Counted from the first letter of the stretch, positions 1-61,709 are shown. The stretch: 61,709 nt of DNA from Fibrobacteria bacterium (GCA_037447435.1 JBBIGR010000031.1:1-61709); one strand, 5' to 3'. The notes: generated by a model not told the origin, from the sequence alone. Translations and numbers: made by a program.

Positions 1-972
1 AACAGGGTGCCGGATCAAACAATAATCAGGTGCCGAATGGGGCAATATTATGCAGGTAATGGTGTCTCCATTTTTATTTTTCACAAAACATTTATATTCA
101 CCCGAATCGGAAAACGCAAGCTTTCCTATTACCAAATTAAAGCTGGTTTGTCCAGAAATTTCCGAAGAACCGTGAAACCATTTATAAATAAATGGCGTAT
201 CTCCAATTGCTGTGACGGCAAAAACCATTGATGAATCTAATAGCTTTGAATCTGAAATCGGTGAAATAGCCGCTAAAAGCTGCTTTTTTGCAATTAAAGT
301 AAATGTTGATTGAGAAGTTCTGATTGTATCGCCCCATTTATCCGATACAAGGCATGTATAAACACCTGTATCAGCAATTGAAAACTTTGTTCTTATGAAC
401 ATGACATTAGTATCATTTCTTAGTGGTAATGTATCATGATACCAAAGATATGAAAAGGGCGCATCTCCACCAGAAATTTCTACGGTGATTGTAGACATAG
501 AATCAATTGTAGCAATTTGATGTATTGGTTTGATAAATAAATCAAATGATTTCGGCAAAATAGTTATATCACCGGTCACTTTCCGGTTGTCGCCATTTGG
601 AAGAAATGCAATTGCAGAAAAAACCCAATTTCCAGTTTTCGAAAAGGAAAAGGAGCACCATAAAGTATCTCTTGTTAAATCTGATTTATTAAATTTGTAT
701 ATAGAATCTTTATTGTTTTTATATTTTTTGATTGTGACATAAACAGAATCTACCAAGTTTGCTAAAGATAATATCGGTCCAATTTGAATTGTACTTCCAA
801 TGGAATCGGTAATGGAAGAAGTATTCATTGGTAAACCTTTTGCATTCTTAAGAGCAATACCAATTTGAACATTGTTATAATCTTCGAAAGGATTCGTTGT
901 GTTTATACATGAAAATAAAAAGATTGAGGTTGTAATTAGAAATAAAAATAAGCAAAATATTCTTGTTAACAT
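1..972 (-). CDS. Lipoprotein with tandem immunoglobulin (I-set-like) domains; 3'-partial, runs off the window edge
   Basis: Hand translation from ATG at 972 (AGGGAG RBS upstream) is open to position 1. N-terminus MLTRIFCLFLFLITTSIFLFSC ends in a lipobox Cys. Two Ig units: PFSYLWYH...DTGVYTCLVSDKWGDT and PFIYKWFH...DSGEYKCFVKNKNGDT. Absent from the ORF track because there is no stop inside the window. Confidence 0.85.
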   Translation of the reverse strand, partial: MLTRIFCLFLFLITTSIFLFSCINTTNPFEDYNNVQIGIALKNAKGLPMNTSSITDSIGSTIQIGPILSLANLVDSVYVTIKKYKNNKDSIYKFNKSDLTRDTLWCSFSFSKTGNWVFSAIAFLPNGDNRKVTGDITILPKSFDLFIKPIHQIATIDSMSTITVEISGGDAPFSYLWYHDTLPLRNDTNVMFIRTKFSIADTGVYTCLVSDKWGDTIRTSQSTFTLIAKKQLLAAISPISDSKLLDSSMVFAVTAIGDTPFIYKWFHGSSEISGQTSFNLVIGKLAFSDSGEYKCFVKNKNGDTITCIILPHSAPDYCLIRHPV

Positions 973-1154
973 AAAAAACTCCCTTGTAAGGATTTTATTC
1001 AATTGTGATATTTAGTTAAAATAAATTTGGAAATTTCACTTATGTGTGATAACGATCACAAAACGAAGAATAATGCTAAAAAGTCTTTAATAAAATGAAG
1101 AGCGATTGGTAAAATATTTAAATCAGCTATTTTAATTCTGCGGTATTAAATTAA

Positions 1155-1188
1155 AATGGTCGAAATCTCGTAAAAGATTCCGACCATT
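1155..1188 (-). terminator. Intrinsic terminator downstream of the GH9 gene
   Basis: Minus strand AATGGTCGGAATCT-TTTACG-AGATTTCGACCATT hairpin followed by a T-rich tail, about 20 nt after the GH9 stop. Confidence 0.6.
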
Positions 1189-1207
1189 CCGGCTAATTTT
1201 TAGACAA

Positions 1208-3262
1208 TTACTGCAAATTTACCCTGTAAGAATTCCCGTTTCCAACGGAAACACAGTACACGCCTCGCGACAGTTTTGGCAAGGAAAATGCGGCAGAATT
1301 CTTACCTTGCGGAACAACCCAATGTGCCAGATTTTTACCATTGACAGTATACAAAGAAATTGGGGTTGATTCAGAAAGTCTATTTGAAAAGCTGAAGGAA
1401 AGCATTTTTTTTGCAATAAATATTTTTAAACCTGAAATTGTCTGATGAGATTTTGACTCGGATATATTCGATACTGATGAAACCGGTTGAACCATGGATG
1501 CAACAGCAGCCAGCATTCGTATTGCATGAGGAATCCATTGTTCCATTGAACGCCATGTATCGCCATTTGTGATATATTCGATGCCAGATCCATCGCCATT
1601 ACCGGCTTTGCCGGTTATACCGTTAGAAATTCCACCTTTTGTAGATGTATGCCCAAAGCATGCGCTCGTTACCGGGGGATAATTCTTACCAAAACCGTAC
1701 ATAAAGCACATTGAATAGGGGTTGCAACCTAAAACCCAGTTGATTTGCTGTGAGGCATATTCTGCGAGAGAATCTTTAATTCCCCATCCGTTGGTGCTTG
1801 TATTATCCGATGGATAAACAAGCCTGCCGCCAAGAATTGCTGCGGTAGCAAGTGATCCCAGTCTTGCATTTTCACCCTGCCACCACCAGCCGGTTTCATT
1901 TGTTTGCGGAATGAAAAAGCCTTCTTTGATTGCATTATTATAGGCAAAACTTTGCCGGGCATATCCAAAAGGATTTTGAACTTTATTAGTGATACTGAGC
2001 TGATAATCAAGGTTCTTTTTGATGGTGGCCAGAGCTGCGGCCCGGTTTGTTGCATCGGTTTCTTTGTCGAGATACCGAACTAAGGCCCAAATTGGAAGCC
2101 CTGCATCGCAAGCGCTCCAAAAGGGTCTCGTGCCGTTATCGGCAATAAAATATCCGGCAGACGACATGCGGGCATTAAGATTTTGGGCGCGTTTTCTTGC
2201 ATCGTCACGATAGCCGGTGCTGTCTGTCGCAATCCAAAGTTCGGTAGCAGCCATAAGCGCGCAATAATCATCAATAATATTTTCCTTGCCGTCGTAAAGA
2301 TAGGTCGTATTATTTGCAACTAAATGCGCATAGCCGCGTTTTGCACCGTCAAGATAGTTTTGATAGGTGAATATTCCATTTTTTTTCAATTGAGAAATAC
2401 GTGCAAGAGCGGCAATGCACATTCCGCCTCCTGCGCGGAAAGAACATTGCCATCTATTATCTTCTGCGCTATTGGCAAGTAAACCGCAAATCCTTCGTTT
2501 TGAGGTTGTGCAACTTAGAGAATCGAAAACTACCATATAAAAGAATCCTTGGGGAGATAAAATTCTGTATAAATAATCTGCTCCCCAAACAGCTTCGGCC
2601 CTCATGGTATCTCTTATTCCAAGCGTATTAAGAAGATCGGGAACTCGTTCCGTCGCGTCGCACAATTCCCATGCATGCATCGGTATTTGTTGGGGAGAAA
2701 AGAAATTTGCATAATTCAAATGAGAAACATATTTACTGGAATTACCCGCATCGTCGCCCCAACCTCCACGCAAATTTACTGTTTGGGAACTATTATACAA
2801 CCTATCTGTGGAGTCAATTGACCATTCAGTTGCCGTATTTGCCCGTTGATTATTTATATACTTTAAAATCCATGGCATGGTTTGTTTTGCCAAAGCATTA
2901 TCATCCACCACAAAAGCTTCGGAGGAACACTGTGTCCCGCTTACGGTTGCGCTTACTTTGAATGTACCGGTGCCTTTAAAGGCGGAAAAATTGGCCTTGT
3001 AATACGTTTTACCGGTATTCCAGTCGGAAACGGTCAAAGGACCGCGAAGCGTGTCGGTATATACAACTGCCGAAGTCGATGAATTGATAACATTGAACAG
3101 GGTAGTACCGCTTAATTGGGCATCGGCTTGGAGAACGGCGACTTTTGCGCCTCTGGTGTCGTAAGCGACTTGATTGCTGTAAAAAACCGGTGCGCCGATC
3201 ACCATGGAAGCGGTTACAAAGAGGAAAAGAAAACCACGAATGTCACAGAACTTTTTCTGCAT
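1208..3262 (-). CDS. Secreted glycoside hydrolase family 9 (exo-beta-glucosaminidase/chitobiase-like clade) with N-terminal Ig domain and C-terminal sorting-type domain
   Basis: Signal peptide; NQVAY..GAKVAVL Ig-domain start; GGWGDDAGNSSKYVSHLNYANFFSPQQIP, WWWQGENARLGSLA and WRSMEQWIPH resemble Vibrionaceae GH9 glucosaminidases; C-terminal ISLYTVNGK...LSRGVYCV. Confidence 0.85.
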   Translation of the reverse strand: MQKKFCDIRGFLFLFVTASMVIGAPVFYSNQVAYDTRGAKVAVLQADAQLSGTTLFNVINSSTSAVVYTDTLRGPLTVSDWNTGKTYYKANFSAFKGTGTFKVSATVSGTQCSSEAFVVDDNALAKQTMPWILKYINNQRANTATEWSIDSTDRLYNSSQTVNLRGGWGDDAGNSSKYVSHLNYANFFSPQQIPMHAWELCDATERVPDLLNTLGIRDTMRAEAVWGADYLYRILSPQGFFYMVVFDSLSCTTSKRRICGLLANSAEDNRWQCSFRAGGGMCIAALARISQLKKNGIFTYQNYLDGAKRGYAHLVANNTTYLYDGKENIIDDYCALMAATELWIATDSTGYRDDARKRAQNLNARMSSAGYFIADNGTRPFWSACDAGLPIWALVRYLDKETDATNRAAALATIKKNLDYQLSITNKVQNPFGYARQSFAYNNAIKEGFFIPQTNETGWWWQGENARLGSLATAAILGGRLVYPSDNTSTNGWGIKDSLAEYASQQINWVLGCNPYSMCFMYGFGKNYPPVTSACFGHTSTKGGISNGITGKAGNGDGSGIEYITNGDTWRSMEQWIPHAIRMLAAVASMVQPVSSVSNISESKSHQTISGLKIFIAKKMLSFSFSNRLSESTPISLYTVNGKNLAHWVVPQGKNSAAFSLPKLSRGVYCVSVGNGNSYRVNLQ

Positions 3263-3515
3263 GAATACCCCCCCTAGACAAGTTAAAAAAAATCAAGGTT
3301 TGTAAAGTTTTACGGATTACCGACAAAAGTTCATCAAGGAATAGCAAGCGAAAACGATCGAGATATTATGTGCCGCATATCAAAAACTAAATTCCTTGGG
3401 CAGAGAATTTAAAATGGCTTAAACCCGTTTCTATTCCAAAATATAAGGTTGTATATATAAGTATGCTTGGAAAAAGTCGAATTGCCGAAAAAAGTGTATA
3501 CATTACGTGTATAGT

Positions 3516-6500
3516 TTAAGATGCCACCGAAATATCGGGGAGAGTTTCTTTCACAAAAGAATTGAGGCGTTCAAAAGCTTTTTCGACTGAAATCAATAAA
3601 GTTTTTGCATCGTCTTTTATCGAAACTTCAAGTGCAAATTCAAGTTTTTTGGCTTCTTCGCTCAATTCCGCCGCACAAACGTTTCGCGCGCCTCCTTTGA
3701 TACTATGGGCAAGGCGATTGGCTTCTTTTGTTTCTCCGTTGGTTAATGCGTTGTGAATATTCTCCAAGTCCTTTGGAACAATTTCCATAAAACCGGTAAG
3801 AATTTTAATTGCAATTGTGCGGTTGCCGCCCATCCTTTCAACATAAGCATTAAAATCGAGCGGAACGGACTCATTTATTTCTTTTCTGTTGGCTACAGAG
3901 TCGAATTGTTCCTGCGAAACCGGACCGATCATGGAATCGGCCAAAACGATAAGGGCTTTTTCCCAGTCTACCGGTTTGCTGATGACGCCGTTCATTCCTG
4001 CAGCAAGGCATTTGTCCCGGTCCGAAGCAAAAGCATATGCAGTCATGCCCACTATCGGTACGTTTTTGCCGTTTTCAAGATCGCGTATTGTTTTTGATGC
4101 GGTTAACCCGTCCATAACGGGCATTTGGACATCCATGATTATCAGATCGAATTTTTGTTCCTGTACAAACGAAACCGCGTCCATTCCATTTTCGGCCGTT
4201 GTCACGATAGCATTGACATTGTGCAAAAAGAACAAGGCTATTTCCCTGTTCGGGGGATAATCTTCAACCAAAAGAATTTGCTTGTTAAGGAACTTTTTTG
4301 AATCGAGGTCTGCCGATTGAATGCTTGCCTGATACGATTCCGGCGCACGTTCAAGAGGGATTTCGAACCAGAATGTCGAACCTTCACCTTCTTTGGTAAT
4401 GACGTCCATTTCACCGTTCATGAGTTGCACCAGCTTTAATGAAATGGTGGTGCCCAGCCCGGTTCCGCCGAATTTCCTGGTAATCGATGCGTCGGCTTGT
4501 TCAAACGGATTGAACACTTTTTTTGTGATTTCCGGAGCCATTCCGGGGCCCGTATCGGTGACGCAGAATCGTAATCTCCCTTCCTTATGCCCCGGCTTGA
4601 CCTTCACGATAACCGAGCCGCGTTCGGTGAATTTGATCGCATTGCCGATTAAATTGACAAGGACCTGACGCAGCTTTGTCGAATCGCCGACAATATCGGA
4701 AGGAATCCGGTCGTCATAGCTGACCGCGAATTCCAGGTCTTTCTGACGGGCCTGGGCTCCGTAATTTGAAATCAGTTCTTCCATTAAATTTTTAAGTGAA
4801 AAGGGCCGCTTATCAAGCTCCATTTTTCCGGCTTCTATTTTTGATATATCAAGAAGATTGTTAAGCAATTCCAAAAGTCTTTTTGATTCGGTCCGAATGC
4901 TTTGTGCGACATGCTGATGTTTGGTAGGGTCCTGCATGACGGAGAGCATTTCCGAAAAACCGATGATCGCGTTTAAAGGGGTCCTGATTTCATGGCTCAT
5001 ATTTGCCAAAAAATCGCTTTTTGCCTCATTCGCCGATTCGGCGGCTTTTCGGGCATCCAGCAATTGAACATTGGTCGTCACCAATTCCTTTGTTCGTTGC
5101 CTGACTTTTTCTTCCATTTCGGTATATGCTGCTTGTAAATCGATTTCGGCGTTTTTTCGTTCTATATACGAGGCGGCGATGGCAGTCATTTCCTCACCGA
5201 TCCGTTCGACCATGGCCTGATCGCTTTCCGACTGAGGGCGGTTTGTGCAAAACTCGAAAGAAAAATAGCCGAAAAATTTGTCGCTGACGTATAACGGGAT
5301 GCAATAGGCGAGCTCGTTTTTTGTTTGCATTTTGAGCTCTTCAATCAACGGACCTATTGCTTCAAGTTCTTCCTTAGAAAACATTTTGCTGATAGTTTCG
5401 GTAGATATTAATTGGCATTTTTTCGGAAGCAGCAACTCCATAGTGCTGAACGGTATTACCAGGTTGGCCATCGATTGAATATGCGGTTTATGCCATTGTG
5501 CCCTGCAGCGGAACAAAAGATCCGTTGCATTGTAGGCCATAAACGTCGCCCGATCGAAATCAAGGAATTCGCCGGAGATTTTCAGCATGTTTTGAATGAA
5601 ATCAAGTACGCCGGATTTTTTGTTTGATGCGAGTTTCCAGATATCCGCACGCAAATGATTGAGCTTATTATCGAAAACGATTCTTTTTTCCGCAGCTTCT
5701 TTATCGGCGAAAATCGCATCGAAGTCATGCTTGATAAAAGAAATCGATTCAAACAACGACGACAACGGGTGGTTGGAGGGGAATTCGATCGACGTGTTTT
5801 CCAAACCGGCTTTGTCCCAGTTTATCGATGCCAGGAATTTGAGCAATTCTTCGATATCGGTTTTTGCACAAGACACATAATCATCGGTTTTTTCACTGAT
5901 CAAGCCCTGCTTGAGAAACTGTTCCCTTTTATTGCGTAAAATTTCAACGGATTCGTTTAAGTCGCGTGCCGTAAGAATAGACATTTCCAGCACCGGTCGT
6001 AATAATTGCAATATCGGTTTTATTAATGCGGTAACGCCGAATGCGACAATGCCGTAACAAGGATGCGTTTTGCTTAAATTCTTGAGGCCGTCCGAATAAT
6101 TTTTCAAACCTTTATACGAACTTTTATGTAAACGTGACCAATTCATGATTCGTCCATAGCAATTGGACTGTTTGGTCATTTGTTCAAAAATCCGGCGATT
6201 CACATCGAGCATTCCCTGAACATATTCATCTTTAAATACGCCGATAGGTTCGATATAAAGGATGTCGGGATCAATAATACGGAAAACGGCTTTAAATCCC
6301 TTTTGTTCATATACAAGCTCCATGCTTGAATCCGCAGTAAATTGCGTTGGCAAGAATGTTTTTGCACGGGATTCGCAAATGCTCTTTGCACGTGCAATCG
6401 CCATTTCCCGGGTTTTGACATGCTCAAAAAGAAATTTTGCTTTTTTTAGCAGTTCCGAGACCGCAAAAACGATTCGTACGGGAGGGGATGCATGACAGGT

Positions 6501-7334
6501 AATGAAATTTATCATTCTGCCGCGCAACTGTTCCTTGACCATCAAACGATAGAAGTCCTGCCTGCCGTTTGTGCTCAATTTTCCGGTAATTTTGCTGTAG
6601 TCTTTGATTTCGATATACCAGGTTTCCCATAAACCGTGTTCTTTCAAGAACATTTCCCTGAATTCGATAAGCCGCTTCATGCCGTTCATACCGGAATTGC
6701 CGATCGGCGTATTGATGAAAATATTATTGTCTATCAATTCGAACGTCGCGCGGTATCCTTCACCTAAATCAATATTTTCCCATTTCGACGAGGGAGGAAT
6801 AACGTTACCGGTGGAAGTATAGAAAACCGTGGAAGGCGGAGGGTCGGGAATTTTTGAATTCCAGCCGACTTGTATCGTTTTCGAAACCGCTTCATGATAG
6901 TTTGAAAAGATTTCAACATCATACGGGACGATTTGCGTACGCATCGACAGTTTTACCGTCAGCATGAAAAAAGGGGAGAGCCCGCAAAATACGAGTTTAT
7001 CGAGTTCGTCGATGGATTTTATAAAATTGATATAATTGAAAATTGCCTGCAGAGACGCACCGCGATGTCTGGCGTAATCGTTGATAAGCGTGACCTGAAA
7101 TCCTTGTTCGGCTAAGGAAGAAAAATAGGGGCCTAAAAAGTCAAAATATATTTTTTGCAGTCTTAAATTTGTAAACCCAACCGCCTGTTCTATTAAAATG
7201 CCGTTGCCTAACGAGTATAAGTTGAGCTGATATTGTTTTTCGTTTCCTGCGGGGGGCGGAGCGGTATAAATAAGCTTCAACGGTAAACCGCTTACCGGGC
7301 ATGTTTTATGTAAAGTCAAATCTATAATCGGCAT
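3516..7334 (-). CDS. Soluble hybrid sensor histidine kinase (repeated N-terminal sensor units, GAF, HisKA, HATPase, REC, Hpt)
   Basis: [15 protein letters not shown]-box; [15 protein letters not shown] and GGTGLG boxes; LLVED...IIMDVQMP...SKP receiver; AHSIKGGA Hpt motif. Confidence 0.95.
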
Positions 7335-7356
7335 GGTATGGTGAAACGGTCCGGCT

Positions 7357-7749
7357 TTAAATCAGCTTGTGTTTTTTTAATTGCGCAAGAAGACGAACGT
7401 TTTCCACCGGTTTTGAAAGGTATTCGTCGCACATGTTGTAAAATGATTTCAACACGCTTTTAGGATCGGTTATTGCGGTGGTCATGAATATTTTGACATG
7501 CTGGTTAGCAGCAAGGCCGAAATCGTCTTCTTTCTCCCTGATTTTTTTAAGCAATTCATTGCCGTCCATTCCCGGCATTTTAACGTCGAGGCAAATAAGC
7601 GAATACGGTTTTTTTTCACTATGCGCCGATTCAAACGCTACAAGCGCTTCTTCACCGTTAACGGCAACATCGCATTGCCCATGTTCTTCCAAAAAATATT
7701 TTAGCTGCATTCGACTGGTAAACTCATCCTCAACAATTAGGCTTCTCAT
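7357..7749 (-). CDS. Single-domain CheY-like response regulator
   Basis: [26 protein letters not shown] motifs. Confidence 0.95.
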
Positions 7750-7796
7750 GGAAATTCCCCTTATAAAATAAGAACGATCGAGTTCGCATGTGAACT

Positions 7797-7826
7797 ATTA
7801 TACACCTAATTGAATGCAAAGGTCAA
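7797..7826 (-). promoter_or_regulatory. Putative sigma70 promoter for the REC/hybrid kinase operon
   Basis: Minus strand TTGACC-N18-TATAAT about 50 nt upstream of the ATG at 7749. Confidence 0.55.
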
Positions 7827-7863
7827 GGTAATAAAAAGCAAGTAAAAAGGAGAAAAACCGTTT

Positions 7864-8556
7864 TTACGGAACTTTGTTAAGACGAAGAATTTCGACGCAA
7901 GTTTTTCCGTGATTGACATGGGCGGTTTTAACCGTGGTCATATTCAACCCCGAGGAAACTGCCGCTTTTTTAAAACCGCTCCACCAATTCCTGCAAGGGT
8001 CGGCTATCAGCGCAAAACCGCCGGGTTTTAACCCACCATTGATAAAATTAATGATCGGATCAATCCATCTTTGTTCGTACAAAATGTCGGAAGCTATAAT
8101 CGCATCAAATCGTATGGAAAAAGGCATTGTCCGCCAATCAAAGCATACAACCTTTTTTCTTTCCGCATTTTGTTTAATGTTCGCTGCGGCATATTTGCAC
8201 GAGTCTAATGAAATATCGGTTGCGATCGTAGTAATGCCTTTTAAAGATAAAAGCGCCGTCATGATACCGAGTCCGCATCCCAATTCACAAACCAGGGAAT
8301 CATTTGCAAATATCATTTGATGTTGAGTATCAAGAAATTCCAGCAAAGGCAAACAAGCCGGCCATTGTTGGGCCCAATAGGGCAAGAACTTGTCTTTTTC
8401 ATATTGTTCGTTACTTAAGGCGTCGAGAACTTCCTCGGGATCCTTCGGTCTTATTATCGATAATGAAACGGAACGAAGGTTCAGTGAATCGTGTGCGTGG
8501 GAAAAAGGAAGGTCATTACAGTGATTGCCGCATATTTTAGATTGACCCGGGATCAT
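7864..8556 (-). CDS. Class I SAM-dependent methyltransferase (lysine methyltransferase family 16-like)
   Basis: PYWAQQWPA, VCELGCGLG (motif I), IIASDILYE. Start moved to Met33 (8556) of the tracked ORF to avoid overlap with the divergent HD-GYP gene. Confidence 0.8.
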   Translation of the reverse strand: MIPGQSKICGNHCNDLPFSHAHDSLNLRSVSLSIIRPKDPEEVLDALSNEQYEKDKFLPYWAQQWPACLPLLEFLDTQHQMIFANDSLVCELGCGLGIMTALLSLKGITTIATDISLDSCKYAAANIKQNAERKKVVCFDWRTMPFSIRFDAIIASDILYEQRWIDPIINFINGGLKPGGFALIADPCRNWWSGFKKAAVSSGLNMTTVKTAHVNHGKTCVEILRLNKVP

Positions 8557-8628
8557 TTTTATCGGTATAATCAAGTATGATTTCCTTTGCACTGATTTTT
8601 GTTTAGGAAGCAAGTAATGAACGGTTTC

Positions 8629-9825
8629 ATGAAGAAAATTAAAATAGACCAACTCAAAGTAGGGATGTTTGTTGAAGACGTCCTTAACGCAAGGGATGTT
8701 CTTGTTCTATCTGCAAACAGCCTGATATGGGACCAGTCGCAAATCGATGCTCTTAAACGTCAAGGAGTGCAGTCGCTTTTTATCAATACCGAAAAGGGGA
8801 GGGACATTCTTGTAGACGAAAAGCCCTTAGCGCCGGTAACGATCGATCCTAAAAAACGTGAAGACGACTATTATAAAGAACTCGAAAAGGCCAGGGTCGT
8901 GCATAGGCAAACCCTGGAAACGGCCCGTGAAGTGCTTGACTCAATTAAAAAAGGTGTCACTTTTTCAATGGAAAAAGTCGAAAAAGCGGCGGAAAATGTC
9001 GTCGACAGCATACAAAGAAATCCCGACACGCTTATTAGTTTAAGTCAGTTAAAAGGGTATGATGAATACACCTATACCCATTCGGTCGGAGTTTCGATCC
9101 TCGTTGCTTCGTTGGCAAATTCAATGGGCTATAGCGGCGAGTTGCTGGTGCAAGCCGGTATCGGCGGTTTGCTTCATGATATAGGCAAAATGCGCGTTCC
9201 GGAAAGCATCCTCAATAAGCCGGGCAAATATAATGATCTGGAATTTAAAATAATGAAAAAACATCCGGAACACGGATTGGATATTGTAAAGGACAAAAAG
9301 AAATTCTCGGATATTTCCAGGACAATTATTATTCAACATCACGAGCGATATAACGGCCGCGGATATCCTTACGGACTAAAAGATAATCAAATTGCGGAAG
9401 TCGGTCTTATTGCCGCCGTTGCGGATGTCTATGACGCATTGACCTCAAACAGAGTCTATCGAGCGGCATGGCCGCCGCAAAAAGCCTTAGCTTTAATTTT
9501 CCAAGGTGCCGATGAAGACTATTCCAGGCGAATTGTAGAGTTATTTACCCAGCATTTAGGCATTTATCCTGCAGGAAGTTTTGTTCGGCTTGTGTCCGGT
9601 GCAATGGGTGTGGTAACCAGAGTGGATAGAGGAAATCTGCTTGCTCCGACAATGGTCGTTTTATTCGACGAATCCGGGAAACGGCTGGAAAAACCGTATG
9701 AATGTGAATTGGCCGAAAAGCAAAAAGGGGTAGACGGCAAGAATTATCATGTGCAAATATCCTTGAACCCAAAAGCCTATCGGGTCGACGTTGGTGCGTA
9801 TCTTTCCGAGAAAGCGTTCGATTAA
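8629..9825 (+). CDS. HD-GYP c-di-GMP phosphodiesterase with N-terminal DUF3391-like domain
   Basis: KIKIDQLKVGMFV N-terminus; YTYTHSVGV, LLHDIGK, HHERYNGRGYPYGL, ADVYDALTSNRVYR. Start at 8629 is uncertain (alternatives 8599, 8617). Confidence 0.92.
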   Translation: MKKIKIDQLKVGMFVEDVLNARDVLVLSANSLIWDQSQIDALKRQGVQSLFINTEKGRDILVDEKPLAPVTIDPKKREDDYYKELEKARVVHRQTLETAREVLDSIKKGVTFSMEKVEKAAENVVDSIQRNPDTLISLSQLKGYDEYTYTHSVGVSILVASLANSMGYSGELLVQAGIGGLLHDIGKMRVPESILNKPGKYNDLEFKIMKKHPEHGLDIVKDKKKFSDISRTIIIQHHERYNGRGYPYGLKDNQIAEVGLIAAVADVYDALTSNRVYRAAWPPQKALALIFQGADEDYSRRIVELFTQHLGIYPAGSFVRLVSGAMGVVTRVDRGNLLAPTMVVLFDESGKRLEKPYECELAEKQKGVDGKNYHVQISLNPKAYRVDVGAYLSEKAFD

Positions 9826-9875
9826 ATTTGTGAAAACAACAGTGCATGAATATACAACTATTGAGGAAGGTAAGC

Positions 9876-10148
9876 ATGAAAGGTAAAAATTGTAAATTAT
9901 ACGATGAAAATCTGGTCAGAAATATCATGATTTCGACGGGATTGTCTATTGTTGAATATATAAAGCATTCAAAAAGCGTCGACGCTATTGATATTTGTGA
10001 TTACATAGATCAAAATGCCGATACTATTATTGAAAATACCATCGATGAAATGAACCATGAATTTCCGGAGGATATGGAAGATCCGGGTTTTGAAGACGAT
10101 TCTCTGGACGATTTCAAAGATGACAATAAGCCCGATGGGAAAAAATAA
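9876..10148 (+). CDS. Small acidic hypothetical protein
   Basis: GAGGAAGG RBS before ATG 9876; D/E-rich C-terminus; directly follows the HD-GYP gene. Confidence 0.65.
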   Translation: MKGKNCKLYDENLVRNIMISTGLSIVEYIKHSKSVDAIDICDYIDQNADTIIENTIDEMNHEFPEDMEDPGFEDDSLDDFKDDNKPDGKK

Positions 10149-10237
10149 ACCGCATTATTTTTTTTACATTGAAGTTTTTTCATAAACTTTGTGTCATTTT
10201 TCCGCGCAAAAATTAATTTATAACTCCATTACTTGAC

Positions 10238-10321
10238 GCCGAGGTGGCGGAACTGGTAGACGCAGTGGACTCAAAATCCACCGAGGGCAACCTCATGACG
10301 GTTCGATTCCGTCCTTCGGCA
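10238..10321 (+). tRNA. tRNA-Leu (CAA)
   Basis: Acceptor stem GCCGAGG/CTTCGGC, D-loop GGAACTGGTAGAC, anticodon arm GTGGA-CTCAAAA-TCCAC, long variable arm, GTTCGATTC T-loop; CCA not encoded. Confidence 0.96.
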
Positions 10322-10325
10322 ATTC

Positions 10326-10372
10326 AAAAAAGCCTTAATTAGCGCTAAAAAAGCGGTTTTTAAGGCTTTTTT
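10326..10372 (+). terminator. Intrinsic, possibly bidirectional, terminator after tRNA-Leu
   Basis: AAAAAAGCCTTAA...TTAAGGCTTTTTT inverted repeat. Confidence 0.7.
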
Positions 10373-10499
10373 ATTTGGTTTGCATATCTTCACTAATCTT
10401 CCAAATGATACGGAATACTAGTTCCTTTCTTGCTTGCTAAATCCGCTTAACATATCTTCATTTATGTTATGTGCCCTAAACCGGGATGCATAAAATTAA

Positions 10500-10835
10500 A
10501 TGCAATGTAAAACGAGTATACTTATTTGGTGCTTCTTATTTTATTCGATATGCTATTCAAACCATGATAGTGTCTCTGTAAATTCCGCAAATTTAATTTC
10601 GATAAATAAAACAAATGCAAATGAAAATAGTTCGAAGGATAAAACGAATATTTCAAGAACAAGTGATCCTCAAACTGCAGCCCAAGATACAATCGATTAT
10701 AAACCGAAGAAATTAATTGGAGAAAAAATAGTAATTGGAGTAGGAATTTGCGCAGCATCACTTTTTGTTATCGTACTTATTTATTCGGCAATTATTTCAT
10801 CTTTTTCAGGCCATAATTCAATGAATATAATGTAA
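10500..10835 (+). CDS. Hypothetical small membrane-anchored protein
   Basis: Hydrophobic N-terminus, N/S/T/K-rich linker, C-terminal TM segment IVIGVGICAASLFVIVLIYSAII. Confidence 0.55.
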   Translation: MQCKTSILIWCFLFYSICYSNHDSVSVNSANLISINKTNANENSSKDKTNISRTSDPQTAAQDTIDYKPKKLIGEKIVIGVGICAASLFVIVLIYSAIISSFSGHNSMNIM

Positions 10836-10940
10836 AATGTTCAATCTTCTCCAATGGGCGAGCGCGAAACGGTTCGGGTTTTGCAACGATATCTTTTCAA
10901 AAAACAGTGGTGGCTTGCCCCCGAAAGCTGGGGAGCGGAA

Positions 10941-11129
10941 TTAATCGTAATAGAGTTCCTTAGTTCATTAACAATGCCTCAAAGTTCAGTAATGGAGCCT
11001 AAAAGTCCACTGACAGTATCCAAAAATTCATTAACACCGCTTAAAAGTTAACAAACAGAGCCTTAAAAGTCTGTAACATATTCAAAAATCTCTGTAACAG
11101 AGGTGAAAAAATCATTGGCAGAGATATAA
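10941..11129. repeat. Degenerate 21-bp tandem repeat (about 9 units)
   Basis: Units in 21-nt register, e.g. agttcattaacaatgcctcaa / agttcagtaatggagcctaaa / agtccactgacagtatccaaa / aattcattaacaccgcttaaa / agttaacaaacagagccttaa / aagtctgtaacatattcaaaa / atctctgtaacagaggtgaaa. Confidence 0.65.
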
Positions 11130-11465
11130 TGAGGTCATTTTGCCATTGTTAGAGATAAAAATACTTCTGTTTTATTCAATTTTCTTTCTGAAGCGTAAAA
11201 AAAGGCTCTGTAAATGAACTTATAAACTTTGAAGCGTTTATTTTCTGCCGGTGAGAAAAAAATCAATTTAAATGTGATGGATTAAACGCTCTGTTAATGG
11301 GTTTATGGAGACGGAAGGGGAAAAAAAAGAATACCCGGCATAATGGACCTCGAGATTATATGCCGCAATGTTACAAAAAAATTCCGATAGAACCTTTTCA
11401 TTCATAAAAAAGTATGATAGTATACAATTTGTGTAAAGGATAATGTGCTTTGCTTTTTTTTTAAA

Positions 11466-11494
11466 TCGCAAGAACGGGTTTTTATGTTTATATT
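11466..11494 (+). promoter_or_regulatory. Putative sigma70 promoter of the first GH30 gene
   Basis: TCGCAA-N17-TATATT; nearly identical block recurs at 13577-13605 before the second paralogue. Confidence 0.65.
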
Positions 11495-11635
11495 AGTCGC
11501 TATAAATGACAATGGCTTAGAATGAATTAATCAAAAGCCTGCCAATGTAGGCAAAATCTTGCAAATAGTTAGTAAATAAAAAGACAAAATATGCAATAGC
11601 TGCATCCGCATAAATTAATCGCTTAAGGGGGTCGT

Positions 11636-13351
11636 ATGGTGGTCAAAAAGAGGCATGGGGCAATACCGTCGGGGATTTTGCTTATTCAAGCTGCATTGGT
11701 TTTGACCTTTTTAGGCAGCTCAGTTCATGCTCAACAGGTTTCGGTTTGGGTTACCTCCGGCGATAAAAGCAAATTGCTTCAGAAACAAACAATTGCAAGT
11801 TTTGGCTCAAGCAATAATGCAACAAAAATTACCCTAAACGAGAATACAACCTATCAAACCATTGATGGTGCCGGACATTGCATGACGGAAGGCAGTGCCC
11901 AAGTTATTTATGGTTTGGCCGCACAACAACAAGACAGCTTGCTCAATCTTCTTTTCAACCTGAATACCGGTATCGGCATGCCCGTGATACGGGTTTCGAT
12001 CGGCGCAAGCGATTTGGGAAACGGTGTTTACAGTTACGATGACGTTGCCGGCGGCGATACCGCCATGGCAAAATTCAGTTTCAAAGGAGTGGATTCGACC
12101 TATTTAATTCCGATATTGAAAAAAGTCGTGGCAATCAATCCGAAAATCAAGATTCTTGCCTGTCCATGGTCTCCGCCCGCTTGGATGAAAACGAACAATT
12201 CGTTTGTCAACGGGAACCTTGCAACGCAAAATTATGCCGCTTATGCCAAATATTTTGTGAAATATATACAAGGAATGCAGGCAAACGGTATTCCGATTTA
12301 TGCGGTCACGGTTCAAAACGAGCCGGAGAACTGCTGCAACAACCCCTCCTGCGTTTGGACATCGGCACAGGAAACCAATTTCATAAACAACAACCTCGGC
12401 CCGGCTTTCAAAGCCGCAGGTATTACGACAAAAATAATCGCATACGACCACAACTGCGACGATACTAATTTTCCGACATTTGTCTGCAACAACAGCACCT
12501 ATGTCGACGGTTCGGCGTTTCACCTCTATGCAGGTGATATCTCTGCAATGTCAACGGTATACAATACGACACATAAGAATGTCTATATGACCGAACAATG
12601 TACGTGCGGCGACGATTTTTCAAATGATATGTCGTATCACATGCCCGGTGTAATCCTATCATCATTTTTAAATTACGGCAAAATGGCATTGGAATGGAAT
12701 TTGGCAACGGATCCGAATTACGGGCCCCATACGGATAACGGCGGTTGCGGTATTTGCGACGGCGGAATCACGGTGAACAATCCAACGAGTTTTTCCCTTA
12801 ATCCCTCGTTTTACATAGTGGCACAGGCGACCAAAGTCATTAAAACGAATTCAACGAGAATCGCGACCGCATCGACCAGCGGAAACATGACCAATGTTGC
12901 ATGTATCAACCCGGACGGCACGCGAGGATTGGTTGTGTATAATAAGGGTTCCTCGACTACTTTCGACGTCGTGTGGAACGGTCAGGCGTTTCCCTTCACC
13001 TTGGGTTCCAACGCAGTCGCTTCGTTTTTATGGCAGGGAGCGGTGAAGGCGGACGATCGCAAAACGGCCGCCAAATTTGCATTTGCAAACATACAAAATT
13101 ATCCTGAACCGTTTAAGGAATCTACGCGCATCAATTTTACACTTACCAAAACCGCCAATGCCGATGTTTTTGTTTATAACAGCAAAGGCACTGTCGTGGC
13201 TTCGCTTATGCATGGATCGCAATCGAAAGGAAACCAATCAATAACGTGGAACGGCAGGGATGTCAACGGCTGTGGGGTTTCGGCCGGCGTATATGTCGTC
13301 AAATTGACTGCAGAAGGATACTCGATTGCAAAAAGGATTCTAAAACAATAA
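11636..13351 (+). CDS. Secreted glycoside hydrolase family 30 (GH30_3-like beta-1,6-glucanase/glucosylceramidase) with C-terminal FlgD-Ig/sorting-type domain
   Basis: Signal peptide; PWSPPAWMK, VQNEP (acid/base), YDHNCD, AFHLYAG, YMTEQ (nucleophile), EWNLA; C-terminal NYPEPF...WNGRD...SAGVY. Confidence 0.9.
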   Translation: MVVKKRHGAIPSGILLIQAALVLTFLGSSVHAQQVSVWVTSGDKSKLLQKQTIASFGSSNNATKITLNENTTYQTIDGAGHCMTEGSAQVIYGLAAQQQDSLLNLLFNLNTGIGMPVIRVSIGASDLGNGVYSYDDVAGGDTAMAKFSFKGVDSTYLIPILKKVVAINPKIKILACPWSPPAWMKTNNSFVNGNLATQNYAAYAKYFVKYIQGMQANGIPIYAVTVQNEPENCCNNPSCVWTSAQETNFINNNLGPAFKAAGITTKIIAYDHNCDDTNFPTFVCNNSTYVDGSAFHLYAGDISAMSTVYNTTHKNVYMTEQCTCGDDFSNDMSYHMPGVILSSFLNYGKMALEWNLATDPNYGPHTDNGGCGICDGGITVNNPTSFSLNPSFYIVAQATKVIKTNSTRIATASTSGNMTNVACINPDGTRGLVVYNKGSSTTFDVVWNGQAFPFTLGSNAVASFLWQGAVKADDRKTAAKFAFANIQNYPEPFKESTRINFTLTKTANADVFVYNSKGTVVASLMHGSQSKGNQSITWNGRDVNGCGVSAGVYVVKLTAEGYSIAKRILKQ

Positions 13352-13400
13352 AAAAATTAATAATTTCCCGTTGTTAAACCGCCCGATTTGCATAGACTGC

Positions 13401-13438
13401 AAAGTTCTAAAAATATACTTTTTAGAACTTTTTTTTTT
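13401..13438 (+). terminator. Intrinsic terminator after the first GH30 gene
   Basis: AAAGTTCTAAAAA-TATAC-TTTTTAGAACTTT followed by poly-T. Confidence 0.75.
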
Positions 13439-13576
13439 CGTACATTTTAAAAACCGATGTTCATTCAAAAATGCCTTGTAATTTGCAAACAACGACATTT
13501 TAAGGGGTTTTATTTGGTAAAGTATGATAAAATATAATGATATATTATTGATAAGGTTCTTCGTCATTTTTTTAAA

Positions 13577-13605
13577 TGGCAAGAACGGGTTTTTATCTTT
13601 ATATT
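13577..13605 (+). promoter_or_regulatory. Putative sigma70 promoter of the second GH30 gene
   Basis: TGGCAA-N17-TATATT, homologous to 11466-11494. Confidence 0.65.
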
Positions 13606-13734
13606 AGTCATCATAATCAACAATGCCTTATATACAATTTTAATAAGCATGTAAAAGTGGCCGGAAATTTAGAAATAATAATACTATTGAATAAAAAAGA
13701 TCTGCGTCCGAGTCATTTAATCGGTTAAAGGGGG

Positions 13735-15465
13735 ATGGGTATGTTCTTGAAAAGGGAGTTTGGCACAATTTCAAACAAGCCGCATGGTGTTTCAATAATG
13801 AGAGCTTTGCTCGTCGTGACCTTTGTTTGCGCATCCGTCTATGCGCAAGCAGCATCGGTGTGGGTCACTTCATCGGATCAGAGCAAGCTGTTGCAGAAAC
13901 AGCCCAACTTAACATTCGGTAACTCGGCAAACGGTACCAAGATCACGCTGAACGAAGCCACAAAATATCAGAACATCGATGGCTTCGGCGAATGCATGAC
14001 CGAGGGAAGCGCGGAAACAATCTACAGTTTGGCAACCAAACAACAAGACAGCTTAATGAACCTTCTTTTCAACGTGGAAACGGGAGCCGGAATGTCCGTC
14101 ATGCGTATTACGGTCGGCGCATCCGATCTTGGTAATGGAACGTATACGTATAGCCTTGTTGCGGGTGATACCGCTTTGAACAATTTCAGTTTCAAGGGTG
14201 TCGATTCAACGTATCTGATTCCGATTCTGAAAAAAGCGATTGCCATTAATCCGAATTTAAAAATTTTGGCTTGCCCCTGGACGCCGCCGGTATGGATGAA
14301 AACAAACAATGCCTATCAAGGCGGAAATCTCCAGACGCAATATTACGGCGCATATGCAAAGTACTGGGTCAAGTACATTCAGGGGATGAAGGCGAATGGA
14401 ATTCCCATTTGGGGTATCACGGTTCAGAATGAGCCTCTCAACGGCGGCAATACGCCTTCGTGCACCTGGACGCAACAGACGGAAGCGACCTTTGATAATG
14501 TTTATCTCGGACCGGCGTTCAAGGCCGCAGGCATTACGACAAAAATAATCGCGTACGATCACAATTGCGACGTTACGGCTTATCCGATTTACGTATGTAC
14601 GACGAGTACCTATGTGGACGGAGCCGCCTTCCATCTGTACGCCGGCCCGATCAGCGCTATGACGACGGTTCATAACGCCACTAAAAAGAACGTGTATTTC
14701 ACGGAGCAATGTACTTGCAGCGATAATTTTTCCGGCAATTATTCAGGCCATATGCGCGACGTTTTCATGGGGGCATTGACAAACTGGAGCAAATGCGTCA
14801 TCGAATGGAACTTGTCGACGGACGCGAACCTCGGTCCTCATACGAATAACGGCGGATGCGGCATCTGCGTCGGAGGAGTAATGGTAAATAATCCCACTTC
14901 ATTTACGCTCAAGGCCTCGTATTATACCTTTGCATCATTCTCCAAAGTCATCAAGACCGATGCGGTACGGGTGGCGACGACCTCTACCAACAACAATCTG
15001 CTCACGATCGCGGCTATCAATCCGGACGGTTCGCGCGGCGTTGTCGTATACAACAATACCGGATCGACCGCAACATTCGATGTGGTTTGGAACAACCAGG
15101 CTGTCCCGTTTACTCTGAATAACAGCGCGACGGCATCGTTTTTATGGCAGGGGCCGGTTCCCGTACAAGAAAAACCCATGCCGGCTAAAATGGTGTTTAC
15201 GCAAATACGGAATTTCCCCGAACCGTTCACTTCGGCGACCCGTATCAATTTCAATCTTACAAAAAACGCCAATGCCGATGTCGTTATTTACAATAGCAAA
15301 GGCGACGTCGTCGCTTCCCTTATGCACGGTACGCAATCAAAAGGCAGCCAATCGGTGGTGTGGAACGGCAGGGATTCCAACGATCGTCCGGTATCGGCGG
15401 GAATGTATGTTATTAAATTGGCATCGGAAGGATATTCTATTGCAAAACGGATCCTTAAGCAATAG
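13735..15465 (+). CDS. Secreted glycoside hydrolase family 30, tandem paralogue
   Basis: PWTPPVWMK, VQNEP, YDHNCD, AFHLYAG, YFTEQ, EWNLS; C-terminus EGYSIAKRILKQ identical to the upstream paralogue. Confidence 0.9.
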   Translation: MGMFLKREFGTISNKPHGVSIMRALLVVTFVCASVYAQAASVWVTSSDQSKLLQKQPNLTFGNSANGTKITLNEATKYQNIDGFGECMTEGSAETIYSLATKQQDSLMNLLFNVETGAGMSVMRITVGASDLGNGTYTYSLVAGDTALNNFSFKGVDSTYLIPILKKAIAINPNLKILACPWTPPVWMKTNNAYQGGNLQTQYYGAYAKYWVKYIQGMKANGIPIWGITVQNEPLNGGNTPSCTWTQQTEATFDNVYLGPAFKAAGITTKIIAYDHNCDVTAYPIYVCTTSTYVDGAAFHLYAGPISAMTTVHNATKKNVYFTEQCTCSDNFSGNYSGHMRDVFMGALTNWSKCVIEWNLSTDANLGPHTNNGGCGICVGGVMVNNPTSFTLKASYYTFASFSKVIKTDAVRVATTSTNNNLLTIAAINPDGSRGVVVYNNTGSTATFDVVWNNQAVPFTLNNSATASFLWQGPVPVQEKPMPAKMVFTQIRNFPEPFTSATRINFNLTKNANADVVIYNSKGDVVASLMHGTQSKGSQSVVWNGRDSNDRPVSAGMYVIKLASEGYSIAKRILKQ

Positions 15466-15524
15466 GGTTGGTGATGTATTTCCGTTCCAAATTATTCGGT
15501 GTAAATTCTCGTTGAGAAGTGTGT

Positions 15525-15563
15525 AAGTCCTAAAAATATTCTTTTTAGGACTTTCTTTTTTTT
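15525..15563 (+). terminator. Intrinsic terminator after the second GH30 gene
   Basis: AAGTCCTAAAAA-TATTC-TTTTTAGGACTT followed by a T tract; homologous to 13401-13438. Confidence 0.75.
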
Positions 15564-15632
15564 AATACTGTTTTTTAAAACTAAATTCAATTCAAAAAAT
15601 CCGATAACTGCGGAATTAGTTATTTTAATTTT

Positions 15633-16535
15633 TTGGAGGCAATTGTTTTGGGATCAATCATCCAAAATTCCGCAATAGACTGGAATTTATTTATAGGCCG
15701 GGATCTCGGGACGGTCACGCTTATCCGTGAACTTGGTCGCGGCGTCATGGGCGTTGTTTTTATTGCCTATCAAAAGACGCTCAAACGCCAGGTTGCCGTT
15801 AAGGTGCTGGTTAAAAAAAAGGCAACCAACGATCTTGCCAGAGACCTATTCAGAGATGAGGGAGAAATTGTAGCAATACTTTCGCATCCCAATATCATTC
15901 CGATTTTTGAAATGGGTGAAACCGATGATTGCTATTTTCAGGTCATGCAGCTTGTTGATGGAATAGATTTACGAACAATGCTGCGTCGGCAGGTTAATCA
16001 TCCATTGCCCGACAAACGGCTTTTGCCTCATAGCGACGCCATCGGCATGTGTATACAAATAGCGGATGCTCTGGGATATGCGCATGAAGAAGGAATCGTG
16101 CATCAGGATGTAAAGCCGGCAAACATTTTGGTCGAAAACCGTTTGAAGCGGCCGCTCGTCGCCGATTTCGGCATAGCCCGTGCTTTTGCAGGCGAGTATA
16201 AATCCGGCGGCCTGATTGTCGGTTCCCCTTTGTATATGGCACCAGAACAGGCGACGGGTAAAGTCACGGACGGAAGGGCCGATATTTATTCCCTCGGAGT
16301 AATTCTTTTCGAATTGGTTGTCGGTCAATTGCCCATACGGCTCGAAGAGCATTCGGAACAAATCCTGGAGCGGAAAAAACGGATGCCTGAAACATTTTTC
16401 ATTGCAAAGCCTTCGGATATCGTGCCTACAATAGATAAAAATCTGGAAAAAATCATTCTAAAAGCCACGGCTTCTCTTGCATCGCAACGGTACTTGTGTT
16501 GCGCCGAAATGATCGATGACTTAAAAGCGTTGTAA
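15633..16535 (+). CDS. Cytoplasmic Hanks-type Ser/Thr protein kinase
   Basis: LGRGVMGVV, VAVK, HQDVKPANIL, DFG, YMAPEQ, DIYSLG; no TM segment; TTG start uncertain. Confidence 0.92.
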   Translation: MEAIVLGSIIQNSAIDWNLFIGRDLGTVTLIRELGRGVMGVVFIAYQKTLKRQVAVKVLVKKKATNDLARDLFRDEGEIVAILSHPNIIPIFEMGETDDCYFQVMQLVDGIDLRTMLRRQVNHPLPDKRLLPHSDAIGMCIQIADALGYAHEEGIVHQDVKPANILVENRLKRPLVADFGIARAFAGEYKSGGLIVGSPLYMAPEQATGKVTDGRADIYSLGVILFELVVGQLPIRLEEHSEQILERKKRMPETFFIAKPSDIVPTIDKNLEKIILKATASLASQRYLCCAEMIDDLKAL

Positions 16536-16542
16536 AAGGATT

Positions 16543-18681
16543 GTGAAAATGGATTCTGCATTAAATCCCGGCGTCGCGTTGGATAGGCGACAGGCGGAAA
16601 CGATTGCCCGTCTGTTCAACATGGCCTACAATAGCGCGGTATTATATGGCGGCAACCATCAGGCAACCAAAGAAGGTGCGATAGTATTTTATAATTTCAT
16701 TTTCAAATGCATATCCGCTTCCGGAACAGTATCAATAATCAATGAACGCGAATCAGTGTTCATAGAAAATTTCTGCGTCGATAAAATAATAAATACGAAA
16801 CGGCTTGTTTCCCATTTAAAAAAAACCCGCATACAATCGATTTCTTTTTCAAGCGAACTCACTCAATCCCATGTAATGATGTTGTTTGAAGTTCTCAGCG
16901 ACGCTCAAAAATTTCCCACGGTCGATGAAATGAAAAAGGGTTTGACGCTTTTTAATGCCGCCGGCGTGAAACTCAATTATGTCGTGTACCGAAAAATGAC
17001 TATCGACGAAGCAATTGTCGATAAGGATGTTGCCGAGGCGGGAGCAGCGTCTGCCGAAATCGGCGGGGAATCTTTGAAATATTTGGCGGAGGCGACCGAT
17101 TTACTTACTTTAAAACAAATGTTGGAAAAACCGATAGTCAATTTTGGGGAAAATGCCGGGGATACGCATAAAACGGATTCGGATCGAATTCATGAAGTTG
17201 TGTCCCATATACGTTCGATCAATGAACAAGTGAAAAAAACGGACGCACATTCCGGATTTATGTCGACATTGGAATTGGGGAATGCGGTACAAGCATTGAA
17301 AAAGGATATCGAACGGAATTTACATACGATCAAAGCCGATACGCTTGTGGAAGGGGCGACCGGCAATCTTATGAGCGCATTGGATCAATTAAGCCACGAT
17401 GTGTTGATGAACATCGTTCGACAGGAATATAAATCCGGGCAAATTTCACTTAAACGCCTTGCCCAAATAATAAGGCGGGTGATTCCCGATGTAAAGGAAT
17501 TGAAGAGACTATTACCTCGATTGAAACAAACATTGCTTGCCGAAGGAATGGAAATTGTCGATTATTTAAAGCTTGTCACTGAAATAAGAGCAGACCTCGA
17601 TTCCGAAGGATTAGAGCAACTTTTTATTGCAGCCACCGATGATATAGGGATCGGGCCCGATGAGCTGTATGCGGCTATAAAAGACGATCCCAAAGATGCG
17701 GCAAGGCTTATCGTGCTTGCAGCAGAAATACGGAAAAGAAACCTTTCGGATACAAAGGAATTTTCGGCATTGCTCACGGATTATATCGAGCAAGCGAGTA
17801 AAAGCATGGTTCTTGAATCAAAAGATACCGCCGGTCCTGCGGGAATAAAGCTTCTGGCGAAAACAATGGACGATGTGAAACATGAAATTCTTGATAACAT
17901 AAAAAGCATCGGCATTACCGAGCCGGTAATAAGTCAAACAAGCCTTCTTTTATCAAATAGAGCTTCCGGTGAATTGAGCGAACTCAAAAAGGAATGGCTT
18001 GGGAAAATGTTGGATGCGTACAAAGACTATTCCGATACGGATTTAATGCGTATTCTGCCTCAATTGCTGCACAATGTTGAGGACACTGCGCTAATTCGGG
18101 ACACCTTTTCCAAAACGCTATTGCAAAAGGGATATACCGAGGATAAGGTTAAAGAATTTTTCGAAAAGGTTGCTCCGCGCCGCGTACAGGCCGATTTGCC
18201 TAAAGGTGTTCTGAACGTGAGCGCCACGGTTTATTTCCTGGAAAGGGAAATAAAAAGGCAGCAACGATATGCGACGCCTTTTTCCAGCGTTATAATAACG
18301 CCGATCAGAATTTGGTCAAAACGGGGAGCGCCGATTTCGGTAGGTGAACATGAGACGAAATACGTATTACCGCAAATTATCGCTTTTGTAAGGAAAATAT
18401 TGCGGGATCTGGATTTGGTTGGGTCTTTGGGTTTTGTTTCCCGCGATATTCCGTTTATTATTTTGCCCATGACCGATCAAAGCGGAGCAAATTCGGTTAT
18501 AACGAGGTTGGAAAAGGCATTTGCTGCCGCGGTTTTTGAATGCAATAAGGATCCGGTGACCGTCGATTGCGCTATTTCCGGCTCTTCTTTCGATACGAAA
18601 ACAATGGAAAATTACAAGCAATATTTAGAGCATGCGCTGTTAGAGCATAAAAAAAATGAAAATTTACTTTTGAAGAAATAA
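16543..18681 (+). CDS. Large helical protein with C-terminal degenerate GGDEF-like domain
   Basis: C-terminal FLEREIKRQQRYATPFSSVII...LRDLDLVGSLG...FIILPMTDQSGA matches the GGDEF fold pattern but lacks the GG(D/E)EF signature. Confidence 0.6.
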   Translation: MKMDSALNPGVALDRRQAETIARLFNMAYNSAVLYGGNHQATKEGAIVFYNFIFKCISASGTVSIINERESVFIENFCVDKIINTKRLVSHLKKTRIQSISFSSELTQSHVMMLFEVLSDAQKFPTVDEMKKGLTLFNAAGVKLNYVVYRKMTIDEAIVDKDVAEAGAASAEIGGESLKYLAEATDLLTLKQMLEKPIVNFGENAGDTHKTDSDRIHEVVSHIRSINEQVKKTDAHSGFMSTLELGNAVQALKKDIERNLHTIKADTLVEGATGNLMSALDQLSHDVLMNIVRQEYKSGQISLKRLAQIIRRVIPDVKELKRLLPRLKQTLLAEGMEIVDYLKLVTEIRADLDSEGLEQLFIAATDDIGIGPDELYAAIKDDPKDAARLIVLAAEIRKRNLSDTKEFSALLTDYIEQASKSMVLESKDTAGPAGIKLLAKTMDDVKHEILDNIKSIGITEPVISQTSLLLSNRASGELSELKKEWLGKMLDAYKDYSDTDLMRILPQLLHNVEDTALIRDTFSKTLLQKGYTEDKVKEFFEKVAPRRVQADLPKGVLNVSATVYFLEREIKRQQRYATPFSSVIITPIRIWSKRGAPISVGEHETKYVLPQIIAFVRKILRDLDLVGSLGFVSRDIPFIILPMTDQSGANSVITRLEKAFAAAVFECNKDPVTVDCAISGSSFDTKTMENYKQYLEHALLEHKKNENLLLKK

Positions 18682-18736
18682 GTCCCGATCGATTTAAACG
18701 GTGCAAAGTATACGCGGTACGGAATCATAAAAAAAA

Positions 18737-18827
18737 CGGAGGGGAGAGGATTTGAACCTCCGGTAGCGGGTTAAACCACTACGACGGTTTAGCAAACCGT
18801 TGCCTTCGGCCACTCGGCCACCCCTCC
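18737..18827 (-). tRNA. tRNA-Ser (GCT)
   Basis: Minus strand GGAGGGGTGGCCGAGTGGCCGAAGGCA-ACGGT-TTGCTAA-ACCGT, long variable arm, GGAGGTTCAAATCCTCTCCCCTCCG; CCA not encoded. Confidence 0.96.
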
Positions 18828-18869
18828 ATTAAGAGGTTTTCAATCTTGAATTTTCAAAAACGACTACTA

Positions 18870-18898
18870 AATATAATACCTAATCCGTTGTTTCGCAA
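18870..18898 (-). promoter_or_regulatory. Putative sigma70 promoter of tRNA-Ser
   Basis: Minus strand TTGCGA-N17-TATATT about 40 nt upstream of the tRNA. Confidence 0.6.
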
Positions 18899-19269
18899 TC
18901 GGATAGTTGCTACGGTGTTCATATATGCGCAATTTGCGTAAATAGTATCTGTAACAGTTACTAATGCCGGGCAACGCAAATACCTTTTTTTTTCATTGGA
19001 TTTTAGCTTCCAAAAGAATCCTTTAAATATTTCTTGCAATAGAATTTATAATGAGTTAGTATTAGTGTATACATTTTGAATTTAATTTTTTATTATAGCT
19101 CTTTAAATTATTAATTCGTATCTTTTAAATTGGAAAAATCAGGCTGTTTTCTATCTTTTTTTATGTCGCGGCCGCAAGTGCCCAAACGGAAAATGTTATC
19201 CGAATTCGGTTTATTACATAATGTTAATTAACATCACAATTTGTTCATTTATTTTAAAGATTTAACAAA

Positions 19270-21672
19270 ATGGAATCAATTAAAGAGTCGTATTACCGGT
19301 ATCTCCGATATTTTTTGGCAAAAGACGACACCACGGCGACCCATTACGATAAATATATGGCTTTGGCCTATGCCGTTCGCAGCGAAATGGTCGATCGTTG
19401 GATAGCGACCCAGCGGCAATATCATGAGAAAAAACTCAGACGGGTTTATTTCCTGTCTATGGAATACATCTTCGGGCGAAGCTTGCATCAAAATATCGTG
19501 AGCATGGACATAGAAAAACATGTCGCATCCATGGCGCACGACACCAAGATTTCGCTTGATGAAATTTACGAACAGGAAGAGTCGTTCGATTTGGGAAACG
19601 GCGGCAAAGCGCGATTGGCTGCTTGTTTACAGGGTGCGATGGCTGCCGCGGCAATTCCGGCCATGGCCTACGGCCTCCGGTATGATTACGGTTTGTTTCA
19701 TCAGGAAATCGAGCAGGGCGGGCAAATCGAAAAGCCCTACGATTGGATGCATAAGGGGCATCCATGGGAAATAATTCGTCCGGAATATAGTTGTGAAGTC
19801 AGTTATTACGGCCGAACGGAATTAAATGTGTCGAAAGAAAACCCACACTGTGCAAATTGGCTTGATACCGAACAGGTTGTTGCGGTTCCATACGATTTTC
19901 CAATACCCGGATATAAGAACAAAACAGTCAATACGCTTCGCCTTTGGTGTGCGAGAGCTTCCGAGGAATTTTTGCCCGATTATAATAATCACGGCGATTA
20001 TCTTCGTGCATGTGAAGACAAAGCGAAATCGGGAACCATCACAAGACTTTTATTTCCTGAAGAAGATGTCTTGCGCGCGACCGAACTTCGTCTTAAACAG
20101 CAATTTTTTCTCATAAGCGCCTCATTAAGCGACATAATGCGACGATACAAACAGAACGGCTGTCCATTGCGCGAATTGCATGAAAAGATCGTCATTCAAC
20201 TCAGCGGGAGCAATTGCGCCATCGCCATTCCGGAGATGATGCGCATACTTGTCGATAAAGAAAAAATGGGTTGGGACGAAGCCTGGAGCATTACTTCGAA
20301 AGTATTTTCCTATACAAGTCACTCGGTTTCTCGAGAAGGACTTGAAACATGGCCGGTTTATCTGATGAATGAAGTTTTGCCGCGGCACATGGAAATTATT
20401 TATGAAATCAATCAAAACAACCTCGATAAAGTCCGCGGTTCGCATGGAAATGATACGGATTTGATTCGTGATTTGTCGGTTATTCAGGAAGGCGAGGTCA
20501 AACGGGTAAAACTCGGCCATTTGGCCATGATAGGCTCGAAAATCGTCAACGGCGTTTCCGAGGCGCAAACAAAAATCCTTAAAACGACCGTCTTCCCCGA
20601 ATTTGCAAAAGTTGCTCCGGACATGTTTATTGCGAAAACAAACGGAGTGTCGCATCGACGCTGGTTGCTTTCTGCAAATAGACCTCTTGCGGACCTTATT
20701 TCATCGGTCATAGGTGAGAAGTGGGTCGGCGATCCCCAAATGCTGATGAATTTGGAGCCTCTTGCCGATACCGTCTCTTTACAGAAAAAAGTAATTGAGA
20801 TTCGGAATGCGGCCAAAAGGAATTTAGCGGAAACCATTCGTAAAAACGTCGGTATCGAAGTTGATCCGCTTGCGATGTTCGACGTGCAATGCAAGAAAAT
20901 CCATCAGTACAAGCGACAGGTATTGCATGTGTTCATGCTTTTGGCTCGATATCTGCGTTTAAAAAACGGTGAAAAACTTACCGCAAGCCGCGTGCATATT
21001 TTTGCCGGCAAAGCGGCTCCTGCCGACCAATTGGCAAAGCAAATCATCAGGCTTATTCACGTCGCTGCTTCAATTGTCAACAATGATCCCGATACGAAGG
21101 GAATCATGAAAGTCGTGTTTCTACCGGATTACGGCGTCAGCCTTGCGGAAAAAATCATTCCGGCAACGGATTTGTCGGAACAAATTGCAACGCCCGGCCA
21201 GGAGGCCAGCGGCACGGGAAACGCTAAATTTGCAATAAACGGTGCGCTTCTTATGGCAAGCAGGAGCGGATCAAATGTCGAAATTATCGAACATGTGGGA
21301 TCTGAAAACAGTTTTGTTTTTGGAAGTCACGCCGATTCATTGCCCGCTTTCTCGCAATATCAGCCTTATGATTTGATACAATCGCAACCGGTGTTGGCCT
21401 CAATTTTTAAATTGCTCGAAGCGCATAGCGATCAGCCGGGGCAATTCAACCATTCCATTCGCCCGCTCCTTGCGACGCTCATGGACACCGACCGCTATTT
21501 TGTGCTGCTTGATTTCAACGATTATATGAAAAAGCAAGATGAAGCCGATCGTTTATTTGCCGATAAAACGCAATGGTTTAAAAGAGGACTTGTTAATATT
21601 GCCCGCTGCGGCTATTTTTCAATAGATCGTACCATTTCGGAATACGCACACGATATCTGGAATATACCATGA
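19270..21672 (+). CDS. glgP: Glycogen/starch/alpha-glucan phosphorylase family protein (GT35) with a divergent active site
   Basis: YFLSMEY, LGNGG, YGLRYDYGLFHQ, NTLRLW, ELRLKQQFF, TNGVSHRRWL, FAGKAAP, SEQIA..GQEASGTGNAK (PLP Lys), FSIDRTISEYA. Confidence 0.88.
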   Translation: MESIKESYYRYLRYFLAKDDTTATHYDKYMALAYAVRSEMVDRWIATQRQYHEKKLRRVYFLSMEYIFGRSLHQNIVSMDIEKHVASMAHDTKISLDEIYEQEESFDLGNGGKARLAACLQGAMAAAAIPAMAYGLRYDYGLFHQEIEQGGQIEKPYDWMHKGHPWEIIRPEYSCEVSYYGRTELNVSKENPHCANWLDTEQVVAVPYDFPIPGYKNKTVNTLRLWCARASEEFLPDYNNHGDYLRACEDKAKSGTITRLLFPEEDVLRATELRLKQQFFLISASLSDIMRRYKQNGCPLRELHEKIVIQLSGSNCAIAIPEMMRILVDKEKMGWDEAWSITSKVFSYTSHSVSREGLETWPVYLMNEVLPRHMEIIYEINQNNLDKVRGSHGNDTDLIRDLSVIQEGEVKRVKLGHLAMIGSKIVNGVSEAQTKILKTTVFPEFAKVAPDMFIAKTNGVSHRRWLLSANRPLADLISSVIGEKWVGDPQMLMNLEPLADTVSLQKKVIEIRNAAKRNLAETIRKNVGIEVDPLAMFDVQCKKIHQYKRQVLHVFMLLARYLRLKNGEKLTASRVHIFAGKAAPADQLAKQIIRLIHVAASIVNNDPDTKGIMKVVFLPDYGVSLAEKIIPATDLSEQIATPGQEASGTGNAKFAINGALLMASRSGSNVEIIEHVGSENSFVFGSHADSLPAFSQYQPYDLIQSQPVLASIFKLLEAHSDQPGQFNHSIRPLLATLMDTDRYFVLLDFNDYMKKQDEADRLFADKTQWFKRGLVNIARCGYFSIDRTISEYAHDIWNIP

Positions 21673-23414
21673 AAAAAGAGGAAAAACTCCTTGGAATAAC
21701 AGTTGTTCCCGGCAAGGGTTTGGGAACGGCTTATTTCGTGGGGCGCGGCATGGAACAACCATCAAAAGTGTCCATTTCCCGCCAGGATGTCGGCGATCAA
21801 ATAATGCGGTTCAACGAAATCAGGGAAAAGGCGAAAACCGATTATAACGAAATGGTTCGTAATGCCGATTCTTCACTGACTCCGAGTATTCTCCAAATTT
21901 ACGAACATATTCTGGACGATCCGTCATTTATAGGTCAAGTTGTCGAATCCATTTCCACCAAGCTTTACGATCTTGAAACTTCCATACGTTTAGTGCTAAA
22001 TGATCTTGTCAAACGATTCAATGCCGCCGGAACTCCGTATTTGAAGGAACGCAGCGGCGATATCGTCGAAGTCTGCGAAAAATTAATCTCCTATTTATAC
22101 CAGGACGACGGCCGGGCTAAAGCCTTTATCGAACCGGTGGTTTTGGTAGTGCTCCGCACGTTTACGCCGTCGGATATTTTGTCCTACGATAAATCGATGA
22201 TACGGGCCGTGGTCAGCGCAAGCGGCGGTAAAACTTCTCATGCGGCAATTATTGCGCGTGCCTATTCGATTCCCGTGGTATCGGGAATAAAAAATATCGA
22301 CAAATTCATCTATCCCGGCGATCAGCTCTATGTCGATGCGGACAAAGGAATCGTGCATGTGCGGCCATCGGCCGCAATGGTTGCCAAGGTGCCCAAGCAA
22401 CGGCTCTGGCAGGAAGAATTCGAAAAATTACAAAATAAATGGCAACGACCTGTTTATACTCGCGACGGTATTCATATAGAAGTGCTGGCGAACGTATCGC
22501 TTCCCGAAGACGTTGAAGAAGCCAATAAGTACGGGGCCGACGGCATCGGATTGGTTCGAACCGAATATTTGCTTTCCAATAGAAAAAGCTTTCCCGACGA
22601 ACAGGCGCAGCTTTCTTATTACGAAAAAATATTCGAAGGAATGGACACCAAGCATTGCGTCATTCGCGTTATGGACATCGGGGGAGACAAAATACCGGAA
22701 TTTTTCGACATGCCGGCCGAATACAATCCCTTTATGGGCTGGCGAGCAGTGCGAATTCTTCTTGAACGCCGGGACTTGTTCGAAGAACAGCTTTCAGCGA
22801 TCATGAAAGCGGGAAAAAAGAGAAATTACTCCATCATGCTTCCCATGGTGACCACGTTGCAGGAATGGCAGGAGTCCAAGAAAATCATCGTATCGGTTGC
22901 TGAAAAACTCGGTATCAAAATTCCGCATTGCGGAGTTCTTTTTGAGGTGCCTTTGGCAATTCTCGAAATGAATACCTTCATGAAAGAAATCGATTTCGCA
23001 TCGATCGGTACCAACGATCTTATTCAATATCTCAGCGCGGCCGATAGAAATAATTCAAAAGTAAACTATTTATACAATCCGATAGAGCTGGCATTTTTGC
23101 GTATTATAAAAAATGCAATCAACGTTTCCCGGGACAACGGAAAACCGCTTTCCATTTGCGGTGAAATGGCGGGAAATGCTTTTCATACGATATTGCTCGT
23201 CGGGCTCGGTCTTCAGCGTTTCAGCATGATCCCTCGCAATATTCCTATTATTAAAGAACTTATTTCCCGCATCAGTTTCGCCGAAGCGGCCGAAAGCGTT
23301 TCGCACATCGATTCCTTCGATACGACGGAAGAGCTTTCACGCTGGCTCAAGAATCTTAACAAACGCATGCTCGGCGATTTCTTCGAGAAGCTTCCGATGA
23401 CGATGGAAGTGTAA
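21669..23414 (+). CDS. ptsI: PTS enzyme I (phosphoenolpyruvate-protein phosphotransferase)
   Basis: GGKTSHAAIIAR (phospho-His), GIGLVRTE, DIGGDK, NPFMGWRAVR, SIGTNDLIQY, SICGEMAG; ATGA overlap with the glgP stop. Confidence 0.93.
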   Translation: MKKEEKLLGITVVPGKGLGTAYFVGRGMEQPSKVSISRQDVGDQIMRFNEIREKAKTDYNEMVRNADSSLTPSILQIYEHILDDPSFIGQVVESISTKLYDLETSIRLVLNDLVKRFNAAGTPYLKERSGDIVEVCEKLISYLYQDDGRAKAFIEPVVLVVLRTFTPSDILSYDKSMIRAVVSASGGKTSHAAIIARAYSIPVVSGIKNIDKFIYPGDQLYVDADKGIVHVRPSAAMVAKVPKQRLWQEEFEKLQNKWQRPVYTRDGIHIEVLANVSLPEDVEEANKYGADGIGLVRTEYLLSNRKSFPDEQAQLSYYEKIFEGMDTKHCVIRVMDIGGDKIPEFFDMPAEYNPFMGWRAVRILLERRDLFEEQLSAIMKAGKKRNYSIMLPMVTTLQEWQESKKIIVSVAEKLGIKIPHCGVLFEVPLAILEMNTFMKEIDFASIGTNDLIQYLSAADRNNSKVNYLYNPIELAFLRIIKNAINVSRDNGKPLSICGEMAGNAFHTILLVGLGLQRFSMIPRNIPIIKELISRISFAEAAESVSHIDSFDTTEELSRWLKNLNKRMLGDFFEKLPMTMEV

Positions 23415-23443
23415 TCGGGAATACTCGCCTTGGCAATTTAAAA

Positions 23444-24265
23444 TCAGAATCTGGGTTGTACCATTTCCGCTTCGACGCTGATTTTGACCAATTCATCTAT
23501 GTTTTTTTCGAAAACATCGACGATGTCGGGGTCAAAATGGTTTCCTTTTTCCTTTTTTATGATACTTGCGGCATGGTCGGTGGAAAACGGATCCTTGTAG
23601 GACCTTTTCGAGGTAAGCACATCAAACGTATCGGCCAATGCGACAATCCTTCCGGCCAAAGGAATTTTATCCTCCTTGAGTCCGTACGGATAGCCCGAAC
23701 CGTTCCATTTTTCATGATGGGAGAGTGCTATTTGACGAGCGATAATAAGGATTTGCGATTTGGCGTTATCGAGGATTTCGGCACCGATTATCGTATGACG
23801 TTTCATGATCGCAAATTCATCATGTGTCAATTTGTTCGGCGAAGTGATGATGCTGTCGGGTATTCCGATTTTACCGACATCGTGCATCGGTGCGGCATAT
23901 AAGATATTAAGTACTTCCCGTTCGGGAAACCCCAACTTTTGGGCCAAAAGCGCGCTGTACCGGCTCATTCGCATGATATGCTGGCCGGTATACTGGTCTT
24001 TGTATTCGACGGCAAGGACCAACCGTTGGATCGTATCGTAATACGCTTCCTGCAATTCGTTGTTTACCGATTTTAAAATGGAAACGGTTTTCCTAAGGTC
24101 CGAGGCGTATTTTTTCAGTTGCTTGTTGGCGTTCGAAAGTTCCGTCTTTTGCGCTTTGGCTTCTTTAAAAAGCACGGAAAAATCCTGCGCGTACTTGATC
24201 GATTGCGAATTAGCAAGTGTCAACTCTTTCTCGAGGACTTTGGACCTTTTTGATCTTAAAAGCAT
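23444..24265 (-). CDS. HD-GYP phosphodiesterase (RpfG-like output domain with N-terminal coiled coil, no REC)
   Basis: EYKDQYTGQHIMRM, PMHDVGKIGIPD, HHEKWNGSGYPYGL, ADTFDVLTSKRSYK. Confidence 0.92.
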   Translation of the reverse strand: MLLRSKRSKVLEKELTLANSQSIKYAQDFSVLFKEAKAQKTELSNANKQLKKYASDLRKTVSILKSVNNELQEAYYDTIQRLVLAVEYKDQYTGQHIMRMSRYSALLAQKLGFPEREVLNILYAAPMHDVGKIGIPDSIITSPNKLTHDEFAIMKRHTIIGAEILDNAKSQILIIARQIALSHHEKWNGSGYPYGLKEDKIPLAGRIVALADTFDVLTSKRSYKDPFSTDHAASIIKKEKGNHFDPDIVDVFEKNIDELVKISVEAEMVQPRF

Positions 24266-24320
24266 GGAAATAGGGGTCCTTTTACATAAAAGAAATTGAA
24301 AAAATGCTTGCGAATCGCGA

Positions 24321-24704
24321 CTAAGCGGTTTGGTTTCTGCTCAGCATAATATCCTCGACTCTTTGCAGCAAATCCAACGGACTGAAAGGCTTTATGAAAT
24401 AGCATGTCGCACCGGCCTTGATGGCGTTACGTTGCATTTCCTTATCGAGGGTGCCGGTTAACATGATAATGTCGCAATGTCTGGTCAACGGATTGCTTTT
24501 TATTATTTTTGTCGCTTCAATCCCGTTAATATTTCCCGGCAGCATGACATCCATGATTATGAAATCGGGTTTTTCCACGGTCGCGACCGCAATGGCTTTT
24601 ACCGCATCGCCGGCTTCGAGAATTTTATATTCCGATGCGTCAAGTGTCGCGATCACGAGGTCCCGAATGTCTTTACTATCGTCGACAATAAGAATTTTTT
24701 TCAT
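24321..24704 (-). CDS. Single-domain response regulator
   Basis: ILIVDD, IIMDVMLPG, IMLT, FIKPFSP. Confidence 0.93.
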   Translation of the reverse strand: MKKILIVDDSKDIRDLVIATLDASEYKILEAGDAVKAIAVATVEKPDFIIMDVMLPGNINGIEATKIIKSNPLTRHCDIIMLTGTLDKEMQRNAIKAGATCYFIKPFSPLDLLQRVEDIMLSRNQTA

Positions 24705-24754
24705 GTGGTGGATTCCGTTAAAGCTGAAACTTCTTAATTCATTTTTTCACATTG

Positions 24755-24783
24755 ATTGTAATATCGGGGGCACAAGTTGTCAA
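24755..24783 (-). promoter_or_regulatory. Putative sigma70 promoter for the REC/HD-GYP pair
   Basis: Minus strand TTGACA-N17-TACAAT. Confidence 0.7.
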
Positions 24784-24951
24784 TACCCCGCAAACAATTT
24801 AAACTTTATTTTTCGAACCGGATAAAAATCCACACCAAAAAAAAAGAGAATGGCATCATGGAAATTTTTACCATCATGATGGAAGTACCTGCCCCAACGG
24901 CAAATCATAATTACCGCTTTTTAGTGAATTAAATAAATTACATTACATTTG

Positions 24952-24976
24952 TAACAAGTTGATTATCAATAGCTTA
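24952..24976. promoter_or_regulatory. Two back-to-back IHF consensus sites
   Basis: Plus strand TATCAATAGCTTA (24964-24976) and minus strand AATCAACTTGTTA (24952-24964) both match WATCAANNNNTTR. Confidence 0.6.
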
Positions 24977-25005
24977 TTAAAAAGTCACATGCGTTTCGGT
25001 TCCCA

Positions 25006-25021
25006 TGGCACAAACATTGCT
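25006..25021 (+). promoter_or_regulatory. Sigma54 (RpoN) -24/-12 promoter of the flagellar hook operon
   Basis: TGGCAC-AAACA-TTGCT, a perfect GG-N10-GC consensus about 50 nt before the first gene. Confidence 0.82.
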
Positions 25022-25068
25022 CACCAATTGGTAGGGCAAACTCCATCCTTATTCGATTTGAAGGGATT

Positions 25069-25680
25069 TTGTTTATGAAGTTGACCCTTAGAGACATAAT
25101 AATTATCGCGCTGACAACGACCTTATCGTTCCCGATAATTTATTTGCTGATACTGTTTGCAACGGGCGGGGCGCGCATTGAAATAAACCAGCCTAAGAAA
25201 ATGGATGAAAAGAAAGAACAACAAATAAAATTGGTTAAGCTATCTGCGAAAAAAGATTCGATCACCGCATCGCAATCCCAGACATTCGTGGCGTTGGAAC
25301 AACAAAAGGCCGATTTAGCCGTTGAACGCGCCGCATTAAATGAAAAGCAACAACAAGTGACCATGGTTCAACAGGAACTCGATAAAACGAGGGCAGACCT
25401 CAAGGCGGAACGGGAAAAATTGGAAAAACTGGTATCTCAGAGCGATGACCTGGACAAAAAGAGAATAAAGCAGCTTGCAAAGGTCTATGGGGCCATGCGT
25501 GCGGATGAAGCCGCGAGGATATTGGAAACGCTGGATGACGATTTATGCATCAATATTTTATCGTCTATGGGTGATGACCGGCAAAAAGCAAAAGTTTTGG
25601 CAGCCCTGTCGCCGGAAAAAGCGTCGAAAGTAAGCAAAAAAATAAGTATGCCGTTAAAAGCTAAAAAAGAACTTAAATAA
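25069..25680 (+). CDS. Flagellar MotE/FlbB-like protein (TM anchor, coiled coil, MgtE_N-like domain)
   Basis: N-terminal TM, coiled coil, LAKVYGAMRADEAARILETL...KVLAALSPEKA; typical position upstream of fliK. Confidence 0.75.
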   Translation: MFMKLTLRDIIIIALTTTLSFPIIYLLILFATGGARIEINQPKKMDEKKEQQIKLVKLSAKKDSITASQSQTFVALEQQKADLAVERAALNEKQQQVTMVQQELDKTRADLKAEREKLEKLVSQSDDLDKKRIKQLAKVYGAMRADEAARILETLDDDLCINILSSMGDDRQKAKVLAALSPEKASKVSKKISMPLKAKKELK

Positions 25681-25703
25681 TACTTTTTTGACAAGGACTG
25701 GAG

Positions 25704-27521
25704 GTGAATAAAATGTCCAATACGATTGTTGTCAACTTGAAAAGCGGCGACATTGTCGCGCATCAGCAGATTGCGATGCAAAATAACGGAACAAAAGCAA
25801 AATCTTCGGCCGTATTTGCCAAGCAATCCGTCGTATCGCCCGACAATGGCGACCAAAAAACGGATGCCGCCGCATCTCAAACGCAAAATCCTGAAGATTC
25901 CGGCGCTTCGAAGTTCCAAAAAATTTATCATGAAATTGCGCAAAGCAATAAAATTGCCCAGCGCAAGAATGGAACTCAAAACGGGACGGAATCCAAGGAT
26001 ACTGCGGACACGCCGTCGAATGAAGGGCCCATCGATGCGGTAACATTGATACAATCCCTGCTTAGTCCCGAAATTCTCAAACAGCTCGGGCTAACTGGTG
26101 GTAAAGATCAAACGTCCGGCTCCGATTCGGTTACAGTAGACGGGTTGGGCCAAACGCCCGCATTGTCGAACTTGGTACCCGCAGGCGATTCACAAGCATC
26201 TGCGGTTGCATTAATTCAAGACGCTCTGGCAGCTATTTCAAAAGCATTAAACATTAAACTGCAACCCGGTTTGGAAGATTTATCTCTTAAGAACCCTTCG
26301 AAAGAGATAGTGGATCAATTTGCGGAAATGATTACTGCTTTGAAAGGGATTGCCGGCGTTTTGGATCAGGCTGTTGCGCAGAACCAGCCGGTAGAATACA
26401 AAAACACGGTTTTTGATGTTCAAACGGCAAAGCAAGTACAGCAAACCATTCATCAACAGATTTTTAAACTTGAAATCGCCTTTAAAATGGTCGGTATTTC
26501 AGGTGATGTAGCACAAGATGTTGCTGCGAAGACCGATACCGTGTTGCAAAATACGAACGCGGGTATCGTCACCGCTGTTGATCCTATGAAACTGTCTATG
26601 CCTGCAATACATACCCAACAGATCGCCGGCGAAGCCATTTCGACAGATGAGAAAAAAGTCGAGACGCTTTTGGCTAAACTGGCCCAATCCATTAAAAAAG
26701 ACGTTGAGCCCGATAAAACCGCACTCATGAATAAAATCGTGAATGCGACAACGGCTGTTGATACGTCCGGTGCCGCCAAGGTTGCCGGAGTGTCGCCGAT
26801 CGACGGGGCTGTTTTAAGGAAGATGCTCAAAATCGACGGTGTAAAAGCCGCTGCCGAACAAAATAAGCAAGCGGCTTTAAACCCGGAAAAAGCCGATCTT
26901 CAAAAGCAAGATGGGACTATTTTGACCAGTAAGACATTGACCGGGCAACTTCAGCAATCGCATGTTACAAACGATACTCAAACGGTTGTTTCGGACGATC
27001 TTCTGAAAATTGCAGGTAATGCGGACCGTACGTTTGTCGCTCAAAGAGTGGCTGTTCCTTCCGCGGGAAAAACCATTGAAGAATCCATCATGCAACAAAT
27101 CAATGAAAAATTGAATGTTGCGGTCAAAACCGGCATTACCGAAATGCGAGTGATGTTGCGACCGGAATCTTTGGGCGAAGTACAGCTCAAAATCCGGGTC
27201 GAAGGTGATGTCGTCATGGGAAAAATGTATGTGGAGAACCAGCAGGTCAAACACATTGTCGAAGCAAATTTACAAACGCTCAAAGACAGCTTGACTCAGC
27301 ATAATTTGCAGGTGGGTTCCTTTGATGTGGATATTAATCACGGCAATGGCGCGCAGCAGGACATGCGCGATTTGGCCAATATGGGTACGCAAAGAAAAAA
27401 TGAAGACGGTGCCGAATCGAATACTGAAAAACCGGATGTTGCCATTAACGCTTCGGGGCTTGTTTCCGGATTGGAAACAGGCAGAAAATTCGGTACTAAC
27501 TCGATAGAATATTTTGCATAA
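25704..27521 (+). CDS. fliK: Flagellar hook-length control protein
   Basis: C-terminal MRVMLRPESLGEVQLKI...VKHIVEANLQTLKDSLTQHNL; directly upstream of flgD. Confidence 0.88.
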   Translation: MNKMSNTIVVNLKSGDIVAHQQIAMQNNGTKAKSSAVFAKQSVVSPDNGDQKTDAAASQTQNPEDSGASKFQKIYHEIAQSNKIAQRKNGTQNGTESKDTADTPSNEGPIDAVTLIQSLLSPEILKQLGLTGGKDQTSGSDSVTVDGLGQTPALSNLVPAGDSQASAVALIQDALAAISKALNIKLQPGLEDLSLKNPSKEIVDQFAEMITALKGIAGVLDQAVAQNQPVEYKNTVFDVQTAKQVQQTIHQQIFKLEIAFKMVGISGDVAQDVAAKTDTVLQNTNAGIVTAVDPMKLSMPAIHTQQIAGEAISTDEKKVETLLAKLAQSIKKDVEPDKTALMNKIVNATTAVDTSGAAKVAGVSPIDGAVLRKMLKIDGVKAAAEQNKQAALNPEKADLQKQDGTILTSKTLTGQLQQSHVTNDTQTVVSDDLLKIAGNADRTFVAQRVAVPSAGKTIEESIMQQINEKLNVAVKTGITEMRVMLRPESLGEVQLKIRVEGDVVMGKMYVENQQVKHIVEANLQTLKDSLTQHNLQVGSFDVDINHGNGAQQDMRDLANMGTQRKNEDGAESNTEKPDVAINASGLVSGLETGRKFGTNSIEYFA

Positions 27522-27537
27522 CGGAGGGAGGTGACAC

Positions 27538-28773
27538 ATGGCTTTATCTACAAATATTGATTCGATTTCAAAAGCGTCAAGCGCTCCGGCAGTGGTGAGT
27601 GCGGGGATCGGTGCCGACGGCAATATTGATGTGACAACATCAAAGGTTACCGGTGGAACGGCGTCGAAAACCGATACGACCACGGCTAAGTCGTCGACTT
27701 TGGGAAAAGACGATTTTCTGAAACTTCTGGTCACACAATTGAAATACCAGGACCCGTTATCGCCGATGGATAATTCCCAGATGATAGCACAGGAGGCGCA
27801 ATTCGAGTCGCTTGCATCGAACAACAATATCCTTGCTGCGGTAAACGCGTTGAATGATTCGTACAAGGCAACGGTTGCCGCCCAAAACAGCAGCGCGCAG
27901 ACCATGAGCAACGCTTCGTCGGTTTCTCTTATTGGGAAACAAGTGCGGCTCAAGGAAACGAATGTCGATTGGGGAATGGTTCCCGGGCAGACGGTGCCCA
28001 TTAACGTTAGTTTGGGCAATAATGCGGGGGCAACGGTGCAAATCCTCGATAGCAATGGAGCTGTTGTAAAAACATTGCAAACTGCGGGGAAGGATTCCAA
28101 CAATTCGGCAGTGGTGGAATGGGACGGTACGAACGATACGAATGGGTACGCACAGGCAGGAACATATAAAGTCAATGTCGTTGGGAGCGATACGGACGAT
28201 AGTTTGTATTCGTTCATTCAATCGACTGTCGACGGAGTACGTTTTGCCAAAGACGGGGTTTTCCTAAAAGTCGCAGGACAGGAAATTCCGGCCGCAAATA
28301 TAATGGATGTTGCGCAAAGCCAAAATTCAAACGGCGGTTTTGCCGACATTGCGAGTTCTTCCGCAGTAGGATTGCTTGGCAAAACAGTAAAATGCCGTCA
28401 ATCGACGGTAAATTACGGTGCAGTTGACGGCGAACACGATGTTTTTAAAGTCAACGGACCAATCAACGGCAATGTCCAGGTGGCCATTACGGATTCTACC
28501 GGAACCACGGTTGCGGCTTTTCAGGAACCCACCGATAGTACGGGCGTAGCGACCATCGATTGGAACGGTCAGAAATATGACGGAACGTTTGCAAGCAAAG
28601 GTACGTACAATATTCTCATTAATGGTCAGGAAAATGATCCGTCGCTGTATGCCTTTACACAGGGGCAGGTCGACGGACTCAGTAATCTTGGCGGTATGGT
28701 ACAGCTTCGGGTCGGCGGGCAGAATGTTTCGTTATCGAATGTGGTCGATATATCCACAAATTCGGGATCTTAG
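27538..28773 (+). CDS. flgD: Flagellar hook capping protein with duplicated C-terminal Tudor/Ig module
   Basis: LGKDDFLKLLVTQLKYQDPLSPMDNSQMIAQEAQF; two copies of (S/G)L(I/L)GK...W(D/N)G...GTY...VDG. Confidence 0.93.
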   Translation: MALSTNIDSISKASSAPAVVSAGIGADGNIDVTTSKVTGGTASKTDTTTAKSSTLGKDDFLKLLVTQLKYQDPLSPMDNSQMIAQEAQFESLASNNNILAAVNALNDSYKATVAAQNSSAQTMSNASSVSLIGKQVRLKETNVDWGMVPGQTVPINVSLGNNAGATVQILDSNGAVVKTLQTAGKDSNNSAVVEWDGTNDTNGYAQAGTYKVNVVGSDTDDSLYSFIQSTVDGVRFAKDGVFLKVAGQEIPAANIMDVAQSQNSNGGFADIASSSAVGLLGKTVKCRQSTVNYGAVDGEHDVFKVNGPINGNVQVAITDSTGTTVAAFQEPTDSTGVATIDWNGQKYDGTFASKGTYNILINGQENDPSLYAFTQGQVDGLSNLGGMVQLRVGGQNVSLSNVVDISTNSGS

Positions 28774-28775
28774 GT

Positions 28776-29162
28776 ATGAGTATAGTACAAAACAGTAATG
28801 CATTTCCCGTAAGCGGCAATGCCTCGGTTGTAAAACCCCGTAGCGCGCAGACCAAGGCCGGTCTGAGCCAAAGTTTTGCCGATGTACTCAAAGAAAAGGT
28901 TTCCGGACTCAAATTTTCGGCACACGCGCAGACACGGATTTCGAGCAGGAATATCGACGTGTCTCCGCAAATGATGGATAAGTTGACCAGTGCAGTGGAA
29001 ACAGCGCAAAAAAAAGGATCTAAAAATTCGCTTGTGTTGTTTCCGAATGCGGCATTCATCGTCAATATTCCGAACAAGACGGTTGTGACAGCCATGGACG
29101 GAGAGAACATTAGGGAGAATATCTTTACAAACATCGACAGTACGGTACTTGCGGGACAATAA
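28776..29162 (+). CDS. Flagellar operon protein (TIGR02530 family)
   Basis: LKFSAHAQTRISSRNI...KGSKNSLV...NKTVVTAMD...ENIFTNIDSTV; between flgD and flgE. Confidence 0.88.
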   Translation: MSIVQNSNAFPVSGNASVVKPRSAQTKAGLSQSFADVLKEKVSGLKFSAHAQTRISSRNIDVSPQMMDKLTSAVETAQKKGSKNSLVLFPNAAFIVNIPNKTVVTAMDGENIRENIFTNIDSTVLAGQ

Positions 29163-29241
29163 AAGCAGGACGGGGTGAGTCGCCAAAGTTCTTGCCCCGA
29201 TGTTTTCCCCGCGAAAACCGCACGGTTTTTGAGGAGGATCT

Positions 29242-31386
29242 ATGATTCGATCTCTCTACGATGGCATAAGCGGCCTTCGGGCCGAACAGGTTGGCATGGA
29301 CGTGACCGCCAACAATATCGCCAATGTCAATACGGTAGGATTCAAGGCCGGTCGCGCCACCTTTAAGGAAGCAATGGCGCAGCTTTTAAAAGGTGCATCG
29401 CGTCCGCCGGGGTCGGCAGGCGGAACAAACCCGATGCAAATCGGTTTGGGAACATCGATCGGCTCTATTGATACTATTTTAAATCAAGGTAACATGCAGT
29501 CTACCGGTCAAATCACCGACCTCGCGCTTGAAGGGAATTCGTATTTTGCCTATTCAAGCGGTGAAGGAACGTTTTACAGCAGAAACGGCGCATTGCAATT
29601 CGACTCGACCGGCCGGCTTGTGAGCCCGACGAACGGATTTACTTTACAAGGGATGATGGCCGCAAACGACGGTACCTATCCTGCGGGAAGTAAAATCGGC
29701 GACATTACCATACCGTTTGGCGAAAAGGCCCCGGCGAAGGCGACAACGGAAGTAACCTACGGCTGCAATTTGGATTCCAACTCCGAGGGTTTAGGGACCG
29801 TCGACAATACCAATCGTTTCCTCGCGGCGTCGACGGGAGCGCAGACATTGACGTCCCTGTACGACAGCAGCGGAAACAGTCTGGGAATCATGGCGGGAGA
29901 TACCCTGACGGTACGCGGCTACAATGCGGCAGGTACCCAGTTTACCCAAAATCTTGTTGTGACAAATGCGACAACGACGACGGACATGGCCACGGCAATT
30001 CAGGCGGTGACCAATAACATAGACCCTGCGATTCCCGTGACCGTCAATGCCAACGGAAGCATTAACGTCACGACTGCGGGAAGACTTGGGCCGGTGAATA
30101 ACCTGAGCGTGTCCAGCAGCAGACCGGGCTCGAATTCCTATGTGTCGCAGGCGTTCAACTGGGGGCCGACAATCGCCACTACCGCGGCGACAGGTGAAAA
30201 TTCGGATCAATTGCGCAGGCCGGCAATTGCAACCGACCTTATTTCCAATTTGTATGATGCATCGGGTGTGGCCATGGGCGGCGTGGACCCGGTAACGGGA
30301 AATCCGCGCGGTCTTGAAGACGGCGATGTAATAAGCGTGAACGGTGCGGTTGGCGGAAAAACCATTCCGACGGGAACGATGACCTATACCGGTGCGACTT
30401 CCACATTGCAGAATTTACTTGACACAATACAGGCCGCGTTCAATTTACCGCGAAACGACGGAACGCCTCAGAACAATCTGTCGGTAAGCGTGAATGCATC
30501 CGATACTCCCGACGATCGTTTACCCGACGGATCCATTGTTATCCGCGGGCAAAAAGAGCTCGCTTTTGCTTTACAGAACGTATCGATTTCGGCAAGCAAT
30601 GCCAACAGCAACGCCGTTTCACCGACTCGGTTCAACGCGAATCTCGGCACGGTAGAAATGCAGGCTGCGCGCAACACCGGGCAGCAATCGACTTCGATCG
30701 TCGTGTACGATGAATCGGGCGATGCGCATACGCTGACCACGACGTTCACCAACTCGGGTACGCCCGGCACCTGGTTGTGGCAGGTTACGACCGAAGGCGG
30801 CGAAAGCATTCTCGGCGGTAATACCGGGCGTATTACGTTCGGTCAAGATGGCTCGCCGTCATCGTTTACCTTCGACGATTCGTCGACGAAATTCAGATTC
30901 GATCCCATGAACGGGTCGAATGAGGTTGATGTCAACCTCAATGTGGGGCAACCCGGTTCATTCAAAGGCGTAACGCAGTTCAGATCGCCTTCGACAACGG
31001 CGGCACGCGAGCAAGACGGTTATGCAATGGGAAAGCTCCAGGAAGTTTCCATAGATGAATACGGCGAAGTCAAGGGACTGTATACAAACGGCGTTTCGAA
31101 ATCGATAGCAAGGATATTTGTGGCGGATTTCAAAAATCCTGCGGGACTTATGAAAGCGAACGACAGTATGTTTGCTGCGTCGAACAATTCCGGTGAAGCG
31201 GTCATGCTTCAGCCGGGCGTCGGAACACCGACAAAAATAAAACCGGGTGCTTTGGAAATGAGCAATGTTGAACTTGCGACGGAATTTACCAATATGATGG
31301 TAACGCAGCGCGCTTATCAGGCAAGTGCGAAGGTGATCACCACAAGCGACTCGTTATTGCAGGAACTGGTACAACTCGTTCGGTAA
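29242..31386 (+). CDS. flgE: Flagellar hook protein
   Basis: SLYDGISGL...MDVTANNIANVNTVGFK N-terminus; GALEMSNVELATEFTNMMVTQRAYQASAKVITTSD C-terminus; large central insertion. Confidence 0.96.
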   Translation: MIRSLYDGISGLRAEQVGMDVTANNIANVNTVGFKAGRATFKEAMAQLLKGASRPPGSAGGTNPMQIGLGTSIGSIDTILNQGNMQSTGQITDLALEGNSYFAYSSGEGTFYSRNGALQFDSTGRLVSPTNGFTLQGMMAANDGTYPAGSKIGDITIPFGEKAPAKATTEVTYGCNLDSNSEGLGTVDNTNRFLAASTGAQTLTSLYDSSGNSLGIMAGDTLTVRGYNAAGTQFTQNLVVTNATTTTDMATAIQAVTNNIDPAIPVTVNANGSINVTTAGRLGPVNNLSVSSSRPGSNSYVSQAFNWGPTIATTAATGENSDQLRRPAIATDLISNLYDASGVAMGGVDPVTGNPRGLEDGDVISVNGAVGGKTIPTGTMTYTGATSTLQNLLDTIQAAFNLPRNDGTPQNNLSVSVNASDTPDDRLPDGSIVIRGQKELAFALQNVSISASNANSNAVSPTRFNANLGTVEMQAARNTGQQSTSIVVYDESGDAHTLTTTFTNSGTPGTWLWQVTTEGGESILGGNTGRITFGQDGSPSSFTFDDSSTKFRFDPMNGSNEVDVNLNVGQPGSFKGVTQFRSPSTTAAREQDGYAMGKLQEVSIDEYGEVKGLYTNGVSKSIARIFVADFKNPAGLMKANDSMFAASNNSGEAVMLQPGVGTPTKIKPGALEMSNVELATEFTNMMVTQRAYQASAKVITTSDSLLQELVQLVR

Positions 31387-31403
31387 AAAATGAGCCCATG
31401 CCG

Positions 31404-31443
31404 ATTCGTATAGAGACGTAATCTAAGGCGTCTCTATACGAAT
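31404..31443. repeat. Perfect 15-bp inverted repeat after flgE (terminator- or REP-like)
   Basis: ATTCGTATAGAGACG-N10-CGTCTCTATACGAAT. Confidence 0.7.
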
Positions 31444-31587
31444 AAAAAGCAGGAGAAGTACAAAAATCGGATTTCAAAAAGAATCAATAAATATTAGTAA
31501 AAAGGGGTTGACCAATATATTGAAATAATGATACAGTTAAATTATTAAATGGAATTGATAAGACTGTAATTTGCAAGGGGTTAACAA

Positions 31588-31803
31588 ATGGTCCTATTAT
31601 CACGGTTAAATAACGAAAAGTTCGTTCTAAACGCCCTTTTCATCGAAATGATAGAAGAAACTCCCGACACCGTGATTACGCTTACGAGTGGAAAAAAACT
31701 TATGGTAAAGGACAAACTCGAGGATGTGGTAAAACGCGTCGTTGAGTTTCATCGTTTGTGCAATCAAACGTTGCAGGTTGTTCGTAAGGAAAAAGAATCT
31801 TGA
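31588..31803 (+). CDS. flbD: Flagellar protein FlbD (SwrD family)
   Basis: LSRLNNEKFVLNALFIEMIEETPDTVITLTSGKK. Confidence 0.92.
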   Translation: MVLLSRLNNEKFVLNALFIEMIEETPDTVITLTSGKKLMVKDKLEDVVKRVVEFHRLCNQTLQVVRKEKES

Positions 31804-31822
31804 TATTGCATAATGCGAGTTT

Positions 31823-32446
31823 TTGAAAGGAATGACAATGGACGAAAAAAAACCGGCAGACAAGCCCGCTGAAGGTGGAACAGAGGCGGCAAAACCTGCA
31901 AAGAAGCTGAATACGGGAAAAATACTTTTTTTCGCCATTCTTGCGGGTGCAATCGTATTTAATGTCATAGTTGCCACCGTTCTTATTACCGTAACAAAAC
32001 CGAAAGATCTTACCGAAAAAGAATCCGCACTCGACGGAAAAGGTCCGAAAGGCGATGAGAAGGCTAAAAAAGAAGCTGCCGGCGCGCAAATACACGATGA
32101 AGGGGAACCTATCGCGGATCCCGTTGAAGCAATTGTCAATGTCGCGGGTACGAACGGAGACCGGTTCCTAAAGGTTGTGCTTTTATTATGCTATGATGCG
32201 GTCAAGTATCCCAAAATGCTCGGCGGCGGCGGCGGTGAAGGAAAAGGCGGAGCGCTCGGACCGAAAAAAGCCTTGCTCAAAGATATGCTCATCGAAATAC
32301 TTTCACAAATGACAATAGAAGAACTGTCGACTCCCGAGAGCAAGGAAAAAATTCGAAGCGATTTTTTACGAAAAGCCAACAGTACGCTGACGCCGGGAAC
32401 CGGTGAATTTTCCGGTGTGCTTATCGATCAGTTTATTGTTCAGTAA
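31823..32446 (+). CDS. fliL: Flagellar basal body-associated protein FliL
   Basis: N-terminal TM, IVNVAG...RFLKV, LKDMLIEILS...KEKIR, C-terminal DQFIVQ. Confidence 0.88.
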   Translation: MKGMTMDEKKPADKPAEGGTEAAKPAKKLNTGKILFFAILAGAIVFNVIVATVLITVTKPKDLTEKESALDGKGPKGDEKAKKEAAGAQIHDEGEPIADPVEAIVNVAGTNGDRFLKVVLLLCYDAVKYPKMLGGGGGEGKGGALGPKKALLKDMLIEILSQMTIEELSTPESKEKIRSDFLRKANSTLTPGTGEFSGVLIDQFIVQ

Positions 32447-32518
32447 TAAACGGAGGTATCGGGTCTATTTGTATTGCGATACCAATGCGAAATTACGAAG
32501 TGTCGCGGTTAAAAAAAT

Positions 32519-33556
32519 GTGGGAAAGGGTTCAGTTGTGAGTGATATTCTGTCACAAGAAGAGGTCGATGCGCTGCTGTCTGCAGTGTCTTCAGGGGGCG
32601 ATTCGGACATGAGCGTCCATGCCGGCGCTCCGGCAGAAAGCGGAGCTCCGGAAGAGGAAAAAGCGCTTTCCCTTTATGACTTTCGACGGCCCGATCGCGT
32701 TTCAAAAGACCAAATGCGGACATTGCAAAACCTTCACGAAGGATATGCGCGCCAATTTTCAACGACGCTTACCAATTTCTTGCGAACATTTGTTGAAATC
32801 GAATTGGTGAGCGTCGATCAGTTGACTTATTCCGAATTCGTCATGTCAATTTCAAATCCAAGCTGCATCTACGTGTTTAAAATGGAACCTCTCGAAGGCA
32901 GCGCTATTTTGGAAATAAATCCGTCACTGGTTTTCTTCATCATCGACAGGCTTTTTGGAGGCCAGGGAAAACCCTCGGAACAAAACCGCGAGCTCACGCT
33001 CATAGAACAAAATGTCATTCACCGGATTGTCGAGCGCAGTCTGAATGATTTAAAGGAAATTTGGGAACATGTGGGCATTTTCAGCCCTAAAATCGATACC
33101 TATGAAACAAACCCTCAATTCGTGCAAATCGCGCCGCCCGGCGAAACGGTTATTCTCATTTCTCTTGAAGTCCGCATGCAAAACGCCTCGGGCCTCATGA
33201 GTCTTTGTTTTCCGTTTATGCTTTTGGAAAGCGTCATAAATAATTTGACGGGAGCATCATGGATGTCGGCCCAGACGACGGCAACGACTGAGACTCGGGG
33301 AATTGTCGAACACGAAATGAACGCAGTCGAATTGCCGGTTTCGGTGGTCATAGGCCAAACGAAACTCAGTATCCGCGACCTTTTACAGTTGCAAAACGGT
33401 GATGTCCTGGCGCTTGATAAACCGTATGATTCCGACCTGCTTATTCAAATAGGCGGGAAGACCAAAATGGCCGGAAAATCGGGCCTGATCGGCAGGAAAA
33501 AGGCTGCTAAAATTACAAAAATAGTTGAGAAAGAGGTACCTGGTTGCCATGAGTGA
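32519..33556 (+). CDS. fliM: Flagellar motor switch protein FliM
   Basis: ILSQEEVDALL, YDFRRPDRVSKDQMR, ETNPQFVQI, C-terminal SpoA domain. Confidence 0.96.
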   Translation: MGKGSVVSDILSQEEVDALLSAVSSGGDSDMSVHAGAPAESGAPEEEKALSLYDFRRPDRVSKDQMRTLQNLHEGYARQFSTTLTNFLRTFVEIELVSVDQLTYSEFVMSISNPSCIYVFKMEPLEGSAILEINPSLVFFIIDRLFGGQGKPSEQNRELTLIEQNVIHRIVERSLNDLKEIWEHVGIFSPKIDTYETNPQFVQIAPPGETVILISLEVRMQNASGLMSLCFPFMLLESVINNLTGASWMSAQTTATTETRGIVEHEMNAVELPVSVVIGQTKLSIRDLLQLQNGDVLALDKPYDSDLLIQIGGKTKMAGKSGLIGRKKAAKITKIVEKEVPGCHE

Positions 33557-34616
33557 AATATTATCCCAGGAACAAATCGACAGTCTGCTTGGTCAACAAG
33601 CCATGGGAGGCGATTTGGCCGCAGACGATACAGCCGGCGGCGGCGACATCGGTGCCGAACGTGACTATACCGTATTGTCAAGTGCTTTCGAATTGTTTAA
33701 TGAACAAGCTTCGACCGTAATTTCCACGGTTCTCAATAAGGACATATCCTTCACCGTGGATCGGTGCGACAAAGCCGACAAAGAATCGGTTGCAAGCGGA
33801 GCCGAAACCGGTTTGCTCATCGTACAGGTTCCCTTTAAATCCGGATTTTCGGGCACACTTTATTGCATTATGCCGAAAAAAGACGTGGCAATGCTTTCGG
33901 ACCTCATGATGATGGGCGATGGCACTGCGGAATATACCGATGATCATAGAGATGCGATTGCCGAACTTTTATCGCAAGTTATGGGTTCGTATACGACCGC
34001 ACTCGGCGACAAAATCGGCACGTCGGTCGGCACAAATACTTTGAGCGCTGCGGAATTCGATGCCGCGAACTTGCCTTTCGACGTTGAAAATTCCGATATG
34101 GCTATTTTGTCGCTTACGGTAGGAGGAGCGAATACTTCGCGGTTGGTTTTTGTCATTCCAAACGATTTATCGTCGGAACTCGTAGCAAAGCTTAAAGCGA
34201 CACAACAAAACGATATTGACGATTCAACCGGAGGCATTGGATTGAATTCGTCGGAATTGAATGATTTGAGCCAGGTTACCGGTTCCTCCGACGATTCATT
34301 AGGGTTCACTGAAACTCCGATTTCGGCAATGTCTCATTCCAGGATAAATGCTCCCAAGGAAAACATTGATATGTTGCTCGACATCGAGCTTGACGTGAGC
34401 ATAGAACTCGGTCGGACAAATATGTCCATAAAACGAGTTTTGGAAATGGGGCCCGGTTCCATCGTAGAATTAGACCGGATGGCCGGGGAGCCGGTGGATT
34501 TGCTTGTCAACAATAAAGTCGTTGCAAAAGGAGAAGTCGTCGTCGTGGATGAGAATTTCGGAATACGAATCGTTTCGCTCGTTTCGCCAGAAGAACGGAT
34601 TAAAAGTTTGAAATAA
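33549..34616 (+). CDS. fliY: Flagellar motor switch protein FliY/FliN (CheC-like middle domain plus SpoA)
   Basis: MSEILSQEQIDSLL, DAIAELLSQVMGS, NIDMLLDIELDVSIELG...KGEVVVVDENFGIRI; start set at ATG 33549 after a GAGGT RBS. Confidence 0.88.
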   Translation: MSEILSQEQIDSLLGQQAMGGDLAADDTAGGGDIGAERDYTVLSSAFELFNEQASTVISTVLNKDISFTVDRCDKADKESVASGAETGLLIVQVPFKSGFSGTLYCIMPKKDVAMLSDLMMMGDGTAEYTDDHRDAIAELLSQVMGSYTTALGDKIGTSVGTNTLSAAEFDAANLPFDVENSDMAILSLTVGGANTSRLVFVIPNDLSSELVAKLKATQQNDIDDSTGGIGLNSSELNDLSQVTGSSDDSLGFTETPISAMSHSRINAPKENIDMLLDIELDVSIELGRTNMSIKRVLEMGPGSIVELDRMAGEPVDLLVNNKVVAKGEVVVVDENFGIRIVSLVSPEERIKSLK

Positions 34617-34626
34617 GTTTTAACCT

Positions 34627-35214
34627 TTGTTAAAGGAAATCGGGATTTTAGATATGCTTAAATTTATCATCGGTCTTTTTTTTGTTATGAGCATCGTTGT
34701 CCAGGCGCCTCGCGCCGCAACCTCGGAAAACCAGGATATCGGGACATTCGACATTAATAAGGTCACTCAGGCCGTCGGCGGCGCCTCCCAAGGAGCGGGA
34801 ATGACTGCGGATTCTCAAAAATCCGGTTCCGCTGCAAATTCCATAGACTCCAAAGTTAAAGAAAACTGGACATTGGTGAGTTTGCGAATCGGGCTATACC
34901 TGTTTTTGACGATTGTGGCCATTTTCGGCGTGATTTGGGGAATAAAAAAAATAGGGGTCTCCGGCAGATCGCGGATGGGCGGCGGTTCGATGGATGTTCT
35001 GGAAGCGCTCCCGATAGGACAAAATCGCTCCATTCTTCTCGTGAGAGTTGTAGACAAAGTATATCTAATCGGGCAAACGCAACAGGAAATAAACGTTTTG
35101 GAAACAATTGAGGGCCAAAAGGCTCTTGAGCTTATTTCGTCGAACAAGGGCGTTGTCTCTATTGCGCAATTCAAGGACGTTTTTAACAACTTTATGGGGA
35201 AATTCAAGAAATGA
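34627..35214 (+). CDS. fliO: Flagellar biosynthesis protein FliO
   Basis: TM segment followed by VLEALPIGQNRSILLVRVVDKVYLIG; between fliY and fliP. Confidence 0.85.
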   Translation: MLKEIGILDMLKFIIGLFFVMSIVVQAPRAATSENQDIGTFDINKVTQAVGGASQGAGMTADSQKSGSAANSIDSKVKENWTLVSLRIGLYLFLTIVAIFGVIWGIKKIGVSGRSRMGGGSMDVLEALPIGQNRSILLVRVVDKVYLIGQTQQEINVLETIEGQKALELISSNKGVVSIAQFKDVFNNFMGKFKK

Positions 35215-36041
35215 TTTTTTTTAATGATGAAAAAGACAAGCAAAAAAATCCTCTATTATCGATATCGGCAGGTGTGAATTTAGTCTTGAATAGATTTTTT
35301 AAAACTCGCCGAACAGCTCAGTTGTTCGGATTTTTCCTTCTTGTTGCAAATACGACATTTGCTCAGGTTATACCGAAGATATCATTATCCGTTGCAGATG
35401 CGAAAAAACCGGGCGACGTGGCGGTGGCACTGCAAATCATTTTCCTCATCACCATTCTTGCTCTTGCGCCGTCGATTCTCATTATGATGACGTCTTTTGT
35501 ACGAATTATTATCGTGATGTCTTTTTTAAGACGCGCAATCGGTACGCAGACTATGCCGCCCGATCAGGTTTTAGTCGGGTTGTCGTTGTTCCTCACTTTA
35601 TTCATCATGATGCCCGTTTTTACTCAAATCAACGATAAAGCCCTGCAACCGTATCTTGCGCAGCAAATGGATTGGAAAACCGCACTGAATAATGCAACCG
35701 ATCCGGTGCGAAATTTCATGCTGAGACAGGTGAGCGAAAAGGATGTTGCGCTATTTGTTCGTCTGGCAAAAATGCCGGCACCGCATACCGTGAAGGATTT
35801 GCCGATGCAAGTCATAATCCCGGCTTTTATAACGAGCGAATTAAAGACCGCCTTTATTATAGGTTTTGTTTTGTATATACCGTTTTTGGTCATAGATATG
35901 ATCGTTGCGAGCGTGCTTATGTCGATGGGAATGATGATGCTGCCGCCGGTCATGATTTCCATGCCGTTCAAGATAATCCTGTTTGTACTTATAGACGGTT
36001 GGAATCTCATCGTACGGCAATTGGTCATATCGTTTCAATAG
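35211..36041 (+). CDS. fliP: Flagellar export gate protein FliP
   Basis: LAPSILIMMTSFVRI, PPDQVLVGL, PAFITSELKTAF, MGMMMLPP, DGW. Confidence 0.96.
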   Translation: MIFFNDEKDKQKNPLLSISAGVNLVLNRFFKTRRTAQLFGFFLLVANTTFAQVIPKISLSVADAKKPGDVAVALQIIFLITILALAPSILIMMTSFVRIIIVMSFLRRAIGTQTMPPDQVLVGLSLFLTLFIMMPVFTQINDKALQPYLAQQMDWKTALNNATDPVRNFMLRQVSEKDVALFVRLAKMPAPHTVKDLPMQVIIPAFITSELKTAFIIGFVLYIPFLVIDMIVASVLMSMGMMMLPPVMISMPFKIILFVLIDGWNLIVRQLVISFQ

Positions 36042-36053
36042 GAGAAATAACGG

Positions 36054-36323
36054 ATGGAAACCTCTCTTGCAGTTGACATCGGTCGTCAGGCATTATGGAT
36101 AACCCTGCTTGTTTCCGGGCCGCTTCTTCTGGTCGGCCTGGTTGTCGGTTTAGTGATCGGAATATTTCAGGCCGTTACGCAAATTCATGAAATGACCCTT
36201 GCGTTTATCCCTAAAATATTGGCCGTTTTCGGAGTTTTTGTGTTTTTATTGCCGTGGATGGTTATCACCATGCTCGACTATACCATAAATTTATTTGAGA
36301 AAATCCCCACTCTCATACGGTGA
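36054..36323 (+). CDS. fliQ: Flagellar export gate protein FliQ
   Basis: FQAVTQIHEMTLAFIPK. Confidence 0.95.
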   Translation: METSLAVDIGRQALWITLLVSGPLLLVGLVVGLVIGIFQAVTQIHEMTLAFIPKILAVFGVFVFLLPWMVITMLDYTINLFEKIPTLIR

Positions 36324-36326
36324 CGA

Positions 36327-37112
36327 ATGGATATATTGACGTATACAACAAATCAGGCTCAATTGTTCATGCTGGCCTTTGTGCGCATCGCTTCAATGAT
36401 CGCACTGATGCCGGTGCTCGGGTCCGCAAGTATTCCGCCGACGGTCAAAGCAGGTCTTTCCTTAATTTTGTGCTTTATCCTATTTCCTTTCATTCAGCAG
36501 CATTCTGCAATGCCCCTTCCGCAAACAACCGGAATTTTTATTTATAAAATCATCATGGAGGTTTTTGTCGGGATTGTGATCGGTTTCATCAGTTCAATGC
36601 TGTTTTCATCGGTACAATTCGCGGGATACCTTATCGATACGTTGACGGGCTTTTCGTTTGTCGAACTTGTCGATCCGTTTACAGATACAAGTATTTCCGT
36701 AATCGGGCAATTTAACGTGTTGATATTCACCATCATATTTTTTCTTATCAACGGACATTATTTCATGATTTTGGCAATACAAAAAAGCTTTGAAGTGGTC
36801 CCGTTGCTTGGTGTGGGATTCAATCCGGGAAAACTCGTGGATTTCATGACGTCGCAAACCGGCGCGATTTTTGTCGTTGCATTTAAGCTTTGCGCACCGA
36901 TGTTCGTGGCGCTGATCATTACGCAGGTTGCACTCGGGGTGGTGGCGCGAACCGTACCGCAGATCAATGTTTTTTTTGTCGGCGTTCCGTTGAATATCGT
37001 TGTTGCTTTTTGCGTATTGATCATCGTGTTGCCGAATTTGGCGACATTGTTCAAAAGCGTTTTTGAGAACATGATGCAGGATATCTGGAAATTGCTGTAC
37101 CTAATGGCGTAA
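36327..37112 (+). CDS. fliR: Flagellar export gate protein FliR
   Basis: Multiple TMs, QFAGYLID, NGHY, RTVPQINVFFVGVP. Confidence 0.95.
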   Translation: MDILTYTTNQAQLFMLAFVRIASMIALMPVLGSASIPPTVKAGLSLILCFILFPFIQQHSAMPLPQTTGIFIYKIIMEVFVGIVIGFISSMLFSSVQFAGYLIDTLTGFSFVELVDPFTDTSISVIGQFNVLIFTIIFFLINGHYFMILAIQKSFEVVPLLGVGFNPGKLVDFMTSQTGAIFVVAFKLCAPMFVALIITQVALGVVARTVPQINVFFVGVPLNIVVAFCVLIIVLPNLATLFKSVFENMMQDIWKLLYLMA

Positions 37113-37127
37113 AAGAAAGAAACCATC

Positions 37128-38195
37128 GTGGCAGACGATTCGGGTGAAGACAAGTCTGAGGCGCCCACCGAGAAACGGCGATCGGAAGCGCGCAATAAAG
37201 GCAACGTACCCAAAAGTACAGAGGTCAATTCGGTACTTGTTTTGCTTTCCGGCTTAATGCTGCTCAAGTTTTTCGGGCCGTGGATGATGCGCAACATCGC
37301 CCGCTATACGAGCGATACTCTTATGATGATGGGGCATCCGAAGGCTGATCTCGGTTTTGCAGCCGGTATTGTTATAAAGGCTCTCATGGCGATCTGTTAT
37401 ATTTGCTGGCCCGTATGTCTGGGAATTTTGGTAATCGGCGTCATAGCGAATTTAATTCAGGTCGGTTTTTTGTTTACATTCGAGCCGCTTATCCCGAAAT
37501 TGGAAAAAATCAATCCTATTGCCGGATTCGGCAGGTTGTTTGCTTTGCGATCGTTTGTCGAAATGATAAAGAATATTTTAAAGCTTCTCATTATCGGGTT
37601 TGTTGCGTATACGACCGTTGCGGGTGACTTTCACAAAATTATCGGGCTTGCCGATACGTCGGTATCCGCAATTTTCATGTTTATGGTAGCGGTTTCGTTT
37701 AAAGTGATTTTGCGAGTCGCGCTTGTTTTGCTGGTTCTTGCCATATTGGACTATGTATACCAACGGTTCGAGCATGAAAAAGGCCTGAAAATGTCGAAGC
37801 AGGAGATAAAGGAAGAACATAAACAATCGGAAGGGGACCCGCAAATAAAATCACGGATCAAGTCTTTGCAGCGGGAAATGGCAAGGCGGCGCATGATACA
37901 GGAAGTTCCGAAAGCAACCGTTGTAATTACCAACCCGACCCATATTGCAATCGCCTTGCAATATGATCCGTCAATGGAATCTCCAAAAGTACTTGCAAAA
38001 GGCAAAAGACTGATAGCCGAACAAATAAAACGAATCGCACTCGACAATGGAATTCCCATAGTCGAGGACAAACCGTTGGCAAGATCCATGTACGACAGGA
38101 TATTTGTCGGGGAAAGCATTCCGATGGAATTTTTCAGCGCCGTCGCAGAAATACTTGCATATGTATACAGGCTTAAAAAAAGGGAAGCGGCATGA
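37128..38195 (+). CDS. flhB: Flagellar export substrate-specificity switch FlhB
   Basis: KSEAPTEKRR, EGDPQIKSR, NPTH autocleavage motif. Confidence 0.97.
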   Translation: MADDSGEDKSEAPTEKRRSEARNKGNVPKSTEVNSVLVLLSGLMLLKFFGPWMMRNIARYTSDTLMMMGHPKADLGFAAGIVIKALMAICYICWPVCLGILVIGVIANLIQVGFLFTFEPLIPKLEKINPIAGFGRLFALRSFVEMIKNILKLLIIGFVAYTTVAGDFHKIIGLADTSVSAIFMFMVAVSFKVILRVALVLLVLAILDYVYQRFEHEKGLKMSKQEIKEEHKQSEGDPQIKSRIKSLQREMARRRMIQEVPKATVVITNPTHIAIALQYDPSMESPKVLAKGKRLIAEQIKRIALDNGIPIVEDKPLARSMYDRIFVGESIPMEFFSAVAEILAYVYRLKKREAA

Positions 38196-39937
38196 CGAAA
38201 CGTTCATTTGCCGGTAAAAGAAATAGTACCTATGCAAAATGTGCGCTTGGGTGCGTGATTTTTCTTTTTCTATTATGCGGACGTTTACCTACCGAAACCG
38301 GTGCTTCCAATTTCGATATTCAGCTTTCGCTTGAACAGGAATTCAACACTGCAGCAACGTATTCCGGTAAAGTGATTACCGCCATTGTCGATTTGCCCGA
38401 CTCCCAATTTTTTTCTCAGATTGCATGGCATACGGGAAGCGGCAGCTACAGCACTGCCGGAATTGCGCCCAATAAAAAAGTCAAACAAGTTAAGGTCTGC
38501 CTGTTTTGGAATTTCATTCCGACGAATAAAGACTCTCTTAATAAAATGGCCTACGATACGGTGTATGTGTCTTTAAACGGTGAAACCGTGAGAAGCAATA
38601 CGGTCAAAGTATACGTAACCAACATTCCGCCGGTAATCGATAGCGTTTGGATCAATTCGACATCGCTGAAAGGTTCGGATACGGTACGGTACAATTGTTT
38701 GACATCGGATACTAATACGAGATTCTCGATTCGGGTGAGCGCGCATGATATCAATAACGACATCATTCATTACGAATGGCTTTCTTCCAGAGGCCTGCAA
38801 TTGCCGCAATTTCCACTTGTGGTATATGATGTCCCCAAATTCCAATTTACCGATTCCCTGTATTTGAATTGCTACGATGGAAAAGGCGGAAACGCGATTA
38901 AATATATCCTTATTGCAAAAGTTGCGCCGAATGTACCGCCGGTCTTGGACTCGATAAAAATAGGCTCCAAAACTTTTGGATCCGATTCGCTGCTTCATAC
39001 GTATTCGGTACGAAAAATAGATACGTTAAAATTGCGATTATATGCCCGCGACAGCGATTCGAAGGACTCCTTTACCGTTACGTGGCGGCATACGAATTCG
39101 AAAGATTCCCTTATAAGAAACAGCAGTAGCCCTTCAATGGTTACGTTGCTATGCGATACGATTTTCAGAGATTCAAATGCATTGTTACGGACCGTCGATA
39201 CGGTTTATGCTGTAGTAAAAGATGCTCAGGGGGACAGTGTAAAAACCGTCATTAGAATTGTGCAGGGAATTGTTAATACATCCCCACGGATAGACAGTCT
39301 TCGAATTAACGCAAACATCCAATGCAAAGGCGCTGCGGCGTTATTTAAAGACAGCGCCTCGGCACGGGATACTTTTATCCTGCGCGTTTTCGCTTCCGAC
39401 CCCGATTCGCTCGATTCGGCAAAGATCATGGTTTATCCGAAAGTCGCTTCTGCCTTGACAAGGGTGTCAGACACCTTGTTCCGCTATGTTGCCAAGGACT
39501 CGATTTACACGGACTCGATCCTTTGTTTTGCCAAAGACACCCATGCCGACAGTGTAAAGAAAACCGTTGTTATATCTGTTGTCAATAGATACCCGATTAT
39601 GAATTCTTTGGCAGTGTCCGATACGTTTCGAAAAAAAGACACGCTGTTTTATACCCGCGATTCGGCACTTATATGGCGTATCAATATTCCGATTAACGAT
39701 TCGGTTAAAGTAAGGCTTTTTGCTCATGATCCGGATGTCGGTCAGAAAGATTCCATAACGCAGGTGCAATGGACATTGTCTAATGCGAAAACGATGAAAC
39801 TGTTGAACGCGGGCGGCACTTTAGTACAATATCCCGGACCGTCGGTACCGGCAACAGATACGATTTCGGTCAGGATTTTCGACAGAAAGCAGAAATGGGT
39901 GAGTGCATCAATGATATTTAACGTTGGGCATCCATGA
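38192..39937 (+). CDS. Putative lipoprotein with four cadherin/Ig-like repeats
   Basis: Signal with FLLC lipobox-like Cys; repeats NIPPVIDS..AHDINND, NVPPVLDS..ARDSDS, NTSPRIDS..ASDPDS, NRYPIMNS..AHDPD; ATGA overlap with flhB. Confidence 0.7.
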   Translation: MTKRSFAGKRNSTYAKCALGCVIFLFLLCGRLPTETGASNFDIQLSLEQEFNTAATYSGKVITAIVDLPDSQFFSQIAWHTGSGSYSTAGIAPNKKVKQVKVCLFWNFIPTNKDSLNKMAYDTVYVSLNGETVRSNTVKVYVTNIPPVIDSVWINSTSLKGSDTVRYNCLTSDTNTRFSIRVSAHDINNDIIHYEWLSSRGLQLPQFPLVVYDVPKFQFTDSLYLNCYDGKGGNAIKYILIAKVAPNVPPVLDSIKIGSKTFGSDSLLHTYSVRKIDTLKLRLYARDSDSKDSFTVTWRHTNSKDSLIRNSSSPSMVTLLCDTIFRDSNALLRTVDTVYAVVKDAQGDSVKTVIRIVQGIVNTSPRIDSLRINANIQCKGAAALFKDSASARDTFILRVFASDPDSLDSAKIMVYPKVASALTRVSDTLFRYVAKDSIYTDSILCFAKDTHADSVKKTVVISVVNRYPIMNSLAVSDTFRKKDTLFYTRDSALIWRINIPINDSVKVRLFAHDPDVGQKDSITQVQWTLSNAKTMKLLNAGGTLVQYPGPSVPATDTISVRIFDRKQKWVSASMIFNVGHP

Positions 39938-39980
39938 TGAGGAATGCTCGCAATAGGAACGCCGTATCCAAAAGCAAAAT

Positions 39981-42068
39981 ATGAATATATCAAGCGCATC
40001 AAATTCTTTATACAATACGCTCAATAATCCGTTTTTTAAAAACCTTGCAAAACAACGCGATCTCATTGTTGTACTCGGTGTGGTGAGTATCATATTGGTG
40101 TTGATCATACCTTTGCCGGTGTTCATGCTCGATACGCTTTTGTCGCTTTCTCTCTGTATCGGGCTGATTATCCTTCTGGTTACCATGTATAATCGTGAGG
40201 CCTTGGAGTTTTCGGTTTTTCCTTCATTACTGCTTACCGTTACTCTATACAGGCTTGCACTAAATGTGGCCACGACAAGGTTGATATTGGGGCAGGGATA
40301 CGCAGGGCATGTGGTGGAGGTATTCGGCACTTTTGTAACCGGAGGAAACCCGCTCGTCGGTTTTATCATTTTCATTATTATCGTTCTCATACAATTTATC
40401 GTGATAACCAAGGGGTCCGGCCGTATTGCCGAAGTGGCTGCGCGTTTTACTTTGGATGCAATGCCGGGTAAACAAATGGCGATAGATGCGGACTTAAATT
40501 CCGGTCTTATCAATGAAGAGCAGGCGCGGACGCGTCGGGCGAAAATTTCGCAAGAAGCGGATTTCTACGGTGCAATGGACGGAGCATCCAAATTCGTTCG
40601 GGGAGATGCCGTTGCCGGGATTATCATTGTTATCATCAATATCGTCGGCGGATTCGTGGTCGGAGTGGCGCAACAAGGCTTGACTTTCCAGGATAGTCTC
40701 CTTACTTTTACCCGATTGACCATAGGAGACGGTCTTGTCACCCAGATTCCCGCTCTCATGATTTCTACGGGTGCAGGTATCCTGGTTTCCCGTGCCGCAT
40801 CCAAGGAAAACCTTGGTGCAGAGGTAACTTCGCAATTGCTTTCTAATCCAAGGATTTTAAGCGTTGCCTCAGGGGTTATGCTCGTTTTCGCCCTGATACC
40901 GGGATTCAATAAAATACCTTTTATTATGTTGTCGCTTGGAATGGGGGCCATCGCTTATAATGAGTTCATGCGTGAAAAACGCGAAAAACAAGCTGCTGTT
41001 GCGCCGAAACCCGTGCAAAAGACGGAGGAAAAAGTAGAGGATTTTTTGCATGTGGACGCCATGGAACTTGAAATAGGGTATGGACTAATTCCGCTTGTCG
41101 ATGTCGGGCAGGGCGGGGATGTATTGGATAGAATAACAATGATTCGTCGGCAGTTGGCAACGGAACTCGGTATCATTATTCCTCCGATTCGAATCCGCGA
41201 CAACATTCAATTAAAGCCGAACGAATATCGGATTAAGATACGTACGACGGTTGTCGGAAAAGGCGAGCTGATGAGCGGTGCGTATTTGGCAATGGACCCC
41301 GGTACGGTGACGAAAAAGATTCGCGGTATCGAAACCGTTGAACCGGCATTCGGACTGCCGGCATTATGGATTACTGAAAGTCAAAAAGAATCGGCGGAAT
41401 TATCGGGGTATACGGTAGTAGAATTGCCGGCCGTATTGGCAACACATATAACCGAACTGATCAAACGAAACGCGCACGAGCTTCTGACTCGTCAGGATGT
41501 AAAAAACCTCATCGATAATTTACGTGAGCGAAATGCAGCCGTTGTTGAAGAACTTATTCCCAATATTCTTTCGTCGGGCGAAACGCACAAGGTGCTCCAA
41601 AACCTATTGCGTGAACGCGTGTCCATAAGGGATTTGTCCCTCATTTTGGAAACATTGGCCGATATTGCGCCGAAAAATAAAAATACCGAAATTCTTACCG
41701 AGTATGTTCGTAACGCATTGGCCCCGCAAATTTGCGCCGTATACAGAGATGAATCCAACACAATACCGGTCATAACCTTAGACCCTAATCTTGAGGTAAA
41801 ACTCGAAGGCAGTATGCGGGAAAGCGAATCGGGATTTCGCCTCGTTATGTCGCCTTCCGATGCGACAAAAATACTCGAACATGTCGGTGTGCAAATTGAA
41901 AAGGCAAAGGCGAAAAACGAGGTGCCGATCGTCATTTGCTCTCCCACAATTCGAGGACAATTGAAAAAATTAGTCGAAAGTACGTACCGGGATCTCGTCG
42001 TTTTATCGTATAATGAAATCGTTGCCGGAACCGAAATCCGGAGTTCCGGTATGATATCCCTTGATTGA
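39981..42068 (+). CDS. flhA: Flagellar export apparatus protein FlhA
   Basis: RIAEVAARFTLDAMPGKQMAIDADL, EADFYGAMDGASKFVRGDA (FHIPEP motifs). Confidence 0.97.
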   Translation: MNISSASNSLYNTLNNPFFKNLAKQRDLIVVLGVVSIILVLIIPLPVFMLDTLLSLSLCIGLIILLVTMYNREALEFSVFPSLLLTVTLYRLALNVATTRLILGQGYAGHVVEVFGTFVTGGNPLVGFIIFIIIVLIQFIVITKGSGRIAEVAARFTLDAMPGKQMAIDADLNSGLINEEQARTRRAKISQEADFYGAMDGASKFVRGDAVAGIIIVIINIVGGFVVGVAQQGLTFQDSLLTFTRLTIGDGLVTQIPALMISTGAGILVSRAASKENLGAEVTSQLLSNPRILSVASGVMLVFALIPGFNKIPFIMLSLGMGAIAYNEFMREKREKQAAVAPKPVQKTEEKVEDFLHVDAMELEIGYGLIPLVDVGQGGDVLDRITMIRRQLATELGIIIPPIRIRDNIQLKPNEYRIKIRTTVVGKGELMSGAYLAMDPGTVTKKIRGIETVEPAFGLPALWITESQKESAELSGYTVVELPAVLATHITELIKRNAHELLTRQDVKNLIDNLRERNAAVVEELIPNILSSGETHKVLQNLLRERVSIRDLSLILETLADIAPKNKNTEILTEYVRNALAPQICAVYRDESNTIPVITLDPNLEVKLEGSMRESESGFRLVMSPSDATKILEHVGVQIEKAKAKNEVPIVICSPTIRGQLKKLVESTYRDLVVLSYNEIVAGTEIRSSGMISLD

Positions 42069-42097
42069 CTTTAAACAAACGTATGGAATAATTACCG

Positions 42098-43342
42098 ATG
42101 AGAATTAAAAAATTCACTTCGAAATCCATGAAAGAAGCACTCATTGCTATAAAGCAGGATCTGGGCGAAGACGCCATCATACTAAAAACGCAACAGGTTG
42201 GCGGGAAACTGTTTTCGCAAAGCGAGATAGAGGTAACAGCGGCCGTCGACGAGGAAGGTACCATTTCCAGTCAAGCGTTTTCTCCGCTCAAAGTCGGGGA
42301 AACCGGCGTTTATAAAAGACCGAAACCGGTCTCCGAAATGCCTAAACCGGAAGAACCTTTGGCATTTTCGGGCGGCAGTGCCCCTAAAAAAGACGATGTT
42401 CTCAATAGACGCCGGGATTTTTTACGGAATATGGCGACGCAGGATAATGACCTTGATAAAAAATATGAAAACCTTAAAGCCGATATCACCGAGCTTAAGA
42501 ACATGTTCGGCAAATTATTGGAACCACCGCAAAAACAACCTGCCCCGTCTGTCGGATTTTCGGGAGATTGGGAGTTGTTATATGAAAAACTGGTCGATGC
42601 GGAGGTGTCTTCGGATATTGCAAAAAGTTTTGTCGATTCAATGCTTTCGGATCCGACAATTTCAAGCAGCGATGCCATAAGCATGTTTGTCAATGAGCTG
42701 AATTCCTTCTTTAGCTCTACAAAGTTAAAAACTGAAAAAACGTCCTCTTCCCCCAAAGTCATAATGTTCGTCGGTCCCACCGGTGCGGGCAAAACAACCA
42801 CCTTGGCCAAACTTGCCGCGTATCATGTGCTGAATAAAAAAAAGACCGTTTCGGTCGTGACCGCCGACACCTATCGGATTGCGGCGATCGAGCAAATACG
42901 CACCTTCACCGATATCATGAATATCGATTTACATATAGTATTCTCTCCCGATGAGGCGGCAGAGGCAATCGGCCGATGCGCGAAATCCGATATTGTTCTT
43001 GTAGATACTGCAGGACGAAGCCAAAAAAGCGCTGAACACATGGACGAACTTTCGGCTTTTATCAAACGAATGGAACCGCAGGAAATACATTTGGTTCTGA
43101 GTGCTGCCACGAAGGTTTCGGATCTCGTCGCGATCATCGGCAAATATAAGCAACTCGGTGCCAACCGGTTGCTTTTCACTAAACTCGACGAAACGATGAA
43201 ACTGGGCAATGTCTTTACCGCTGCCATTCAATCGAAGATCCCGTTTTCCTATTTTACGTTCGGCCAACGCGTTCCGGACGATATCGAGTCCGCGCAACCG
43301 CATCGCCTGGTACAGCGGTTGTTCGAAGGGAGCGGCTTGTGA
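42098..43342 (+). CDS. flhF: SRP-family GTPase FlhF
   Basis: MRIKKFT N-terminus, GPTGAGKTTT, DTYRIAA, DTAGRS, TKLDE, GQRVPDDI. Confidence 0.96.
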   Translation: MRIKKFTSKSMKEALIAIKQDLGEDAIILKTQQVGGKLFSQSEIEVTAAVDEEGTISSQAFSPLKVGETGVYKRPKPVSEMPKPEEPLAFSGGSAPKKDDVLNRRRDFLRNMATQDNDLDKKYENLKADITELKNMFGKLLEPPQKQPAPSVGFSGDWELLYEKLVDAEVSSDIAKSFVDSMLSDPTISSSDAISMFVNELNSFFSSTKLKTEKTSSSPKVIMFVGPTGAGKTTTLAKLAAYHVLNKKKTVSVVTADTYRIAAIEQIRTFTDIMNIDLHIVFSPDEAAEAIGRCAKSDIVLVDTAGRSQKSAEHMDELSAFIKRMEPQEIHLVLSAATKVSDLVAIIGKYKQLGANRLLFTKLDETMKLGNVFTAAIQSKIPFSYFTFGQRVPDDIESAQPHRLVQRLFEGSGL

Positions 43343-44253
43343 TAGACCAGGCGAAACAGCTTCGGGAAACGTTTGCCTTTGCCGAAAAAGCAGGAGTTGC
43401 TCCGCTGTCGCAAATTTCCAATGATAAAGCCACGGGGATGACCGCCCGTACACCCGCAGACTCCGCTATTCCAAAATGTCAAAGCATCGCGATTACGAGC
43501 GGAAAAGGCGGCGTCGGCAAAAGCAATATATGTTTAGCCTTGGCGTGCGCCCTTTCGAAACTTGGGAAAAAAGTTCTTCTGATCGACGCAGATTTGGGAC
43601 TGGCCAACATTCATATTTTACTTGGAATTTCACCAAAAAAATCTTTGCTTCAGTATATAAAAAAAGAATGTACGCTTTCCGAGGTCCTTATCGACGGCCC
43701 CGGCGGCGTCAAAATTATCCCGGGTGCCTCGGCAATAGAGTCTTTGGCGGATATCGAGGCCTTACAGCTTGGTTTGCTTACTCGCGAACTGGCGATGCTA
43801 GAATCGCAATTTGATTATTTGCTTATCGATACGGGGGCGGGAATTGGGCGTGTCGTTTCCGGCTTTTGCACCATGGCCGGGCAGGCGGCCGTTATCGTTA
43901 CGCCGGAACCAACGTCACTCGCCGACGCATATTCAATTGTAAAGGTTCTTTATAAAAACAATCAAAATAACGTTTCCGTGATAGTTAATATGGCGTCAAA
44001 CGATCATGACGGCATCGAAACATTTGACAGATTGAATGCTTTGGTTGTAAAATTTTTAAGAAAGCCATTACAATTGCACGGAACGGTTCCGTTCGATAAG
44101 CACGTCGGGCTTTCGGTTCGAAAGCAGGCTCCTTTGGTACTGGCGCAGCCGAATTCGTTATTTTCAGCAAGAATCATGCAATGCGCCCGTGCGTTTTGTA
44201 AGATACCGTTGAAACAAAGGCAGGGTTTTTTTTCGAGATTATTACATACGTGA
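43339..44253 (+). CDS. flhG: MinD-like ATPase FlhG/FleN
   Basis: DQAKQLR N-terminal motif, SGKGGVGKS, DADLGLAN, DTGAG, TPEPTSLADAY. Confidence 0.95.
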   Translation: MIDQAKQLRETFAFAEKAGVAPLSQISNDKATGMTARTPADSAIPKCQSIAITSGKGGVGKSNICLALACALSKLGKKVLLIDADLGLANIHILLGISPKKSLLQYIKKECTLSEVLIDGPGGVKIIPGASAIESLADIEALQLGLLTRELAMLESQFDYLLIDTGAGIGRVVSGFCTMAGQAAVIVTPEPTSLADAYSIVKVLYKNNQNNVSVIVNMASNDHDGIETFDRLNALVVKFLRKPLQLHGTVPFDKHVGLSVRKQAPLVLAQPNSLFSARIMQCARAFCKIPLKQRQGFFSRLLHT

Positions 44254-44290
44254 TTTACTTTCCGTGAAATTGATAAAGGATTAAGTCATC

Positions 44291-44635
44291 ATGGTTTTCT
44301 GGATTCGAAAAGCGGCCCGCATGAGCGGTCTGATCACCTTTTTCATCTTGTTTTTTTTCGGATTGGATCCCATGCATCCGTTTGACCCCGTCATCGTCGG
44401 CATTTCGCTGTTCAAAGGACTTTGCGGTGCTGTATTATTCTGGTTTGCCGGATTTGTCCTAAGTGATGTAGTTTTTAAAGGTATGGTTTCGGATGTTCAT
44501 ACCGATACCGAAGATGCCATTGACGGAGGATTATTACAACGGATTCATAATGAAAAAACAAAACTGCATCCGGATTCTATTTTGGAAACGCAAAATTCGA
44601 CTCCCGAAAAGTCGAAAAAAAACAGGAAAAAATAA
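44291..44635 (+). CDS. Hypothetical two-TM membrane protein between flhG and fliA
   Basis: Two hydrophobic segments and a charged tail; AAGGA RBS; operonic spacing. Confidence 0.7.
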   Translation: MVFWIRKAARMSGLITFFILFFFGLDPMHPFDPVIVGISLFKGLCGAVLFWFAGFVLSDVVFKGMVSDVHTDTEDAIDGGLLQRIHNEKTKLHPDSILETQNSTPEKSKKNRKK

Positions 44636-44677
44636 TCGCGGGTATGTTGCCTGCTTCTTCGATAAAGGAACAACGGT

Positions 44678-45442
44678 ATGTCGAGCCTAGATAATCTCTG
44701 GAAGGAATACAAGGAAAGCGGTTCAAAGGTAGCAAAGGATAAATTGCTTCTCGAGTATGCACCGCTTGTCAAGTATATCGCCCAGCGAGTAGGGGTGAAC
44801 CTGCCTGCCTCGGTCGATCGAGAAGATCTGGTAAGCTCGGGGATTTTGGGACTGGTAAAAGCGGTTGAAACGTTCGAACCTGAACGCGGTTTCAAATTCG
44901 AAACGTATGCGGGGCATAAGGTTCGTGGCGCAATTTTAGACGATTTGCGTGCGATGGATTGGGTGCCTCGTTCGGTTAGGCAAAAAGCAAAAGAATTGCA
45001 GAAAACCTATTCCAAGCTCGAAAATGAATTGGGACGGATGCCTTACGACGATGAGGTTTGCAAAGAATTAAACATTTCGCTGAAAGAATTTGAAGATATG
45101 TTGTCGGACGTTACTCCGGCAACTCTCATCTCATTAGAAGAATCGATGCCCGACCGGGACACGGAATCAAAAGAATTAAGGATCATCGATACGATACAGG
45201 ATCCCGGTTCCGATAATCCTCTTAAGGAACTGGGTTTTAACGAAGTAAAGGAAATTTTAAAAGAAGCGATTTCTTCACTGCCTGAAAAAGAAAAATTGGT
45301 CATTGCGCTATATCATTATGAGGAATTGACTTTAAAGGAAATCGGTGTTGTCTTGGATATTTCGGAATCACGAGTGAGTCAAATCCATTCAAAAGTCGTT
45401 TTGAAATTACGGTCTAAGCTGTTGCAAAAAATTAATGCTTGA
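44678..45442 (+). CDS. fliA: Flagellar sigma factor sigma28 (FliA/WhiG)
   Basis: KFETYA..RGAILDDLRAMDWVPRSVR; EELTLKEIGVVLDISESRVSQIH. Confidence 0.96.
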   Translation: MSSLDNLWKEYKESGSKVAKDKLLLEYAPLVKYIAQRVGVNLPASVDREDLVSSGILGLVKAVETFEPERGFKFETYAGHKVRGAILDDLRAMDWVPRSVRQKAKELQKTYSKLENELGRMPYDDEVCKELNISLKEFEDMLSDVTPATLISLEESMPDRDTESKELRIIDTIQDPGSDNPLKELGFNEVKEILKEAISSLPEKEKLVIALYHYEELTLKEIGVVLDISESRVSQIHSKVVLKLRSKLLQKINA

Positions 45443-45501
45443 TGTCTGTCCGGCGGAAAGCATACACTGGAAAATTATCGCCGGGCTCTAAGGAGCGGCA
45501 A

Positions 45502-45810
45502 ATGAATGCACTAAATCTCCAGGCTTCGGTGCATAATGTAACGCAAATGGACAGGATTCAGCACGACGTAGGGCGCGCGCCAACCGTTTATCAAGATCAA
45601 AATGCGGCCATAGCGAGAACCGAAGCGGATAAAAGGATGCGAATGCCGACACCTCTTGAAGAGAGTGACGGCAAGAAAATCGATACCCGAAACAAAAAAA
45701 ATGACGCAAAGAACAAAAACAAAAAGCAAAAAAGAAACCATAAAAATGACGACCACGGAAATGCGGCCCCCTTATCATCCAGCGGATATATCGTTGACAT
45801 GCAAGCATGA
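45502..45810 (+). CDS. Small basic hypothetical protein downstream of fliA
   Basis: AAGGAG RBS before ATG 45502; K/N-rich tail ending GYIVDMQA. Confidence 0.65.
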   Translation: MNALNLQASVHNVTQMDRIQHDVGRAPTVYQDQNAAIARTEADKRMRMPTPLEESDGKKIDTRNKKNDAKNKNKKQKRNHKNDDHGNAAPLSSSGYIVDMQA

Positions 45811-45816
45811 TGCAAC

Positions 45817-46725
45817 ATGGAAAGCACCAGTGTAATGCCGCTTAATCCCATAGTTCAACGTATACGGAAAGTAACGGAAAGCATAATCAGTTTACCGACA
45901 TTGCCGACCGTCGTTTCCAAAATGATCGAATTGGTCGATAATCCTAAAACGTCTGCAGCTTCATTGGCGCGCCTCATTTCAACCGACCAGGCATTAACGG
46001 CTAAAATTCTCAAATTGGCGAATTCCGCGTATTATGGATTTCCTCGAGAAATTTCTACGGTTAATATGGCCATTGTCGTTCTTGGGTTTAATACGGTCAA
46101 AGACATGGGGCTATCGCTGTCCGTTTTTCAGGTATTCAAGGAAGCGGAAGTCAATAAAGCCTTCGACGTGTCAAAATTTTGGGAACATTGCGTTGGTTGC
46201 GGCGCAGCAGCGCGAATGATGGCTCGGCGTCTCAAATACCGTTATGTCGGCGAGGCATTTGTTGCCGGATTGTTGCATGATATTGGAAAAGTGGTATTAA
46301 ACCAGTATGTCCACAAAGAATTTATGGAGATACTTGCTTTGACCTCCGACGGTACCATGTCCCTCGATGATGCGGAAGATAAAGTAATCGGGACCAGGCA
46401 TTCCCAGATCGGATCATGGCTTGCTGAAAAATGGAATTTGCCCAAGATCATCGTGGAAAGCATTACCTATCATCATGAACCTTGGGAAGCCCAAAACGAG
46501 CCGTTATTAGTGGCGATCGTTACCATTGCAAATTATCTATGTCATTGCAATTCCATAGGAAATTCAGGACGCCTCATTCCGTTGAAACCGGACAAGCAGA
46601 CATGGCAAATTTTTCAAAATACGCTATCCCCGCTCGATGAAACCGATTTGGATTCCCTGACGACGGAATTTCTTTTGGAATTCGATAGAACCGAATCGAT
46701 TATGTCCTTTATCCATGACGACTGA
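45817..46725 (+). CDS. HDOD domain protein
   Basis: LPTLP, DQALTAKILKLANSAYYG, FWEHC, AFVAGLLHDIGK, WNLP, YHH. Confidence 0.93.
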   Translation: MESTSVMPLNPIVQRIRKVTESIISLPTLPTVVSKMIELVDNPKTSAASLARLISTDQALTAKILKLANSAYYGFPREISTVNMAIVVLGFNTVKDMGLSLSVFQVFKEAEVNKAFDVSKFWEHCVGCGAAARMMARRLKYRYVGEAFVAGLLHDIGKVVLNQYVHKEFMEILALTSDGTMSLDDAEDKVIGTRHSQIGSWLAEKWNLPKIIVESITYHHEPWEAQNEPLLVAIVTIANYLCHCNSIGNSGRLIPLKPDKQTWQIFQNTLSPLDETDLDSLTTEFLLEFDRTESIMSFIHDD

Positions 46726-46734
46726 AAAAAAAAC

Positions 46735-47310
46735 GTGAACCGGATTCGCATTGTATCAATAATCCTTCTTTGGAGCAGCCTGCTTTGTTGCTCTGCCGAG
46801 ATCAAACTTGCTGTGGCGACAACGAGCGCGCCGGTTTTTGACGAACCGAAAAAAGGCCTATTGCCGCAAACTTTTTTCGGCAAACAGGATTCCCTTAGTA
46901 TCGATAGTACCGCCGTCGATTCGTTGGGGAATGCATGGTTTCATGCGAAAAGTAAGAAATCGCAAGGATGGATAATTGCTACGATGGTGCAATATGCATC
47001 TAAAATGTCCGATACGGCGATTTCTGCCGCTCTAGCGACTGATGCCGACAAGGTACGGAGATTGGCAATTTTAAAGGAACACGTACAATGGCCTCGGCGA
47101 GCCGTCAACGCAATACGGATCGGGGTCATTTGTCTTGACATGACAGAAGATCAGGTCGTCGCATCCTGGGGGCAATATGATGCAAAAATGAATTGTTACA
47201 TGGTGGGCACCGGAAACTATCAGGCTTTGCTCTATAAAAATAAAAACAATAAATGCTTGATGGTTACTTTACAGAACGACAAGGTGATCGGGTGGACGGA
47301 CGATAAATGA
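46735..47310 (+). CDS. Secreted hypothetical protein (possible SH3-like N-terminal domain)
   Basis: Signal peptide; WFH...QGWI; C-terminal MTEDQVVASWG. Confidence 0.6.
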   Translation: MNRIRIVSIILLWSSLLCCSAEIKLAVATTSAPVFDEPKKGLLPQTFFGKQDSLSIDSTAVDSLGNAWFHAKSKKSQGWIIATMVQYASKMSDTAISAALATDADKVRRLAILKEHVQWPRRAVNAIRIGVICLDMTEDQVVASWGQYDAKMNCYMVGTGNYQALLYKNKNNKCLMVTLQNDKVIGWTDDK

Positions 47311-47312
47311 TC

Positions 47313-47663
47313 TTACGGGGCCAAATGAGGCTGGTTTTGGATCAGATCTTCTTCGTTTTTATACATTTTAATAAGTTTATCGAAATCGATAACCGAAAGG
47401 ATGTCGATGATGTCCCGGTTGGCTTCGATTATGGCTAGGCTTCCGCCGACATCTTTAATTAGTTCTGAACAGGAAATAAGTACGGCGATTGATTTTGTGT
47501 AAAGGTATGAGTCCTGAGTAAACGCTATGGCAATGTGACAGATGTTTTGAGAAATTTGAGCTTCGATGACGGCTTTTAAATCGTACATGTCGGTGTTTAA
47601 GCCGATGTCCTCCTTCAGTCTGAGGACCTGGAAAATACCTTTTCGATATATTTCGATTTGCAT
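47313..47663 (-). CDS. STAS-domain (anti-sigma antagonist-like) protein
   Basis: 116 aa with STAS pattern LRLKEDIG...IAIAF...YLYTKSIAVLI...GGSLAII...IIDILSVIDFDKLIKMY. Confidence 0.75.
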   Translation of the reverse strand: MQIEIYRKGIFQVLRLKEDIGLNTDMYDLKAVIEAQISQNICHIAIAFTQDSYLYTKSIAVLISCSELIKDVGGSLAIIEANRDIIDILSVIDFDKLIKMYKNEEDLIQNQPHLAP

Positions 47664-47853
47664 TTTTTCCCCAAATTGTACGTGCTTTGGATCTTAGCAA
47701 TATAGATTATGTGCAGAATTTACGGTCAAGTAGTTTTTTTTCAAAACGGTTTTTTAATGAATTCCTGTTACTGTCATCTTGTAAATTTATATACTTTTAT
47801 ATTGCCCTAGAATCGCGGCATTCAACACGGCACAATGTAATAAATGGAATTCA

Positions 47854-48960
47854 ATGTTTATGAACCATGAGAATTTGATACGGGGTAATATTCTTATTAT
47901 CGATGACGAATATGCCATTTGCGCCGGCGTATCAGGATTATTGAAATTGAACGGATTCAGGACGGATTATGTTTGTTCGGGCGATGATGGACTGCAGTAC
48001 CTGGAGCAACATCCGGAAACCGATATCGTTCTTTTGGACATCAATCTTGGAATCGGTAAAAGCGGCATAGAGCTTTTGCCCATAATACGGGAAAGGTTTA
48101 AATACGCCCAGGTCATGATGTTTACTTCTCATGATACTCTCAGCACCGGCTTGGAATGCATGAAAAAAGGTGCTTGCGATTATTTGACTAAACCTTTCAA
48201 AGAGGCGGAATTTTTAAAGAAAGTTCCCGATGCTCTTGCAAAAAAACAATTAAGCAGGTTGAATGATTTATATCTGGGGATTTTGGTACACGATTTAAAA
48301 AACCCGCTTCAATGCATTCTCGGGGCTTGGGACATTATTAAAATGAGCCTCACGACGCCGCTCAACGAATCTCAAAAACGCATTATCAGTTCCGGCGATA
48401 CGGGTATATCACAAATAAGAATGATGATAGAAAACATCCTGTCGGTTTCGAGATTCGAGACCGGTAATTTTTATGTTTCAAACGAAGAATTTTGTTTGGT
48501 TGATGAAACGGAAACGGTTTTGTCTCCTTTGCGCGACCAACTACGGGCGACCGGGCGAACATTTTCCATTCATGTCGATACGAATGCTCCGAAAACCATC
48601 GTTGCCGACAGAGATTTGTTTACCCGAGTATTATTCAACATCGTGTCGAACGCGTTGCGTTTTACGCCGGACTCCGGAGGAGTCACCATTGAATTCAATG
48701 AAAAAGAGACTGGAATTTTGCATACCATCATTTGCAATACCGGTTCATTTGTAGAGGAACGGTTCCGAACCGAAATTTTCGATAAATTCGCCAGTGTGCA
48801 AAAAATCAGCCAATCGGGCGGAGTGAGGAATTTCGGACTTGGTTTGACATTTAGTAAAATGGCCGTCGAGGCCATGGGCGGTAGTATTTGGGTCGAATCC
48901 CAAAAGGAGCCGGCACAAACCACCTTTCATTTTACCGTGAAAAATTGTAAGGCCGCATAA
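47854..48960 (+). CDS. Hybrid response regulator-histidine kinase (REC-HisKA-HATPase)
   Basis: ILIIDDE, LLDINL, YLTKPF; LVHDLKNPL; NIVSNALRF, IFDKF, GLGLTFSK. Confidence 0.93.
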   Translation: MFMNHENLIRGNILIIDDEYAICAGVSGLLKLNGFRTDYVCSGDDGLQYLEQHPETDIVLLDINLGIGKSGIELLPIIRERFKYAQVMMFTSHDTLSTGLECMKKGACDYLTKPFKEAEFLKKVPDALAKKQLSRLNDLYLGILVHDLKNPLQCILGAWDIIKMSLTTPLNESQKRIISSGDTGISQIRMMIENILSVSRFETGNFYVSNEEFCLVDETETVLSPLRDQLRATGRTFSIHVDTNAPKTIVADRDLFTRVLFNIVSNALRFTPDSGGVTIEFNEKETGILHTIICNTGSFVEERFRTEIFDKFASVQKISQSGGVRNFGLGLTFSKMAVEAMGGSIWVESQKEPAQTTFHFTVKNCKAA

Positions 48961-48962
48961 TC

Positions 48963-50018
48963 ATGGCAATGCAAAAAGTCGAAACTGAGGCTGTTTTAAA
49001 GGGCAAAGTAAGAAAAGAATTTGCCTGGAAAATAATTTCCGATTATTCCCGTTACGAGTTCTTCATGGAAAATGTTGATAAAGTCAATATTCTCGAGCGG
49101 ACTCCGACGCAGGGTAAATCGGAATGGTTCGTCACGATTGAAGAAGCTCCGCTCAAATGGGTCGAACGGGATTACTATGATGTTGATAATTTTGAACTCC
49201 GTTTCGAATCGATAGACGGCGATTTCGAAAGCATTCGGGGACGTTGGAAAGTGGAAAATTATCAAAATGAAGGCATTAAAATATTTTTCATTATAGAATA
49301 CGATCTTGGGATTCCGGTCATCGAGGAAGTGCTTGGACATATTCTTAAGGAAAAGATGAAGACCAACATCGATTCCATGATCCATGCAATTAAAGAAGAA
49401 TTAACAAAATCGCAAGACGACGACCGGAAATACCCGCGCTACAATATAGGAAAATACAATAACATTTCGTTGAACGAAAAATTTGTCAGAGCTTTCATTG
49501 TCAATGTGTCGCAAAAAGGAATGATGTTTTATTATGACGGTGAATTTGACGCGCAAAATATTCTTGTAAAAATCCAAGACCTTGGCATTGAAGCAGAAGC
49601 GTTGTTCAATGATCTTAAACATAAAAACATCCGGATTATTTTCAAACAGATCATTTCCCAAACCCAATTGGAATCCTTGGTTGGTTTTCTCGGATCCAAT
49701 TCCATTCGCGCTTATGAACGTGAAAATATCGACAAATATATGCCGATACTGTTTAACGATTCTGCATATTCGGTTTTTGTCATCAATATTTCGCCAAAAG
49801 GAATATTGTTCAAATACGACGGTACTTTCGATTGGCGCGACGAAATGTTCGAACTTGCGGGAGTAAAGCTTTTAGCCAGGGAAGTGCACCATGAAATCGC
49901 TTCGAAAACGATCAGAGTCGCTTTTACAGATACGTTGAACGATATCTTTTTTGCGGATTTGCTTAAAAAAATTAAGGAATTTGATCTCGGTCAACAGCAG
50001 ATGGAACTTGGATATTAA
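48963..50018 (+). CDS. SRPBCC/START (polyketide cyclase-like) domain fused to two PilZ domains
   Basis: N-terminal WKIISDYSRYEFFMENV...LRFESIDGDF..IRGRW...YDLGIP; PilZ1 RKYPR...NVSQKG; PilZ2 RAYER...NISPKG. Confidence 0.8.
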   Translation: MAMQKVETEAVLKGKVRKEFAWKIISDYSRYEFFMENVDKVNILERTPTQGKSEWFVTIEEAPLKWVERDYYDVDNFELRFESIDGDFESIRGRWKVENYQNEGIKIFFIIEYDLGIPVIEEVLGHILKEKMKTNIDSMIHAIKEELTKSQDDDRKYPRYNIGKYNNISLNEKFVRAFIVNVSQKGMMFYYDGEFDAQNILVKIQDLGIEAEALFNDLKHKNIRIIFKQIISQTQLESLVGFLGSNSIRAYERENIDKYMPILFNDSAYSVFVINISPKGILFKYDGTFDWRDEMFELAGVKLLAREVHHEIASKTIRVAFTDTLNDIFFADLLKKIKEFDLGQQQMELGY

Positions 50019-50020
50019 CA

Positions 50021-51154
50021 ATGGATAATGAATCTGAAAAACTAAAAAATACCAAAGTGGCCTTTGTTGCTCATCCGGCCGACATGGAAATGTATCGTTC
50101 ATATATTCGGTTTCTTAAGCCGGATAAAACCTATGATGATAAGCTGCTTTTAAAACTCTTTGAATGGTCGCCTTCCTATAAGGTTACCGAATGGACAAAT
50201 CTAACTTTTGATGGAAAATCGTTTTTTGACGCAATGTTCGTGATGGTGCCGTTTTTACCCGAAATGAAGGACATTCGTTTAAAAAAAATAGTTGAAAAAA
50301 TAGACCAGGCACTTGCAATCGCATCGGAACAGCAATGCAAAGTTGCCGCTCTCGGTGCATTTACATCGATTGTTTTGCAAGGTCAGGAAAAAAATTTTGC
50401 TCAAAAGCACAATATAAATTTAACTTCAGGGAATACGCTAACTGCTGCAACCGTTGTCCGCTCCATCGAACAAATCAGTGCGAAATTGGGTGTCGCGTTG
50501 CAAGATACAACGCTTGGCATCGTCGGTGCATCGGGCGATATTGGATCCGCGTGTGTCTCGTATTTTCAAAATAAAGTTAAAACAATGGTCCTGACCGCAC
50601 GAAGCGAATCATCATTGCAAACAATGGTTAAAAATCTTGATTCAAAACCCGAATGCACCCTGGAAATAACAACGGACAACAAAGCCGCAGTATCGAAATC
50701 CGATATCGTCATTTTTGTGACGAGTTCATATGTGCCGATGTTTACTCAAAACGATTTTAAACCCGGCACCATTGTTTGCGATGCTTCGGCGCCATTAAAT
50801 GTTACGATTTCCGACAAGCCGCGGAAGGATGTTTTTATTTATCACGGCGGCATTTTGTCCTTGCCTTTTTCCCTTGATCCTGGATTTGATATCGGCCTTG
50901 CATCACCGTATACTTTTTACGGTTGCCAAATTGAGGGAGCACTCATGGCTCTAGATTCCACTCTACCGTGTTCGTGGGGAAGAGGGAATATTACAAAGGA
51001 AAAATTGGGATCGTTTTTGCAGAAATTATACACCGTTCCCCGGTTGGATATTTCCTATTCGGTTGGAAAACATACTTATTCGGAAGAAGAACTCGAAAAT
51101 TACAAAAAAGAATTTTTACATAGCAAAAACGCATCATTTCGTCGATGTGCTTAA
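50021..51154 (+). CDS. Long-chain acyl-ACP reductase-like protein (aldehyde-forming, cyanobacterial AAR family)
   Basis: ALGAFTSIV, TSGNTLTA, GIVGASGDIGSA (Rossmann), FYGCQIE (catalytic Cys), SWGRGNIT parallel AAR motifs ALGGFTSII, TTGNTHTA, GATGDIGSA, FACFAE, SWGRNQIT. Confidence 0.85.
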   Translation: MDNESEKLKNTKVAFVAHPADMEMYRSYIRFLKPDKTYDDKLLLKLFEWSPSYKVTEWTNLTFDGKSFFDAMFVMVPFLPEMKDIRLKKIVEKIDQALAIASEQQCKVAALGAFTSIVLQGQEKNFAQKHNINLTSGNTLTAATVVRSIEQISAKLGVALQDTTLGIVGASGDIGSACVSYFQNKVKTMVLTARSESSLQTMVKNLDSKPECTLEITTDNKAAVSKSDIVIFVTSSYVPMFTQNDFKPGTIVCDASAPLNVTISDKPRKDVFIYHGGILSLPFSLDPGFDIGLASPYTFYGCQIEGALMALDSTLPCSWGRGNITKEKLGSFLQKLYTVPRLDISYSVGKHTYSEEELENYKKEFLHSKNASFRRCA

Positions 51155-51171
51155 AAGCCGGAATAAATCCT

Positions 51172-51411
51172 ATGGACAATGCAAAAAAAGATAAAATTTA
51201 CAGCATAATGCAGAGTGCGACCGGTATTAACGTGGAAACTTTGCAACGGGAAAAACCGTTGCGGGACCAAATTGATCTGGACTCAATGCAATTTTTGGCG
51301 GTTATTGCAAAACTTGAAAACGATTTGGGTATAGAATTGCCGCTTTCGGTTATGGAAGCCCAAACCATGTCGGAGTTTTTTACCGAACTTGACAGGGAAC
51401 TAGGAGAATAG
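51172..51411 (+). CDS. Acyl carrier protein
   Basis: Small acidic protein; LDSMQF phosphopantetheinylation Ser; LENDLGIEL. Confidence 0.88.
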   Translation: MDNAKKDKIYSIMQSATGINVETLQREKPLRDQIDLDSMQFLAVIAKLENDLGIELPLSVMEAQTMSEFFTELDRELGE

Positions 51412-51418
51412 TTGTGCG

Positions 51419-52780
51419 ATGCCGCTTTTGACCGATAATCTTGCGTTTGGTAAGATACATTTCCAAAATAAAACATATGTACCGCAAACAATACAGGCCC
51501 ACATCGAAGAGGTGAGCCTGTATTTAAAAAAAAGAACCATATCCAATTCCCCCTTTGTTTTTTTATTCGCTCCAAATCATGTAAAAACGGTTTATGCCGT
51601 TTTCGGAATCATAAAAGCAGGCAAAATATGCGTTCTTGTCGATCCTTTGCAGGGAAAAATCGAAGTAGAAGAAATGATGAAAACAACGCCGCCCGCAGCG
51701 ATTATTCGAATTAATAGAGAAACGGACGGTTTTGATTACAACGAAGAATTTGAATTCAAGCATTATATGCTTGGTGATGCAAAATTACAAGGGCTTGCCG
51801 ATGTTTGCATGATATTGTACGGTGCGGGTATGGACGGATTTCCTCAGGCCGCTATGTTGACCAATGAAAGTCTTATCGCAAATGCAAATGCGCTCAATTC
51901 CTGCAATGAATTAAATCGAGAATCGACGTCATGTTCAATAATAGCCATTCATCACCTTTTCGCATTTCAGACGGGGGTACTTGTTCCTTTCCTTAAACAA
52001 AGCAACACATTAATTGTCGACACCAATGATTTGAGATCCATGCGCTCAATCGCAACGCAATTGCAGGATTTTAATGTCGACCATATATACTCCGTACCAA
52101 TAGTGTATTATTTCCTTAGAAAAATACCGGGCATTTCAGAATATTTTAAAACAGTCAATGCATTAGAGAGCGGAGGGTGCAAACTTTCACGCCAGATATT
52201 CGATTTATATAAAGCCGATTTTGGTATTGAAATTCATGAGGGCTACGGCCTCACCGAAGCCTCGCCGATGTGCACGTGGCACAGACCCCATGATCCTATT
52301 AAAATCGAATCTGTCGGCCGGTCTTTGCCCGGTTGTGAAATCAATATTGTGGATAGCGATGGAAAAATCGCCAAAATGGGGGATGTTGGAGAAGTTTGTG
52401 TCAGAGGGCCAAACGTTTTTAAGGGATATTTCGGAAACCCGAGTATGACGAATGATGTTTTTAAAAATGATTTTCTTTTTACCGGCGACCTTGGAAAACT
52501 TGATAATGACGGATATTTATATTTAAAAGGGATAAAAAAGAACATGGTAAACCTTGGCGGGAATAAAGTTTTTCCTGCCGAGACGGAGAAATTGATAAAG
52601 AAAAATAATAACGTTATGTCTTGCGATATAAAAGGGGTTGAAACCAATGGCATGGGGATAGTGGTTTCAGCGAAAATACATTTACGGAACAATACTGCAG
52701 AGTCGCAGATTGCTTTAAAAAAATGGTGCCGGAATACTATAACGTCATATAAAATTCCGACGGAATGGGTTTTTATTTAA
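51419..52780 (+). CDS. ANL-superfamily (acyl-CoA/acyl-ACP synthetase-like) enzyme, non-canonical
   Basis: EGYGLTEASP, SVGRSLPG, GEVCVRGPNVFKGY, FTGDLG and GGNKVFPAE retained; P-loop degenerate (YGAGMDGFPQA); C-terminus ends at YKIPTEWVFI. Confidence 0.85.
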   Translation: MPLLTDNLAFGKIHFQNKTYVPQTIQAHIEEVSLYLKKRTISNSPFVFLFAPNHVKTVYAVFGIIKAGKICVLVDPLQGKIEVEEMMKTTPPAAIIRINRETDGFDYNEEFEFKHYMLGDAKLQGLADVCMILYGAGMDGFPQAAMLTNESLIANANALNSCNELNRESTSCSIIAIHHLFAFQTGVLVPFLKQSNTLIVDTNDLRSMRSIATQLQDFNVDHIYSVPIVYYFLRKIPGISEYFKTVNALESGGCKLSRQIFDLYKADFGIEIHEGYGLTEASPMCTWHRPHDPIKIESVGRSLPGCEINIVDSDGKIAKMGDVGEVCVRGPNVFKGYFGNPSMTNDVFKNDFLFTGDLGKLDNDGYLYLKGIKKNMVNLGGNKVFPAETEKLIKKNNNVMSCDIKGVETNGMGIVVSAKIHLRNNTAESQIALKKWCRNTITSYKIPTEWVFI

Positions 52781-52827
52781 AATCCGGAATCCTATCGAAT
52801 TGATTCAAGAATCATAAGGAGAAAAGC

Positions 52828-54603
52828 ATGAAGATGACTGTTGCAAAAGCTATTGTCAAATGTTTGGAAATAGAAGATATCAAAATAGCCTTCGGTATTA
52901 TCGGTTCACATTATCTTTCTTTATTTAAGGAAATAAAAGATTCAAATATAAAATACATTTCCGTAAAACATGAGGCCGCAGCGGGATATATGGCATTATC
53001 GTATACGCGAACCGCACAACAGCCTTCTTTAATATTGGGAACAGCAGGTCCCGGAGCTGCAAACCTTGTTGGCAGTGTTGCTGAAATGTTTAAAGCGGGG
53101 ATACCCGGGATCATTATCACGCCCACCGTCGCTTCTACCTTATTTGGAAAAAAAGCTTTACAGGAAGATTCCGGTTTGGGTACATCGTATTCCATTACTT
53201 CTCTAATGGGAAATATCACTAAACAATCGATTCTTGCATTTCGTCACGATCAAATACCGCAATACTTAAGAGACTTGATACGTTGTTCCCTTACTGCTCC
53301 TTTTGGGCCGGTACATTTGTGCGTTCCCTGCGATTTTTTTGATATGGAATTGGAATTTGACGAAATAGAACCTTTCAATTATCGTACAATTGAAGATGAG
53401 AGAATGGAATCTAAAAAATTATGTTTGGTTGCCGAAGAGTTACGGAATGCTCAAAACCCTCTCTTGCTAATAGGCAATAGATGTGTTTTTCCAGATTGTT
53501 CTGTCCAGATACAGGCAATTTGCGATCATTGGAACATTCCATTTATCCTTACTCATGCTTCAAAGGGTTTACTAAATGAGCGTCAGGACTTATTTGGCGG
53601 TGTTTTGGATTATTTCGGGCATAAATCCGCCGAACGATATGTGAAACAATGCGATTGTATTTTTGCGATTGGCTTGGATTTTTCTGAAGCGGAAACTCTT
53701 GCTTACGATCCTGAATTATTTAAAAACTCAAAACTATTTATTTTGGACTCCGATAGTTCTCAATTTACATCATCATATAAATTTGCGCAGAGTATTTCAG
53801 GGAGCATCAAGCATTCACTGGCGTTTCTTTTGGAACATATGCATACGATTGTCAAAAAGGACCTCATGAACCTTGCAGACTATCGGGATAAAATGCGGAG
53901 CATGAATGAGTACCAATTTTCTGAAATGGCCACAGAATCGGACCCGATGAAGATTGAGTATATTATCAGCAATCTTTCCCGCATTATGCCGGAAAAAAGC
54001 GCGGTTTATTCAGATATGGGCGCAAGCACATTTTCATTTATTCGTCACTATGCGACTAATAAGCAGGGTTTTCATGCTTTAAGTGGAAATTATTCTATGG
54101 GACAAGCTGTCGCCGGATGTATAGGGGGAAAGCTTTCAAATCCGGATAAGTTCGTTGTCGCAATTTCCGGTGACGGTGCATTCCTCATGCACAGCAACGA
54201 AATATTAACTGCGGTCCAATATGGTCTCGGGATCACCTGGATTGTGTTTGTTGAAGACCTCTATAATATGATTCAAATCAATCAATGTCTTGCCTATGGC
54301 GGAGGGCTCGAATTTTGTACGCGGATTAATAATCCGAATTTTCAAAAACTCGCCGAAGCATACGGAATACACTACTATGAAATTAAAACCAAGGAGGATA
54401 TAGAATCATCGATTAAAAAAGCGTATGAAAAAAATCGGCAAAACGAATCTGTTCTTATTACGGTCACCTATGCCTTCGAGCAACATCTTCCTATAAAACC
54501 TCAATTGGTTCGTTCAATGAAAAACATGGGACAAACCAAAGACATCCAATCTAATCCGTATTTGATGAAAGCTTTTTCCAAGGCTTTAAAAGAAAAAGGC
54601 TAA
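52828..54603 (+). CDS. Thiamine diphosphate-dependent enzyme (acetolactate synthase-like fold, putative carboligase)
   Basis: KHEAAAGYMA (catalytic Glu), GPGAAN, ALQE, GPVHLCVP, SMGQAV, GDGAFLM ThDP motif. Confidence 0.9.
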   Translation: MKMTVAKAIVKCLEIEDIKIAFGIIGSHYLSLFKEIKDSNIKYISVKHEAAAGYMALSYTRTAQQPSLILGTAGPGAANLVGSVAEMFKAGIPGIIITPTVASTLFGKKALQEDSGLGTSYSITSLMGNITKQSILAFRHDQIPQYLRDLIRCSLTAPFGPVHLCVPCDFFDMELEFDEIEPFNYRTIEDERMESKKLCLVAEELRNAQNPLLLIGNRCVFPDCSVQIQAICDHWNIPFILTHASKGLLNERQDLFGGVLDYFGHKSAERYVKQCDCIFAIGLDFSEAETLAYDPELFKNSKLFILDSDSSQFTSSYKFAQSISGSIKHSLAFLLEHMHTIVKKDLMNLADYRDKMRSMNEYQFSEMATESDPMKIEYIISNLSRIMPEKSAVYSDMGASTFSFIRHYATNKQGFHALSGNYSMGQAVAGCIGGKLSNPDKFVVAISGDGAFLMHSNEILTAVQYGLGITWIVFVEDLYNMIQINQCLAYGGGLEFCTRINNPNFQKLAEAYGIHYYEIKTKEDIESSIKKAYEKNRQNESVLITVTYAFEQHLPIKPQLVRSMKNMGQTKDIQSNPYLMKAFSKALKEKG

Positions 54604-54638
54604 GGAATGATCGGATTAATTCCCCCGGCAGAATATAA

Positions 54639-54668
54639 TTGACATTTTGACCTTATTAATCGTACAAT
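54639..54668 (+). promoter_or_regulatory. Putative internal sigma70 promoter for the large kinase
   Basis: TTGACA-N18-TACAAT about 60 nt upstream of ATG 54728. Confidence 0.55.
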
Positions 54669-54727
54669 AAGCTTTCCAGAGATATTTCCAAACGATTTGG
54701 GAACAACATTCTGTCCATGGAACGGCT

Positions 54728-57700
54728 ATGCCACCTACCGGAACATTTTCCCGAGAATTCGATATTGTCAATATTGTGTCCAGTAGCCAGGACAGTGAAG
54801 TGGTATTGACGCGTAAAAAAGAAACCGGCGAACAGTTCATTCTTAAGTCACTCAATGAAACGAATGGAAATAGTAATGATTTGGTAAGTAGAAAACTCCG
54901 GTTTAAGCGCGAAGTCGACATCGTTTCTTCCTTTGAACATCCCCGCATTGCAAAACCCGCCGAAACTTTTACGGACGACAAAAATATTTCTATACTATAC
55001 CCCTATAAAAACGGAAAAACCCTTGCTAAAATCATCGAGGAAACCTCGATGTTTTCAATAGACGATACTCTTTTGTATATATATCAAATTCTTGATGCGC
55101 TTGAATATATCCATTCAAGAAGTATCATCCATTGCGATGTGAATCCGTATAATATTTATGTCGATGAAAATCGAGGCGTAGAACTTTTGGATTTTGGCCT
55201 TTCCATGACGGAGGAGGAGGCGCAAAAACTTCCTGAAGGCCAGATCATTGGCACAATCCCTTTCCTCTCTCCTGAACAAATGGGATTTACGGATTTTAAA
55301 ATAGATTTCCGATCCGATTTGTATTGCGCCGGAATTATTCTGTATCAACTTTTAACGGGCCGACAACCATTCCCGATAAATAATAATTCATTAGCGGAAT
55401 TACTTGATTCTACGCTTAAAACCGAAGTTAAACCCATTAAAAACATTCCTGCCTATTTGAATAAAATAGTTTTGAAATCTTTAAAGGCAACCCAAGAGGA
55501 CAGATATCAAACTGCATCCGGGTTTAAATACGACATCGAAATGGCATCCAAAGCCATTAAGGAGGAAGGGAGCAAGACCTTTATTCCGGGAGAAAAAGAC
55601 GCCATTTTAGCGGTAAATAAAGCTCGGATCTTTGTTGCTCGGGAAGATGAAATAAATTCTCTGAAACAGGGCCTCAAACAACTTAATCTTGGGATCGGGT
55701 CGTCGTTTTTATTGTATGGAAAGTCGGGGGTAGGGAAAACGGAAATCGTTAGACAATTCAGACATTCCGTCGATGAATCGAAGACGTTGTTTTTGTCGTC
55801 CAAGTGCAATAGGTTTAGTGTTAGTCAACCTTTTGCGACAATCCGGCATACCGTTCTTGATTTCTTTGCGAAGGCAGTTGGAAAAAATGAGGATAAACGT
55901 TATGAATTAAAATATGTTCTTAGCAATAAGTTATCCGAATTTTCCGGATTGCTTTGTTTATTAATACCGGAATTAAAACCCTATTTTGAAAAAATTGGTG
56001 GACTAAATAATGTTGAAAAAGAACGGGAAACCGATCGGATCGTTTACGTCCTCTCAAAATTGTTGCTGACACTGACTGAAACGCAGAGCACTATCGTGTT
56101 CCTGGATGATGTACAATGGATCGATCAAATTTCCTATGAAATCTTAAAGAAAACAATGGTTCAAAATCCCGTCTGCTGCATCATCATGAACTATAGAATT
56201 TCCGGGTCTCAGACCGAACCGCATTTCTTTAACGACGATATTAAAAGGCTGCCAATACATAAAACTATTCCAATAAAGCCGTTTTCTTTATTGGAAGCCC
56301 GTGACCTTATTTCGTTTCATGTGGGACGGATTCAGGATTCCGAAAAACTTGCCGAAGTTTTATTTGCAAAATCGGAAGGTAATCCTTTCACCTTAGTTGA
56401 AGCGACTCGCTACCTTGTCAATACCGGAATCCTTTTGCAAGGACATCAAGGATGGTATTTCCATAGTGCTGAAATAAATAAATTGCCCGATAAATTCGAT
56501 ACGGTGTCACTCGTTATTTCAAAACTCGGAGACCTTACCGACCAGGAAACCAAGGTGTTGTGGCTGGCCTCGTTAATCCAAGGCAAATTCAATACAACGC
56601 TCTTAATGAAAATTATTAACTGTGAAAAGATATTTATCGATAAGACAATCCAGAAACTGGATTCCCTCGGTTTTATTGTACGGAAATCAAACAATGATTG
56701 TCATTTCATTCATGACAAAGTCCAGGAATCGGTAAGTTCAAGAATTCCAAAAGATATTTCCTTTGATTATAATGAAAGGATCGCTTTAGAATTTGAGATA
56801 CATGCAAAAGACAATCCCGACCTGATTTACAGTGCAGCAGAATATTATTTGAAAAGCAAAAACATCTCAAAAGCGGTTGATATATCATATAAGGCTGCGA
56901 AGCATGCCACCGAAAAAATCGCCTTTGATGTTGCGACGCGGTACTTTCGGAATGTGACGCTCATGGCAGGACAATGCGAGCAACTGAAATTACCGATCAT
57001 CGTAGATCTTACTACGGCTCAAATGGATTTTGCAAATGTATTGATGCTTACCGGCCGAAACCAACAGGCCCTGAACATTTATCACAAATTGATTCAGAAC
57101 GAGAATGGTCTTAAAACATATCAGTTGCTTGAAATAAAATTCCGGATCGGTTCTATATACCACACAATGGGAAAATTTGATGATTCCATCAAATATTTAG
57201 TCGATGCATTGGATTCACTCGGCATCAGGCTTCCAAGTAATAAAGCATTGGTCGTAGTGTACCTTTTGTCTGAAATAGTGGTTCAAGCGCTGCATTCGTT
57301 CGGCCTTAAATATTTAATGCCGAAAAAAAAGAGCAAATACATAAAGCTGTCCATTAGAATTCTGAATAAATTGTCATATTCATTTTATTTTAAAGATCTT
57401 GTTTTTACGATGCTTACTCATTTTCGCGCAATGAATATGTCCGATTCCCTTGAAGATTGTTTTGAAAAAGCGGAAACATATGCATATCATGTCGTTCCTG
57501 CTTTTTTAATGCTTCTTAAAAAGAGATCCCTTAAATATTTCAAAAAGTCGTTATTTATTGCAAATAGGATATCGCATGTAGACATTCAGGCCATCGCAAG
57601 AAATTTTGGCGGGATTTCTCAGTATTATAATGCTAAATGGAAAAACGCGGAAAGCCTGTTAAAGGAAAGTATTGACAATTACAAATCGATAGGAAATTCC

Positions 57701-59869
57701 GGGGGAATGATAACGTCTCTTGAACACCTGTCGTATATTGCAATGGCACGCGGCGAAATAAATAAGTGCAAAGAAATAATGACGGCGGAACTGGAATTGA
57801 GCCAAGATTATAATGATTTACGGGGTGAAATACTTGCCAAAAGGATGATTCTATTATCGAATTTGCTGCTTTCGATCGATCCGCCTGAATCGGTTCAGGA
57901 CTTAGTCAAAATACAGGATCATTTCCATGACGCATTAATGAAAACGGTAACAAATGTGTCTTTCGTTGCCTCGCATATTTGTCTGAACAATTTAAAGGAT
58001 GCGTATAGAATTGCAAAAGAGAGTATTTCTGTAATAAAAGACAAAAGTATCAATCAAGAATATATTGCCCCGATATATTCATTAATTTGCGATGTTTTGG
58101 TCTTGGAATATAGAGCAAGAAAAGGCGAAGATAAGAATAAGCAACTTACTATTTCCGACAAGCAAATTCTTTCGGAGTTATCTCAATATTCATTAATGGC
58201 TTTTTTGCGGGGACTGATTTATCCTGCGCATTTGGGTTCTGCCTATCGTAGTTTGGCATGGAAATTTGCTTTAAAAGGTCATGTAAAAATAGCGCAATAT
58301 TTTTATAAAAAAGCAATTAAAAAACACCATGCATTAGGCATGAAATATGAAGAGGCGAAATCAATAAGGGATTACGGCTTTTTTCTTGATGATCAAGGTT
58401 TCCCCGGCGATGCACGGGATCAGTATAATTCGGCCTATGCGATGTTTCATTTTTGCGGTGCAACCCTTGAAACCGACAGGTTGAGGGATTTTGTCGATAT
58501 AATCGTGGTTGAAAATAAAAAGAACGCCAAAACAAATCCGGTAAAAGTCGAGACAACAACCGCCGATATCAGTCAAATCAGGCTTGATACGTTGTACGAA
58601 TTAAGCAATTCGATGCGGGACATAGACGATATCGATATCCTTGTAAAACAAATTCTTGCCGCGATGATAAAGGCGACGGGCGCGCAATACGGTGTTTTGT
58701 ATTTAAGCGGCGAAGAACAAAACTCCTTTTCGATGAAGACCCTTGCCATGAATTTTGAAGGCAAGCTGCTCACGTCGGATGAAGTGTATTGTTCCCATAA
58801 AATCATTCAGGAATCGCTCGAAAAGAAACAGATCATCCTTGTGAAGACTCCGCTTCACGAAGGATTGGAAAATGATGAAACCGAAAGAGTCCGGTCGGTT
58901 TTATGTGTTCCGTTGTTCCACGGTGAAACCTGTCAGGGATATATTTATTTGGCCAATAATATGGTATCCAGTCTTTTTTCGGAAAGTGCCAAGAAGGCTG
59001 CGCAAATTCTTTCTCGACAAGCTGATTCCTTACTGCAAAACGCCAGTTTGATGGAAGAATTCAAACGCCTGAACAGAAATTTGCAGAAAAAAGTCCGGGA
59101 GCAAACGACCGACATCCAGGACAAGAACAAACAGCTCGAAGAATATAATGTCAAGGTTGTGGAATCGGAAAGAATGAAAGGTCTTTTAACCGGTACGTTG
59201 GTGCACGATATTAAAAATTTCATTGCCGGCATTGAGGGAAATGCAACGTTGCTTGGCAGGTTTTATGAAAATGATCCTAAAATTAAAAAAACGGTACGTA
59301 TTGTTTCCGATTGCTGCAGCGGCATCGTAAGCCTGGCGTCCAATTTGCTCGACATCGGCAAAATGGAGGAGGGACGGCTTATTTTAAAAAAAGAGAATAT
59401 CGGTATTAAAGAGATGTTTTCGATAGGGGAGCAATTAAAACAGAATGCAATGTTCGAGGAAAAAAGCATTACGGTTACAATCGTGGATAAAACCGACATG
59501 AGGTTTTCCATTCATGCAGATTATTACCTTGTCGATCGGGTTTTGCAGAACCTGTTTTCAAATGCGATTAAATATACGCCTGTTAACGGCAGAGTTGAAT
59601 TGACTTTCGAAGAAAACGATAATGAATTCATTGTTTGTTGTTACAATACGGGTTCGCCTATACCCCTCGACGACCAGCCTACTTTGTTCGACAAATATGC
59701 CAGAGTTGAAAACAAATCGTCTCAATATTCAAAAGGATTGGGCCTGTTTTTTGGAAAGATGGTTATGAATGCGCATGATGGACGTATTTGGGTTGTATCT
59801 GATACTACAGGCAACTATTTCAAACTTGCTTTTAAAAAACTTCCTAATATCCCCTCATCCGTCGCTTAA
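54728..59869 (+). CDS. Multidomain Ser/Thr kinase - AAA/STAND ATPase - TPR-like - GAF - histidine kinase sensor
   Basis: HCDVNPYN, DFG, SPEQ, RSDLY; Walker A GKSGVGKT, Walker B FLDDVQW, EGNPF, FIHDKVQE; GAF RSVLCVPL; LVHDIKN, NLFSNAIKY, GLGL. Confidence 0.92.
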   Translation: MPPTGTFSREFDIVNIVSSSQDSEVVLTRKKETGEQFILKSLNETNGNSNDLVSRKLRFKREVDIVSSFEHPRIAKPAETFTDDKNISILYPYKNGKTLAKIIEETSMFSIDDTLLYIYQILDALEYIHSRSIIHCDVNPYNIYVDENRGVELLDFGLSMTEEEAQKLPEGQIIGTIPFLSPEQMGFTDFKIDFRSDLYCAGIILYQLLTGRQPFPINNNSLAELLDSTLKTEVKPIKNIPAYLNKIVLKSLKATQEDRYQTASGFKYDIEMASKAIKEEGSKTFIPGEKDAILAVNKARIFVAREDEINSLKQGLKQLNLGIGSSFLLYGKSGVGKTEIVRQFRHSVDESKTLFLSSKCNRFSVSQPFATIRHTVLDFFAKAVGKNEDKRYELKYVLSNKLSEFSGLLCLLIPELKPYFEKIGGLNNVEKERETDRIVYVLSKLLLTLTETQSTIVFLDDVQWIDQISYEILKKTMVQNPVCCIIMNYRISGSQTEPHFFNDDIKRLPIHKTIPIKPFSLLEARDLISFHVGRIQDSEKLAEVLFAKSEGNPFTLVEATRYLVNTGILLQGHQGWYFHSAEINKLPDKFDTVSLVISKLGDLTDQETKVLWLASLIQGKFNTTLLMKIINCEKIFIDKTIQKLDSLGFIVRKSNNDCHFIHDKVQESVSSRIPKDISFDYNERIALEFEIHAKDNPDLIYSAAEYYLKSKNISKAVDISYKAAKHATEKIAFDVATRYFRNVTLMAGQCEQLKLPIIVDLTTAQMDFANVLMLTGRNQQALNIYHKLIQNENGLKTYQLLEIKFRIGSIYHTMGKFDDSIKYLVDALDSLGIRLPSNKALVVVYLLSEIVVQALHSFGLKYLMPKKKSKYIKLSIRILNKLSYSFYFKDLVFTMLTHFRAMNMSDSLEDCFEKAETYAYHVVPAFLMLLKKRSLKYFKKSLFIANRISHVDIQAIARNFGGISQYYNAKWKNAESLLKESIDNYKSIGNSGGMITSLEHLSYIAMARGEINKCKEIMTAELELSQDYNDLRGEILAKRMILLSNLLLSIDPPESVQDLVKIQDHFHDALMKTVTNVSFVASHICLNNLKDAYRIAKESISVIKDKSINQEYIAPIYSLICDVLVLEYRARKGEDKNKQLTISDKQILSELSQYSLMAFLRGLIYPAHLGSAYRSLAWKFALKGHVKIAQYFYKKAIKKHHALGMKYEEAKSIRDYGFFLDDQGFPGDARDQYNSAYAMFHFCGATLETDRLRDFVDIIVVENKKNAKTNPVKVETTTADISQIRLDTLYELSNSMRDIDDIDILVKQILAAMIKATGAQYGVLYLSGEEQNSFSMKTLAMNFEGKLLTSDEVYCSHKIIQESLEKKQIILVKTPLHEGLENDETERVRSVLCVPLFHGETCQGYIYLANNMVSSLFSESAKKAAQILSRQADSLLQNASLMEEFKRLNRNLQKKVREQTTDIQDKNKQLEEYNVKVVESERMKGLLTGTLVHDIKNFIAGIEGNATLLGRFYENDPKIKKTVRIVSDCCSGIVSLASNLLDIGKMEEGRLILKKENIGIKEMFSIGEQLKQNAMFEEKSITVTIVDKTDMRFSIHADYYLVDRVLQNLFSNAIKYTPVNGRVELTFEENDNEFIVCCYNTGSPIPLDDQPTLFDKYARVENKSSQYSKGLGLFFGKMVMNAHDGRIWVVSDTTGNYFKLAFKKLPNIPSSVA

Positions 59870-59911
59870 TTCCGTAAACTATTTTTTTTCCTATCAATTC
59901 AGGAGTCGAGT

Positions 59912-60253
59912 ATGCCCGTTGTACTTAAAACAGCGTTATTATTGGTAGTTTCAAATGTTTTCATGACCTTTGCCTGGTATGCTCATTTGCGAAATCTTTT
60001 AGATCGGAAATGGTATATCGCCGCAGTCATAAGTTGGTCAATCGCGTTTTTTGAATATATGGTTCAAGTGCCGGCAAATCGAATAGGGTTTACCGCTTTA
60101 AATCTTGGCCAACTTAAAATTCTTCAAGAAGTTGTTACGCTTGCAGTATTTGTCCCATTTGCAATTCTCTATATGAAATCTCCGATACGTTTGAATTTCC
60201 TCTGGGCAGGCTTGTGTCTCATTGGTGCCGTCTATTTTATTTTTAAAGCCTGA
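59912..60253 (+). CDS. DMT-superfamily small membrane protein (DUF486-like)
   Basis: SNVFMTFAWYAHL, SWSIAFFEYMVQVPANRIG, QLKILQEV. Confidence 0.88.
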   Translation: MPVVLKTALLLVVSNVFMTFAWYAHLRNLLDRKWYIAAVISWSIAFFEYMVQVPANRIGFTALNLGQLKILQEVVTLAVFVPFAILYMKSPIRLNFLWAGLCLIGAVYFIFKA

Positions 60254-60277
60254 TTTATCAAATATATAAAATAATGC

Positions 60278-60337
60278 TTGAAATATTATTTTTAAATGTG
60301 TATATTATACATGTGGGCGTTTGTAGATATACACATT
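60278..60337 (+). promoter_or_regulatory. lexA promoter with overlapping inverted repeat (candidate SOS operator region)
   Basis: TTGAAA-N17-TATATT; AATGTGTATAT (60295-60305) and ATATACACATT (60327-60337) form a perfect 11-bp inverted repeat. Confidence 0.6.
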
Positions 60338-60352
60338 GAAGACTGAGGAAAC

Positions 60353-61000
60353 ATGGAGCTATATCAAGACGAACTGTATGAAAGCCTGACTGAAAAACAG
60401 CGAAAGGTTTTGCTTTTTATTGAAGAACAGTATGTTGAAAATGGATGTGTTCCAACGTATGAGCAAATCGCATTAAAATTCAAATGGAATTCTGTCAATT
60501 CGGTAACAAATCATATTGCAGCGTTACGCGAAAAGGGCTTTATTTCGCTTAATAAAGGCCGTAATAGGCAGATGTCGCCGCTTCGGGTAGAACGTAAACG
60601 TTTTGATCAAAGCACTAAAATTCCGCTTTTGGGTTCTATTGCAGCTGGAATGCCTATCGAAGCAATTGAAAATGTAGATACATGGCTTGAAATGGATGCG
60701 TTAGGGGTTTCCAATGAAAAGGGTGATAAATTTGCTTTGCGCGTAAAAGGTAATTCCATGATAAATAGAGGAATACGAACGAATGATGTTGTTATAATTC
60801 AGAAACAGTCCTTTGTGACGCAAAAGGATGTTGCAGCAGTAAGGGTCGGAAACGATGTGACGCTTAAATATGTTAAGCAGGAAGCAACATGTATTAAACT
60901 GATTCCCGATAATGATTTTATGGCACCTATAATTGTCGATCCTCGTGAAGATTTTGCCGTTATGGGCAAAGTTATTAAACTTTTCAGAGATGAAGTTTAA
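60353..61000 (+). CDS. lexA: SOS repressor LexA
   Basis: LTEKQRKVL..PTYEQIA winged HTH; IAAGMP Ala-Gly cleavage site; GNSM catalytic Ser; VTLK catalytic Lys. Confidence 0.93.
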   Translation: MELYQDELYESLTEKQRKVLLFIEEQYVENGCVPTYEQIALKFKWNSVNSVTNHIAALREKGFISLNKGRNRQMSPLRVERKRFDQSTKIPLLGSIAAGMPIEAIENVDTWLEMDALGVSNEKGDKFALRVKGNSMINRGIRTNDVVIIQKQSFVTQKDVAAVRVGNDVTLKYVKQEATCIKLIPDNDFMAPIIVDPREDFAVMGKVIKLFRDEV

Positions 61001-61029
61001 ATTCCAATATAAACCTAGGAGCTCTTAGT

Positions 61030-61497
61030 ATGGCAATTGTAAATTTTGCTGCACAAAATACCGAATCAACGGTGATTTTACGAAAAAAAGCATCTGCAAG
61101 CGAAGGAGTCATTTGGGCGAACTTATCACGAGGAGTTTGCGGTGTTTGGTTTCGAAGACGTTACCCTATTGGGAATCATATCGTTGATTTTTATTGCCGG
61201 AAACTCAAGCTAATCATTGAGATCAGTAAAACAGGTGAACCTAAGGAACGGGATTTGTATTTTAGGGCCTCTGGCTATACCGTACTTCGGTTTTCAGACA
61301 CCGACATTAGCAATCGGTTACCGCACGTTATTTCTTCCATTCATTCTGCTATCCGGTTTACAAAAATGCATTTACGTTTTGCCGCAATAATTGAAAAAAT
61401 AGTTTTCTTTCCTCAAATAGTTTTGTCCAAAAAAATAGGAAAAAAAGAAATACGGACTGCCTATGCCGATTGCTACAGGCTATCAACTGCTCATTAA
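61030..61497 (+). CDS. DUF559 (Vsr-like endonuclease fold) protein, apparently degenerate
   Basis: SEGVIW, FRRRYPIGNHIVDFYC..KLIIEI, RDLYFRASGYTVLRFS. Confidence 0.7.
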   Translation: MAIVNFAAQNTESTVILRKKASASEGVIWANLSRGVCGVWFRRRYPIGNHIVDFYCRKLKLIIEISKTGEPKERDLYFRASGYTVLRFSDTDISNRLPHVISSIHSAIRFTKMHLRFAAIIEKIVFFPQIVLSKKIGKKEIRTAYADCYRLSTAH

Positions 61498-61709
61498 ATT
61501 GAAATGAAGGCCGTTATTCTGTCTCGCCCTAAATTATTCTTTTAGTATCGTTGCAAAGGCTAAAAGAAAAACCTCTCCTCTTAGGGAAGAGACAGAATTG
61601 GCCGTGTTCATTTAGTAGGTGTATCCTGCCGGAAAACAAATTCTTTCATATTATGACGGCGCGTTTTTGAGTCAATGTCCGATTTTAGTTTAAATTAATC
61701 TCAAACTGC

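Follow-up and report, generated by a model that had tools for sequence, protein, structure and literature searches.

Does a run of seven co-oriented genes that places a reductase, an acyl carrier protein (ACP), an ANL-fold protein and a ThDP enzyme between two kinases encode a lipid signal together with its receiver? We analyzed these genes in a stretch of 61,709 nucleotides (the window) from a Fibrobacteria bacterium whose genome is 99.6% complete. At roughly even odds (a probability of about 0.5), we consider the cassette to be a signal synthase combined with its sensor, the signal being a fatty aldehyde that is here likely extended to an α-hydroxyketone, and we infer that this product is sensed by the kinases of the cassette. 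The locus comprises:

47313–47663, minus strand: STAS-domain gene (Pfam STAS), divergent from the REC-His kinase gene, a conserved neighbor
47854–48960, plus strand: REC-HisKA-HATPase hybrid kinase, cytoplasmic, 368 amino acids (Pfam)
48963–50018, plus strand: START/SRPBCC domain fused to two PilZ repeats, 351 amino acids (Pfam)
50021–51154, plus strand: acyl-thioester reductase of the AAR/PigE-N/TamH type, 377 amino acids (PDB ID 6jzu match, motifs)
51145–51411 (probable start 51172), plus strand: ACP with a phosphopantetheine-site serine (Pfam PP-binding)
51419–52780, plus strand: divergent ANL-fold protein (AMP-binding), predicted acyl-ACP loader, 453 amino acids
52828–54603, plus strand: ThDP enzyme of a cassette-specific family, 591 amino acids, nearest solved structure BbmA
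54639–54668, plus strand: sigma-70-like promoter site upstream of the giant kinase gene (11/12 matches)
54728–59869, plus strand: Pkinase-AAA-TPR-GAF-HisKA-HATPase giant kinase, cytoplasmic, 1713 amino acids (Pfam)
59912–60253, plus strand: DMT_6 (DUF486) small membrane protein (Pfam)

All seven open reading frames described in an earlier sequence-only reading were found on the plus strand, and Pfam confirmed their domains. They were described as mostly tightly spaced, and the gaps from the REC-kinase through DMT_6 are 2, 2, an overlap or 17, 7, 47, 124, and 42 bases (the ACP probably starts at 51172, because its homologues align from Met10). A correction is that the giant kinase gene has a separate promoter-like site; 9 of 13 regions aligned ahead of its orthologues contain a TTGAC box. 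The STAS gene adjoins the REC-His kinase also in G001, G003, G004, G005, G007, and G058. A DMT_6 gene is found 3′ of the giant kinase in G002, G003, and G005; it is kept in the window's own genus only, and we found no dedicated exporter conserved with the cassette.

The seven genes form a cassette that is conserved in two orders of uncultured Fibrobacterota. The complete set occurs in order in 9 of the 31 genomes examined. Its core consists of the START(-PilZ) and reductase genes, which are adjacent in 26 of 28 genomes that have the reductase. The giant kinase shares a contig with the reductase in 17 of these 28 (most misses fall at contig ends; it is not adjacent in G028 and G029), and the ThDP gene is present in 11. 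In the second order (G145), the REC-kinase, START-PilZ, reductase, and giant kinase genes are found together again, and the acyl source there is a PKS. Since the arrangement recurs in relatives, it is more than chance, and the expected co-occurrence with the kinases in other genomes is borne out by this gene order.

The reductase is a single-copy, stand-alone protein that is homologous to SeAAR (PDB ID 6jzu, E = 3.6e-22) over 316 residues. Cys302 aligns with the catalytic Cys294 of SeAAR, in keeping with the AAR-type assignment made earlier, and is invariant in 49/49 aligned homologues, as are Gly169, Gly172, and Gly175 of a GxxGxxG motif (residues 169–175). Judging from the characterized homologues SeAAR, TamH, and PigE, the enzyme would act on acyl-ACP and free the acyl chain from the ACP as an aldehyde. 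PKSs that replace ACP and ANL in relatives end in an ACP and lack a thioesterase, as is expected if the reductase off-loads the chain. The cassette shares with the AAR-ADO system the homologous reductase, its catalytic Cys and its nucleotide-binding motif, but its reductase is accompanied by an ACP of its own, a START partner and kinases, and scores far below the cut-off for TIGR04058 (cyanobacterial AAR; 108.9 versus 449.7 bits). A search for ADO (PF11266), which gave positives in control genomes, did not find it in the whole source genome, as had been supposed, and an alkane pathway was rejected on this ground.

Related enzyme pairs have been described in two pigment pathways: the ANL-ACP protein TamA feeds the AAR-like reductase TamH in tambjamine biosynthesis (PMC9594044), and the AAR-like reductase PigE works with the ThDP enzyme PigD in prodigiosin biosynthesis (PMC8341465). 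The cassette also pairs an ANL protein and ACP with such a reductase, and the reductase with a ThDP enzyme; its ThDP enzyme, however, is a 591-residue BbmA-like protein, and its ANL protein lacks the canonical P-loop. No class III aminotransferase, fused or adjacent, was found in the cassette, and we therefore rejected an amine or pyrrole pathway of the TamA/TamH or PigD/PigE type. The two precedents nevertheless lend weight to the main rival explanation, in which the locus is a biosynthetic cluster for an aldehyde- or acyloin-derived metabolite or a minor envelope lipid. START would then carry the reactive aldehyde, PilZ would couple synthesis to c-di-GMP, and the kinases would regulate without sensing the product. 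We regard this as quite possible, while leaning against it for reasons given below with the START-PilZ protein.

In the signal-synthase reading, the ANL-fold protein would load a fatty acyl group onto the ACP. Its AlphaFold model (pLDDT 93) has a full ANL fold, with TM-scores of up to 0.86 to ANL structures. Using a search pattern that we take to be that of the A3 P-loop of ANL enzymes, we detected the canonical Ser/Thr/Gly-rich loop in 0 of 45 family members, compared with 47 of 79 control ligases; position 138 or 139 is acidic in 42 of the 45. The A8 Arg (1/45 versus 68/79 control ligases) and the hinge Asp (2/45 versus 58/79) are also rare, and A5 Glu (45/45), A7 Asp (45/45), and A10 Lys (38/45) are retained. 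Because its triphosphate-binding motifs are missing, the family probably transfers acyl groups instead of adenylating, so that the label "adenylating" in the sequence-only reading is probably wrong; acyl groups would be supplied from acyl-CoA or acyl-AMP, probably without ATP use. The window protein is the only one of the 45 without Lys143 and may be inactive. A precedent for an ANL protein without adenylation is PtmA2, reported to perform the second half-reaction only (PMC6594144), from which the cassette family differs by keeping the A10 Lys, by its tie to an ACP and by having no evident partner adenylase. The source genome contains two PPTases.

The lost triphosphate-binding motifs would also fit an intracellular lipid-status circuit, in which the ANL protein would act as a pseudo-enzyme binding acyl-CoA or acyl-AMP and the aldehyde would be an internal second messenger, with no cell-cell exchange. 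The cytoplasmic location of both kinases points the same way, as do 11 of 79 metagenome loci, where degenerate related ANLs neighbor genes for enoyl-CoA hydratase, thiolase, or PilS/PilR-like proteins. Yet the ANL protein keeps its ACP neighbor, and either a canonical FAAL or a PKS without a thioesterase can take the place of the pair. Both findings speak for a role in acyl supply, the one we infer for ANL and ACP from these module swaps. Tailoring genes moreover vary inside genera (ThDP is found in G008 and not in G016, and G003 lacks it), a pattern not easily reconciled with an internal messenger, and we think such a circuit rather improbable. For an exchanged signal, optional tailoring (ThDP, B12 radical SAM, SDR, reducing PKS) would make the molecule lineage-specific.

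The best PDB match of the ThDP enzyme is BbmA (E = 2.1e-56 with the protein and 1.8e-91 with a profile), which groups with CybE and CsmA as α-hydroxy-β-keto acid synthases. CybE makes acyloins from 2-oxo acids, and CsmA is described as its homologue (PMC12395478). The cassette family differs from these enzymes in forming its own clade, and no furanolide synthase gene was found among the window open reading frames of the cassette. The hallmarks of ThDP enzymes with the decarboxylase fold are there: the catalytic Glu49 and a GDG motif are present in 42/42 members, and the metal-ligand position 476 is Asp in 24, Glu in 14, and Asn in 4; the clade has a G-x-x-G-S-H loop, and Asp/Glu replaces the second Asn of the ThDP motif. 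All 42 members separate from IlvB with a support of 1.0. The window enzyme scores 268.8 bits against TIGR00118 (IlvB), below the cut-off of 538.35, no ilvN lies beside its gene, and two true ilvB-ilvN pairs are located elsewhere in the genome (contigs C14 and C9). We thus rejected a role as IlvB in primary metabolism; the enzyme is nearest to acyloin-type carboligases, which supports the earlier reading.

These data also weigh on the explanation that an IlvB copy, a housekeeping ligase and unrelated kinases are neighbors by chance. Automatic annotation does label the ThDP proteins acetolactate synthase, and the source genome has 79 kinase-like open reading frames. Against this stand the separate ilvB-ilvN pairs and the low IlvB score of the cassette copy, the finding that all 8 strong ThDP matches in 61 genomes adjoin the reductase, and a gene order kept across families; chance is largely refuted and very improbable. 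If the cassette makes a signal, the ThDP enzyme would here likely extend the aldehyde to an α-hydroxyketone, perhaps by ligating it with a 2-oxo acid to yield an acyloin. The acyloin product proposed earlier accordingly survives in part: the enzyme is nearest to acyloin-type carboligases, but its step is optional in the reductase genomes, and the core product would therefore be the aldehyde.

The SRPBCC-PilZ-PilZ architecture was recovered by Pfam for the SRPBCC domain and the first PilZ (24.8 bits, cut-off 22.5), but the second PilZ is not scored and was recognized by motifs, in 9 of 16 aligned members. The motifs of PilZ c-di-GMP receptors, RxxxR and [DN]xSxxG, are present, and at least 90% of 16 members keep Arg155, Arg159, Ser183, and Gly186 of the first PilZ. 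The only PDB match of the START-PilZ profile is TTHA0849 (2d4r), and a cavity of ∼18 cubic angstroms is reported for the closest solved START protein (PMC13525633), a point against the signal-synthase reading. From its sequence, START-PilZ is a predicted receptor for lipid and c-di-GMP; more tentatively, its ligands are likely the product and c-di-GMP, and it would tune the relay of the two cytoplasmic kinases. A 2026 review of bacterial START proteins mentions neither PilZ nor c-di-GMP nor Fibrobacter.

In the biosynthetic-cluster explanation, START would serve the reductase that it adjoins in most genomes, and mycobacterial START proteins are indeed reported to bind acyl-ACP (PMC13525633). 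In G058, START without PilZ lies in a START-reductase-ThDP-ACP-FAAL locus amid methyltransferase and radical SAM genes, with no adjoining kinase, which looks like a plain biosynthetic cluster. On the other hand, the cassette has no conserved glycosyltransferase, aminotransferase, acyltransferase, or transcription factor, START-PilZ remains beside the REC-kinase where the reductase is absent, and the acyl-supply module is also paired with CqsA-like synthases. The cassette is also lost in congeners: G056 has an empty site where G057 carries the synthase genes.

The REC-kinase is present in 24 and a giant-kinase orthologue in 25 of 61 genomes. The phospho-Asp, H-box, and N and G boxes of the former are kept in 16/16 aligned orthologues, and the His-kinase boxes of the latter are conserved. 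The Ser/Thr catalytic-loop Lys of the giant kinase is replaced by Asn or His in 21/21 sequences and its Asp is lost in 4/21; the Ser/Thr domain in the window has Lys, Asp, and DFG. A hydropathy scan revealed no membrane segment in the REC-kinase and one marginal segment in the giant kinase. Both kinases are kept in seven genomes without the reductase; three of these also have START-PilZ, and most of its conserved residues are retained. These genomes fit receptor-only "listeners" but can equally mean that the kinases have a job of their own.

How does the cassette compare with known α-hydroxyketone signaling? In Cqs/Lqs systems, as described in PMC3376566, the product derives from an acyl-thioester and the synthase genes adjoin sensor kinases. 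The cassette resembles them in its synthase genes beside kinases, and in relatives that pair its ACP and ANL with a CqsA-like enzyme. It differs in using a reductase and an optional ThDP enzyme without a PLP synthase, in having cytoplasmic kinases where CqsS and LqsS are membrane-bound, and in adding START-PilZ. No CqsA/LqsA-type PLP synthase was found in the cassette, nor in the source genome at E = 1e-60 (best own match 31%). The analogy with Cqs, drawn from sequence alone, gained independent support because in G045 and G049, two genomes that have no reductase gene, the same ACP and ANL adjoin a CqsA-like PLP enzyme and two membrane sensor kinases. The ANLs of both genomes belong to the same 21-member clade (support 100/100). 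The top matches of the PLP enzyme, identified by sequence match, are NF005526 (α-hydroxyketone autoinducer synthase; 301 and 292 bits, below the family cut-off of 428) and the CqsA structure 2wk8 (E = 1.9e-52). BLASTP found no similarity of the giant kinase to the kinase of the CqsA-type locus, and we rejected a homology between them.

In G149 and G127 there is a third arrangement, in which an ACP-ANL-B12 radical SAM unit is accompanied by a multi-TM hybrid kinase. The N-termini of these kinases were matched by no CqsS model; we do not consider the kinases CqsS-like, and neither a CqsA-like gene nor the reductase was found in G149. At 20 of 24 loci the ANL has a kinase gene no more than four genes away, a count that includes related, non-independent genomes and three differing kinase types, versus 11% for an average open reading frame of the source genome; the other four loci are three contig ends and one clear miss.

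On a broader and more doubtful reading, lipid-signal cassettes of the Fibrobacterota share one non-adenylating ANL-ACP loader and vary the chemistry joined to it: condensation by a CqsA-like PLP enzyme in some lineages, reduction of the acyl chain to a fatty aldehyde in others, and in the window ThDP chemistry leading to CAI-1-like α-hydroxyketones. In the reductase type, START-PilZ would read the product inside the cell and pass lipid and c-di-GMP inputs jointly to a two-kinase relay, and receptor-only relatives would eavesdrop. Bacterial signals would then include a fatty-aldehyde class, and α-hydroxyketone autoinducers could arise without PLP chemistry. Provided that the product is a signal, bacterial communication would gain a new chemical class (fatty aldehydes with their acyloins) and, in a polymer-degrading phylum, a new receptor type (cytoplasmic START-PilZ with a giant kinase), and the cassette would offer a testable route to CAI-1-type molecules by convergence. 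Under the biosynthetic rival, too, three enzymes are of interest: the ANL family that lacks the canonical P-loop, the ThDP family related to BbmA, and a reductase predicted to release the chain of a PKS.

Genes for flagella or lifestyle might be the output of the relay. In six genomes fliD-fliS follow the REC-kinase immediately downstream, which upholds part of the flagellar link suggested earlier, but FliA was not found in the cassette carriers G002, G004, and G005 (94–96% complete), and a strict flagellar role was rejected.

Searches of open-licence literature, with queries worded without the order's name, returned no description of this gene set. A contig scan of genomes gave one locus, the same as in G002, and a metagenome scan one family locus among 80, the rest being other ligases. 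Plasmids contained distant aminotransferase fusions only, and the ESM Atlas generic AMP-binding and SRPBCC clusters only. A START-only search, restricted by protein length, returned Fibrobacterota-type matches.

All seven open reading frames described in the sequence-only reading, and the DMT gene after them, were recovered by ORF calling and Pfam searches. The cassette (47854-59869, forward strand) encodes a REC-HisKA-HATPase hybrid kinase (REC-kinase), a START-PilZ protein, an AAR-type reductase, an ACP, a divergent AMP-binding-fold protein (ANL), a ThDP enzyme and a giant Ser/Thr kinase-AAA-TPR-GAF-His kinase. Gaps among genes 1-6 do not exceed 47 bases; the 124-base gap 5' of the giant kinase holds a sigma-70-like site (11 of 12 matches) and a TTGAC box recurs 5' of its orthologue in 9 of 13 aligned regions, so this gene is probably also transcribed from a promoter of its own. 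On the 5' side of the cassette lie flhA, flhF, flhG and fliA (the last two read from sequence), a gene encoding an HDOD protein and a divergently transcribed STAS gene. Two genes found 3' of the DMT gene are not conserved alongside the cassette:

60353-61000, LexA-family repressor (second copy on contig C45 of the same genome)
61030-61497, DUF559 protein

Within the order, 21 of 61 genomes contain a strong match to the reductase (E < 1e-55); at E 1e-20 it is found in 27 of 251 sampled genomes of the phylum, two of them in another order. Our tblastn tally of gene order covers 36 loci in 31 genomes (28 with a strong reductase match, three with ANL only). The full seven-gene order is kept in nine genomes (G000, the window's own, G002, G005, G008, G033, G051, G120, G140 and G151), three of which have a B12 radical SAM gene inserted; the G120 ACP, under the tally threshold, was present at separate inspection. 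START adjoins the reductase in 26/28 reductase genomes (exceptions G057 and G127). The giant kinase shares a contig with the reductase in 17/28. In G007 and G024 it neighbours ANL or PKS on another contig, and in G028, G029 and G058 it is not adjacent; in the remainder contig ends make adjacency unscorable. These genomes are kin, and the counts therefore show inheritance, not independent events; within that scope the proposed co-conservation with the kinases stands, and we regard chance neighbourhood as very improbable. The cassette is real and conserved, may be of the synthase-plus-sensor kind, and is uncharacterised: open-licence literature, searched without the order's name, yielded no description of the gene set. 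In G004 (L019, contig C27), ANL, START-PilZ and the giant kinase carry many frameshifts and stops, reflecting decay or assembly error.

Reductase residues 16-331 align to Synechococcus AAR, with Cys302 on Cys294, and also match the PigE model; the score is far under the AAR family cut-off. Cys302 and GxxGxxG do not vary among 49 homologues. No aldehyde-deformylating oxygenase was found in the window's genome, in agreement with the earlier assignment of an AAR-type enzyme lacking this partner. Because the AAR-like domains of PigE (accessible text of PMC8341465) and TamH (accessible text of PMC9594044) make aldehydes from acyl thioesters, we strongly infer that the cassette enzyme would reduce acyl-ACP to aldehyde. 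According to the same TamH text, acyl-CoA is not accepted and the acyl donor is the ANL-ACP fusion TamA. The cassette resembles TamA/TamH and PigD/PigE in chemistry but is without an aminotransferase. TamH-like fusions do occur elsewhere, as ANL-aminotransferase-reductase followed by a DUF3419 gene (G050, L046:1051-5208) and as aminotransferase-reductase (G060, L047:7947-10844). A more distant AAR-like reductase (L036, G053:C13) clusters with an ACP, a flavodoxin-like reductase, radical SAM enzymes, an ABC exporter and two nitrogenase component-1-like genes.

The ANL family is found in 22/251 phylum genomes, all in the window's order. The canonical P-loop pattern occurs in 0/45 members and the A8 arginine in 1/45, compared with 47/79 and 68/79 control ligases; 11 of the 79 controls likewise lack this arginine. 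An acidic residue stands at position 138 or 139 in 42/45; A5 Glu and A7 Asp (45/45) and A10 Lys (38/45) are kept, the predicted fold is intact (pLDDT 93), and Lys143 is missing from the window protein only. The motifs missing here normally contact the triphosphate of ATP, and we therefore predict that this protein, previously taken for an adenylating enzyme, transfers an acyl group from an already activated donor. PtmA2 is an ANL enzyme performing the second half-reaction alone (accessible text of PMC6594144). Acyl supply varies: reducing type I PKSs replace ACP+ANL in G035, G145 and G183, where the PKS gene immediately follows that of the reductase, another adjoins the giant kinase in G024, and FAAL plus ACP are substituted in G058; the three complete PKSs end in an ACP and have no thioesterase. 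Other degenerate ANLs without the A8 arginine and with altered P-loops occur on metagenome contigs (L049, L050, L052, L054, L059, L060, L068, L086, L089, L104 and L107) near enoyl-CoA hydratase, thiolase or PilS/PilR-like two-component genes, possibly a wider set of non-adenylating ANLs.

The ThDP enzyme does not group with IlvB: it scores 268.8 on TIGR00118 (cut-off 538.35), no ilvN lies beside it, and its 42 relatives group in a single clade (support 1.0) in which Glu49, Gln112, GDG and His28 are invariant. Two true ilvB-ilvN pairs lie elsewhere in the genome. The closest solved structure is BbmA, with AHAS behind; CsmA-type enzymes, homologues of CybE, yield acyloin-type alpha-hydroxy-beta-keto acids (accessible text of PMC12395478). 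The likeliest reaction would join the aldehyde and a 2-oxo acid into an alpha-hydroxyketone; alternatively, by analogy with PigD, a Stetter addition may precede reduction. All eight strong ThDP matches among the 61 genomes lie beside the reductase. The acyloin proposed earlier is likely in the window lineage but is not the core product, the ThDP gene being present in just 11/28 reductase genomes.

We favor, at about even odds, a synthase-plus-sensor system whose core product would be a fatty aldehyde, tailored differently by lineage and probably extended to an alpha-hydroxyketone in that of the window, and read by START-PilZ and a two-kinase relay. The kinases are single orthologues (REC-kinase in 24/61 genomes, giant kinase in 25/61, both in 21). 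Seven genomes with both, candidate receptor-only genomes, have no strong reductase match (G043, G044, G050, G053, G055, G056 and G060); in G044, G050 and G056 START-PilZ still adjoins the REC-kinase and keeps most conserved residues. In G057 reductase-ACP-SDR-ANL-radical SAM is flanked by a metallophosphatase gene and by the giant kinase, a site that is empty in its congener G056. This persistence of kinases where the synthase is gone speaks for the strongest rival, in which the genes form a regulated biosynthetic cluster and the kinases do not detect what it makes, as do the tiny cavity of the closest solved START protein (accessible text of PMC13525633) and the G058 locus (L035, contig C20), a stand-alone START-reductase-ThDP-ACP-FAAL set surrounded by methyltransferase and radical SAM genes with no kinase adjacent. 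We consider this rival possible, at perhaps one chance in three, and an internal lipid-status circuit rather unlikely. A hydropathy scan revealed no clear membrane segments in either cassette kinase. The REC-kinase lies near fliA in G000, G003 and G007 and directly 5' of fliD-fliS in G043, G044, G053, G055, G058 and G060, but searches for FliA found none in G002, G004 or G005; the link to flagellar genes is partial.

The cassette is like Cqs/Lqs in layout, with synthase genes beside sensor kinases, but has neither PLP synthase nor membrane sensor and falls outside that class. In G045 and G049, ACP+ANL occur without reductase, accompanied by a PLP enzyme and two membrane kinases. These PLP enzymes score 301 and 292 bits on NF005526 (under its cut-off of 428), lower on BioF (237 and 234), match CqsA (2wk8) with E 1.9e-52 and are by sequence closest to alpha-hydroxyketone autoinducer synthases. 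G018 has the same CqsA-like synthase with FAAL and a related kinase. CqsA-like genes occur in 13/251 phylum genomes, and receiver, cyclase-like or kinase genes adjoin them in 5/6 further loci examined. Across contexts, kinase genes lie within four genes of ANL in 20/24 loci, versus 11% of ORFs in G000. All 21 ANLs in the tree form one clade whose base is unresolved, and we therefore claim no order of events. A separate CqsA-like system of Fibrobacterota (L037, L038, L128, L129, L173-L178) combines a PLP synthase with receiver and cyclase-like proteins and membrane kinases; L037 and L128 also encode a PilZ-FeeM (N-acyl amino acid synthase) fusion. In G149 and G127, ANL and a B12 radical SAM gene lie beside a multi-TM hybrid kinase, and directly 5' of the G149 ACP-ANL pair a 647-aa ORF (L134:11072-13015) with no Pfam or NCBIfam match is a candidate for a third chemistry.
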